NCBI RefSeq assembly: GCF_006345805.1
Contig: NC_043003.1
Span: forward strand, 116,188,001-116,252,000
Length of the DNA stretch: 64,000 nucleotides
Origin: Octopus sinensis
Lineage: Eukaryota
Direction: 5' to 3'
Of the stretch, positions 1-64,000 are shown piece after piece. The position numbers and the translations under genes are program-made. Below the pieces are notes generated by a model. It was not told the DNA's origin and did no database searches. It worked only from the letters and a program-made list of their open reading frames with translations. Each line of letters opens with the position of its first letter. Position 1 is the stretch's first letter.

Positions 1-172
1 ACATTATGTAGATGTAAGAGATACATTACATATAAAACAAGTTATATAATGACAGTCCAAGATATAAGATTTACAGAAGATACCAAGAAAGAATAGTAAC
101 GTCCAAAAGAGTCGGGTTCTTTCTGAGTTAAATCTACGTTCGTATTACCTTTGTTACTAATATGACACAGAA

Positions 173-297
173 ATGTGTGCAGTGCCCAGTAGTGCAATTT
201 TCTGTATGTTATATATATTTGTAAGTCCTGGTGTTTTTGTTATGCATTTGTCTGAATATTTTTTATCATACCTAATGCGCCTACTATGATAGGGATT
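173..297 (-). mobile_element. R4/Dong-type non-LTR retrotransposon, C-terminal REL fragment (family A)
   Basis: Near-identical to 16522-16645; translates IPIIVGALGMIKKYSDKCITKTPGLTNIYNIQKIALLGTAH; abuts (ATT)n. Confidence 0.8.
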
Positions 298-398
298 ATT
301 ATTATTACTATTATTATTCAGGTCACTGCCTGGAATCGAACTCGGAATCTTGGGGTTAGTAGCCCGCGCTCTTAACTACTACGCCATATACCCGTGGG
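298..398 (-). mobile_element. Very short tRNA-derived SINE (tRNA head plus (AAT)n tail)
   Basis: Minus strand GGGTATATGGCGTAGTAGTTAAGAGCGCGGGCTACTAACCCCAAGATTCCGAGTTCGATTCCAGGCAGTGACCTGAATAAT: A box, B box and anticodon-like stem, but no proper acceptor stem. Confidence 0.7.
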
Positions 399-632
399 TT
401 TATTCTCACGCTATTTATTTGCGTTATTTTAAGTACATATTCTTGGGTTGTTAAATATATATGTAATCTTGGAATACCAGAAAAGATCATAATTAATGTT
501 TCCTTTTTCTTGACATATTACGGAAAAGAGTGGGATTTGAAACTGATAGTTTATGGTAGAATTGTATGTTCTAGAATATAGAATTTTGATGACAGGTCAG
601 ACAGAGTGCCGGTATCTGCATAATAGTATATA

Positions 633-865
633 AGGCGGCGACCTGGCAGAAACGTTAAGCACGCCAGGCGAAATGCGTAGCCGTATTTCGTCTGCCGTTA
701 CGTTCTGAGTTCAAATTCCGTCGAGGTCGACTTTGCCTTTCATCCTTTCGGGGTCGACAAATTAAGTACCAGTTACGCACTGGTGTCGATGTAATCGACT
801 TAATCCGTTCGTCTGCCCTTGTTTGTCTTCTCTGTGTTTAGCCCCTTGTGGGCAATAAAGAAATA
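633..865 (+). mobile_element. tRNA-derived SINE family S1 (probably one of the described octopus SINEs), with 21-bp TSD
   Basis: Head GGCGGCGACCTGGCAGAAACG, core CCTTTCATCCTTTCGGGGTCGA, tail CCCCTTGTGGGCAATAAAGAAATA; TSD 611-631 / 866-886 (3 mismatches); many copies in window. Confidence 0.9.
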
Positions 866-1329
866 GGTGTCTGTATAATAGCATATTAAAATTCAGTAAC
901 AACTGCAGCGTAGAAATTTAACCGGTATGATAAAGTCAGTTTACATATACGTTTAGCTGACAAACACAGCTAACGTGTGATAGTAAATTGTAATTACACT
1001 CGAGTCAGTTGTCACTATGCATCATGCCATTGTGCATGTACCAGCTATGCTTAAACAAGTGTCAGCCGTTTACCAGTGGACATGGGATTAAAGTTTATTA
1101 TGATGGTTCACAATGAGAACAGAAGGATGATAGCTCGTTTTTCTGTTTGAGGGACAGCGTAAGCTAGTAGGGGATGTGCGGGAATAGAGATGGCAGCGAC
1201 GGTCACCAGGTCAAAGATAATCCATGTTAAATTCATGAAGTCGTTTTAGAATCCCAGGGATTCGAGATGAATTGGAACGAGGTTTACATCTGGCGTAGTA
1301 CAAGGTTTGTATGAATCCACCTAATAATG

Positions 1330-2067
1330 CCGGAGCCAGTCCTGATTTCATTAGACTTGAAGCTCCAAAATACTAGCAGGTACAATATGTGTACAAATGG
1401 TCCGAATACCATGAATCCACTTAATAATACATGAGCAGAAAGTCACCGGAGCAGAAGGTCTAATTAAGACATGATTAACGATCTAATTAAAGCTTTCTAG
1501 ATTGTCTTCCAATACCTGGGATGTTTCTTAATTTCTTCTTTCCATGTCAACTGGGTCTAAAACATGCTTCTATGTTTCATTCATCACATAGGTTGAAACA
1601 GTGTTTCTGTATGTTTCCTCTCAATTAGTGTATAGCAATTAGTAGAAAATGCTTCTTAAATTAGAAATCCATACCTAAAATGGTTCTTAAGTGATATGAA
1701 TAGATTCAGTTGAGTTTAGTGAACAATTTCTGCGAAGAAATTGTCGCTGGAGAAGAAAGTTTAAATAATTCCTAATTAAGTGTCTAATTAAAACTTCCTA
1801 ATTTGTTTTTCCATACCCGGTTTGTTTTTCTTAAGTTTTCATGTAAGTATCACTTGTGTCTGAGGATTAATATTCAATGTGATTCATTGGAGCTTAAAGT
1901 CGAACTAAATTAGTTATTTACGCAAGTTGATTATCTCATAATTAATTAATCCATACCTAAGCATAGTCAAGAATCACGTTTCATGGTATTAGGACCATTT
2001 GTACACATATTGTGCCTTACCAGTATTTTGGAGCTTCAAGTCTAATCAAATCAGGACTGGCTCTCGG
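1330..2067. repeat. Inverted repeat: about 87-bp arms around a spacer of about 565 bp (MITE-like or foldback)
   Basis: 1330-1415 is the reverse complement of 1980-2067 with few mismatches. Confidence 0.75.
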
Positions 2068-2728
2068 TCTATAATAAGAATATGGCCGTGATGCCCGTGG
2101 CTTGGTGCGATCTATTAGTGCGAGACGGGATCCAGCATTCGAGAGGCGGAGTCTGACCATTCAGCAGAAAATAGGAATTTTGCACTCCCAAAATATTTGC
2201 TTGTTCAGTTTCTTTTCTATTTAAAACCACTTGCCCACTTCGCTGTGAAGAGGAATTGAACGTAGAGTTACCAAGATACGGGGGAAATAGTTGCAATCCA
2301 TGTGTATGCCTGATTCCAATTCTTGTTCGTATGATTTCCCAATACGCACAGACACAATGTTACGAGTGAATTCGTCTAATATGAATTCCTTTTTTGAGCT
2401 TTGTTAAATAATCGGAATCGTACTCATAGTTTAATAACACATGATATTCATAGGGATAAAATGAAGATCTTTATGCTCGTTCCTATGGCATAGAATATAC
2501 AATGAAATACATCCACATAAACAAGCAAAATCGAAACTTTCACGCATAAATTTATAGTCTTTTCTATCTATTTACGCACATATCCAAATCAAAACGTGCT
2601 TGCGCAAATATATGCATTTTGCTACGGATAGAGGACCATACAATGTATACAACCATACGTGCATATATGAACATAATAAAGGCACACACAAACACACGTG
2701 CGTTTATATATATATATATATATATATA

Positions 2729-3057
2729 AACAATTGCAGCGTGGAAGGTGTTTATAAGCCATTTAAGAAACACACCAAAGCCGTTCGATTCACTTCAACA
2801 TTTAAGTTTAATTTGTCAAAAGATTTTCGTCGCTAAAATCCGCGACCTGTTCACTGACAAAAATCCGTGCTGCATCTCAATGAACAGGTCGCAGATTTTA
2901 GCGACGAAAATATTTTGACAAATTAAACTTAAATGTTGAAGTGAATCGAACGGCTTTTGTGTATTTCTTAAATGGCTTATAAACACCTTCCACGCTGCAA
3001 TTGTTTTCGTTTCAGCACACGATCTCAGATCAAATTACTTGCTATGCGAGTACATCT

Positions 3058-3059
<2 letters not shown>
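2729..3059. mobile_element. Head-to-head inverted duplication of a 210-bp (TA)n-embedded element (family H-GC)
   Basis: 2729-2853 is the reverse complement of 2881-3005; single monomer copy at 43382-43588; (TA)n on both sides. Confidence 0.85.
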
Positions 3060-3156
<97 letters not shown>

Positions 3157-3375
3157 ATATATATATATACATATATACAGAGAGATCGAGAGTAACAGAG
3201 AGCTACATAAGTCTTACGTATACGTAATTGTGTAGATGTGTGTATTTTTGTGCGTGCATGCGTATGTGTATGAGTGTATACATATACCTACGCTTATAAT
3301 TTTATTTTGAAATATGTGTATGTACATGTATTTAGAATTAGGCCCCAGCATGGTCGCAGCTTCAATATACATATA

Positions 3376-3444
<69 letters not shown>

Positions 3445-3459
3445 TATATACATATATAA

Positions 3460-3530
<71 letters not shown>

Positions 3531-3736
3531 CATATATACAGAGAGATCGAGAGTAACAGAGAGCTACATAAGTCTTACGTATACGTAATTGTGTAGATGT
3601 GTGTATTTTTGTGCGTGCATGCGTATGTGTATGAGTGTATACATATACCTACGCTTATAATTTTATTTTGAAATATGTGTATGTACATGTATTTAGAATT
3701 AGGCCCCAGCATGGTCGCAGCTTCAATATACATATA

Positions 3737-3801
<65 letters not shown>

Positions 3802-3819
3802 ATATATATACATATATAA

Positions 3820-3894
<75 letters not shown>

Positions 3895-3900
3895 TGTATG
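3060..3900. repeat. (TA)n-rich tract with an exact 361-bp-period duplication
   Basis: Unique segment 3177-3376 repeated identically at 3538-3737. Confidence 0.9.
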
Positions 3901-4136
3901 TGTGTATGTATATGCACACTCAGACACATGTTCACTCATGCTCGTATATATACGTGCGTGTATGTGTATGCGTATATGCGAGTTTGTGTCTTGTATACAT
4001 ATGCTATGCATTTGTGTATAGGTGTTAGCACACATATTTAAATATAATATATATGCGCGTATATATAACGTACGTGTAAGATACAAAAGTTTCAGAATGT
4101 ACTTATGTATGTGTGAAAGCATGTATACATGTGTGA

Positions 4137-4171
<35 letters not shown>

Positions 4172-4229
4172 ATTTTTATGTATGCGTGTGGGACTGTATA
4201 TACTTACATACATATATGTATACATATAT

Positions 4230-4760
4230 TAAAAGTTACATTCCCGAAATCCTGGTTATTGAATAATACACTTGACCTCACGAGAGATTTCTCTCGTGAA
4301 TTAGCCTTAAGGAGATTAGGTATTCGTTCTCTAACTTCGGCAAAATTCGTAACCACATCAGGTGGGTTTGGGAATATTACGTTAGCTAGATAAATAACCT
4401 CAGCCGTTTCTGTTGAAAACGTGCCAAAGAAAAGTCTGCACATATCTGGTCATAGCGAAATCTCAGCAATGAAATTTAGTTTGTCAGAATAAAGAAATAC
4501 TATCGCCCACCTCCCACGATACTTACGCTTGAAGTTGGGATAATTAGATCAAACATTCAAGTATGAAATGTTTTAAGGTGGAATGTTATTTGGCTAAAAG
4601 TGGAGACATAATTGAAAGTTGTGTTAAGTCTGCAATAATTGAATTCATTCGTGTTTGACTTTTGATGTACTTGGTGAAAATACTTCGTTTTCTTGTGATT
4701 TTTTCCCTTACCAATACATTTATGAAACTCATAGCAGTGGATGGCACAACCGTTAGAGTG
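4230..4760 (-). mobile_element. Decayed L1/Tx1-like AP-endonuclease remnant
   Basis: Minus frames give SFINV..KRSIFTKYIKSQ and RGRWAIVFLYSDKLNF..EVIYLANVIFPN, resembling L1 EN segments (TLNVNGL..WIKSQ; GVAILVSDKIDF..ELTILNIYAPN); stops and a frameshift present. Confidence 0.45.
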
Positions 4761-5806
4761 CCAAACAAAATAACCTGGACTATATATTGACGCCAATTTT
4801 AACTCCTCTGCTCCAACATCAATAGAATAAAAAATTTCTATCACCTAGATGATATAAATATATAGAGGTCAATTCTACCTAATTTTTTTCAGTGAAGCTG
4901 ATTCGCCGCAAATTAAAGCAATGCAGATTTTGAAACGATATCCAAAGTGACACAAAAACATAAAAATCAAATAGCGATGTTTAATGCTTAACATATGTTT
5001 CCACCCTTTTACATAATGCATTTCTGCATAACTGATTCAAAATTCGAGGCGTTAATATACAGAGGTAAGGTTTCCCCTGAATATGCATACCTACTTTTAA
5101 AGTGTAATTTGTAGACTAACAGGAAAATTATTCCAGCTTCCTCTAAATTGGTGTAAATGCTACTTTTGAAGACCGCCGAATTATATACACTTCGGTAATA
5201 AACATTTCATTTGTTCCATATATTCCTTCAAGTTCCAGCCGATTTCTACTTGGTTGTCATTCTTGCTGAGTCGAAAGCATAACATAGGAAACAGGGGAAG
5301 CCTAAAAGAAACTATTTGGTTTTGATCTATTTCCAACATGGAGGAGGATATTTGTTTTGTTTTCTCGTAATGGATAAGGAGAAGGACCAGCCCTCAAGGC
5401 TATGTACGTCCTCAATCCGCTGAGATTAACAGCATTTTATTTCTTCGGTAACTTTTGCAAGTCAACCCCGGCAGCAAAGTTGTATGCTGACCGGGTATTC
5501 CAGACGACCGAGATTCGATGATAGACGTAGTAAAAAAAGCAGAATTTGGGATGCTGGAAACGGCAAAATTGGTGTGAGGAAGAAATATAGGTTGAACGAT
5601 AATGCATGAGTTAAGATGACAAGAGTTTAGAAGGCAAGTAGTTCAGAGAAGCAAAGACCGTAATATGAACAGCAGTAAAGCCAGAGTTAGTTTACAGTAC
5701 GGCTGGAGGCTAGAGGCTGGAGTGATACGTCAAGGAGTATCATTATGCCAAACAGCATTCTGGATACGGTCTAAGATGTTTATACTGAAGCAACAAAACT
5801 GTCCCT

Positions 5807-7373
5807 CAGTCATGGCCAACAATTTTGGCAAAAACCTTTTCTGTTACTTCGTGTGAAATATCATGTGAATGTTAATGATTTAATATTTTTTAACATGTTA
5901 TCTGTTATCTAATAAGATATGAATGAAAAACTGTTGAAAACGAATCGATATTGCAAATAATCATCAGTTTGCGGAATTGGTAATATTTCCTACGAGTGGA
6001 AATCGCATTCCTTTTCATGATTTCAAATTGGAATCACATGCAATCTAATAAGTTATAACCAGAACAGTAAGTAAAGTTATGTAAGATGACATGAGACATT
6101 TTATGATTGATTTTTAATTGCTGAAAGCTCTTTTCTCTCACAGAACCTTCAAATTTATTTTCTTTTATTGCAGGGATAATATTGACACAAGAAAAACGAC
6201 AGTCAATAATTCCTTTCTACCAAAATGGACTCGCAACACAGGATATTGTTGCTAAAGGCATTGCACGGGATTGAACTGTGTACAGAATTATAAAACTTTC
6301 AAAGTGATGGGATGCATGATTGCGAAGAATGCCCCTGGTCGTCAACGTCTGTTCTCTAACCGCCAGGGGAGGGCTTTGGTGAGAAATTCATAGACGAACC
6401 GAAGTGCTGGCAGCAAACAGCTTGTTAACGAGCAGGAATCAGCCAGTGTCAGCGTTTCAGCTCGGACTGTTCGACGATGTCTTTTTGATAATGGTCTCGC
6501 TTCACGGAGAGCTGCAAAGAAACCTTTTTTGGGCCAAGAATAACGTGAAGGGGGGGCTTGCCTTTTTGCAGAAAATATAAATATTGGGTCTAGTGAACAA
6601 TGGGACAAAGTGAGTATTTTTTTTGTTTTTTGATGAAGCCTCATTTCAATTGTTTGGGACAACTGGAAAAAAGGCGATAAGGTGAACGCTATAATGAGGC
6701 TTGTATCTTTCCCACGGTCAAACATCCAGAAACCATTCCAGTGTCGTGTTGCTTTTCATTCAAGAGCGTTGAATCACTGTCAGTTTTACGGAAAAAACTA
6801 TTCTATGAAATCCACATGATACCTAAATATCCTTGAAAACCATCCCTTTCCAACCATTGGGAGGCCGATTGGCGAAGAAACTTGCATTTTCAAACAAGCT
6901 GGAGCACCTTGCTACACTGCTAAACAGATAAAAGAAATATCCTGGAGATAATGGTATTGAAATTTGTGAGTTTTGGCCGGGAAATTCTCCCGATTTAAAT
7001 CCTATTGAAAATTTGAGGTCCATCCTTAAAATCTGAGTTGACTGAGAAAAGCCAACAAATATTGAACGATTGAAAGCTCTCCTACAGCAAAAATGGACGA
7101 CTGTAAATATACACCTGACTCAATAATTGGTTTCCAGCATGCTTAAACGAATCAGGAACGTCTTGAAAAATAGGTGTCGCCACTGCAAAAACTGAGTGGA
7201 AGCTGAATAACTGTGTATCACATTTCATTATTGTTCATATGGTTCAAATGTGCCATTATCTTTCGTTATTATGCTCGTACGCGCTCAAACAAATCAACAT
7301 TTCGTCTTAGATAGGAATTTTTATATAATTTCAGTGCACAATAACGATTCGCCAGAATCATTGGCCACGACTG
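5807..7373 (+). mobile_element. Near full-length decayed Tc1-family DNA transposon
   Basis: TIRs CAGTCATGGCCAACAATTTTGGCAAA (5807) and CAGTCGTGGCCAATGATTCTGGCGAA (reverse complement, ends 7373, followed by TA); motifs SARTVRRCL..RAAKKPFL, FFDEASF, WPGNSPDLNPIENL; frameshifts and stops. Confidence 0.9.
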
Positions 7374-7575
7374 TAGATAAACTCAAAAGTATAATGTTTG
7401 GGATAATAAAAAAAAAAAGTACGCTGGTATGTGTCATCACTTACCGGACGAATAACGATTCTATGCCTCCACAACAAGAATGTAAATGCAGGCAGGTATT
7501 TGTGAGTAACAGAAGGAAACTTCTCTGCATTCAGATCTGAAATCTAAGATATTCTCGACCATGATGAAGGAGGCT

Positions 7576-7980
7576 CGGATCTTTTCGGTTTGAACGGCAG
7601 TTTTTAACATAATTTCTAGGTAACTAAAAAATTTTAACTTCGTATACTGGTAGAATGTGTTTATAAAACATGTTTTTCTCTTGGCTTTATTGAGAAAATT
7701 ATATAGTTTGTAAGTTATTTGTTTTTATTTTTCTTCAATTTCAGCAATTTCAACCAATCAGTGACGTCTATTGAGTTAAAAATCATTCTGTGCCGTATGA
7801 ATATGTCCCTCGTTTAAGAAACAGATTGACTTTATTTACATTTGTGAAGAAAAAAAATATACCCTTCTCCCACTCCTAGCCCTAACAGTAACCCTAATCT
7901 TAAAACAGATTGAAATGCAATAGATCGATTCTAGGGTCATAATTATGGGTGATAATTTCATATGACACCGCTAGAAAAAC
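7576..7980. mobile_element. Non-autonomous DNA-transposon-like repeat (begins CGGATCTTTTCGGTTTGAACGGCAG)
   Basis: Second copy at 36264-36566 similar over about 300 bp; non-coding. Confidence 0.7.
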
Positions 7981-8310
7981 TATCTTAACTGCATCCATAC
8001 GACTGCATCTTGTAATGAACTAAATCTAAAAACATTATCATTGATTACCGAGTATCCAGAAACAGGTGTTAGGCTTATAACAACTTACTTCAACCCTTTT
8101 CATTTTCTCTGTCGTTTGTACTCTGTGAAAATTGGACCTATTCATATAAGTATTTATATATTAATACTTAAATATTCATCGTCTGAAAGACTCCACATTT
8201 TACTGTCTCTCGTTTTGTCTGTAGAGATATACACACATTTTGCATTTGATGTATTTGGTATTTGATGTATCTAATTTCTTTATCCGCATAATTGCTTGTA
8301 TATATATATA

Positions 8311-8542
8311 TATTTCTTTATTGCCTACAAGGGGCTAAACATAGAGGGGACAAACAAGGACAGACAAACGGATTAAGTCGATTACATCTACCCCAGTGCG
8401 TAACTGGTAATTTATTTATCGACCCCGAAACGATGAAAAGCAAAGTCGACTTCGGCGGAATCTGAGCTCAGAACGTAACGGCAGACGAAATACCGGTAGG
8501 CATTTCGCCCGGCGCGCTAACGTTTCTGCCACCTCGCTACCT
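8311..8542 (-). mobile_element. SINE S1 copy in (TA)n
   Basis: Reverse complement of the S1 consensus, flanked by TA repeats. Confidence 0.9.
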
Positions 8543-8543
8543 C

Positions 8544-8555
<12 letters not shown>

Positions 8556-8609
<54 letters not shown>

Positions 8610-8670
8610 TGTGTGTGTGTGTCTGTGTGTGTGTGTGTGTGTGTATGTTTGTATGTATGTATGTATGTAT
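8556..8670. repeat. (TG)n/(TATG)n microsatellite
   Basis: Direct reading. Confidence 0.95.
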
Positions 8671-8749
8671 ATAAGACTATAGGTGTTTCAAAATGTGTAA
8701 CTATCTTCAAATAGTTATCCTGCAATACTCCCAGATCGAGTCACAAATA

Positions 8750-9270
8750 ACGCCGAGTCAATCACCCCCTTCCAGACGCCCTTCCAACATTCGCTGCTTC
8801 TCAAATCTCTCCAAATCTTCTTATTTACCATCCACGTAATTGGTTTTCTTCTTCCTGCTTTCCTAATAATTTTACTTTTTTTATTAACAATCACTCTAAC
8901 CTCATTTTCTTTCTAATCAGTTATTGAAAATATTTAATTATCTCTCTTTCATGTTGTCTAATAAATTGTCTCTTATATTGCCAATATTAAGATTTCATTA
9001 TCTCTTACTCTTCTTTTTTCTTTTCTTTCTTTTTTCCTTACCGTCTCTGTTATCCTCACAAGTCTTCTAATCTCTTTGAAAATGCCCCAATCTCAGCTCC
9101 ATGAAGCAGAATCGAATATACGTACAATTTTAATAATCATTTAGTATTTCATATGAATACTTCCTAATGATATGTCAAACAAATTTCAAATCACTTTCTA
9201 ATTATTTCTTTTTCCCTTTGACTTCTACGTCACACAACTCGGTTCCTCTTCAATTGTCTTTAATGAAATT
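8750..9270 (-). mobile_element. Old RTE-like LINE 3' remnant
   Basis: Minus frame KLYVYSILLHGAEIGAFSKEIRRL resembles the RTE 'ILLYGSEAWT' region; heavily decayed. Confidence 0.4.
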
Positions 9271-9394
9271 GTAAATTTATAGTGTCACTCCTGTTTTTCT
9301 TTCTCTTTCGTTTGATTAATAGTATTGATTTTCATTTCTTTACGTATATCTCTTTCCTCCATCACATTCAGTTTTTATTTACTATGATTACAAA

Positions 9395-9766
9395 TTTCCT
9401 CAAGACAGTATCTCCTGCACATCAGCCATCTAACTCCCCAGACTGCCACCCGTTTGATGATTATGTGTGGGGCACAGTTGAGCAAGAGACCAACAAAACT
9501 CCTTGTAACACCAAAGATGAACTCCAGGCACGGATTATGGCAGCATTCACCACCTTAAACAAAGTGACCATTCAGAAGAGTTGAAGGAGATTCTGAAGTC
9601 GTCTAGAGGATGCGGTTGACGCCAATGGCGATTTTACTAAATAATGCTACTCCTTATTTCAAGAAATATTCTTTATGTAATTTTGGTAAATATATCTGTT
9701 AAAATGAGACGTTAGTGTTATTTTCATTTTTGCGTAATTTGGATGACAGTTTATACACCGCACCCT
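9395..9766 (+). mobile_element. Tc1/mariner-superfamily transposase C-terminus with right end
   Basis: PSNSPDCHPFDDYVWGTVEQETNKTPCNTKDELQARIMAAF..SRLEDAVDANGDF; ends ..CACCGCACCCTG before (TG)n. Confidence 0.8.
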
Positions 9767-9827
9767 GTGTGTGTGTGTGGTGTGTGTGTGTGTGTGTATA
9801 CATATATACATATATATATACTTACAC

Positions 9828-10210
9828 ATATATATATATAGATAAATATAGGGAGAGAATTCACAAAAAAAAAGACGAAGGCAGGTGGTGTAGACAACAA
9901 CCATTTAATGCTTGGGAAGTGAAAATTCTTTAACGTTTCGAGCCTAGGCTCTTCCACAGAAAGGAACACAGAAAGAAACAAGGAGAGAAAATAAATGTGC
10001 AGTGGCTAGCGATCTATCATGGCGAACCTTGTGGGGTATATTTGCCAACATGTTGAGCGGTAAATGTGTAATTTCACATACATTGAAAACATGTGGTTGG
10101 TTGAACAGAAATTGAATGAGAAAAGCAGGATAACATAAAAGATATGAACAATATATAAATGCATGATAACAACAGGAGTTGTGAGGACCATCACACATAT
10201 TCAATGAAAA
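9828..10210 (-). mobile_element. Penelope-like terminal fragment with hammerhead-like motif (family H-A6U)
   Basis: Shares TACACCACCTG..TTCGTC..CTCTCCCTAT end with 46397-46608; hammerhead fold at 9928-9963; ends in (TA)n. Confidence 0.65.
9928..9963 (-). ncRNA. Minimal type I hammerhead-like motif, CUGUGGA core
   Basis: CUUU-CUGUGGA-A-GAGC(CUAG)GCUC-GAAAC-GUU-AAAG. Confidence 0.55.
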
Positions 10211-10228
10211 AAAAAATATATATATATG

Positions 10229-10264
<36 letters not shown>

Positions 10265-10274
10265 CATATATGTG

Positions 10275-10309
<35 letters not shown>

Positions 10310-10314
<5 letters not shown>

Positions 10315-12660
10315 CAGCCATGCATTTTCTTCTATGCTTGTATTTTATGCGTTTCAGCTCACCAACACAACCCCATCTAGATCTCTCAAGGTCTTTGGTA
10401 AAATATTAAATAGCTGCGAGCCTTTGAATGCCAAGCTATTTCAGTACCTGATATTTACTCTAAACAAGATGGCAGGGACAGGGGCCTAAGGAAACCTGTT
10501 TTGACGTCGAGTTTGGAGATTTATATCACTCACAACGCCAAAGTTTGGTACCAATCTTTCTAGGATCCTCTATATGTATATCTCTGCATATCTCACCTGT
10601 CTTTACTCCATGGAGTAAAGGCGTATCTCTTACGATCTTCTTCAGTAGCTCAGCTGTGTGGAGGTACATGGCCTAGTGGTTAGAGCAGCGAAATTGCGGT
10701 CGAGGGATTGCGGGTTCGAATCTCAGACCGGACGATGTGTGTATTTATGAACGAAAACACTTAAACTGACTCTTTCGCCACAGCTTTCTCTCACTCTTTC
10801 CTCCTGCATCTTGCAGCTCACCTGCTACGGACCGGCGTCCCGTCCAGGTGGGCAACCTATACGCCAAGAAACCGGGAAACCGGCCCTTATGAGCCAGGCA
10901 TTCCTCGAAAAGGAACAAACAACAAATAGCTCAGTTGTTCCATCAGCAAATTCTTCCTGGTGTAGCTCCGCTCTACTGCCTCAAGCTCTGCTATTTATTG
11001 GGCAGTGTGAACTGATCACAGTGGAGGGTAGTATTTCTAACAGCTGAGAACAAATCTACTTCACAGAACCAGCATCGTTTTCTACTCCTTTGTTCTGAAC
11101 GTTCTCAGAATCCCTCCGGTTGCCTGCAAATTACCACTATATTTAGTAATATGTACATGAAATGTAGCGTTGTTGTTTATATCAACTGCAGCGATTTGCC
11201 TAGTATTCTGGGTGAGGAGCGGTTTCACTTTTGCAGCATATTAGTTATCTGAGGAACCCCATTCGCTAATATTCTCACCATGGAGAATGTCCTGTTTCTG
11301 CTCCTCCCTAGCTTCTGTATTTTATGAAGCCATGCTAAGACTCTCATAAATTCCCGATATGCCGAGTTTCCGTGGATTGCGACTTACCATTCTAAGATCA
11401 AATTTCCCAAAGTCCTTTGCAAAATCAATATATGTTACATCCATGTTTGATCGATTTATTAGTTGTTTCAGCAACCAATCATAATTCAGAGAAGGTATGT
11501 GAGGCACATTCCTCCCGAACAGAAGCCGTATTGGTTATCAGGGAGCAGTCCTTATCTTGTAGGGAGGTGATCAGCTCCCTTACATGACTTCGCTGACATG
11601 TGTTGCTAGAGAGACAGGAGGTAGTCCAATAAATTTTAGCATCCGCTTTGCAACTTCCATCATGGATATGACATATTATGCCTTCCTTTCACGTTCTGGT
11701 GTGTCTCCCATCTTCAAGGAAGCTTGAGAAGAGACTCTGCTCCTTTCAATTGCTTTAGACGGATTATTGGGAATTCATCAGGGCGTAAGGGTGAGTTTAA
11801 GTTCATTTTATGAATGGATGATATTACATCAGTTTTCTCTGTTTCTATGTAATCGACCTGAGTTCATATTCAATTTCAAGCAGTGTTTGTTTGGGATTAG
11901 ATTTTTCGATATGTTTTAGCAGTTTGCTTATCGATTTGGGATTTTGCGGCACGTCTGATTAGAATCTTCCTATCCCTGGGGATTATGCTTTTGTGTCGAT
12001 TTGACATTCTCTCTGGAACAAACTTACAGCATATGTCATGCATGATGGTCATAATGTGTTATAGTTTTAGGTCAATATCCTGCGTACAGAGACTGGGGAG
12101 TCAGTTTTGTTCTAGGACGTCTTTTTGAATACATTTCCAATCATCTTTATAGAAATTCAGGTTGCTAAAGGAGGCGGCCTGGGGGACATTCGAGATTAGG
12201 GATGCTGAAGTCTCTTAGAAGAAGTATGTGAAGCCTGTCATCTAGGTTAGTTAATATTTCTATCTTTTTGAGGCTCTCTTCGAATGAGGCCCTATCATCT
12301 GGATCATCCTTTGGACGATATATCGTACATATTACCCTTTTCACATGTTTAATATGAACTATGCGTTTGGCAAAAGTACTACATGGGTGACATCTTCCCG
12401 GATGTACAATGCAGTTCCATCATGAGTACTTTCTCCTCTGTCAGTTCGAAATACAGCGTGCTTCGCTGTGATTCTTAGAATCGGTCATGTGAGTGATGTG
12501 ATGAGTTCTTGTTGGTGCCATCCATATTACTTGGTTACAAGTAACTATCTCTTTCGTGTATTGGTCTTTGCGCTGCTTGGATGATAGAAATCTTCTGGCA
12601 TTTAGCAGGACCACTGGTTTGACATATGGGCTGTCAATAGAGACCACTGGCTAACATATG
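10310..12660 (-). mobile_element. Decayed CR1/L2-group LINE ORF2 (APE plus RT), internally deleted
   Basis: APE-like CTIYRPKD..LLLRDFSIP (about 12200-12450); RT-like LNYDWLLKQLINRSNMDVTYIDFAKDFGKFD (11322-11507); C-terminal RLYSME*R..LERLVPNFG and LAFKGSQLFNILPKTLRDL. Confidence 0.85.
10659..10926 (+). mobile_element. tRNA-derived SINE (head type A, tail type X) nested in the CR1-like LINE
   Basis: A/B boxes TGGCCTAGTGG and GGTTCGAATC; TSD TAGCTCAGCTGTG (10646-10658) / TAGCTCAGTTGTT (10927-10939); the LINE frame (MEQLSY) rejoins when it is removed. Confidence 0.85.
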
Positions 12661-12739
12661 AAGTGGCGTCACATGTGGCCATCCTAGATTTTTTCACTTT
12701 GCAGTGGTCTAATATAAAGTAATACAACGGAAAAACCCA

Positions 12740-12925
12740 CCTTGTGGGGTATATTTGCCAACATGTTGAGCAGTAAATGTGTAATTACACATACATTGAA
12801 TACATGTGGTTGGTTGAACAGAAATTGAATGAGAAAAGCAGGATAACATAAAAGATATGAACAATATATAAATGCTTGATAAAAAAAAGGAGTTGTGAGG
12901 AGCATCACACATATTCAATGAAAAA
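12740..12925 (-). repeat. Second copy of the 180-bp segment at 10029-10210
   Basis: TTGTGGGGTATATTTGCCAACATG..CACACATATTCAATGAAAAA shared with few substitutions. Confidence 0.85.
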
Positions 12926-13466
12926 TCTCATGATCATCATAACTAACAAGGAAAATGCTTATTCAACGTAATTCGCTCTCAGGTACATATGCATGCTGAG
13001 ACTAAACCTATTGATTCATGCCGTTTCCCAGCTCTCTCAAAGTATTTAAGGAACTTACAGGAGAACAGAATAATCCTCTCCCCTATCCTTCCCCTTCCGA
13101 ATGACGAAGTAGTAAAGACTTCACCAGACTGGAACACAATCAGTTTCCACACTTTTCCACAAGCCAGTCTCTTTTGGCCATCAGAGAGTAGGAATGTGCC
13201 TATCATTGTCTCTTAAACAACGGATGGTCAGGAAATATCACAGTGGAATCTACCAATAATTGCATGTGTCATACATAGCACAGCCGTTGTTAGACATAAC
13301 TCCACATTTTACTAAGGAGAGACACGGGTTCCGCGTGTGCTTAACTGTTCCATTTTTGTGAATACATCTTCAGCTAACCGAAAGTAATTTCGGAAATGTA
13401 GAGACTGTCTATAATTATCAGGTACGTTTTTTCATATGTACTTCCCCAGTCGATAAAGCACATACC

Positions 13467-14400
13467 TATTTCTTTATTGCCCACAAGGGGCTAAACACAG
13501 AAGGGACAAACACGGACAGACAAACGGATTAAGTCGATTGCATCAACCCTAGTGTGTAAGTGGTACTTAATTTATCGACCCCGAAAGGATGACAGGCAAA
13601 GTCGACCTCGGCAGAATTTGAACTCAGAACGTAACAGCAGACAAAATACATATTTCTTTATTAGCCACAAGGGGCTAAACGTAGAGGGGACAAACAAGGA
13701 CATACAATGGTATTAAGCCGATTACATCGACCCCAGTGCGTAATTGGTACTTAATTTATCCACCCCGAAAGGATGAAAGGCAAAGTCGACCTCGGCAGGA
13801 TTTGAACTCAGAACGTAACGGCAGACGAAATACCTATTTCTTTATTAGCCACAAGGGGATAAACATAGAGGGGACAAACAAGGACATACAATGGTATTAA
13901 GCCGATTACATCGACCCCAGTGCGTAATTGGTACTTAATTTATCCACCCCGAAAGGATGAAAGGCAAAGTCGACCTCGGCAAGATTTGAACTCAGAACGT
14001 AACGGCAGACGAAATACCTATTTCTTTATTAGCCACAAGGGGCTACACACAGAGAGGACAAACAAGGACATACAACGGTATTAAGCCGATTACATCGACC
14101 CCAGTGCGTAATTGGTACTTAATTTATCCACCCCGAAAGGATGAAAGGCAAAGTCGACCTCGGCAGAATTTGAACTCAGAACGTAACGGCAGACGAAATA
14201 CTTATTTCTTTATTAGCCACAAGGGGATAAACATAGAGGGGACAAACAAGGACATACAACGGTATTAAGCCGATTACATCGACCCCAGTGCGTAACTGGT
14301 ACTTAATTTATCGACCCCGAGAGGATGACTGGCAAAGTAGACCTTGGCAGACGAAATACCGTTAAGCATAATGCCTGGAGCGCTTGCGTTTCTGCTACCT
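13467..14400 (-). repeat. Tandem array of SINE S1: one headed unit plus four head-less 184-bp units
   Basis: Unit starts at 13467, 13651, 13835, 14019 and 14203 (period 184). Confidence 0.95.
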
Positions 14401-15123
14401 TTTTGTGTTTCAGGATACTTTTTTTAATTTTGTATATGACTGCGTTAACACCTGCCAACTGTTTTTTTCTTCTGTTGTCATATTTCTATGTAGCTGTTCT
14501 TTTCAATCTGCTTTGTAAACATTTTAGGTAAGCAGTTACTGTCACCAAATTTGAAGCTAACTCAAAAATAGTAAAATGGAAAGACAGCTTAAGCAATCAA
14601 AATGGAAACTTACAAAATTATGGAAACGTTCAAATATGTACATATTAATATAATATTAATGTTTGAGGATGAATCCCCTTAATCAATCCACTACAATTCA
14701 GTAGGCAATCTAATACACGAAAAGTTTTATTGATAAATGCACAAGAGAAAGAATGACAGAAAAAAAACTTTTTCATTAAATTATCTTGAAAGGAAATGTC
14801 CTCTAAGCTGAACTCGACGCTTGAGTCCACGATGAACACGCCATATAAATAACGGGAACAACACAATCAATAACAATAGCATTATCAATAAAAGCAAATA
14901 CAATAGCAATAACAACACCAATGAATATGATAGCAATAGAGAGAATAAGAATTTAATAGATTTTTGTCACAAAACAGTCATTTTAGTTATAGAAGTATAG
15001 GTAACATTGACACCACCGCAACCATCAACCCAGCAACAAGAATTATTGTTGTTGTTGTCGTTGTTCTTGCAGTTGTTGTTCTTACTACTGCTGTTGTCGC
15101 TATTGTTACTATTACTATTTTTA

Positions 15124-15625
15124 TTCAGTGAGAGAGAAGCACATGTCATGAAAGTGATACCGGGTAGAAATATGCAGAGCACAACATACCCATCATGACG
15201 ACCCGCCTGACAAATGCATAAGAGACATAAATGCGCATCGAAGTGATCTCATATCAAGATAAACAGCGCATGAACTTTCAGGTGGGGCCCAGTTAGAATT
15301 TTCTTCATGTTGATTAGCACATCCCACTTAAAAGATCACAAAATAACGGTTGTTGAAGGATGTTGAACGAAACACACATGTTTTCAGAGGTAAATTATTC
15401 AAACCCCAAAGAATTCATTTCAGCACATGGCTATAATGCTCCCTAACGAATCCGGCGCGTCATCTGGTGAAGGTCAAGCAAATCGCAAGTAAATCTACGT
15501 TCCTGAGCAGAATATTTACTGTAGCTTATCTTTTATTCCAAGACAAAAAACATATACATGATAACGACTCTGATCAGTAACGTTTCAGACGCTATTTGAG
15601 CAACTGCCTGCTATTGCATCGAGTC
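15124..15625 (-). mobile_element. Old copy of the 550-bp (AAT)n-embedded non-coding element (family N550)
   Basis: Diverged match to 30416-30965 including both ends. Confidence 0.75.
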
Positions 15626-15628
15626 TAC

Positions 15629-16296
<668 letters not shown>

Positions 16297-16365
16297 ATCT
16301 CATTATTATTATTATTATCATCTTCATTATTATCATTATTATTATTATTATCATCCTTATTATCA

Positions 16366-16396
<31 letters not shown>

Positions 16397-16400
<4 letters not shown>

Positions 16401-17069
16401 TAGTTTTATTTTTATAGCGTGCTTTCACTTCACTACCGAGCGCAGCTCTGTGTGCCTTAGGTATGTGCTGTGATTTGTTGTGATGCTCTGATGGTTATTG
16501 TATGGAAAGTGTTCTGGGTAGGATGTGTGCAGTGCCTAGTAGTGCAATTTTCTGTATGTTATATGTGTTTGTAAGTCCTGGTGTTTTTGTTATGTATTTG
16601 TCTGAATATTTTTTTATCATGCCTAATACACCTACTATGATAGGAATTGTTTCTGTTTTCAGATTCCACATTCTAGTTACCTCTATTTCCAGGTCTTTGT
16701 ATTTTGAGAGTTTCTCCATTTCTTTTAGAGACACGTTGTCATCTGCCGGTATTGATACATCAATTAGAAAGCATTTTTTTTTCTTCATGATCTCTGACAA
16801 CTATATCTGGTCTGTTGGCCTTAATTTCTCTATCTGTGTGTATCGGCATATCCCAGAGTATGGTTGCTTTCTCGTTTGGTGTGACCTTTTCTGGTGTGTG
16901 CCTATACCATCTTTTTTCTGTTGTTATTTCATAATGTTGGCATAGCTTCCAGTGTATGTAGGTTCCAATTCTGTCATGTCTGTGAATATATTCCTTCTTA
17001 GCCAGGACTGGGCAGCCAGAAATAATATGAATTATTGTTTCTTGTCTATCTCCACATATTCTGGAGTTA
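16397..17069 (-). mobile_element. R4/Dong-type LINE 3' end (CCHC zinc knuckle plus REL endonuclease), family A
   Basis: CGDRQETIIHIISGC..HRHDRIG..KANRPDIVVRDH..CFLIDVSIP..EKLSKYKDLEIE..IQKIALLGTAHIL; one frameshift; 3'UTR ends ACTACTG(AAT)n. Confidence 0.9.
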
Positions 17070-17070
17070 C

Positions 17071-17130
<60 letters not shown>

Positions 17131-17213
17131 CATCATCATTATTATCCTTATTATTATTATTATTATCATCATCATTATTATCCTTATTATTATTATTATT
17201 ATCATCATTATTA

Positions 17214-17248
<35 letters not shown>

Positions 17249-17291
17249 TATTATTATTATTATTATCATTATTATTATTATTATTATTATT

Positions 17292-17585
17292 GCCTTTGCA
17301 CAGCTTCTAACGCTGGAGATGTACTACAGTGTCAGCTGTTCACTACCAGTGAACTAAGATAATAGCTCATATTTTTCGAACACGTTCCAGAGTATACAAG
17401 CAGTTCCAAGCAGTGCTGTTTTCTGCAAGTGCTCCACCATTATTGCAGCCCCTATTTACTTCTCTAGATTTTTGCTCACTGTTCCCAGGGCTCTGACAAT
17501 TATTGGTACTATCCCCCACCTTTTTCATCGACCACAACTACTTAACTTCCCAAGGTAACCAGTGATATCCCTCAACTCTTCTTTC
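17292..17585 (-). mobile_element. R4/Dong-type LINE 3' end, family B
   Basis: VPIIVRALGTV..HLQKTALLGTACILWNVFEK; 3'UTR ends GAAGCTGTGCAAAGGC(AAT)n; same end at 29338-29410. Confidence 0.8.
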
Positions 17586-17587
17586 TT

Positions 17588-17588
17588 C

Positions 17589-17649
<61 letters not shown>

Positions 17650-17650
17650 C

Positions 17651-17694
<44 letters not shown>
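17588..17694. repeat. (TAG)n microsatellite
   Basis: Direct reading. Confidence 0.95.
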
Positions 17695-17771
17695 CGTTCT
17701 TGCTGTTGTTGATGATGATGTAGTCATCTGTCTGGGGTTGATCAGTAATGTACAGAGGGGCATTCTACTTT

Positions 17772-17970
17772 TCGAAGACGGCCAATTGGCAGCATCTTTA
17801 GCACGCCGGGCAAAATGCTTAGCGCCCTTTCATCCGTCCTTACGTTCCGAATTCTAATTTTCATCTTTCCGTGGTCAATGATATAAGTTCTAATTGAAAT
17901 CTGGTGTCCATGTAATCGACTTAACCCTTCCCATAACTTTCAAGCCTTGTGCCTATAGTGGAAAAGGTTA
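17772..17970 (+). mobile_element. Degenerate SINE with S1-like head and a different tail (S2), ending in (ATT)n
   Basis: TTAGCACGCCGGGCAAAATGCTTAGCG head; tail GCCTTGTGCCTATAGTGGAAAAGGTTATTATT. Confidence 0.65.
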
Positions 17971-18143
17971 TTATTATTTTTATTATTATTATTATTATTG
18001 TTGTTGTTGTTGTTGTTGTTGCATTAATAATAATAATTATTATTATTATTGTTGTTATAATAATAATAATAATAATAATAAAATAATAATAATAATAATA
18101 ATAATAATTAATATTATTATTATTATAATTACTACTATTATTA

Positions 18144-18211
<68 letters not shown>

Positions 18212-18336
18212 ATTACTATTATTATTATAATTATATTATTATAATTATTATTATAATTACTATTATTATCATTATTATTATTATTATTATATTATTATTA
18301 TTATTATTATCCTCATTATTATTAATATTATTATTA

Positions 18337-18376
<40 letters not shown>

Positions 18377-18387
18377 CATTATTATTA

Positions 18388-18432
<45 letters not shown>

Positions 18433-18587
18433 ATGACGACGACAAAGAAGAAGAAGAAGAAGAGGAGGAAGAAGAAGAAGAAGAAGAAGAAGAAGAAGAA
18501 GAGAAGAAGAAGAAGAAGAAGAAGAAGAAGAAGAAAGAAGAAGAAGAAGAAGAAGAAGAAGAAGAAGAAGAAGAAGAAGAAGAAGAA
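17968..18587. repeat. Compound microsatellite (ATT)n/(GTT)n/(AAT)n/(ATT)n/(GAA)n
   Basis: Direct reading. Confidence 0.95.
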
Positions 18588-19786
18588 TGTGTAATTGTAA
18601 TAAACAATGTGTAACACATGAAGGAGTGAATGTGTAGTGACGACGGCAGAGTTTTCTAAAGCAATATTGAAAGAAAGAGGAAGAAATAGGAAATCTGTTG
18701 TGAAGTGGGAAAGCTTTGTGAGTGCGCTGTTAAATTTGTGTGTGCGTTGTGATGCACGCAAGTCTGTGTGTTTATTTGTAAGGTTGTGTGTGTTTATGTG
18801 TGTGTTAATGCATATGTGTCTTATCTTAACAGTTAGCAAGCAGTTATGTGAGATCTATAAACATGTTATTAAGTCAATAATGGAAGCCCTAGGCAAAGCA
18901 AGCAGTCTGATGTTAACGCATGATATATCTCATGTTATGTAGCAAGTAAATCATTACTCCTACTGCGTTGCAAAGAAATTGCTGCGCAGCTTGGAAATGA
19001 AATGTTAAACCATGACAAATTGGATATTTCGTTACGGAGATATGCAGAATAATACCGAAATCATTTCATCACACACGGTAATGTTTTATTCAAATACAAG
19101 AAAAAAATTATAATTTAATATCCGTCCTGTTTGTTATGTATTCACTAATATAGGAGATATAGGAAAAATGAAATATTTCGGTTATGACATAAACGCAGTT
19201 TCATTTGAGAGATGCAACTTGTTCGGTTAATATGAATGTCAGACAGCCATTCAAGCGAAATATCAACAGTTCGGTTTTTACGTTAAATTCGTTGTAGTGA
19301 GTCGACAAGCAAACGAGGTATTTCTTAAATGTAATATTTACAGCGGAAATATCCCAATCCATTCTGAAATAACTCTATATTAGAACATATCTTCATGTTT
19401 GTGGAGTTTAATGAAACTGGAAAGCATGCTTACACATAGCAGCAATAAAGTGACAAATACTTGAGCATAATTTCGTTGATCGACTTTCTCTACAGAGGGT
19501 GAATGTAGATGCAGTTTACGTACAGAGCCTCGTTTCATGTTTACGAAAGACGAATCTACACCACGAATGATATAGAAGACATAGTTTTTTTGTGAAAATG
19601 GATTCATTCTCAAACCAATTTCTGCATATGGATAATTCAGCCTGTTTGAACGTCTTAATGCACTATCAAAGTCCAGATTCACGAACATCATGAGTCATCT
19701 ATCATTTTATTCTCCATTTTCAACACTTCCTTGCTGGCACAATCATTAGTGCATCGGACAAAATGCTTAGCGGTATTTTGTTAAAA

Positions 19787-20205
19787 AAGGCGGGGAGCTG
19801 TGGCAGAATCGTTATCACGCCGGGCGAAATGCTTAGCGGTATTTCGTCTGCCGCTACGCTCTGAGTTCAAATTCCGCCGTGGTCGACTTTGCCTTTCATC
19901 CTTTCGGGGTCGATTAAATAAGTACCAGTTACTTACTGGGGTCAATATAATCGACTTAATCCGTTTGTCTGTCTTTGTTTGTCCTCTCTGTGTTTAGCCC
20001 CTTGTGGGTAGTAAAGAAATAGGTATATCGTCTGCCGCTACGTTCTGAGTTCCAATTCCGCCGAGGTCAACTTTGCCTTTCATCCTTTCGGGGTCGATTA
20101 AATAAGAACCAGTTGCGCACTGGAGTCGATGTAATCGTCTTGATCGGTTTGTCTGTCTTTGTCTGTCCCCTCTGTGTGTAGCCCCTTGTGGGTAGTAAAA
20201 AAATA
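19787..20205 (+). mobile_element. SINE S1 dimer (headed unit plus head-less unit)
   Basis: Junction AAAGAAATAGGTATATCGTCTG at about 20015-20035, same junction type as the 13467 array; TSD GGTATTTTGTT (19772) / GGTATATTGTT (20206). Confidence 0.9.
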
Positions 20206-20584
20206 GGTATATTGTTCTATGTGCTTCTTATTGTGCCAACTCACCAATGTTGAAAATAGCGAATGAAATAATAGGTGACTCGTGATATTTGAAATGGAAT
20301 ACCCCCTCCCCTCAAAATATTGCTTGTCCTGAATCTCGTAATGCACTGGCGTCGCTTTTATGGGTATTGGTGTGATCTCGGTCATTCATGGGACTTGTGG
20401 GTTCTAGTGCTCAAGAAACACATCACTGCTGGCGTTGACGAAATAATTATTCAATAAGCATAATTATTCAGTTGATATGAGGAGCAAATCAATAGTCAAG
20501 CAATGCTTAAATTCGTTTATAACTGATTATTTCACAGATTTCAAAAGACTGGTGTTGTCTGAATACAGTATTCTATGTGAGAAA

Positions 20585-20955
20585 ATCGGTTTCAAATGTT
20601 GGCACAAGACCAGCAAATTTGGGGTGAGGGGGTAAGTCAAACCTGGGTGGTATTTGAACTCAGAACATAAGGACGAACGAACTGCCGCGCAGCATTTTTC
20701 TCGGCATGCAAACAATTCAACCAGCCTAGCGCCTTATTCTATGCGAGAATATAAGCAACAACTTGAGAGCGCTGGCCAAACCGCTCACCGGCATTTTGTC
20801 CGTCTTTACGCTCTGAGTTTAAATTCCGCTGTGGTCGACTTCGTCTTTCATCATTTCGAGGCCGATAAACAAGAATCAGTTCAGCACTGAGATTACTGTA
20901 ATCTCCTTACTCACTCCTCCGAAAATGCTGGCCTTGTGCCAATATTTGGAATCAA
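20585..20955. mobile_element. Two degenerate S2-type SINE pieces, head-to-head (minus 20585-20735, plus 20768-20955)
   Basis: TTTGAACTCAGAAC and CTGAGTTTAAATTCCGCTGTGGTCGAC motifs; tails TTGGCACAAGACCAGC and GCTGGCCTTGTGCCAA. Confidence 0.6.
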
Positions 20956-22275
20956 TATCTACACGGGCATGAGCGACGCTCATTCAAAGAACAACATCCA
21001 AATATATCGAATAGACAATTCATAGCTAAATTAAATATTGCATTAAATTATAGATACGAACTCCCGTACCACTTTTCCACCCGAAATATACATGCCTCTT
21101 TCTTCCTGAGCCTTTCTCTTCATGGAATCTCTTCAATTCTCTCTATTGCCCCTCTTTTTCTAACGGCTGTTTTCATTTTCGTATTTGTATGTAGAACCAA
21201 CAGACATTTATTTTACTTCGAACTCAAAGCGTATGTGTTTTTTTTTTAGAGAGAGTATGTGTGAACGTGTGACTGAGTGTGTTTGATTTTTGTGAATGTG
21301 GAGGTGAAAGGGCCTGCATGCGTCTCTATGTGCTCTGTCTTTAAGAACATTAATTCGTTGGACCGAAACACTTTAATGTCAAAACAGAACACAAGAAATA
21401 GAAGAGTACGTTACATATTCTCTTGTGGTGGGAGGCAAATGTGGAAAGGAAAGAATGTGGGTGTATGTGCGTGTGTGTGTGTTCACATACATGCATATAT
21501 ATGAGTGTGTACTTGTTTTGTATATGCGTGTGTGAATATGTATGCCTGTCATTATCATTTGTTAATTTTACTAAATTGTTGCATAATTTTACATTTATCT
21601 AATGAAAAGATGCTAATCACCGTTATTAGACTAAATACAATATAATCAACACTTTGTTTTGTTTCAATTTCGTCGGTTAGAATTAAAAATTCATTCGATC
21701 GAGTATGATTGTATTCAATAAAAATATAATAGCATACCCAACGGCATATGATAACTGTGTGTATATATCGTGAAACAAATTTCAGTTTCTTTTTAAAAAA
21801 ATTATCTATCGGAGAAACAAATCAGAAGATTGTATACTGCCTCAATAAAGCCGAAGATGATTATGGTTAGAATGCCTTTATAGTATAATTGCTCAATCAG
21901 CGCTGTGCTTGATATGAGAAAGAAAATCTAAAAGAGGAAGAAAATTGCTCACCAATTCTTATATAATATCGGGGTTTCAAGCTCTTTTATTTAATTTATT
22001 GAAATTTCTCTTGGGAAAGGAGTTAGTCTTGTCAGTCTACCGTATCAACTGAACATTCCAAAGTGTGGTGATCCTTGCAATATGAAAGATTGCTATTTGT
22101 ATATCCCCGATTTTCCGTTCATTGATCCGGAGAAGTTTACGTGGGAATATAATAAATTATGTGATTTGAAACCCAGGCTCTCATCTGTAGAGCATATGTT
22201 TGTTCAGGTAGATTTCATTAAAAAACAGCTCTCGACACACACACAAACACACACATACACACACACACACACACA

Positions 22276-22449
22276 CCGTTGGCGATTTTTTTTCCTCTGT
22301 CTTCCCTTCTCTGGATCTTTCCTCCTATGTTTCCGACGAAGAGCTCCGCTCGAAACGTTAAACGCTTCTTCTCTCCTGAGCGTCCAATAATACTATATTT
22401 ATTCCACGTCCTCGCGTTGTTGTGTTTTTTTGTGCTTTCTTGTTTGGAT

Positions 22450-22453
<4 letters not shown>
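22276..22453 (+). mobile_element. Penelope-like terminal fragment with hammerhead motif (family H-CG)
   Basis: Homologous to 43037-43240; motif 22329-22363 GUUU-CCGACGA-A-GAGC(UCC)GCUC-GAAAC-GUU-AAAC; between (CA)n and (TA)n. Confidence 0.7.
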
Positions 22454-22509
<56 letters not shown>

Positions 22510-22762
22510 CGGACAGAAGATTTGCAAAGCAGAGGGGAGTAATGAAGTAAGATAATTTTCTAGCCAAATCTCTGCAAAAAAATATAATGGAGGTCAGGGC
22601 AACAAGGTCATAGTAACGAGTCATCGTAACGCTCTCCTAACTCAACGAAGCCTACCGTTCTTCTTCATGATCTTCGGACACAAAGAGTCACTTAAGCGCA
22701 CTCAGACACACACACACACACACACACATACATATGTGTGTGTATATATATATATATATATA

Positions 22763-22884
22763 TTGGCCTGCTCACTTAGCCAGCGGGGTGGCATCATTCG
22801 AAGGCTAAAATAATGCGAAGCGCACTGTAACTAGCAATGTGTAGCAACATCTGATAGCCAGGTCGGTAACGGTGATCACGGTGA
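22763..22884 (+). repeat. 120-bp (TA)n-embedded structured repeat, copy 1
   Basis: Homologous to 40752-40870. Confidence 0.8.
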
Positions 22885-22897
22885 TATATATATATAT

Positions 22898-22962
<65 letters not shown>

Positions 22963-22968
22963 CGTATA

Positions 22969-23011
<43 letters not shown>

Positions 23012-26000
23012 GTATATATGCGTTATATTTATGTATAATTAAACATTGCATAATCAGATATTTTGCGGTATCAACGAGCAATTAGAAGCGCATACAAACA
23101 TCCATACATATACACACATCTATACACATACTCACGCATAGATCTCATATGTTTGCATTAGTTTTTTTTTTCTAATCATAATTATGGTCGTGTTTTCTTT
23201 CAGTGAAACAAAATATACCAGTTTCGAAAATTTACTTACATAAAGTGATATTTCTGCTGCATTAATTGCATTTTAGATTGGGAAATGAAGTGTAAAGAAA
23301 AAAATTTAAAAGAACACGTTATGGAAAACGAAAAATATATTAGTGTCTCGTTTTGCAAAGAATTTTGGTGTTATTTGCTAAATAGTCATTATATATTTGC
23401 TTCTTCTCGTAATCCTGATTGCTAACTGCATTTCAACAATTCGTTAAAGGAATGTTTAATTCTCGTTCATTATGAAGCCATTATTACATATTTTATTTTG
23501 ATTTTTATTATTTTCTCTTTGTGTTTGTGTGTGCGCGTGTGTACGTTGTCTGTACATATCTCATTACCTCATTTAACACCAGCTGCCTATGCTATGGTAG
23601 AAAATATTCAGTGTTTGTGCATATTGTTTTTGTTAATAACATCGCTAATTCATCATTCGAGGAAGAAAATTGAATTTTCATGAGTTATGATTATATTTAC
23701 GCTCTCTCCATTTTCTAATCAAAATGTCTAACTTCTCGTACATTTATTTTGATATCATAATATTGATTTTTCGATGCTTTCTTTCGTAATAAGATATTTT
23801 AATAATTTCGAAACTCAATTGCTTTCCTGGACTTATATAATGCAGTCTCTTTCCTAGTTCTAACAACGGAACGTTCTCCAATATGGCAGCCTCTACGATC
23901 TTAGAGAAATATTCTTATCTCAGTCTGTTTACCTTATATTATGGGGTCTAAGCTGAAAAAATATATCTATGGTTTTGAATGCTGCGGTAAAGTTATGAAG
24001 GGACATGACGCGGAGAAGATTGAATGAATGTGTGTTCCCGTTATATTATTATACTCTTAAAGATTGTTGAAGAGTACGCAATTTATTACGACTCATGTAG
24101 CTAGTTATTCCTAAGATATATAAACATATAAATATATTTCTGGATTATCCAATTATATTCATTTATCAACATCATTGTTAATAACATTTAGTTAACTACG
24201 AGGTTGGGTGCCATTGATGTTAAATAAGATTTTTTTCCAAGAAATAACTCATAACGAACCATCACCCATACTGCGAAACTGCGTTCCAAAATTTCTCTTC
24301 ATAATTTGCAACTTGTCGTTGCTTTCATTTTGTAGATAAAGCCTATCTCTATATCGTTCTAACTACCATTCTCTCACTGTTCTTACTTCGTATTCTCTAA
24401 GCCTTTACGACAAACGAACACAAATATACTAAACTCTTTGGCGCTTGGTGTCCATCTCAGGTCGTTACATTTTGCCCATTTCAGAACTCTGAATCATTGT
24501 GAGTTTTAATATGAAATTTCTGAGTCATTGCAATACTATCAATATTATTATTCATGTTCGGCATACACGCCATGCAGATTCATTATTGCAGCATGGTGAA
24601 GGCAGAATTTTTTACGCTGTCAGTCTGCTATAATGAGTTACCATTGAAACTCCTTTTCATTTTTATACTTAATTCTTTATGTATATGATCATCTTCGCAG
24701 CAATTGATGTTTGCCTTACGCAGAAATTTCAATTGTAAAAAAATGAAAATGTTGATGAACTTCGCATTTTTTTATGAAAAGTTTCGTATCCGCCGAGGTG
24801 CTGCCTCCATTGCCTTGTATCGATTAAATATCTTAGAGTCGTAGAAGCAAGCCTTAACTACGTCGCACTTTTCATCACATAAATCTGTATCCGCCACAGT
24901 TTTCTAATTCCAAATGTGTCACCAGATATGATGCAAGCATTGGAGCTTCCATACCGTTCTTAACATATTACATAACAAAAGCAGGACCCATTCAAGCTAC
25001 TAACAAAAGGAGACACATGCATAAGATAATGTAGAATTGCCGGTGTTCTACTTTGCTAACTCCTCATATCCACAACATATCTGCAATCACTATGTCCATA
25101 TACAAACATCATGAGAAATATGTGGTATTTCTCTTCCTACGTGCTCAGTAATTCGTTGCGCTACGTAGTCATACAGATGACAAGCACATCAGAAATTTGG
25201 TGACCGATGTTAATATTTTACAAAAATATGTTGCAGACAACTCAGTTCTGAAAAAAGTTTGTTCGAAAACAGAAGTTAAGAAGAAGCAATTGCAAAGGTA
25301 TTTTTTTTATTCCAAAATCATTTTACATTTTCTTTACATCAGACTTACCTCGGTATAAATACATATGTTTAAATGAATCAGAATATTACTCAGTGCATAC
25401 AGCAACGTGTCATGGGCTAGCATACATATGCATATATTTATACAGTTGAAGTAATTATCTACATATGTATATATAGGTGTACACATATATTTATGCTTAT
25501 GTCTGTGTATGCGTGTATATGTGTATGTTCTATATATGTTTATAAATACCTCTTTAGTTGCTATGTCATATTTAACATTTATGTATATGATCATACATAT
25601 ATACATGAACATATATACATACTTACATATATGTCTGTATGTCTTGCGCGCGCGCGAGTATGTTGATCTCTATAAATGGCTTGGGGTGATCGATAAATAA
25701 TGTTTCGAATATTTATTTTTAGCATGTCTAAGACGTAGCCAGAGTTGCTTAGTAGTTTTAGTAAAACTAACTCACTACGACGAAGATCTAAACGAATTTC
25801 TAAAGAAATATAAATAATTCAATTAGACATGCTCCGGGGAGTTTGGGCAAATCGAAAGGGACTTGAAAATCGAAATGTCACAAGTGCACTTTCCGGTAAA
25901 GGAATCTATGTATCAGGCACACACACAGGCTTGCGTACGTACGAACATATACATGTGTGTGTGTGTCTGTGTGTATGTCTGTGTGTGTATGTGTGTGTGT

Positions 26001-26144
26001 ATGTGTGTGTGTGTGTGTGTGTGTGCTTCCATGTTTTACTTATGTATGTAAATATAATTTGCGTCAATTCGCTGCCTGTATGTGTGTAAGAAATTATATT
26101 ATTATTATTATTATATTATTATTATTATTATTATTATATTATTA

Positions 26145-26190
<46 letters not shown>

Positions 26191-26820
26191 GGTCTGTCGG
26201 AATATATTTTACACATTTGTATGTAAATGTGTATTTACATCGTGTGTGTGATTGTGCGTCTGTTTGTGTGTGAGAACACAATGCAATGATATATATGTAT
26301 ATATATATGTATATATATATATATATATATATACGATACGCTTGCATATATCTATATGATGTTGCCGAAAGCTCTCCTGGGTTTTAGAAAAAAAAATATC
26401 TGAAGCGTATTTACTTGAAGTATTATTTGTACTAGTATTTGTGAATTTAGACTTTCCTTGAAGATCATCGAATGTGAAGTTTAAAATTTACGTCTCTCTG
26501 ATAAACTGACCTTCAAACAAATGTTAATCGATGTTTTGGAGCTTAGTGTTCGAAATCATTTGTAATTTGGTACTTCATTTATTATCTCATGGGTCGTTAA
26601 TGAACGTAGAGCTCATGCTATATGGTGGGGTTAGACAACAGATATGGCCGACTATTTATGATTTATAAATATGGGCTTTAAAATATTCTCATTTGAAAGA
26701 CATTCTGATAGATACAAAATCAAGCAATGGCATCTCAGTCATTTTCTTTCTAGCATAAATTAATTTGTATGAATATATTATTATTTAGATTTATCAGATA
26801 AAGACTACGCGAGAACACAT

Positions 26821-26860
<40 letters not shown>

Positions 26861-26865
26861 AATAA

Positions 26866-27295
26866 GGGTGGAATATAATTAATTTAATAAAATTAATAAA
26901 TTTCACTTAGTAGATTTATCGGTATGGAAAAGACCATATTTGGTAATGGTTATAATAATTATAATTAAGGGTTAATTGCAACAAGTTGCTCAAAACCACA
27001 TACCGAAAATATTAGAAATAGCAGCCAAAATTGATCACTATTTCCTCTACTAATAAAAAGTCTCCACAAACAAACAGAATTTGTAACCTGTATATGGCAA
27101 AAAAAGGAAGAAAATAACGAAATCCCAGCCTATGGATTAATTATAGTCGAATCGTTTCTGGATTAGAACCGAAGGCTCATTTCCTTGTCAAAATAATATT
27201 TCCTATAAATCTAGAAATGCTAGGGGAAAAACTCACCCGTTACACCAGCACGACCAGCGACATCGAACGATCCAACGGTCTGTTACCATTCCTAC
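26866..27295. repeat. (TA)n-embedded interspersed repeat of unknown class
   Basis: GCAACAAGTTGCT..ATACCGAAAA(T)ATTAGAAATAGCAG shared with 42790-42960. Confidence 0.5.
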
Positions 27296-27343
27296 ACTTA
27301 TACAGATATGCGAATATATATATATATTATTATTATTATATAT

Positions 27344-27375
<32 letters not shown>

Positions 27376-27453
27376 CAAAGTAGAGTTGTAAGGTACCGCA
27401 CGAGTGGAATTATAAATGCAAGGTTTGAAAATGCAATTTTAAAAGCTGTTTAT

Positions 27454-27499
27454 TTACTTTACCGGTTTCACTTATTTAGAAAAAGATTGTCAAAAGTAA
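27454..27499 (-). ncRNA. Hammerhead-like motif with U3:A8 core in a (TA)n-embedded element (about 27375-27550)
   Basis: UUACUU-UUGACAA-[weak stem II]-GAAAC-CG-GUA-AAGUAA; 6-bp stem I and palindromic ACCGGU. Confidence 0.45.
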
Positions 27500-27645
27500 C
27501 ATGTAAACGCTTGGTTGTGTTAGTTACTGGTTGTCACAATACTACAAAAAATATATATATTTATATATTATTTATATATTATTTTATATATATATATATA
27601 TATGCATATATATATATATAATATAAATAATATATAAATATATGC

Positions 27646-27676
<31 letters not shown>

Positions 27677-28296
27677 TATTTATATTATATATATATATAT
27701 GCATATATATATATAATATAAATAATATATAAATATATGCATATATATATATAATATAAATAATATATAAATATATGCATATATACATATATTACATACT
27801 TACATATATATGTATATATACATGCATATATGGGTAGAGGATATAAGTAAAAATGTTGAACATAATAAGAAACGAAAACATAAAAACAAAAGCATAGAAA
27901 CGAACTTTGTTTCAAAGAACGAAAAAAAAACGAGAAACGAGACATACAACATAAAGAATTTTCTTCAGTTCTCCCTATTTCGTCTAGTCCGCGTTCGGAA
28001 GGTAAGGACAAGACGCGAATTCGTTGAAACAGTCCCTCCCGCAAATCAAATGAAATATAATTTGGGATGCTTTTTGCGGAGGGTGAAAGTGATAACAAGA
28101 ACAGGACAGTAATAACAAAGCAGTACAGACCAGAAAAAACTGAAAACAGGAAGAGACACAACAATGAAAGAACAGTAAAAAGACAGAACGTGCGATCATA
28201 TGATATGCTTGTATATATACATATATATGTAGGTGTGTACATATATGTATGTATTTATACATATATTTATATATTATTTATATTATATATATATAT

Positions 28297-28461
28297 AGGC
28301 GCAGGAGTGGCTGTGTGGTAAGTAGCTTGTTTACCAACCACATGGTTCTGTGTTCAGTCCCACTGCGTGGCATCTTGGGAAGTGTCTTCTACTATAGCCT
28401 CGGGCCGACCAAAGCATTGTGAGTGGATTTGGTAGACGGAACCTGAAAGAAGCCAGTCGTA

Positions 28462-28501
<40 letters not shown>

Positions 28502-28715
28502 TGTGTGTATTTGTCCTCTTAGCATTGCTTGACAACCGATGCTGGTGTGTTTATGTCCCCGTTACTTAGCGGTTCGGCAAAAGAGACCGATAGAATAGGT
28601 ACTGGGCTTACAAAAGAATAAGTCCCGGGGTCGAGTTGCTCGAGTAAAGTCGGTGCTCCAGCATGGCCGCAGTCAAATGACTGAAACAAGTAAAAGAATA
28701 AAAGAATAAAAGAAT
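28297..28715 (+). mobile_element. tRNA-derived SINE family S3 with internal microsatellite
   Basis: Head AGGAGTGGCTGTGTGGTAAG..GTTCAGTCCC, CORE-like TTGGG(C)AAGTGTCTTCTAC, tail TGACTGAAACAAGT(AAAAGAAT)n. Confidence 0.9.
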
Positions 28716-29337
28716 ATATGTATATATACATATATTTATATATTATTTATATTATTATATGATCGAACGTCACGCATCCTTTTCCAAGTAAGTTTTATCT
28801 TGATAATTATGATGCGCACTCTTACTCTTTACTATTTCTTCTCTGTCTATATCTCTCCCTCTCTTGTTCTTCATCCTTTCTGCTTTCCTCTCTCACCCTT
28901 CCCTATTCTTCTCATCTCCCCTTCACCGTTCTCTCTCTCTTACTCCTCCTTGACTCTCTCGTCGCTGACACGTGATCAGAGGGAAGCCAAATTATTCTGA
29001 ATGCTTAAGAAGACAGCTTATGAAAGAGACAGAATAAGCTAGTCTGGTCTTTGTAAAGATAGCGGTCGGAAAGGTGGCTTCCCTCTGATGATCAGTACAT
29101 TCGCCGTTTATTTCTTTATAGAATGGCATCTGATCTACTCTGAATAACTTATTCTGTTTGTTCTGATGTATTTCAGAATTTCATTGACATTTTACGTTTC
29201 TTGGCTCAATTTCCGTCGATCAACCATTTTAAGGTTGCAAATAATGTTGCTATCGTTCTCCTGTAGTCTTACCTTTATTCTGTCGTAGATTGCATTTTGT
29301 TCATCTGTCATGACACTATTACTCGCAAAATAAAATG

Positions 29338-29410
29338 TGTTACCTTAGTTCACTGGTAGTTAACAGCTGATACCGTAGTACATCTCCCGCGTTAGAAGCT
29401 GTGCAAAGGC
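29338..29410 (+). mobile_element. R4/Dong family B 3'UTR stub
   Basis: Matches the reverse complement of 17292-17365; followed by about 1 kb of (AAT)n/(AAC)n. Confidence 0.8.
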
Positions 29411-29457
29411 AATAATAATAATAACAATAATAATAATAATAATAATGATAACAATAC

Positions 29458-29535
<78 letters not shown>

Positions 29536-29698
29536 CAACAACAACAACAACAACAACAGCAACAGCAACAGCAACAGCAACAACAACAGAAACAACAGCA
29601 ACAACAACAACAACAACAACAGCAACAACAACAGCAGCAACAACAACAACAACAACAACAATAACAACAACAATAATAATAACAATAATAATAACATC

Positions 29699-29747
<49 letters not shown>

Positions 29748-29748
29748 C

Positions 29749-29779
<31 letters not shown>

Positions 29780-29790
29780 AATACTAATAC

Positions 29791-29832
<42 letters not shown>

Positions 29833-29838
29833 TAACAA

Positions 29839-29900
<62 letters not shown>

Positions 29901-29990
29901 TAATAATAATAATAATAGTAATAGTAATTAATAATAATATAATAATAATATAATAATAATAATATAATAATAATGATAATAATAATAATG

Positions 29991-30032
<42 letters not shown>

Positions 30033-30107
30033 TAATAATAATGATACTAATAATAATAATATAATAATAATAATAATAATAATAATATAATGATGATAAT
30101 AATAATA

Positions 30108-30149
<42 letters not shown>

Positions 30150-30194
30150 TGATGATGAAATAATAATAATAAAATAATAATAATAATAATAATG

Positions 30195-30287
<93 letters not shown>

Positions 30288-30365
30288 TAATAATAATAAT
30301 AATAAAATAATAATAATAATATAATAATAATAATAATGATAATAATAATAATAATAAAATAATAA

Positions 30366-30396
<31 letters not shown>

Positions 30397-30415
30397 TAAT
30401 ACTAATAATAATAAT

Positions 30416-30965
30416 GCCCTGATGCAGTACCAGGCAGTGGCTCTCATGGCTTCTGATCTTAACTGATTGGAAGTGTTATCATGTACATTGTTTTGTCTTG
30501 GTAAAAAGATGGGCTACAGCAAATATTCTGCTCAATACCACAGATTTGCTTGTCAGTTGTTTGGCCTTAACCAGTTGAGCATGTCCCTTAGTGGGCTGAC
30601 ATATGTGCATCTCTGATCACGAGCAGAAGTAGTGGGGGAGCATCATGGCCATGTGTTGAGAGGGATTCTTTGGGGTTTGAATAATTCACCTCTGGAAACA
30701 TAGGTCTTCGTTCAACATCCTAAAGCAACCACTTATTCAGGGACCTTTTGAGCAGGATGGGCTACTCAACCTGAAGAAAATTCTAACTGGGCTCCACCTG
30801 CAAGGTCATGTGCTGTTTATCTTGATATGAGATCACCATGTCGCGCACATATGGTTGTGATGCATGTGCCGGTGTACCTTTATCAGACGGGTAGTCATGA
30901 TGGGTAATTGGGCTTCGTATATTTTACCCCAGTGTCACTTTGATGGCATGAATGCTCTCTCACTC
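30416..30965 (+). mobile_element. N550 element, full length
   Basis: GCCCTGATGCAGTACCAGGCAG...GCTCTCTCACTC; (AAT)n on both sides; no ORF and no A/B box seen. Confidence 0.85.
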
Positions 30966-30987
30966 AATAATAATAATAATGATAATA

Positions 30988-31034
<47 letters not shown>

Positions 31035-31050
31035 TAATAATAATATAATG

Positions 31051-31090
<40 letters not shown>

Positions 31091-31095
31091 TAATG

Positions 31096-31126
<31 letters not shown>

Positions 31127-31166
31127 TAATATAATAATATAATAATAAATAATAATAATGATGATG

Positions 31167-31206
<40 letters not shown>

Positions 31207-31271
31207 TAATAATAATATAATAATAATAAAATAATAACAATAACAATAATAATAATAATAATAATAATAAC

Positions 31272-31327
<56 letters not shown>

Positions 31328-31355
31328 TAATGATAATATAATAATAATAATAATA

Positions 31356-31398
<43 letters not shown>

Positions 31399-31498
31399 TA
31401 ATAATAATAATAATAGTAATAATAATAATAATAATAATATAATAATAATAATAATATAATATAATATAATAATAATAATAATAATAATAATGATGATG

Positions 31499-31547
<49 letters not shown>

Positions 31548-31598
31548 TAACAATAATAATAATAATATATATAATATATAATAATAATAATAATAATG

Positions 31599-31637
<39 letters not shown>

Positions 31638-31716
31638 TAATAATAATAAATAATAATAAAAAGTAATAATAATAATATAATAATTAATAATAATAATAAT
31701 ATAATAATAATAAAAA

Positions 31717-31768
<52 letters not shown>

Positions 31769-31800
31769 TAATAATAATAATAATAATAATATAATAATAT

Positions 31801-32498
31801 CAGTAGGCACGATAGAGCTGCACAATATATTCACTGGGTAATTTGCAAAACCTGGATTTGCCCCATGAAAAAAACTGGTGGGAACACAAACCACCTCCAG
31901 TGCTTGAAAATGACCACATCTCACTCCTCTGGAACTTCACCATTCAAACTGACAGGAATATAGATGCAAATAGGCCAGACATCCTATTGAAAGACTTCAA
32001 ACAAAGAACATGCCTCCTCATTGATATGACTGTCCCATCGATATAAACGTATCAGTCAAGACCTACCAAAAACTGAGCAATATAAGATCTTGAAATAGAA
32101 ATCAGCAAAATGTGGAAGCTGAAGACTAAAACAATACCTGTTGTCATAGGTGCCCTGGGAATGATAGCGAAAGGGACTGATTGCTACCTAACTCAGATAC
32201 CAGGAAACCCCAAAATGGCAGAAATTCAAAAGATAGTGCTCACGGGAACTGCTCATATCCTACGCAAAATACTCTCTATGTAATCCCAAGGTTTAAAACA
32301 AACCTTTTTTTATGTACTAGACATTCACTAGTACAACACAAAAAAACAAGAAAAAAGGGAAAAAGGAAAAGGAGAAAAGGAAAGGAAAAAGAAAAAAAAA
32401 CAAATATATGGCACAGAACTTCCAACCTGTTGTCTCTTGAGGTCTCTGGGTGAGACTTGGAGCCAACTTGTACAGACTTAAAGCAAAAGTCAAACATA

Positions 32499-32500
<2 letters not shown>
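31801..32500 (+). mobile_element. R4/Dong-type LINE 3' end with REL endonuclease, family C
   Basis: RHDRAAQYIHWVICKN..DANRPDILLKDF..LLIDMTVP..DLEIEISKMW..IQKIVLTGTAHIL; 3'UTR ends CAAACATAG(AAT)n. Confidence 0.9.
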
Positions 32501-32584
<84 letters not shown>

Positions 32585-32619
32585 GTAATAGTAATAATGA
32601 TAATAATAATAATAATAAT

Positions 32620-33167
32620 GCCCTGATGCAGTACCAAGCAGTGGCTCTCATGGCTTCTGATCTTAACTGATTGGAAGTGTTATCATTGTTTTGTCTTGGT
32701 ATAAAAGATGGGCTACAGCAAATATTCTGCTCAATACCACAGATTTGGTTGTCAGTTGCTTGACCTTAACCAGTTGAGCATGTCCCATAGTGGCTGACGA
32801 TATGTGCATCTCTGATCACGAGCAGAAATAGTGGGGGAGCATCATAGCCATGTGTTGAGAGGGATTCTTTGGGGTTTGAATAATTCACCTCTAGAAACAT
32901 GGGTGTTTCTTTCAACATCCTTAAACAACCCTTATTCAGGGACCTTTTGAGCGGGATGGGCTACTCAACCTGAAGAAAATTCTAACTGGGCCCCACCTGC
33001 AAGGTCATGTGCTCTTTATCTTGATATGAGACCACCATGTCACGCACATATGGTTGTGATGCATGTGCCTGGTGTACCCTTATCAGACGGGTAGTCATGA
33101 TGGGTATATTGGGCTTCGTATATTTTACCCCAGTGTCACTTTGATGGCATGCACTGCTCTCTCACTC
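32620..33167 (+). mobile_element. N550 element, full length
   Basis: High similarity to 30416-30965. Confidence 0.85.
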
Positions 33168-33173
33168 AACAAC

Positions 33174-33249
<76 letters not shown>

Positions 33250-34543
33250 TAATAATAATTTTAATAATACCCACACGCACATATATATGTGTATATATAC
33301 AAATACATACATTCCACACCTGCGTATATATATATAATTGTGTGTGTGTATTTATGTCGCACATACATAACTTACGTAGTTATGTTTTTACGTCGAATTA
33401 TAAAGAACACCTGAATAACACAGGTCTGGTGAAATAACTCTATTCGGACAAAAATATAGGATGGTAGATAGCGACATTTCGCCAATTGTTGTTGGTTATC
33501 AATAACCTGTAGAACTGGCTTATGGCTAATATGCAAATAGAGTGAAGTCTATTTGCTGATGTATTGCCATGTAGCACATGTAAAAGAAAATTAAATTACG
33601 ATTTAAATGCAGTTCTGTGAATATAATCATTACTGTCGCACATTATCGGTTTCTTGTGCTTTTAGTTGCGATGTCACTGAGGTCGATTTTACTATTACCA
33701 TTTCCGGGTTCGAAAAAGAAAAAAGAATTCCCAATCAACTAGCTATGTCCAATAATTTTTTTAGGTCTTGTGGTAATGGTAAAAAGAATTATTATTTTAT
33801 ACAATTTCTGTGCTTGCGTGACGAGTATGAAAAATATTTCATGGTTACCCATGTTCTGTATCGTAGGTATGGAAAATCTAAAATTATCTTTGCCACCCGA
33901 GAACTACTACTAAATGGTACCAAGTGCTGTTGTTCAAGGTCGTTAGCTTTGTAAAGAAATGCATATTGCTCGTGATGCATATCTTATATAGCCAGGAAAT
34001 GCTCATGCATACATACATACACACATACATTCATACAATCATACATACATACATATATTCATAGGTGTGTGTGAGTCTGTGTGTGTGTATGGTTATATAT
34101 ATAGTTTTATACATGAGAGACATATATTCTCTGTATAGAATGCACCTTGTAGTGCTCAAGAGATTTAAACTAGAGCAGGCAGAGGGTTAAATGTTAGGTT
34201 CAGCAAGTTATGCAAGTCGACATACAAAAAGTCTTAATTACATTTAATATAAAATAAATTAAGATATATGTTTACATGTAAAAAGTTCTGACTTACACAT
34301 AATAGACATGATATCAGGAATTAAAGGGGTTGAGTAAGTGTTTTACGAGTCCAATAGCTGTGTCGTGGGAGAAAGCCAAGATAATGATTATAAATTGATT
34401 CCGTCATCGGATAATACCAGCTTCCGTCTTCAGGAAAGAATTTTACATTTTAAGTGTTGACAAAAAGTAGATTTGTATTGAATGTATTTAATATTTAGTG
34501 TATATTGACTTTCCTAACTCGCTTATACATATATATATATATT

Positions 34544-34554
<11 letters not shown>

Positions 34555-34626
<72 letters not shown>
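34555..34626. repeat. (TAGA)n microsatellite
   Basis: Direct reading. Confidence 0.95.
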
Positions 34627-34627
<1 letters not shown>

Positions 34628-34654
34628 CCGACCGACCAATAGACAGGTGTGGTG

Positions 34655-34870
34655 AAGGTGTTTGACCAAGAGGTTAGGGCATTGTATTTCGATCTAGTGA
34701 CCGTGGCTTCAAATCCTGGACCGGACGATGTATTGTTGTTCTTGAGCAAACATTTCATTTCACTTGTGAAATGTGGGTGGGAGAGTGTCAGATTCGATGG
34801 TGTGTCGGCAGAGATCATTTATTGTGTAACGTCTGGCACTGTACATTCTGAGTTCAAACCCTCATACCAT
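34655..34870 (+). mobile_element. Degenerate tRNA-derived SINE
   Basis: GACCAAGAGGTTAGGGCA..TTCAAATCC..TTGTTCTTGAGCAAACA pattern of head plus CORE-like start. Confidence 0.45.
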
Positions 34871-36263
34871 TATTCAGTAACCTAGTTAACGGTGGCAGAG
34901 AATGGTTAGGACATTCATTGGGCGCATAAAGAGTGCTGGACTAGTTTCACATTCAGAAGATCTGGTAAAGAGCAGTCCACGCTTAAAGAGAGGCGATGAG
35001 AGAGAGAGAGAGACAGACAGAAAGAGAGAGAGAGAGATGTGTATATATATATAAGTTAGTACATGTATATAAACATAGGAAATTGGCCGCTGAAGAAGCT
35101 TTCTTTTATTTTAGCGATTTTACAAATAATTATTCATTCTTTTTAAAATATCTTCCTTTAATAATAATAACTCCAAAGACGTCTTCATTTTGTTTGAATT
35201 ATTGTTTTTTACAGATTTTTATGTGCAAACATGAGTTTTGCTTAAAACGGTTACCAACATGAAGATTGATATTCCTTGCCAAATGTATTTTTTATAAAGT
35301 AAATAGAATTCTTATTCGTAATACTTACGTAAATATTCAAATTTTGTTTCTTTCGTTTGCCTTCCGGCCACTTCAAGAGGAGAAAAACTGTTACAAATTG
35401 CGTATTCAAGAAAAAAAATTGTTACAAATTGTGTATTTATGCAGAGAGAGGTAGATAGATACTTTATATATGGATCATGTTTTTGTCTACATATTTATAA
35501 ATGTACATATATACGTGTATGTATGTGTTTGTATGAATATGTGCGTGTTGGTATGCATGCATGTATGTTTGTACGCATGTATGCATGTATGTATGTACGT
35601 ATGTATGTACGCAAATATGTATGTGTGTATGTATGTGTGGGTGTTGTGTGTGCGTGTATAGTATGTATATAATATGTCTATAGTAAAACCGACAAAGAAA
35701 TACGTTGAAATAGCCGATGGCTTTTTATTATCCAACGCGTTGGACAGATTATGTTTTTCAGTTAAATTTTAAAATGACTAGAATGGAAAAAAAGGAAATT
35801 TTCGCAGAATTTTGCATCCTTTATGTTTCAGCAACTGGTTGCAAATTGTGAAGAACGTGAGGCAACGTGAGCATGCATACATAAAGGGTAAGAAGTGTGA
35901 AAGAAACTAGGTGAGAAAGAACGAAACAAAGAGAAGGATAGTAACGTGGGAGATGAGATTGAGTGTAAATTATGGGAGAGGAGTGCTGAAGTTTGACAAC
36001 TTTAGAATAGAATGAGGATTTTTTATTTAAATCTATTTGTACCATTGCTTCGATTTCCAATAAGAAATATTGTTCCTTCCGTTTTCTTCAGCGTGCAAAA
36101 CCACCAAATTCAGACATGTCGCAACTAACAAATGGAAAGTAGACTGGTTAACTGTATTGATATGAATGGGGAATGTTTGACCCAACATAAGAAGTACTGT
36201 ACTTTGATTATGCTCATAAAAGTCATCAGTAAGTTGACAGTGTTTCCTCAATATAACTGTCTA

Positions 36264-36566
36264 CGGATCTTTTCGGTTTGAACGGCAGTTTTTAACATAA
36301 TCTCTAAGTAACTAAAAAATTTTAAACTTCTTATACTAGTAGAATGTGTTTATAAAACATCTTTTTCTCTTGGTTTTATTGAGAAACTTCTATAGTTTGT
36401 AAGATATTTGCTGTTTTTTTTCTTCAATTTCTGCAATTTCAACCAATCAGGGACGTCTATTGAGTTAAAAAGCATTCTGTGCCGTATGAAAATGTCCCTC
36501 GTTTAAGAAACTGATTGGGTTTATTTACATTTGTGAAGAAAAAAGATACCCTTCCCCCAACCCCCA
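36264..36566. mobile_element. Truncated copy of the 7576-7980 repeat
   Basis: Same CGGATCTTTTCGGTTTGAACGG start. Confidence 0.7.
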
Positions 36567-37053
36567 ATGAGGTTTCTGTGTGCGTCTATTACTAATATAA
36601 TAGGAGCAAAGAGGTTACATCTAACATGAAGACGGTGAACGGATTTACCATAATAAAGCTGAATAATGAATTTCTCTTGAATAAACCCTCTGGAAATATT
36701 TTTCGAAGCGTACGGTATATGTCACTAAATCTCTTCCCCACTTGCAATTCCCTCGTCACTTATAGCTAAATGTTGGACATATTTCATTGGATACAACCTG
36801 TTATATAGTACCTTTTCATGCTTGAAGTCATCGGGAAAATACAAGGCTGCTCCAACAACTCAGATTGTTATATCTCTACAATACAAATAAAGCAATGATA
36901 AAGGTGGCAATTTCCTTCACATATTTATGCACGAAAAACAAGCACAATGATATCCGTGCTGTAGATGGAATCATCACAACTTTTTTGTGTTTCAGTATGA
37001 TACACCCTCACAAGATCTGGTAGTGTTCATCCGACACGCTCATGTGCAAGACA

Positions 37054-37462
37054 TACTCTTACTCTTTTACTTGTTTCAGTCATTTGACTGCGGCCATGCT
37101 GGAGCACTGCCTTTTAATCGAGCAAATCGACCCCGGGACTTATTATTTTGTAAGCCCAGTACTTATTCTATCGGTCTCTTTTGCCGAACCGCTAAGTAAC
37201 GGGGATATAAACACACCAGCATCGGTTGTCAAGCAATGCTAGGGGGACAAACACAGACACACAATCACACGCACGCATATATATATGTACATATATACGA
37301 CGGGCTTCTTTCAGTTTCCGTCTACCAAATCCACTGACAAGGCTTTGGTCGGCCCGAGGCTATAGTAGAAGACACTTGCCCAAGGTGCCACGCAGTGGGA
37401 CTGAACCCGGAACCATGTGGTTGGTAAACAAGCTACTTACCACAGAGCCACACTTGCGCCTA
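37054..37462 (-). mobile_element. SINE S3
   Basis: Reverse complement of the 28297-28715 consensus. Confidence 0.9.
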
Positions 37463-37723
37463 TGTTTGGGTTCATCAGTAAAATTCCATGAATCAGACAT
37501 TTTAAGTCCAACTAACGAGTATCGGGTTTTTAAGTTTCACTTGCATAGTGAATATCTTGCTTATTTGCCAAACATTGCACGCGAGACAGTGTAATAAAAA
37601 AAATACTCATTTCGCATGATGTGGGATAAATCACAACTGGTTTTGAACATCTGAATAGGTATCTCATTTTGTTGAATAAATAGTCCTAATCCAGTTTACT
37701 TTGTTTACTTGTATATTAAAAGT

Positions 37724-38132
37724 CAGGAGTGGCTGTGTGGTAAGTAGCTTGTTTACCAACCACATGGTTCCGGGTTCAGTCCCACTGCGTGGTATATTGG
37801 GCAAGTGTCTTCTACTATAGCCTCGGGCCAACCAAAGCCTTATTAGTGGATTTGGTAGACGGAAGCTGAAAGAAGACCGTCATATATATGTATATATGTA
37901 TATGTATGTGTGTGTATATGTTTTTGTGTCTGTGTTTGTCCCACCCCAACATTGCTTGACACCTGATGCTGGTATGTTTACGTCTCCGTAGCTTAGCGTT
38001 TCGGCAAAAGAGACCGATAGAATAAGTGCTAGGCTTACAAAGAATTGCCCTGGGGTCGATTTGCTCGACTAAAGGCGGTGCTCCAGCATGGCCACATCAA
38101 ATGACTGAAACAAGTAAAAGAGTAAAAGAGTA
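37724..38132 (+). mobile_element. SINE S3
   Basis: Matches 28297-28715. Confidence 0.9.
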
Positions 38133-39689
38133 TCAACCTAGTATCGGAGAGTTCCAGTCTATTAATCGTAACCGTATCTAAGCGATTTATGAGAAATTAT
38201 ATTCATTCCCTACTCATTTTCCCCTGTTTAATGGAAACAGATTTGCTGTTGCAGTCTCAATAGGGGACAGAAATTTATAGTATTCCATAATAACTTTATA
38301 TTCAATGAATCACTTTTCAGGTCAAATCTTATATACAAAACGTCTCACCTAACGATGTGCTGGTACACAGCTATTGTTAGATCACATTAATGAAATAATG
38401 TGTAAAATATTCGAAGCACTCAGCAATTACCAGCTGGTACTAATGATCTTATTATAAGAGTACTCTATAAGATGTATGTTCGAAGTGCTTCGATATTCCG
38501 TGCAATATATTATATAGATTTTTTCACCTCTTATCCTTTTATCAATTTTGCGTCCTCGAGACATTTTACAAGGTTTCTGTTACTGCGGAACTAAATGAGA
38601 AGATTATCCTGAGGTCGGTGCCATGTCGTGAAAGTGTGCCATTGCGTGGATTTTCGTTAAGGCAAACAAGACCCACCTTATAATTTAGATATACTAAAGT
38701 GATTATCGACAGGAAGAAAAGTATTCTCTGATATAGTGTATGAATCTAGAGTCAAATGTTTTGACGCGTTGCCAATAATCCAGTCTCCGTTCACTCACAT
38801 TTAATTTTCATTTTATTCACTCATTATTTTCTTCCCCTTTTAATCACACCTAACTGTTACAATATGACATACTACTACTAATAGCTCAGGCATGAAAATC
38901 GTACCCATTAAAGCTATGAAATTCCAGCAGACATGAAACTTCAGTAAATTGTCAGAAATCAACAAAGCGAAGAAGACGCAATTAAAACATTAAATACTGG
39001 TCGTTCTTGAAACATCATTACACATAAGTGACTTTTTTTTATATTATTACAAACATCAAAAGTCATTTCAATAACTACATTTCCTTGGCTGTTTTACTTT
39101 TATTTTTTTATTGTGTGTTTCTCTCTCTCTCTCTTGCAGGATGTTAAGCAAGACAAACAAACCAACCCGATAAAAAAATTTGAAGATATATTAAACGGAA
39201 AGTTTCCACAGACCCATTCAATTATAGTGTTACGGTTGAAAAATTTTTGTCTAAGGTTGACTGGCCAGTCGCACTTAGTCGCAATTTATATTCAATAGAA
39301 TAAGAAATTATTTTTTTCAAACATCGAATATTTACTCAAATTAATTACAATAATAAAAGTATTTTAATATTGACAGAAGTACAAAATTTAGCGGTGGTCA
39401 GGTGTAATCGATTAAATGGGCCTCGACACATTACTGGTACTATGTTATCGATCAAAATCAGTGTCAATTTCAACAGTTTAAGAAGTTTAAAATTACCATA
39501 TAAATTGTCAGCAAGTAAGACATTGCATCATTTTACTGTATCAAAGATTCCGGTCTTTAATAATCCAAGTCTTTGTACTCAGATACAACCGCAAACAATT
39601 TATAGGAATGTCGTAATTTTAATATATGTCCCATGGGATTTAGAGGCTATTCGTTTTGGCTCTATGTGAAAGCGAGTGTCGTAGTGTTT

Positions 39690-39919
39690 GCGACGAGCTG
39701 GCAGAATCGTTAGCACGCCGGGCGAAATGCGTAGCCGTATTTCGTCTGCCGTTACGTTCTGAGTTCAAATTCCGCCGAGGTCGACTTTGCCTTTCATCCT
39801 TTCGGGGTCGATAAATTAAGTACCAGTTACGCACTGGGGTCGATGTAATCGACTTGATACCTATGTCTGTCTTTGTTTGTCCCCTCTGTGTTTAGCCCTT
39901 TGTGGGTAATAAAGAAATA
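39690..39919 (+). mobile_element. SINE S1 nested in the head of an older SINE (head B, tail Y; about 39668-40170)
   Basis: After the S1 tail the sequence continues GGTATTCGGCTCACGATTGTAA.., matching the 41786 family. Confidence 0.85.
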
Positions 39920-40662
39920 GGTATTCGGCTCACGATTGTAATGTCTTGTGTGTTTAAGATCTTCCAGCGTGCTCTGTCCTTAAGCAAGGCACTCTATTTC
40001 ACGTTGCTCCAATCCACTTAGCTAGCAAAAATGAGTTGTACCTGTGTCACATTCTGTGTCACACTGAATCTCGCCCAGAGCTATGTTAAGATTACGCGTG
40101 TCTGAGAAGTAATCAACCGACTTGCACGTTTATTTCACGAGCAGACTGTTTCTATGATCGGATCAAAAGTGTCAGTTTTACTTTATTTTTGCTATGTAAT
40201 AATATCACTACTAATAATAAACAGCATTATACAAAATTATTAGATCCCATCACCAACAATTTCTGTAGGTGACAGTCAGTCAAATATACACGAGTTTAAG
40301 TTACAGCTCTTTCCTATCTCAAATACGGGAAGTCGGTGCTGATCTAATTGGAACTAAATTGTTAATTAAGCATTAAGCAAAATGTCATAATATATGTAAC
40401 AAATCAAATTGTCTCCATTACGTCACGATTCCAGATGAATCTGTGCTGCTTCAAAAGTATATTATTCTCACTTAAATGTTTGGTAAGACAGGAACATTCA
40501 AGTTAATGCAAAACACTCATATTTTCTGACATATATTTAAACTGCTGTTTTACAACTTAAGGCCATCTGTGAATCAACATATGTATGCATGTATGTATGT
40601 ATGTATATATGTATATATATATATATACCTATCTATCTCTCTATCTCTCTCTCTCTCTCTCT

Positions 40663-40707
<45 letters not shown>

Positions 40708-40715
40708 ATTATATA

Positions 40716-40751
<36 letters not shown>

Positions 40752-40752
<1 letters not shown>

Positions 40753-40863
40753 TGGCCTGCTCGCTTAGCCAATGTGGTGGCGTCATTCGAAGGCTAAAAC
40801 AATGCGAACGCATTGTGACCAGCGATGTGTAACAACATCTGATGGTCTGGTCGGTCACGTGAT

Positions 40864-40870
<7 letters not shown>
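40752..40870 (+). repeat. 120-bp (TA)n-embedded structured repeat, copy 2, ending TCACGTGATCACGTGA
   Basis: Homologous to 22763-22884; several hairpins. Confidence 0.8.
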
Positions 40871-40938
<68 letters not shown>

Positions 40939-41785
40939 TACCAGAGGAAAATATTAATTAAATAAGGAAGGCTTACAATGTAAGTTTTCAAAAATTCTTC
41001 CATTTAAAGACAAACATGCCACACCATGTTGATTCCATTTTGTACCATGAATGCTTTTTAAACATTAATGCGTATATTGATTTCATTCTCAATATTCAAA
41101 CATTATAATCGGCTCAAAACGAACTTTCCGTTCTTGATTTTTATTAACACGTCATTTTCCACTAGTTTCTACGTTTAAACGCAACTTAGACACTGACAAC
41201 ATTTGAAACCAATTTTTGTTCAAATTACTCTCGCCATTTCTACAGCGCTATGCATTTCTCTCGTTGCAGAGGCATTTAAAAATCATTTGTGTTGTGTTAT
41301 CTGGTAGAGAGATTATACAAGCGCAATCGAAAACACATTTCCTAAGAGGATTTATCAAAAAATGAATATAAATTTGCAAAATTCATTTTTTAGATCGCAG
41401 TTAATAGACTCACAACAATAAGTAATTTCTCTCATTTGTGGTAGCAGTCTCACAGAGAAATAATCACTTGCGAACGAAAACACGCTTTTCATAAAGTATA
41501 CATGCAGGTTTATATCGTGGAAGATAAAACTAGCAAATCCTTGCTTTATGAGATCCGGTCACAAATGAAGATGTGTGCGTGCATATGTATGGATGGATGG
41601 ATGTGCGTATGCCTGTATGTAGGTATATATAGATGTGTGACAGAGAGCGATAGTGGATGTGATTAATCAACGACAAAAAATAAAGGATGTATGAGAAAAT
41701 TTAAATTGAGACTCTGAAGATCGCAATTTTCCAAACTGAAGAATTAAATTATGCTGCAAATGATGTTTACTATTTATAATGTTTG

Positions 41786-42108
41786 TGAGGGCGCGTGGCT
41801 TAGTGGTTAGGGCATCCGGCTCATGATCGTAAGGTTGTGAGTTCGATTCCCGGCGACGCGTTGTGTCCTTGAGCAAGACACTTTATTTCACGTTGCTCCA
41901 GTCCACTCAGCTGGCAAAAATGAGTTGTACTTGTATTTCAAAGGGTCAGCCTTGTCACTCTCTGTGTCACGCTGAATATCCCCGAGAACTACGTTATGGG
42001 TACACGTGTCTGTGGAATGCTCAGCCATTTGCACGTTAATTTCACGAGCAAGCTGTTCCATTGATCGTATCAGCTGGGACCCTCGTCGTCGTAACCGGCG
42101 GAGTCTTT
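41786..42108 (+). mobile_element. Young tRNA-derived SINE (head B, tail Y) with 13-bp TSD
   Basis: TGGCTTAGTGG and GAGTTCGATTCC boxes; TSD ATTTATAATGTTT at 41772-41784 / 42111-42123; near-identical to 59407-59729. Confidence 0.95.
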
Positions 42109-42670
42109 AAATTTATAATGTTTATATTTATATAAGTACACACAACTTATTTCCTGTTAAAAGAAGAAAAGAAAATGGAGATAAGGAAGTTAGCAATTAT
42201 TCATTATTAACAATTTGGTCATCATCGCTTCTTATAGCCGTTTCTATTAATATTCAACAATTTAATTACAAATGTGTTCACGTGGACTTGTGAATTGATA
42301 GGTCCACATATAAAATCCCACCTACATCTCTTTTTTTTCTCTCTGACGAATTTATGCTCATGTCACATAAATGCAAATTTCTTGTACAAAGTTGTAATTA
42401 AATTATTGAGTGTTAATTGAAAAGGCTGTAAGAAGCAACGATGACCAATTTGTTCATAATAAATAATTGTCAACTAATTTATTTCCATTTTCGTTTCTTC
42501 CTTTAACTGGATAGAAACTATAGGCTTAATATAAACCTATTGTTTTAAGGGAAGTTCATTGCCCAACAACACTAAGTATTGAACCCTTTGCGAGGTTAAC
42601 ATATCCTCCAATTATATATATATATATATATATATATAACCATTATCGGTAGGAACTTTTTAATAAAAAG

Positions 42671-42783
<113 letters not shown>

Positions 42784-42959
42784 TAGATAAAAAGGGAAAG
42801 CAACAGGTTGCTTAGCTAGATACCGAAAAATTAGAAATAGCAGTCAAAGACCGCAAATTTCTTTTTCTACAAATATAACTCCACATATAACATATACATG
42901 TAACTCACATATGTAAAGCTGACAGAAAAATAGCGAAAACAAAGTCTTCGGTTAGTTAC

Positions 42960-43036
<77 letters not shown>

Positions 43037-43041
<5 letters not shown>

Positions 43042-43240
43042 TAATCCAAACATGAAAACACAAAGAGAAAACACAACGCGATGACGTGGAACAAGTATAT
43101 TATTATTGGACGCTCAGGAAAGAAGGAAAGAAGGACGGTTTAACGTTTCGAGCGGAGCTCTTCGTCAGAAACATAGGAAAAGGAAAGATCCAAAGAAGGG
43201 AAGACGGGGAAAATCGCCAACGGTACACACGCTGTCATAT
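43037..43240 (-). mobile_element. Penelope-like terminal fragment, family H-CG
   Basis: Homologous to 22276-22453; flanked by (TA)n. Confidence 0.75.
43138..43172 (-). ncRNA. Minimal type I hammerhead ribozyme motif with intact core
   Basis: GUUU-CUGACGA-A-GAGC(UCC)GCUC-GAAAC-GUU-AAAC. Confidence 0.7.
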
Positions 43241-43250
43241 TTTATATATG

Positions 43251-43283
<33 letters not shown>

Positions 43284-43304
43284 CATATATATATATATAT
43301 ACAC

Positions 43305-43377
<73 letters not shown>

Positions 43378-43381
43378 TATA

Positions 43382-43588
43382 TGAGATGCAGCACGGATTT
43401 TTGTCAGTGAACAGGTCGCGGATTTTAGCGACGAAAATATTTTGACAAATTAAACTTAAATGTTGAAGTGAATCGAACGGCTTTTGTGTGTTTCTTAAAT
43501 GGCTTATAAACACCTTCCACGCTGCAATTGTCTTCGTTTCAGCACACGATCTCAGATCAAATTACTTGCTATGCGAGTACATCTCCGT
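43382..43588 (+). mobile_element. 210-bp (TA)n-embedded element, family H-GC monomer
   Basis: GAGATGCAGCACGG...TACATCTCC; same family as 2729-3059. Confidence 0.85.
43400..43449 (+). ncRNA. Hammerhead-like fold with swapped G3:C8 core
   Basis: UUUGUCA-GUGAACA-G-GUCGC(GGAUUUUA)GCGAC-GAAAA-UA-UUU-UGACAAA. Confidence 0.5.
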
Positions 43589-43589
43589 A

Positions 43590-43631
<42 letters not shown>

Positions 43632-45653
43632 ACATACGTGCTATGAATTGCAACATATTCATATACAAATGCATGCACGCACGCACACACACATATATCA
43701 ACCTGACCCTTCATCTATGTGCAAGAACCTATATATTTACATATTCTGTGCAACGTTCTTAGCTGTGCATATTGTTAAGTGTTTTTTTTAAACACTGTAC
43801 TTTAGGGTTTGTATTTTCTGGTCTATTTCTCAACATTAAATATCTTCTATTAGAAAAATCTTGACAGAAACATTATCTTCTGTATTCCTCATATAAACGT
43901 CAATGAAGAATTATCGGTTATATTTTTCCATTATTCCATCTTTCTGTTTTGTTATTATTTTATTATTTTCGGAAGTTTTGTTCAATGATAATGGAAACAA
44001 AGGATTCGCTTTGTTTCATTTTTAAATATAACTATACAAAAATACCTTTTAAATCTCCGAAAGGTTGTATATCACGAAAGTCTTTACTTGTAGTTTCTTT
44101 TTTCTTTTTTTTTATAACTTTGTTTGAGGAAAGCATGCTTGAAAACGAGCATAACTTTACAGACGTAGTTCTTGTCAACTTAATAACCTTTTCCATGCAG
44201 AAATTTAGACAGAAGCGGCAAACATTTAACGTTTCCGGATTTCATTTTCTACTTTTGAAAACTGTAGACAGAATTGGTACTTGTAGCCAAATTAGCGGAA
44301 GAGAGTTTAAAGCAAGACATGCCATGTCAAGATTTGCAACGATATTTGCAGGCAATACCATTTTACTTCCTGAAATATTTTCAATACTAATCGTGGTATT
44401 TAGCTACAGGTAAAAGCAAAATATCTAACCATCTGAATGACGGGGAAGTAAGAGCAAAAATATATCTGACATTTAGAGCCAATTCTGTTAAAAGATCATG
44501 GCATTCAATGTTCTATATTATTTCAAATCATACAGTTAAATATTGATAGTTAAATGAGTCTAGTCTCAAATATAGATTTGTTTCTATTTTTCTATTTAGA
44601 TGTATCATCTACAAAACCAGCTTATGAATTATTGACTAGTAAACATATATATGTATAAATCTTACGTTGACAAAATTGCATGGCCATTTTCCGTCACCGT
44701 TTGATAGAAAGAAACATTCACTTTTAATGTTCAAATCAAAGACAGATAATATAAAATGCTGAATATTTCGGATTTTCATCAATTAAGTATATAAATAACT
44801 TCGGTCATAAATTAAGTGATAGTTAATTAATGCAAATAAAGTTATAATGGAGTTCACTGGAGATGAATGAAACACCTTTATGAGTGAGGGGTATCTTTAT
44901 TCTCCGAATGAGATATGAAATCGCAACATTGATTATAATCCAAAAGTATGATGTAAATAAGTATTAGTTCGAGGATATAAACCAACTGATGTCGGTTGAG
45001 TCGAACCTTAATGATAATTTACTTCAGTTTTGTGAAAATAAACAGTTGCATATTGAAAAGAATATATATATTTCAAACATTTATATTGCTTTGGTTGTGT
45101 GGGCCAAATTGTGAGTCATACTTTTGGTTATACATTTACATGTGTTTGAGTTTGAAGGGATACAAAACAAATGCCGGAAGGAAAGAGAAGAAACAATTGA
45201 AACAAATCAATTCATTTACGCATCAAATTTCCCTCCCTAATTTATATGTAAAGAACTTTATCACGGTCAAGACAGAACCATTTGTACACACACGAACACA
45301 CACATACATATGCACACGCATACTCACACACGCACTTACATACACACAAACCCACAGGCACAAACGCACAGACATAAATACAAATGCGTAACTGTATGTA
45401 AGAACCTTCGGTAACTGTTTTGCACTGTAACCTCAGGTCGACTAACCGATATGGTAGACGGGAAGTGAATGTGTGTGTGATTGAGTATACACATATACAA
45501 AAATGTATATATGCACATACAGGCATACATATACGCATGTGTGAGTGTCTGTGTGTCTGTTTGTCGCCCAACACCGCTTGTCAACGTGTGTTGTTGTGTT
45601 TATATCCCCGTAATTTGGGGCTTCGGTGAAATAGACAGGTACAGAACATATCA

Positions 45654-45883
45654 GGCGGTGAGCTGGCTGAGATGTTAGAACGCCGGGAGAAATGCGTAGA
45701 CGTATTTCATCTGCCGTTACGTTCTGAGTTCAAATTCCGCTGAGGTCGACTTTGCCTTTCATCCTTTCGGGGTCGATTAAATAAGTACCAGTTACGCACT
45801 GGAGTCGATATAATCGACTTAATCCCTTTGTATGTCCTTGTTTGTCCTCTCTGTGTTTAGCGCCTTGTAGGTAGTAAAGAAAT
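45654..45883 (+). mobile_element. SINE S1 with 19-bp TSD, nested in an old S3 copy (about 45390-45995)
   Basis: TSD AGGTACAGAACATATCAGG (45637-45655) / AGGTACAGTACATATCAGG (45884-45902). Confidence 0.9.
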
Positions 45884-46298
45884 AGGTACAGTACATATCA
45901 GGTTTTAAAAACAACAAAAAGATAAAAACTGAGAGCTTCTTCAAGGTTGTACCCCCACATGGTCGCAATCTAATGACTGAAACAGGTAAAAGATATTCGA
46001 TAGATACTTTTCAAATGTGTTTGAAGCAATACCGAGCACCGACTACTACAATCTGTAATGAATACTTCCTTATTTATTTTCTAATTTGCAGGTGATACCG
46101 ACTATGTCTAGCAGCTAGCAGTCAAACAGATTTTTTTTCATTACTATTTACCAATGTCAGGTATAACAGATCACTTTCAAACATATTAATGGTCTATAAT
46201 ATTTTTAAGAACAAAAACAATGCTGAGAACCACAAATTGATAGAATATAGACACTGTCGATAGCATTATTACAAACACATCATATAATATAATATTAT

Positions 46299-46377
<79 letters not shown>

Positions 46378-46396
46378 CATAGATAGATACATAGAT

Positions 46397-46727
<331 letters not shown>

Positions 46728-46732
46728 CAGAC

Positions 46733-46791
<59 letters not shown>

Positions 46792-46794
46792 CAG

Positions 46795-49700
46795 ATATGT
46801 TTCTTTGTTTCTTTATTAGCCACACAGGGCTGCACACAGATAGAACAAATTACAAGGTAGAGCTTTTCTTTTGAAGGTTTAAAAAATAAAAAAAATAAAA
46901 AATAAAAAAATAAAATAAAAATAAAATAAAAAAGGGGGGGTCGATCAAAAGGGATCGTAAAAGGAGAGAAAGAGGACAAAAAAAAGGGGGGGTTAAAAAA
47001 AATGGGGGAGAGGAAAAAAATTGATCGTTACCACAGAAATGTCAATATGAAGTGTAAAGGGGAGGACAGGTGAGGTTTACCCGTGGAAAGAAAAGCCTAC
47101 GGAAAAGACCACGGTAACCTCGGTCAATGAAGTCACATGTTATATTTCTTTTTTTTTTTTTTTTTTTTGCAAATAAGCAACTCTCTGTATTAATTTTTAC
47201 GGTTCATAGAATCATAGTCAAGGTGGCTTCGTCATTCATACGTGCCATCCTTGCTACATTCACCCATCTTTTTTTAAAACATTCACTAGACAAAACTTGC
47301 CTCTCTACTCTCACTTTTTTCTTCAAGTGATACTTGAAGAAGTTGATGAGAGATTGACCAGAGAGGAAAGTGTTTGTCTCTAATCCTTTCAGACGCGTCC
47401 ACCAGATACATTCTTTCGCCATAGCCACAAGTATGATAAAAATAGCTCTTCCTTCCCGTTTGAAGGAAGGAGGCGTGACGATATTAACGATAGACTCGGC
47501 TGATAAACCGACACGTCCCACACGTGACAGCAGTCGTTCGACATAACCCACAGGTGGGAAATTGCTGGACACTGCACGATTGCGTGCAGAGCGGTTTCGT
47601 CGCTCTGCCCGCATCTCGGGCAGGTCGGCCCCGTGTTTCTCGAGCCATGCCTATAGAGCTTATCCCGAACGGGTAGCGCTTCTCGGTAGCACCGCCAGGC
47701 CAGGGATCTCTGGAAGTTGTCCATAGGTCCCGGGCCGAAAGTCGTTTGAAACAGGCGGGTCAGGTATTCCTCGTCGACGCCCAGGTTTGCCCCGAGCTCG
47801 TCGTCGTACCTCCCCTCCACTAATCCCCTATAGAATGCTTTGGTTGTGTTGAAGTCACTCAAGGTCGACCCGGGACGGCAGAGTTGCTTGAGAGCAACGC
47901 GACACTGGCGGTGCCATTCGCCCTTCTTCGGTCTCTTTTTGATCCACGACTGTAGTTCGGTCATGGAGACGAGTTGCGGGAATGCGTGCCTCACAAACGG
48001 CGACCACACCTGTTCACCGTCGTCTACATAGAGCCGGAGATGTCGCAGTCTCAGCGCGTGTCTGCGCATCATCAACCACGGCATGCCCAGCCCTCCTTTT
48101 AACGGGTGTTGACAGCAAATGGATCGCCTGACCATCGGGACGCATCCTTTCCACAAGAAGCGGAAGAGGATGCGTTCTAGTTTGGTGATGGTAGGGTCGG
48201 GACAAGGTACGACGGTCAGGCGGTAGTAGATGATGGACGCGATGTACGCGTTCACCACCTCCGCCCGACCTTTTAGGGACAGTTTCCTCTCGGCCCATTG
48301 CTGGGCGAGAGTGACCACCCTACTCGTTATCTCGTTCCAGTTCTTCTCCATTTGGAGGTCCGGACCGAACCAGACCCCGAGCAACTCAACCGGGCCGTCT
48401 GTCCAGCGTCCCACGACGGAGGTACTGGTGGACGGCATGGGCTTGCTTCTCCAGGTGCCGAGCCGTAAGCCCACTGACTTTTCCCGGTTGATTTTTGCTC
48501 CTGTCACCGCTTCGTAGTCTTTCAGTGTCTCGCCGACCCGCTCGATGTGCTCGTGGCTTGACACTATGACGGTAACGTCGTCCGCGTATGCAGACACGCT
48601 CGTCCCGCATCCTAATTCTCGCGGGATGCCCCTCAGAGTCGCCAGCTTCCGCAGTAGTGGCTCAAAGTCAATACGTATAGAAGCGCCGAGAGGGGGCATC
48701 CCTGACGGACCGAACGTGCAATGTCGAAGGGTCTCGATAGATGTCCATTTACGCGAATTACCGAACGGATGCCTCTGTACAAGGCAGCTATCCAGCCGCG
48801 GAAGACGGGACCGAAACCAGCCGCTCTCAGGACTGCCTCCAAGTATCGATGGTCTACCCTATCAAAGGCTTTCGATTGATCCAAGTTGATCAGGGCCCCA
48901 CCCATGCCAGGTTCGTTAACTACCCTGTCTATGATGTAGCGCATCAGATGGAGGTTGTCATGGATGCTCCGCCCGGCACGGCGCACGTTTGTGCGTTGTC
49001 GACCAGTTTCTCCATGACAAGCGCCAACCTCTTGGCTAACACCTTTGTCAAAATTTTCAGGTCTGCATTGAGCAGAGTGATTGGCCTAAAGTTATCTATA
49101 ATGTTTCCTTGTTTGGATCTTTCTTCAGCAGAGTTACAGCTCCTCGACTCACAAAACCGGGTATGCTCCCGTTTTGCTGCCAGTTGCAGTATACCGCTGC
49201 CAAGACGTCTCCAAACAAGTCTGGCATACAATAGTAAAATTCGTAGGGTAGACCATCCAAACCCGGTGATTTGTCCCTCGAGCATTCTGCCATCGCTTCC
49301 CGCACTTCCGCCGCCGTGATGGCACCTTCGCAGCACCCTGCCTTTCTTGTCGAGAGTCGTGGCAGGCTATGTAGGTAGGCACTGAAGTCTACCCTACGTT
49401 CTTGCCCTCCACTCGTCCCGAACAGTCGGGCAAAATGCTGCTGAAAGGCCTCACACATTTTACTTGGATCGAGCAATTCGCGCCCCTGTTCATCTACCAG
49501 TGACCGAATGGTGGCTTTGTTGCCCTGTTGCGCCTCTGCCACCCGGGCCTCTCTCGCGGCTCCAACACCTTCGTTCCTTAGAGCACGCATCCTAGCTCTG
49601 ACAGCACATCCTTCGTGTTTGGCGTTGAAGTGTTGGTCGAGGGCCAACCACGCCGCCAAAACGTCGGATGCGATGCCGCTTCTAATTGCCTCTTCTAGCT

Positions 49701-49947
49701 TCTTAACTAGCTCACCCTCTACTCTATTTCTATCTATGGCTAGTGCTTTGCTGTACCTAATCGCTTCTGCTTTTACTGCTCTCTTGAGGGCAAACCACCA
49801 TTTGTTGTTGATGATGGCTCCCGTCAAAGCCCTCTTTACTAGTGTGCTAATCCGGTCTCTGAAAACTTGTCTGGACGGGAATGATGCGTTCAGTTTCCAG
49901 TACCCAGGACCCTGTCTATGTGCCTTATCTAAGTCTAGCGTACACAT
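46795..49947 (-). mobile_element. 5'-truncated Tx1/L1-clade LINE: end of APE, RT, zinc-finger region and 3'UTR
   Basis: GPGYWKLNASF, RDKSPGLDGLPYEFY, NFRPITLLNADLKIL, INLDQSKAFDRVDH, SVRQGCPLS, SAYADDV, CPRCGQSDETALHAIVQC; overlapping ORFs joined by about four frameshifts; GC-rich relative to flanks; (TAGA)n on both sides. Confidence 0.95.
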
Positions 49948-50024
<77 letters not shown>

Positions 50025-50025
50025 C

Positions 50026-50124
<99 letters not shown>
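49948..50124. repeat. (TAGA)n microsatellite
   Basis: Direct reading. Confidence 0.95.
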
Positions 50125-50538
50125 CCTAATCCGACAGAAGGTAGCTGAGTCCTGAAAGTAAAAGACAATTTGGTAAGAAATATACAAAAATTTATTATAA
50201 CTGTCAATATCTGAAATGGTACTCTACCATTGCGTGGTTTTTCCAATCACATTTCAGGTGTGACAAGTATTGACAGAGATAATCATCATCCCAGACTTTG
50301 TAAATTAACTGTCTGACAAATATAGTGATTTTAATATAGTGGTCTTCATCAGTTCCTCTGAAATTTCGGTTGAAATTTCGGAATTATGAAGAGATTTCAT
50401 TCAACGGGTTTTTGCAAATCGAGACAGCGGCTGGGTTTCGCTTCCAGATAAACATAATTTTGGCCTCATGTAAGGCTAACATATTGCACGTCACTTTCCC
50501 AGTACTAAATTTATATAAACTGTATATATTAAGGGGGG

Positions 50539-50921
50539 AAGCACTCCGTCGGTTACGACGATGAGGGTTCCGGTTGATCCGAATCAACGGAACAGCCTGC
50601 TCGTGAAATTAACGTGTAAGTGGTTGAGCACTCCACAGACACGTGTACCCTTAACGTAGTTCTCGGGGATATTCAGCGTGACACAGAGAGTGACAAGGCC
50701 GGCCCTTTGAAATATAGGCACAACAGAAACAGGAAGTAAGAGTGAGAGAAAGTTGTGGTGAAAGAGTACAGCAGGGATCACCACCATCCCCTGCTGGAGC
50801 ATCGTGGAGCTTTTAGGTGTTTTCGCTCAATAAACACTGACAACGCCCGGTCTGGGAATCGAAACCGCGATTCTATGACCGCGAGGCCGCTGCCCTAACC
50901 ATTGGGCCATTGCGCCTCCAC
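50539..50921 (-). mobile_element. tRNA-derived SINE (head A, tail Y) with TSD AACTGTATATAT
   Basis: Near-identical to 59946-60326; 3' half shared with the 41786 family. Confidence 0.9.
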
Positions 50922-51147
50922 AACTGTATATATATATGTGTAACACTGAAACATGAGATTTATAATGCAGATAAAACTGTTCGGATTGCACCAAACGAGA
51001 AATTTTTCAATAGTTTTTCCACCTACATAAAATGCCCCACAATTTCACAGAAAAAACTCAGCTGTCTTCTAAGACAAGCTTTTTATTAGATACGAGCAGA
51101 GATACCCGGCCTTGCTCGGGATTAAAATGGCGTAGTTTTTTTTATTG

Positions 51148-51395
51148 TTTTACTTGTTTCAGTCATGTGACTACGGCCATGCTGGAAAAAAATCAACTAC
51201 AGGATTTATTCTTTGTAAGCCTAGTACTTATTCTAACAGTGTATTTTGCCGAACTGCAAATCTATGGGAATGTAAACACCGCAACATCAGTTGCCAATCA
51301 ATGGTGGGGGTATAAACACACAAACACATATATATATATATGACAGAATCCTTTCAGTTTCCGAGTACAAACCCACTCACAAAACTGAGGCTATA
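51148..51395 (-). mobile_element. Degenerate SINE S3
   Basis: TTTACTTGTTTCAGTCATGTGACTACGGCCATGCTGG tail and internal motifs. Confidence 0.7.
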
Positions 51396-52602
51396 ATATA
51401 TATATGTGCGTGTGTTTATAAATATATATAAAGAGTTATTTTGCTTGCAATGGTTTAATATCTTTAGATTAAACTGCTGGAGTGAGGCATGTCCCTTGTA
51501 TTAAAGACTTTTGTTACCTGAAACATAAGGGGTCGGTTTATCGATTTCTTTAATGGCTTTGCTGAGGTGACTGGGGAATGTAAATATATGCACGACCACC
51601 CTTGGACGGTTTTGAATGACCATAGAAAGTGCGAGCCCTCTAACTAAAAAATTGTGGATTTGTATAAAGGATACACACACACATTTTGCCGTTTATTTAT
51701 AGTGATACTATGACAGAAAATACGGTATTGATGCATCTGGAATATTTTAATTGCAATTTCATTCAGTGGAGCTATCATGGTGTTTAAAACAAATGACTTG
51801 GATGATTAAAAAGGGAATACATTCATTATAAACATAAGTAAATGTGTATTATATTCTTATGCTATGTATCTGCTACAGAGAGAGTGAACATTCAAAAGTT
51901 TGTGAATATTTCGCTCCTTCTATCATGTATCCTAACTCTGTTTAATTTAATTCTATGTATTTCATAAGAAAAAAGGGGCAAATTCCCCAACTTGAATCTG
52001 CTGTGCAGTGGGTTGAGAGACATTTTAGCGAAAACTCTCAAAGAAACATCATTATTTAACATTCGTCTTTCCAATTGCATATGTAGAGGAACTCTTCCAC
52101 TAGAGGAACATATCTTCCAATTCTTCTTCATTGCAAGCAAATGAGGGAATTTCAGCAGAAGCAATGAACCGTCACGAAGTTCTGAGGGAAGGAAGTGTGC
52201 AGGCTGTTCGAAATCTCAAGAAAGCGATAGATTTCTACAATGCTGACACTTTCACAAAATATTTAGAGATAAAAGTAGGCCTAAAATATGAAAAGCGGTA
52301 GTGAAAGACACCAAAAGCTGGGAAAGCAAATAATGCAAACAATGGCAGGAATCACTGGGATTTAAGGAATTATTTCAAGTGTCTAGCAGATACACAATTC
52401 CCAAGCTTATAGCTCTGTGACCAAAAGGTATTAGGGAATATGGTAGAATCTCTTGAACAACGCAAAGTGTGTCCTAAAGTAAAACCCCGGCAGTTAAGAA
52501 ATAAAGACAGAAAAGTTCTCTGAAGGCGTGTGTGTGTAGGTAGGTACGGAGGGATTTAGGTAGGTAGGTAGGTAGGTAGGTAAGTAGGTAGGTAAGTAAG
52601 TT

Positions 52603-53072
52603 AAGGTGGCGAGCTGGCAGAAACGTTAGCACGCCTGGCAAAATGCTTAGCGATATTTTGTCTGCCGTTACATTGTGAGTTCAAATTCCGCCGAGGTCGA
52701 CTTTGCCTTTCATCCTTTCGGGGTCGATATATTAAGTACCAGTTACGCACTGGGATCGATGTCATCGACTTAATAACTATGTCTGTCCTTGTTTGTCCTC
52801 TCTGTGTTTAGCCCCTTGTGGGTAATAAAGAAATAGTTAAGTAGGCGAACTGGCAGAAACGTTAGCACGCCGGGCGAAATGTTTAGCGGTATTTCGTCTG
52901 CCGCTACGTTCTGAGTTCATATTCCGCCGAGGTCGACTTTGCCTTTCATCCTTTCGGGGTCGATATATTAAGTACCAGTTACGCACTGGGGTCACATAAT
53001 CGACTCAATCTGTTTGTCTGTCCTTGTTTGTCCTCTCTGTGTTTAGCCCCTTGTAGGTAATAAAGAAACAGG
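52603..53072 (+). mobile_element. Two complete S1 SINEs in tandem inside (TAGG)n
   Basis: Units about 52603-52834 and 52841-53070; (TAGG)n on both sides. Confidence 0.9.
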
Positions 53073-54709
53073 TTGGTAGGTAGGTAGGTAGGTAGGTAGG
53101 TAGGTAGGTAGGTAGATAGGTAGGTAGGTAGGTAAGTAATTAGTTATCTCACGAGGTGCTTTATAAGCCAAACCCGGGGAAATTCAGGTAACAGTCAAAG
53201 TTTACTCACTGACATTATGCATAGCCATTCAGTAAATACAAGTGTACTCGTCTAATAATACTTACACACACACACATGAATATGTGTATATATTTATATG
53301 CATGTACGTATATACGAATTTACATATATATGCATGTATGCATGCATTGTGTATGTATGCAGGGGAAGTATTTATATATAATATACGAATGTGTGTATAT
53401 ACGTAGGTATATGTATGTTGCATCGTGTGATTAATAATTAATCTGCAAACACTTTTAATGAGTAATAATTGTCTTACGACTGATATCTTGAACACTCTAG
53501 AGTTCTATACATTTAGTATCATTTCATACAGTACACATCCTCATATAATCGTATATACAATGCCTCACATTACTAGTTTGGCCTGTAGTTCACGATCACA
53601 TTACTTGAATGACTTGAGAATTAAATGTTTGTTTCGTAAGACACAGGGTGAATGTTGTACAAATACGTTCTACACACATTATATCAGGCATCCGTTCTCC
53701 CTCTTGAATTTCTTCAATTTCAATTTCGTTTATTCGAGGAAAACTTCAAGGCCCACTTAGCCAGGAGAGTTCAGCCCGGCGTTACTACTAATTAATTCGT
53801 GATATATTATTTGAAGATAGCAGAGAAAATATCGTGTTCTTTTGGGATTTCGTGTTTCTGATATCGGTATATCGTTATGGTAATTGAAAAAGCAAATGCA
53901 CTGTGAGGATAGGTAGGAATTAATCATATCTGTTTATTCAATATTTCAGTTTCGTGTCACAGGATATCGGCATTTCTTAAATGTAAATACCACGTCAAAT
54001 ATATGGTATCACACGATAACATATATATGTTCCGCCATGTGATAATAGGGATTATATTTATTTTAGACCCTACAAAACAAAAAGCAATTCAGATATGCAT
54101 CGTTATTATCTCATCCAATCATATTTTTCTATAGTGTTTTGACTGTTGACAGAAGTTGTTCTGGAATTTATCAACAGCCATTCCAACGCTATCAATATCC
54201 CTGCAGTTCTTAACATATATGATACCGGTTGCATATATGACTGGCTTTCTCCAGGCTGTGAAACATGGTCTCTGAGAATATATTCTGGGTGAATATCATT
54301 TTCAGGGTTTTGAGTATTCAATTTGTTCACAGTTTTCAAGTTTTTATTGTAAGTTAGCCTCATTTACTTGAGTCGATCAAATTTTCAGTTGGTTTATTTT
54401 TTTAAAGATGTTAATGTTTTAAGAACTACAAGTATATACACACGGATATTTCACGATTTTCAAGCCGGACAAGAATACATTTATTTAAATATAGCCAGTA
54501 TCTTACGGTCGGAGATTATACTTTATCAACATTCTAAAGAATATTTTTATACATACATAGAGTCGTGTGTGAATATGTATATGTATGTTTGTGTATTACA
54601 TAAAGGTATTACTTGCCTGCGTATATACCGACATACTAACTTACACAAACACACACACGTGTATCTTTGTAGAAAGATAGAAAGAGAGAGGAAGATATAT
54701 ATATATATA

Positions 54710-54758
54710 TAAATAGATAGACAAATAGATAGATAAATGGATAGATAGATAAATAGAC

Positions 54759-54825
<67 letters not shown>

Positions 54826-54842
54826 CAGATAGATAGACAGAG

Positions 54843-54917
<75 letters not shown>

Positions 54918-54945
54918 CAGACAGATAGATAGTTAGATAGACAGA
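54710..54945. repeat. (TAGA)n microsatellite
   Basis: Direct reading. Confidence 0.95.
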
Positions 54946-55065
54946 CGTCATTATATATATACGTACATCCGCGACTTGTATAATCCTAACATACATATAA
55001 ATAAAAGTAAGTCGACGTACATATACACATACATATATATGTAGATATGTTTGTGTATATATATA

Positions 55066-55113
<48 letters not shown>

Positions 55114-56315
55114 ATGTATATGTATATGTATGTATATACATACATTCATACATATATAAAATATGTACAGAGAGAGACAGAAAACGATAATGATAAATAT
55201 ATGCATCGAGGTTCTTGTGAAAAGTTTTGGCACGAATACCAAGAAGATAGCCTTAAACTTTTGTGAATCATCTCAATGTCTTTATTGTAATGTTATTTGC
55301 TTCTCCATCTTATATCTGTGAATGACATTTCCAAATTATAGCCCTTATAATGTAAATAGCATTGAGTTTGCACATCTTTTCATTCTGATAATTAACTTGG
55401 CTACAGTTTGCTTCCTATTCTGCCTCGCACAGAAATCGAAAATATAAAACTATAAAATCTCTGTATTACTGCAGTAACTTCATGAATTTATATGACAAGC
55501 CAAAGTAGTGATTTGCTGGTATTAGAGACCATATTGCATACACGGTTGTTCTCGTTGCTGTTATTCGAACTGGCCTATGATCAAATATGGCGTTGTCGTG
55601 GCCAAGTTCTCTTTTTGGTTTATCCACTACTATATTGTCCAAAGAATCCAACTATTTTAAGACTAAGGTGCAATTTGACGGCGATTTGGATATGAGAATG
55701 CCATATTGGCTCGACTTCCATATTGGATCATTGCTGTTGTTTTTCTTGTTATTGTCATTGATAATGATATTATAGATAATATTATATTATCTATAATATC
55801 TTATAATTTGCAGATGTGTAGAAGTAGAAAGAGTTTACGTTTTATTTATGTTTTTTTTTTCTTTTTTTTTTTTTGCCCTATGCATTTCGTTCAACCATGA
55901 TGAGCGAAACGTATGTTCAAAGAAATGACAGATATGTTCGTGGCATATTTAACATCAGACATAGAGTCTCCAGGGAAACATTATACAGCAAATACATCCA
56001 GCTAAAATTAGTGGGCATTTTCAAAAAGATTAGTGAATATTTTGAGGAAGTCTTGAAAGTAATTTATACCAGGGTATAGATACTACTGGGCAGACCCACC
56101 TTGATTCACAGGTGGCTATAATTCATAGATAATATTATGATCGTTCACTTAGCTCGCAGTGAATACGATTGGGTCAAGATATGCAGATATATACGAGTAT
56201 ATTATTCATTGAATGTTATCCAGTATTCAGTATGCGGTGTGCGCACATAGACACCCCTTCACACACATGTATATGTATATGTATATGTATATATATGAAT
56301 ATATATATCTATCTA

Positions 56316-56354
<39 letters not shown>

Positions 56355-56416
56355 TATATATACCCACATACATACATATATAATTATGGGTATATATACA
56401 CAACACACACAAATAT

Positions 56417-56480
<64 letters not shown>

Positions 56481-56687
56481 CGAACCATTTGCCTCTCGAA
56501 TTGTGTTTCGACGAATATGGATGGGTGAAAAGTTTTCGATGGTGAGCTCATTTCTTTAATTGTTGATGCTGTTTGAACTCTGTGTCTGTAATTTAACATC
56601 TTCTTGGGTGTCGCGTGTTATTATTAACTCTTCAATTAAGCTCATGAGATTTGAAATTAGGTTAATTTATTTAGGTCCGTCATATTG

Positions 56688-57545
56688 ATAACTCCCGCCT
56701 TATGACGACGTATATCTTCGTACTGCATACCTCGCCAACTGACGATACTTCTCGTGTCTGTTCATTAACTATAAGTAGTGGAACAACCCACTTCTCACTT
56801 GAAGGTTCCCGCCACAATACCCCCCCCCCATTTGAGATTTCACACAACATTATTACTTTTTTCTTCAGAATGCGGCATGTACTACCACTCTACATTGTTT
56901 ACTGGTCGAGTTACTAACATATAGTGACCTGACTAAAATCTTTCACACGCACTTATTATTTTTTCTTCTTCCACAGGAAATTATTTTTTCTCTTCAGAAT
57001 GCCACAGGTAGTACTAGTCTACATTGTTTACCTGTAGCGCTACTAGCACATAGCAACCTGACAGAAATCTCACAAACCGATTTATATTATTTTACATTGT
57101 GTGTAGTTCAGTTCTGTGTTAGAGTTCCAGATTTATCACACACTCTTTTCTTCAGAATCTTTTTTCTGTAGAATTTATATATTTTTCCCCGTGTTTATAT
57201 TATTTTTCACTGTGTGTAGCTCAGTTCTATGTTAGTTCCAGTTTTCACTGTGTGTAGTTCAAATACTTCTTCAAATTTGTCCAATGCGTGTAGTTCTTCC
57301 ATTTCTACACTTCTGCGAGCGTTCGTAACCTCGTTACCACTGTTATAACGACACCGTTATGTAGTGGGACGTACCCTCGTCGCCACTAATATTTCCCGCA
57401 TAATGAGGACGCATTTCATCCTCTGTATGACTGGCCCGTGCGGATACCTCGCCGACTGACCCTCCTTGCTGTATCTGTCCACTATTTATCAGTAGTGGAA
57501 TAGCTCACTTCTCACTTGAGAGTGTCCTCCACCACACATACCGAA
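56688..57545. repeat. Composite repeat: about 140-bp degenerate terminal direct repeats enclosing internal tandem sub-repeats
   Basis: ATACCTCGCC(A/G)ACTGAC..AGTAGTGGAA..CACTTCTCACTTGA at 56729-56802 and about 57445-57520; internal duplicated TTCTTCAGAATGC..CTACATTGTTTAC and TGTGTGTAG(T/C)TCA units. Confidence 0.65.
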
Positions 57546-57941
57546 GCCGTAATGCTTTTAGTTTAGAAATTTATTTATCATGAATTTGAAGGTTCACAAA
57601 AGGATGTAACAAGGTGTTGACTGTTCTTGATCTTGATGCTGTTTGATTACAATCTAAACAGTTTGGGAAAGTAAAATTTTAAAACTATATCACTGTAAGT
57701 ATTACTCCTATCAATTTTAAGCGAGGGTATTAAAAGTGATATCTGTGATATATCATTTTGAATCTACGAATGTAAGTACAAGTGGTCTATTATAAACAGG
57801 TGTGCATACTCGTATGTACAAAACAAAAAAAGAAACACCCATAGATTACTAAGGCAAGCTAATCGTCCCTTTTTTGCATAAACATATATGTAATCATGTG
57901 TATATATACATACATACACATATATACATATATATATATGA

Positions 57942-57985
<44 letters not shown>

Positions 57986-58109
57986 AAATATGTATGCTTA
58001 TATGTATGTATATATGCATGTATATATGTATATATATATATAAATTATGCATATTTATATATATATCTTATGTATATATATATATATATATATTAATATA
58101 TATATATCT

Positions 58110-58152
<43 letters not shown>

Positions 58153-58809
58153 GTGTGTGTGTGTGTGTGTGTGTGCGGTGTGTGTGTGTGTGTGTACATG
58201 ACAGTAAATCGTAAAGTATACACCAGGTAGCTTACTCGTAGGATACGTTAATTTTCACAGTGTCCGTTGGGTATTTGACTAATAAGGGAGACGGAAGATG
58301 GAGGATGAGAATACCAGAACTTTCACCAATCTTTACAATCTTTCGACTCATCTAGAAAACAACAAATATAAGAATCATGATGTTCGCTGGTACAACCAAA
58401 TCCACGTTTTCCATACAAGGAAGATCGCTTGGGAATTGTTTTGCCGCTATCAGCGTTCACCGACCACACCACACACACACACACACACACACTAAAAATT
58501 ACCTCATCGACCAGTTTTTATATACTAAAATCACTTTCGTTTTAGATCCTTGCCATGAAGACTTATTTCTAAGATGAAAATTAATCGCACATTCAAAGCA
58601 AACTGTTTGAAAAAATTTGGTCTATATTCTCCTAATATGACGTTGCGTCCTACGATATGCCGCACCAATTCTGGCATTCATAAAGAAATTCAAGATACTA
58701 ATTACCGTATCTGTGTATTGAGTACGCATGTATCCATAGCAGATGTCAGTGACCCCGATTTCAGGCAGAACAAAATATTTATATTTATGCATATTTATAT
58801 CGCATATAC

Positions 58810-59830
58810 ATGCATTGTAAAAGTTTTCAGATATTTGCAGGTGGAACATTTATTAATTTCAAAGAAGTAAAAAGATCTACACCGAATTTAATATAGGAAC
58901 CTCTGGTTTCATTGCATTTGTTGTTGTAATCCAGCCATTTTGCAAAAGCACCATGGAAGTCCTTCAAAGGGAACGTATCCCGGACCATTTTCACGGCTTC
59001 TTTTATCATCTTTTCTGCTTAAGGAACAAGTGAAAGTTACGGGGAGCAGTGTCTGAACTGTAAAGAGGATGGGGAATACTTTTGATGTGAAACTCTATCA
59101 AGCTGGTGCCGCTGCTTTAGACTTTTGCGGCGAAATCTCTTCTTCCACACCTGCAAAATTTCCACAAAGTACTTTTTGTTGAGCGTTCGGACAAAGGAAC
59201 ACAGAGAGGATGTAGATAATGGCGCTACCGTCGAAAAAGGAGATCACCATGCGCATTCTTTTGCATTTGTGTTGCCTGGCCTTTTTTGCCAGTGAAAAAC
59301 AGACATTCATACAAACAAATCCCAAGACGTCTGTAGCATTTCATACGTTTTTGCCCAGTTTTCACACATTTCTAGCTTGTCTTCTGGAAACTAGTTCAGT
59401 TGTGGTGAGGGCGCGTGGCTTAGTGGTTAGGGCATTCGGCTCATGATCGTAAGGTTGTGAGTTCGATTCCCGGCGACGCGTTGTGTCCTTGAGCAAGACA
59501 CTTTATTTCACGTTGCTCCAGTCCACTCAGCTGGCAAAAATGAGTTGTACTTGTATTTCAAAGGGTCAGCCTTGTCACTCTCTGTGTCACGCTGAATATC
59601 CCCGAGAACTACGTTAAGGGTACACGTGTCTGTGGAGTGCTCAGCCATTTGCACGTTAATTTCACGAGCAAGCTGTTCCGTTGATCGTATCAGCTGGGAC
59701 CCTCGTCGTCGTAACCGACGGAGTCTTTAAAAGTTCAGTTGTGGCAAGCATTCTTTAGTAAGGTACACTCAGTGCAGTTATAGCTGTGTTCTTCAGTCAA
59801 GAATCTCAATTGTGGGAAGTCTGATTACTA
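58810..59830 (-). mobile_element. Decayed mariner transposase remnant interrupted by a SINE
   Basis: KARQHK..MVISFFD..LNKKYFVEIL, PHPLYSSDTAP.NFHLF, IKEAVKMVRDTFPLKDFHGAFAKWLDYNNKCNETRGSY. Confidence 0.75.
59407..59729 (+). mobile_element. Young SINE (head B, tail Y) with 13-bp TSD
   Basis: TSD AGTTCAGTTGTGG at 59393-59405 / 59732-59744. Confidence 0.95.
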
Positions 59831-59945
59831 GATGGATAGTAATGATATATTAATAATATATCAAATTTACAATAGTTTAGAAAGGTTATAAATTTAACTC
59901 GCAAATAAGACTTAAAACTTCTGGAATGCACCTTGCATGTTACGG

Positions 59946-60326
59946 AAGCACTCCGTCGGTTACGACGATGAGGGTTCCGGTTGATCCGATCAACGGAACA
60001 GCCTGCTCGTGAAATTAACGTGTAAGTGGCTGAGCACTCCACAGACACGTGTACCCTTAACGTAGTTCTCGGGGATATTCAGCGTGACACAGAGAGTGAC
60101 AAGGCCGGCCCTTTGAAATACAGGTACAACAGAAACAGGAAGTAAGAGTGAGAGAAAGTTGTGGTGAAAGAGTACAGCAGGGATCACCACCATCCCCTGC
60201 CGGAGCCTCGTGGAGTTTTAGGTGTTTTCGCTCAATAAACACTCACAACGCCCGGTCTGGGAATCGAAACCGCGATCCTACGACCGCGAGTCCGCTGCCC
60301 TAACAACTGGGCCATTGCGCCTCCAC
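59946..60326 (-). mobile_element. SINE (head A, tail Y)
   Basis: Near-identical to 50539-50921. Confidence 0.9.
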
Positions 60327-60462
60327 GCATCTTGCATATACATACAAATATACATAAATGCATACTTATATACATACATACTAACATACATGCATACAAA
60401 CATGCATACATATACGTATACGTATGTACGTACAGTAGGATGGGAGGCGGACTGACGGAGGT

Positions 60463-60861
60463 ATACTCTTTTACTCTTTTACTTGTTTCATTCATGTGAC
60501 TGTGGCCATGCTGGAGCACCGCCTTTAGTCGAGAAAATCGACCCCAGGACTTATTCTTTGTAAGCATAGTACTTATTCTATCGGTGTCTTTTACCGAACC
60601 GCTAAGTTACGGGGACGTAAACACACCAGCATCGGTTGTCAAGCGATGTTAGGGAGACAAACACAGACAGACAAACATATACATATATACATATATATGA
60701 CGGGCTTCTTTCGGTTTCCGTCTACCAAATCTACTCACAAAGCTTTGGTCGGCCCGAGGCTATAGTAGAAGACACTTGCCCAAGGTGCCACGCAGTGGGA
60801 GTGAACCCAGAACCAGTGGTTGGCAAGCAAGCTACTTACCACACAGCCACTCCTACGCCTA
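60463..60861 (-). mobile_element. SINE S3
   Basis: Reverse complement of the 28297-28715 consensus. Confidence 0.9.
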
Positions 60862-61711
60862 GGTATGTATATAAAATTTCTGTTTCATTTTATTACCTTT
60901 AAAATTTCCTGTTAAAGAAGATGAATATAACACACCATTAAACGACTTTTGTCTACAAATGTCAACTTGACAGTGATGACGTATCTTGTTGTTTTTAGAA
61001 TGTTTAAACAATTTAGAGGAAAAATGCCTACAGTTTTAATGTGCAAAGTGACAGATATTCCGGCTGCACTTTTCTAAGATGAATCGAGATTGGAGCCGTC
61101 TCAGTAAATATCTATATGAATACTTCTATATAATCACACAAACAAATTTATCCACATGTGTATGAAGAAATATATCTTTCCATTTGCGTATGAATGTACG
61201 TACATACACATATATATGTGTGTGCGTACGTGCGTGAGTAAATGCAAACATACATGCATATATATACATATATATATGCGTGTGTGTGTGAGTAAACACA
61301 CACACTCATATGCGTATAAATGACTCTAGTGTACGTGTATTTGTGCGTGTGTGAGAGACCGAAAGTAAAAGTGATTGTATGTGAGACGCATTCATTAAGT
61401 TATCGATTAGCCCTATTTATAGAACCGTCAACAACAAATCACAGACATTTTAATTAACGAAAATCTATGTTAGGGAAAACAAACTCTACTCAGATATATC
61501 TTTTATATATATAAACATATATGTATATATATTTCTACTGTTCTGCCACATATATATATATATCTATATAGATAGATAGATAGATATATATATATGTATA
61601 TATATGTATACATATATATATTTAAATGTATATATATATGTATATGTGTATATATACATATACACACACACATACACGTATAAATATAGATACATAAATA
61701 GATATACACTC

Positions 61712-61749
<38 letters not shown>

Positions 61750-62640
61750 ATGTGTGTGTATGTATATGCACGTATATATACCTGTATATTTACCTATATC
61801 TATACATACATCTATAATTTATTCTCAAATTATTCTTCTGCCACTTGTCTTTGCAATAATTCTCATGCCATCACTGGTTGAATAAGGTGCTTTGTCTTCG
61901 ATCATTCCCTCCACAAGTGTCTACCTGTCATTAGAGTAATAAATTTCTCGCTGCCTTTTCTTTCAATCTTATACGGTAATACCTTGGGCAGCTTCCAAGT
62001 GGATCCAAGCTCTCTTCACTTCGGCTATCCCAAACGTATTCATACGTTATCACACTGATCTATCCATCACCAGACCAGACCAGACTCCAGTCGCACACCC
62101 AAATCTCCAGACCAATGACACCTCTAGCCACTCTACTACGCCTCATGTCTTCCGCTATTGTTCATTTTGCTTCACTGCCATCTCCCCTAGTTGTTATTTA
62201 GTGGACAGGATGAAGTGCTTATCTCATGCCATTTGATGAAGCGTTGAATAAGAATTGCTGGAAGGCAATGAGAAAGTCGGATAATAAATAGATATAGATT
62301 GAGTGATTCTGTAAAGAAGAGGGAATAGGTGTTTATCAATAAATCTGGAGGAAGAGAGGAATGAATGTTGATTAGAGGTTAAGAAAGAGGCAGTTTGTGG
62401 TAAGACAGATTTAAAACCAGTTAATTAAATAATTGCCAAACAGAAAGACAAAGAATTTAAAGGAATTTTATGACACTTGTAGTGACAAGAAAAACTAAAA
62501 ATCATAATTATTAGTAGAGTGAATGAGAGAGCGAAAGTGGGGGTGCGTGTGCTTGTGTATGAGCGTCTATGTGTGTAAGTGTGCGCGCGTGTGTATGACA
62601 GTGTTGAGAATGTGTGTAGTATAAATATATATATGTGTGT

Positions 62641-62688
<48 letters not shown>

Positions 62689-63042
62689 GGAAGAGAGAGA
62701 GGAAGGGAGTGATCGATAACAAAGACGAAATACAAAGTGTACGCGATCGAAACAAGCAGAATATTTAATAAAATTCAGGAAGATGGTTTAGTGAGTCAAT
62801 TGAAGCAAAAGAAAAATATTTGCAGAAAATGGGGAGAAATCATTCGTTTATATTTAAACAACTAGAAAGCTATTTAATATGAGGGAGAGTTCCAGAAACA
62901 GACGACGAGGGGTTTATGACTCCCCCTTTCTCTCTCTCCACTCTCTCTCTCTCTTCATTATAATATATATATATACATGCATACTTATATATATATATAT
63001 ATATATATGTATATAATACTTATATATATATATATATATTAT

Positions 63043-63074
<32 letters not shown>

Positions 63075-63108
63075 ATACATACATATATATATATATATAG
63101 ATATATAC

Positions 63109-63155
<47 letters not shown>

Positions 63156-63689
63156 CATATATATAAAAACCCACTCTTGTGGGTTCGACTGCGCACCTTC
63201 AAGAGTAAACGAGTGAGACAGAAACAGGCAGAAACAAGGAAAATTCCCCTTTTGTTTGAACATTATGCAGATATTCTTTAAAAAAAACTTTTCTTTTAAT
63301 TTTTCCAAAATAAATTTTGAAATGAGACAGGCTACGCTGGGAATATACAGATATTTGTATTTCGCATTTTGCATCATGCAAGTGTTAATAACGAAATCAT
63401 GAGACCTATGTAATCGTTTTATTTTGTATATATTCATTTGTCTTGCTCATCTTTACAATCTGGCGTTTTTGCTGAGATTTTTCTTCAGAAAACACTCTTC
63501 GTGGTAAGACGATTTGACGTCTATCTTTAGCATATTAGAAAACCAATTTAGTGGTCATTCCTCTTATTAATTGTGATATAATTCTTAAATCTTCGGATTT
63601 TTAAAGATATGCTAGACCACAGGTTTAAACTGATGTTAATTGATTGATATCAATTTCTATTCTCATTATTTAATTTACACCACATACAC

Positions 63690-63705
63690 ACACACGTATA
63701 TATAC

Positions 63706-63797
<92 letters not shown>

Positions 63798-63846
63798 GTA
63801 TGTATCTCTCTCTCTCTAATATATATATATATATTTATATATATAT

Positions 63847-63897
<51 letters not shown>

Positions 63898-63927
63898 GTA
63901 TATCTAAATGTATACATATATATATAG
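63690..63927. repeat. (TA)n microsatellite tract
   Basis: Direct reading; one of dozens of TA/TG tracts not all listed. Confidence 0.95.
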
Positions 63928-64000
63928 AATGATAATTCTAGGATGGAATTTATGAATATTTACTACATCGCTACGCACGTTTCAGCAGGTCACTTGACCT

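Follow-up and report, generated by a model that had tools for sequence, protein, structure and literature searches.

The window, i.e. the complete stretch of 64,000 nucleotides that was analysed, contains a copy of a LINE on the minus strand (49947-46798) and copies of a SINE, named S1, on both strands. The positions of these elements are compiled in Table 1. The LINE copy is dead. It is 5'-truncated, carries at least four frameshifts (near 49108, 48990, 48665 and 47550-47600) and lies within a (TATC)n microsatellite. RVT_1 and zf-RVT are retained, and the endonuclease was lost through the 5' truncation. Because the same repeat is found on both flanks, the LINE is placed inside one microsatellite. 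Microsatellites make up 13% of the window. A second LINE fragment at 16400-17060 is of a different type; its 3' end is unrelated and contains no S1-like tail.

S1 has a length of ~239 nt, of which the last 50-59 nt are the tail that is common to the LINE. The copies end with ...AATAAAGAAATAGGT(AT), which is followed by target-site duplications of 13-15 bp. Box A/B-like motifs (TGGCAGAA... and GAGTTCAAATTCC) were picked by eye in the S1 consensus, and neither ARAGORN nor Rfam recognised a tRNA in the head. The box-like motifs and the literature suggest that S1 may be transcribed by Pol III. CORE-SINEs have a central CORE domain of ~60 bp, and the S1 body (…TTTCATCCTTTCGGGGTCGATAAATTAAGTACC…) may resemble the core of MIR. 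The S1 arrays carry GGTAT microhomology.

Table 1. Positions of the LINE copy, the S1 copies and the adjoining microsatellites in the window
Feature	Positions	Strand	Remarks
Full-length S1	631..868	+	95% identity to local consensus
S1 copy in (TA)n	8311..8537	-	
S1 array	13462..14395	-	One head, then 4.8 body+tail units of 184 bp; contains 14021-14067
S1 head and two body+tail units	19787..20210	+	
Full-length S1	39690..39924	+	96% identity to consensus
Full-length S1	45653..45888	+	15-bp target-site duplication acagWacatatcagg
(TATC)n / (ATAG)n microsatellite	46607..46797	.	Directly 3' of the LINE
Last LINE bases and microsatellite junction	46790..46807	-	CAAAGAAACATATCTGTC; AAAGAAAC duplicated; no poly(A)
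LINE 3' tail common to S1	46808..46857	-	Reads 5'-CCTTGTAATTTGTTCTATCTGTGTGCAGCCCTGTGTGGCTAATAAAGAAA-3'; hairpin AGCC-CUGUGU-GGCU, then AAUAAA
LINE 3'UTR	46858..47203	-	T-rich, low complexity; internal A24 run near 47136-47160
LINE ORF2 remnant	47204..49947	-	End of endonuclease/linker, RVT_1, C-terminal zf-RVT (CCHC); 5'-truncated
(TATC)n / (ATAG)n microsatellite	49948..50124	.	Directly 5' of the truncated LINE
Two full-length S1, head to tail	52602..53073	+	Within (AGGT)n

The common 3' tail of the LINE and of S1

An earlier note on this DNA had aligned the 3' end of the LINE with one unit of the S1 array at 42 of 47 positions plus a 3-nt gap. Global alignment of 46808-46857 (+) with 14021-14067 (+) reproduced this result exactly. 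The local alignment score of the two segments is 34, whereas 2000 shuffles yielded 8.95 ± 1.56 with a maximum of 17.5; the observed score is therefore ~16 standard deviations above the mean. A blastn search of the window with the S1 unit recovered the LINE tail site with E = 1.7e-9. Furthermore, the window contains 14 occurrences of a 23-nt tail motif (at most three mismatches), namely 13 at S1 3' ends and one at 46808-46830; the number expected by chance is 0 (100 shuffles). The two tails are thus homologous. At the aligned places, the LINE tail and the S1 unit both read 5' to 3' on the minus strand. The shared segment is therefore the 3' end of each element. It is terminal in both: in S1 it is followed by the target-site duplication, and in the LINE copies by a microsatellite or unique DNA.

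The tail of the window LINE is 83-89% identical to S1. Given this value and the fact that the copy is dead, the window LINE itself is not the source of S1. The wording of the earlier note, which had named "this or a sister" family as the driver, is right because the copy is dead.

In the tail, a pyrimidine-rich stretch is followed by a 4-bp G/C hairpin with the loop CUUGU and then by AAUAAA. Pairing in the hairpin is observed in 89% of cells, compared to 71 ± 4% in shuffles, none of which (0/500) reached the observed value. Compensatory changes are found in two hairpin pairs; this covariation amounts to about two evolutionary events in a structure that was picked by eye. The folding energy of the whole tail is not better than that of shuffles (z = -0.9 to +0.35), and RNAalifold retained only a 3-bp stem. 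An A-run at the 3' end is found in no S1 copy and in no LINE copy. As poly(A) tails are lacking in both elements, recognition looks "stringent". In the "relaxed" mode of the L1 type (Alu/B1-like), poly(A) is the sole shared 3' feature; here, a specific tail of 50-59 nt is common to both elements.

The tail in relatives of the LINE

Argonauta hians and metagenome contigs contaminated with host DNA provided relatives of the LINE with 64-83% amino acid identity. The tail comparison covers about six independent LINE 3' ends and two genomes. L003, which comes from a metagenome contig and has 69% amino acid identity, ends with ...GGGCCCTTGTGGCCAATAAAAGAAATC(ATT)n, 270 nt past the stop codon. L012 from Argonauta hians ends with ...CCCCTCTATGTTTTTGCCCTTGTGGCTAATAAAAGAAATA(ATT)n, 229 nt past the stop, and L001 from the same species carries ...GTGTCGGCCCTTGTGGCTAATAAAGAAATC. 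In L004 (83% amino acid identity), the 3'UTR is colinear with that of the window LINE and reaches the first half of the tail, where the contig ends. The contig of L010 stops partway into the tail. The tail is an integral, conserved component of this LINE family, in which it closes a colinear 3'UTR. A search of the LINE loci with Rfam identified no known RNA. The 3'UTR of L001 is duplicated, and tandem arrays of the LINE were also seen. Among JGI metagenome contigs, a protein-pattern scan confirmed no relative of the LINE. An 18-mer tail pattern gave 38 matches in these contigs, but none was accompanied by a LINE ORF or by similarity over more of the tail; these matches, several of which lie in bacterial contexts, are consequently attributed to chance.

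The same data bear on whether 46808-46857 belongs to the LINE at all. The segment could be a 5'-truncated S1 fragment next to the real end of a LINE that itself has no tail, as merely 42-50 nt of S1 are present and the A24 run in the 3'UTR could pass for a poly(A) end. However, colinearity with the 3'UTR of L004 continues past the A-run (block 47069-47128, 88% identity over ~61 nt), and the A24 run near 47150 was for this reason rejected as the poly(A) end of the LINE. In four further LINE relatives, which derive from different genomes or samples, the UTR likewise terminates in the tail or a part of it. The GGCT stem arm and the 3-nt insertion of the window tail are of the LINE type and occur in no S1 consensus copy. 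Finally, one microsatellite flanks the whole unit 46798-49947. A truncated S1 fragment is thus extremely improbable.

The earlier note had named two outcomes that would speak against its proposal of S1 being driven by this LINE or a sister Tx1 family, namely LINE copies lacking the tail and a better match in another LINE clade. Neither was found among the LINE copies and fragments compared. The tail is present in L012, L001 and L003 and partly in L010, the 3'UTR of L004 is colinear, and the sole other LINE fragment of the window (16400-17060) does not share the 3' end. The proposal is therefore supported.

The tails of SINEs and LINEs match in a lineage-specific manner. The tail of the Argonauta LINE L012 is 86% identical to the S1 tails of the window over 59 nt (E = 5.6e-13). 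Argonauta has a SINE of its own with a related body and a head different from that of S1. Between the tail of this SINE and that of the Argonauta LINE L001, 42 of 44 positions are identical, and the identity extends to the terminal GAAATC. For the S1 tails of the window, the highest scores (29-33) are obtained with the window LINE. In each of the two octopod genomes, the SINE tail is closest to the LINE tail of the same genome. Since the tails match within each lineage down to the terminal bases, continuing co-evolution is indicated rather than an old relic.

In distant relatives of the LINE with 40-45% amino acid identity, AGGC-CTTGT-GCC is found upstream of AATAAA. This finding bears on the possibility that the LINE acquired its tail from S1 through template switching, with S1 being mobilised otherwise, i.e. 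that the direction is reversed or a functional link is missing. The reverse transcriptase does seem prone to template switching, judged by the microhomology in the S1 arrays, the duplicated 3'UTR of L001 and the LINE tandem arrays. However, the hairpin core GGC-CUUGU-GCC and the downstream AAUAAA are found in these distant relatives, and no S1 match was detected at their loci. Within the LINE lineage, the motif therefore predates S1. It also has a constant position at the end of a conserved UTR, and an S1-derived LINE tail is very unlikely.

Classification of the LINE

In a full-length relative from Argonauta, ORF1 contains a CCHC knuckle, and the domains Exo_endo_phos (endonuclease), RVT_1 and zf-RVT are also encoded. 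The domain content fits Tx1: an N-terminal AP-type endonuclease, a reverse transcriptase and a C-terminal CCHC were found, and neither an RNase H nor a restriction-like endonuclease. Among solved relatives, human L1 ORF2p matches this full-length element best (178 bits, compared to 97 bits for R2). The reverse transcriptase core of the window LINE scores 190 bits against a "putative 149 kDa protein" of the fish Labeo rohita and 157-168 bits against relatives from turtles, but 76 bits against human L1 ORF2p for the same 290 amino acids. The Labeo rohita protein, which is labelled as a Tx1 reference solely by its source-given name, was retrieved with an approximate ORF2 sequence of Xenopus Tx1. 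This probe served only to find vertebrate relatives; it matched no identical Xenopus entry, and the best matches were sea-turtle proteins with 60-73% identity. Source-given names were of little use as clade labels, because nearly all homologues are unnamed, including all ten representatives from an exhaustive search. A full-text literature search with reverse transcriptase motif strings matched no paper.

On the basis of one source-given name and the contrast of pairwise scores, and not of a tree, the window LINE is likely a Tx1 element. The clades found in molluscs include Tx1 and do not include L1 proper (PMC10294476). In O. vulgaris, 13 L1-Tx1 families were recently active (PMC13282606), and several Tx1 families target microsatellites (PMC4494074).

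The proposed partnership and known SINE-LINE systems

We consider it highly probable that S1 is a non-autonomous SINE whose tail was taken from an octopod LINE family of the L1 superfamily, which is Tx1-like and copies S1. The ORF2 protein of the LINE, which combines a reverse transcriptase with an AP-type endonuclease, would recognise the tail at the 3' end of the LINE RNA, that is the pyrimidine-rich stretch, the hairpin with the loop CUUGU and the subsequent AAUAAAGAAAU. Target-primed reverse transcription would begin at the end of the tail and without poly(A), as is typical of "stringent" recognition. The RNA of S1 has the same tail and would be copied in trans by the LINE protein, and target-site duplications of 13-15 bp would result. 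The driver would presumably be an active subfamily of this or a sister LINE family.

SINE families such as CORE-SINEs can switch partners. S1 might thus be mobilised by a LINE of a different clade, e.g. RTE or CR1, and its likeness to Tx1 might reflect an older tail exchange or a past partnership. The LINEs with the greatest expansion in octopus are RTE-BovB, CR1 and Dong-R4 (PMC8967140, PMC13282606), and the LINE tails compared from the source genome are those of the window LINE and of the fragment at 16400-17060. The target sites of S1 also differ somewhat from the microsatellite context of the LINE. Four of the five LINE 3' ends adjoin microsatellites, namely (TATC)n in the window and, in the relatives, (ATT)n in two cases and (CA)n in one, with unique DNA at the fifth; the majority of S1 copies are in unique DNA. 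A shared endonuclease should give more similar targets, so this difference counts against the partnership. On the other hand, the lineage-specific match between SINE and Tx1-like LINE tails in two octopod genomes extends to the terminal bases, and the one other LINE fragment of the window has an unrelated tail. Mobilisation by another clade is therefore unlikely, although less so than the two alternatives discussed above.

SINEs are the largest repeat class of Octopus genomes and account for about 8-12% of the DNA (PMC13282606, PMC8967140). Their burst is often tied to octopus genome evolution. The driver LINE of octopus SINEs is named in none of the open-access sources searched, and no report of tail sharing between S1 and a Tx1-like LINE was found there. 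The common, co-evolving tail suggests one particular Tx1-like family as a candidate driver, by which the question of the driver becomes directly testable. More tentatively, the Octopus SINE families (~1/10 of the genome) may have expanded via a Tx1 LINE lineage of the stringent type, whose tail is common to Octopus-like species and Argonauta and whose core form occurs in far more distant Tx1 relatives. S1 and its LINE might then be the first tail-sharing pair of the Tx1 clade and the first of the L1 superfamily in animals. If this is true, sequence-specific 3' recognition exists within the animal L1 superfamily. The case is relevant to the question of whether stringent recognition was the ancestral state of the L1 superfamily (Ohshima 2012/2013). 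With this pair, the very few L1-superfamily LINEs that recognise a particular 3' tail rather than poly(A) would include one from an animal.

tRNA-derived SINEs of octopus, named OK, OR1 and OR2, were reportedly described by Ohshima and Okada in 1994. By description they resemble S1: the host group is the same, and they have a Pol III-type head, which is putative in S1, a conserved body and a short tail and are abundant. Octopus SINEs have been annotated as tRNA-Core and tRNA-Deu (PMC8967140). A LINE partner of OK, OR1 or OR2 is given in none of the open-access sources consulted.

The mechanism proposed for S1 is textbook knowledge; the LINE clade is unusual for tail sharing. A stringent-type pair proven experimentally is UnaL2 and UnaSINE1 of eel (Kajikawa & Okada 2002, as reported in PMC3747384 and PMC4176376). 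As in the octopod elements, a SINE, in eel of the tRNA type, and a LINE have a 3' tail of ~50-60 nt in common, which contains a small conserved stem-loop and no poly(A). In UnaL2, the tail is recognised by the ORF2 protein, and the same is predicted for the octopod LINE. The eel LINE belongs to the L2 clade and the octopod LINE is L1/Tx1-like. UnaL2 ends with (TGTAA)n, which is used for slippage; in contrast, the octopod tail ends with AAUAAAGAAAU(C) and adjoins various microsatellites.

Microsatellites are targeted by the Tx1 elements Kibi, (TC)n, and Koshi, (TTC)n, and by crocodilian ones, (TTCC)n/(TTTC)n (Kojima & Fujiwara 2004, as reported in PMC4494074). Similarly, the window LINE lies within (TATC)n, and relatives adjoin (ATT)n and (CA)n. 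In contrast to the known elements, no single type of repeat is found across the five octopod 3' junctions. For the crocodilian SINEU, Tx1-Mar has been proposed as the driver (Kojima 2015, PMC4494074), so that a Tx1-clade LINE has been linked to a SINE before. That link was deduced from a common target (Mariner-N4_AMi) and common U1/U2 5' heads, and all SINEU have poly(A) tails, whereas S1 is linked to its LINE by a 3' tail other than poly(A).

Among 58 known pairs, only three are of the L1 clade and none of these is from animals (Ohshima 2013, PMC3747384), in agreement with the statement of the earlier note that tail sharing is unusual in this clade. The L1-clade pairs are ZmSINE2 and ZmSINE3 with LINE1-1_ZM in maize and SINEX-3_CR with L1-1_CR in Chlamydomonas (PMC3472496, PMC3747384). 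They are the rare "stringent" exceptions, and as in the octopod pair, a LINE of the L1 superfamily has a conserved 3' hairpin that was copied by the SINE. However, they come from plants and a green alga and end with poly(A) or a T-run, whereas the octopod pair is from a cephalopod, probably belongs to the Tx1 branch and has no homopolymer tail.

S1 copies and the tail shared with the LINE

The window is AT-rich and consists to 13% of microsatellites. S1 was represented by a 239-nt local consensus, which starts with AGGCGGCGAGCTGGCAGAA..., contains the box-B-like GAGTTCAAATTCC and ends with ...GTCCTCTCTGTGTTTAGCCCCTTGTGGGTAATAAAGAAATAGGTAT; no poly(A) was found at the 3' end of the window copies. 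Target-site duplications of 13-15 bp follow directly after the S1 tail, so that the SINE truly ends with the shared segment. S1 copies mostly lie in unique DNA; LINE ends mostly adjoin microsatellites.

S1 loci and parts of the LINE in the window; identities refer to the S1 consensus
Feature	Position	Strand	Remarks
S1	631-868	+	92-96% (range over eight loci)
S1	8311-8537	-	92-96% range
S1 array	13462-14395	-	one head, 4.8 body+tail units of 184 bp; used in the earlier note
S1 array	19787-20210	+	head, then several 184-bp body+tail units
S1	39690-39924	+	92-96% range
S1	45653-45888	+	target-site duplication acagWacatatcagg
S1	52602-52839	+	92-96% range
S1	52838-53073	+	92-96% range
LINE reverse-transcriptase frame	49947-47204	-	RVT_1 and zf-RVT domains
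(TATC)n beside the LINE	49948-50124 and 46607-46797		directly adjoining, both sides

The LINE tail at 46808-46857 (+) reads TTTCTTTATTAGCCACACAGGGCTGCACACAGATAGAACAAATTACAAGG. Its match to the S1 unit at 14021-14067, reported in the earlier note as 42 of 47 positions plus one 3-nt gap, was reproduced exactly by alignment. The local score is 34, compared to 8.95 +/- 1.56 for shuffles (n=2000), and blastn with S1 recovered the LINE-tail site in the window (E = 1.7e-9). A 23-nt tail motif (at most 3 mismatches) occurs at 14 sites in the window, 13 of them at 3' ends of S1 units and one at 46808-46830; the chance expectation is zero. The tail comparison is based on one window, two genomes and about six LINE 3' ends.

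No tRNA was called in the S1 head by ARAGORN and Rfam. The label "tRNA-derived" thus depends on the literature, where octopus SINEs are described as tRNA-derived (Ohshima & Okada 1994, as reported in PMC4758252) and classed as tRNA-Core/tRNA-Deu (PMC8967140). At the junctions of both arrays, ...AAATAGGTAT is joined to TTCGTCTGCC; the SINE 3' end and SINE positions ~49-53 have the microhomology GGTAT in common. This points to the reverse transcriptase having switched templates, from the interior of one SINE RNA to the 3' terminus of a second one; the alternative is unequal exchange. Partial, older S1-like copies at 17775-17927 (+), 20641-20736 (-) and 20789-20912 (+), which are 73-78% identical to the consensus, point to SINE activity in at least two waves.

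The window LINE and its clade

The frame of the window LINE contains frameshifts near 49108, 48990, 48665 and 47550-47600. Compared to the full-length relative from Argonauta hians, it begins in the last part of the endonuclease region; the copy is therefore 5'-truncated. As it is dead, the role of driver must fall to a sister copy that is intact. The stop codon (47204) is followed by a 3'UTR of ~400 nt, the tail, and CAAAGAAACATATCTGTC(TATC)n. Since (TATC)n lies on both sides and no LINE tail was found upstream of the 5' array, the LINE was inserted into a single microsatellite and its 3' end is 46798. No poly(A) tail is present at this end. An A24 run within the 3'UTR (47136-47160 (-), 45 nt past the stop codon), which is missing in the relative L004, only mimics a poly(A) end, as the conserved UTR continues beyond.

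The closest named relatives of the LINE proteins are from Argonauta hians, an octopod. The full-length relative comprises an ORF1 with a CCHC knuckle, an AP-type endonuclease, RT and zf-RVT, and its best match among solved structures is human L1 ORF2p (178 bits versus 97 bits for R2). The window RT core (290 aa) scores 190 bits with a "putative 149 kDa protein" of Labeo rohita, a name derived from Tx1 ORF2, 157-168 bits with sea-turtle relatives and 76 bits with human L1. In surveys of molluscan LINEs, Tx1 is listed and L1 proper is absent (PMC10294476); 13 L1-Tx1 families of O. vulgaris were recently active (PMC13282606), and microsatellites are insertion sites of several Tx1 families (PMC4494074). 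The assignment to Tx1 thus appears well supported by pairwise scores, domains and literature.

The relatives L006/L007 and L008/L009 (ENA sample ERZ21867824) are full-length, with 40-43% aa identity and an intact ORF2 of 1153-1155 aa. They are arranged head to tail in tandem, at periods of ~6.6 and 6.8 kb, and the assembly even rendered one contig as a 31.5-kb "circle"; Rfam detected no RNA gene between the tandem copies.

Next to the window LINE, a T-rich stretch at 46467-46606 (+) (...ttgttgttttattgttttgtaaactctccct) lies between (ATAG)n at 46299-46400 and the array at 46607-46797, with a (TTTTTTCTCTCC)n repeat at 46400-46466. It resembles the 3'UTRs of the relatives L003 and L012, with the terminal tail missing, and possibly derives from a further LINE of this group that lies on the plus strand within the same microsatellite.

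At 16400-17269 (-), the window contains the 3' part of another non-LTR retrotransposon, which is unrelated to the LINE above. A C-terminal CCHC motif is followed by ...RPDIVV..., which marks it as a restriction-like endonuclease type. (AAT)n, a (TAA)n-type microsatellite, flanks it on both sides (16228-16397 and 17067-17291), and in this target it presumably resembles the Dong/R4 type. Its 3' end, ...CTATAAAAATAAAACTACTG(AAT)n, has no similarity to S1; this fragment (16400-17060 in the comparison) was the sole other LINE fragment compared, within the window only.

The tail in LINE relatives and in Argonauta

Past the A24 run, the window UTR is 88% identical to that of L004 (83% aa identity), which stays colinear up to the end of its contig and still includes the tail's first half. 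The metagenomic L003 (69% aa identity) ends in ...GGGCCCTTGTGGCCAATAAAAGAAATC(ATT)n, 270 nt past the stop, and Argonauta L012 in ...GTCCCCTCTATGTTTTTGCCCTTGTGGCTAATAAAAGAAATA(ATT)n, 229 nt past the stop. The L012 tail matches window S1 tails at 86% over 59 nt (E = 5.6e-13). Argonauta L001 has the tail ...GTGTCGGCCCTTGTGGCTAATAAAGAAATC, and the end of L010 falls within the hairpin, adjoining (CA)n. Other LINE copies are therefore not without the tail, a possibility raised in the earlier note: L001, L003 and L012 carry it, L010 and L004 in part. The tail belongs to the LINE. At L001 6013-6655, the LINE 3'UTR is duplicated in tandem; the first copy's tail is degenerate (...CAGCCAGGTGGCTAAGAAAGAAAT), and the copies are separated by a short stretch that contains a box-B-like GGTTCAATC as well as an A-run.

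Argonauta has a SINE of its own (L001 7620-7860 (-), 8800-9060 and 9100-9310; L012 3915-4165), with target-site duplications of 13-14 bp. Its head differs from that of S1, the body is related (…GATCGATAAAACAAGTACCAGTG…GGGGTCGATGGTATCGACTTT…), and the tail, ...TCTGTGTTCGGCCCTTGTGGCTAATAGAGAAATC, is LINE-type. The body and tail modules, in contrast to the differing heads, thus predate the split of the two octopod lineages. The tail equals that of the L001 LINE at 42 of 44 positions, down to the terminal GAAATC. Window S1 tails score best with the window LINE tail (29-33, versus 20-28 with other LINE tails). SINE tails therefore track LINE tails of the same genome, the pattern expected if the LINE machinery selects SINE tails.

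A proposed tail hairpin and known SINE/LINE pairs

The tail can be drawn as a hairpin with a 4-bp G/C stem and the loop CUUGU, with AAUAAA immediately behind it. In 14 SINE and LINE tails, 89% of stem cells pair. Shuffles give 71 +/- 4%, with 0 of 500 as high as the real tails, and sliding the partner gives 11-45%. Compensatory changes affect two of the four pairs (G-C to C-G in S1, C-G to G-C in distant LINEs). The distant relatives L006, L008, L051 and L052 (40-45% aa identity) contain a C-run, AGGC-CTTGT-GCC, and AATAAA ~30 nt further. As the folding energy of the whole tail is not significant, the covariation stems from few events and the structure was picked by eye, the hairpin is reasonably inferred rather than demonstrated. 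In stringent-type LINEs, ORF2 binds a 3' stem-loop (PMC4176376, PMC3747384). By analogy, ORF2p would bind the tail and start target-primed reverse transcription at its end, acting in cis on the LINE RNA and in trans on S1 RNA. AAUAAA could terminate Pol II LINE transcripts just past the element.

The sharing of tails between SINEs and LINEs is textbook knowledge. The proposal of the earlier note that S1 is driven by this or a sister Tx1 family holds, as judged from the tails of LINE relatives and own-genome tail matching. S1 and the window-type LINE are a real stringent-type SINE/LINE pair of an unusual clade; mobilisation itself we infer from the analogy. No named LINE partner of octopus SINEs was found in the open-access octopus repeat literature. 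Among the 58 SINE/LINE pairs of Ohshima's survey, mostly CR1/L2 and RTE, L1-clade tails occur in three, all from maize or Chlamydomonas, and none is from a mollusc or Tx1 (PMC3747384). For the crocodilian SINEU, Tx1-Mar was proposed as driver from common targets and 5' heads; in contrast to S1 and its LINE, which are without poly(A), SINEU have poly(A) tails (PMC4494074).
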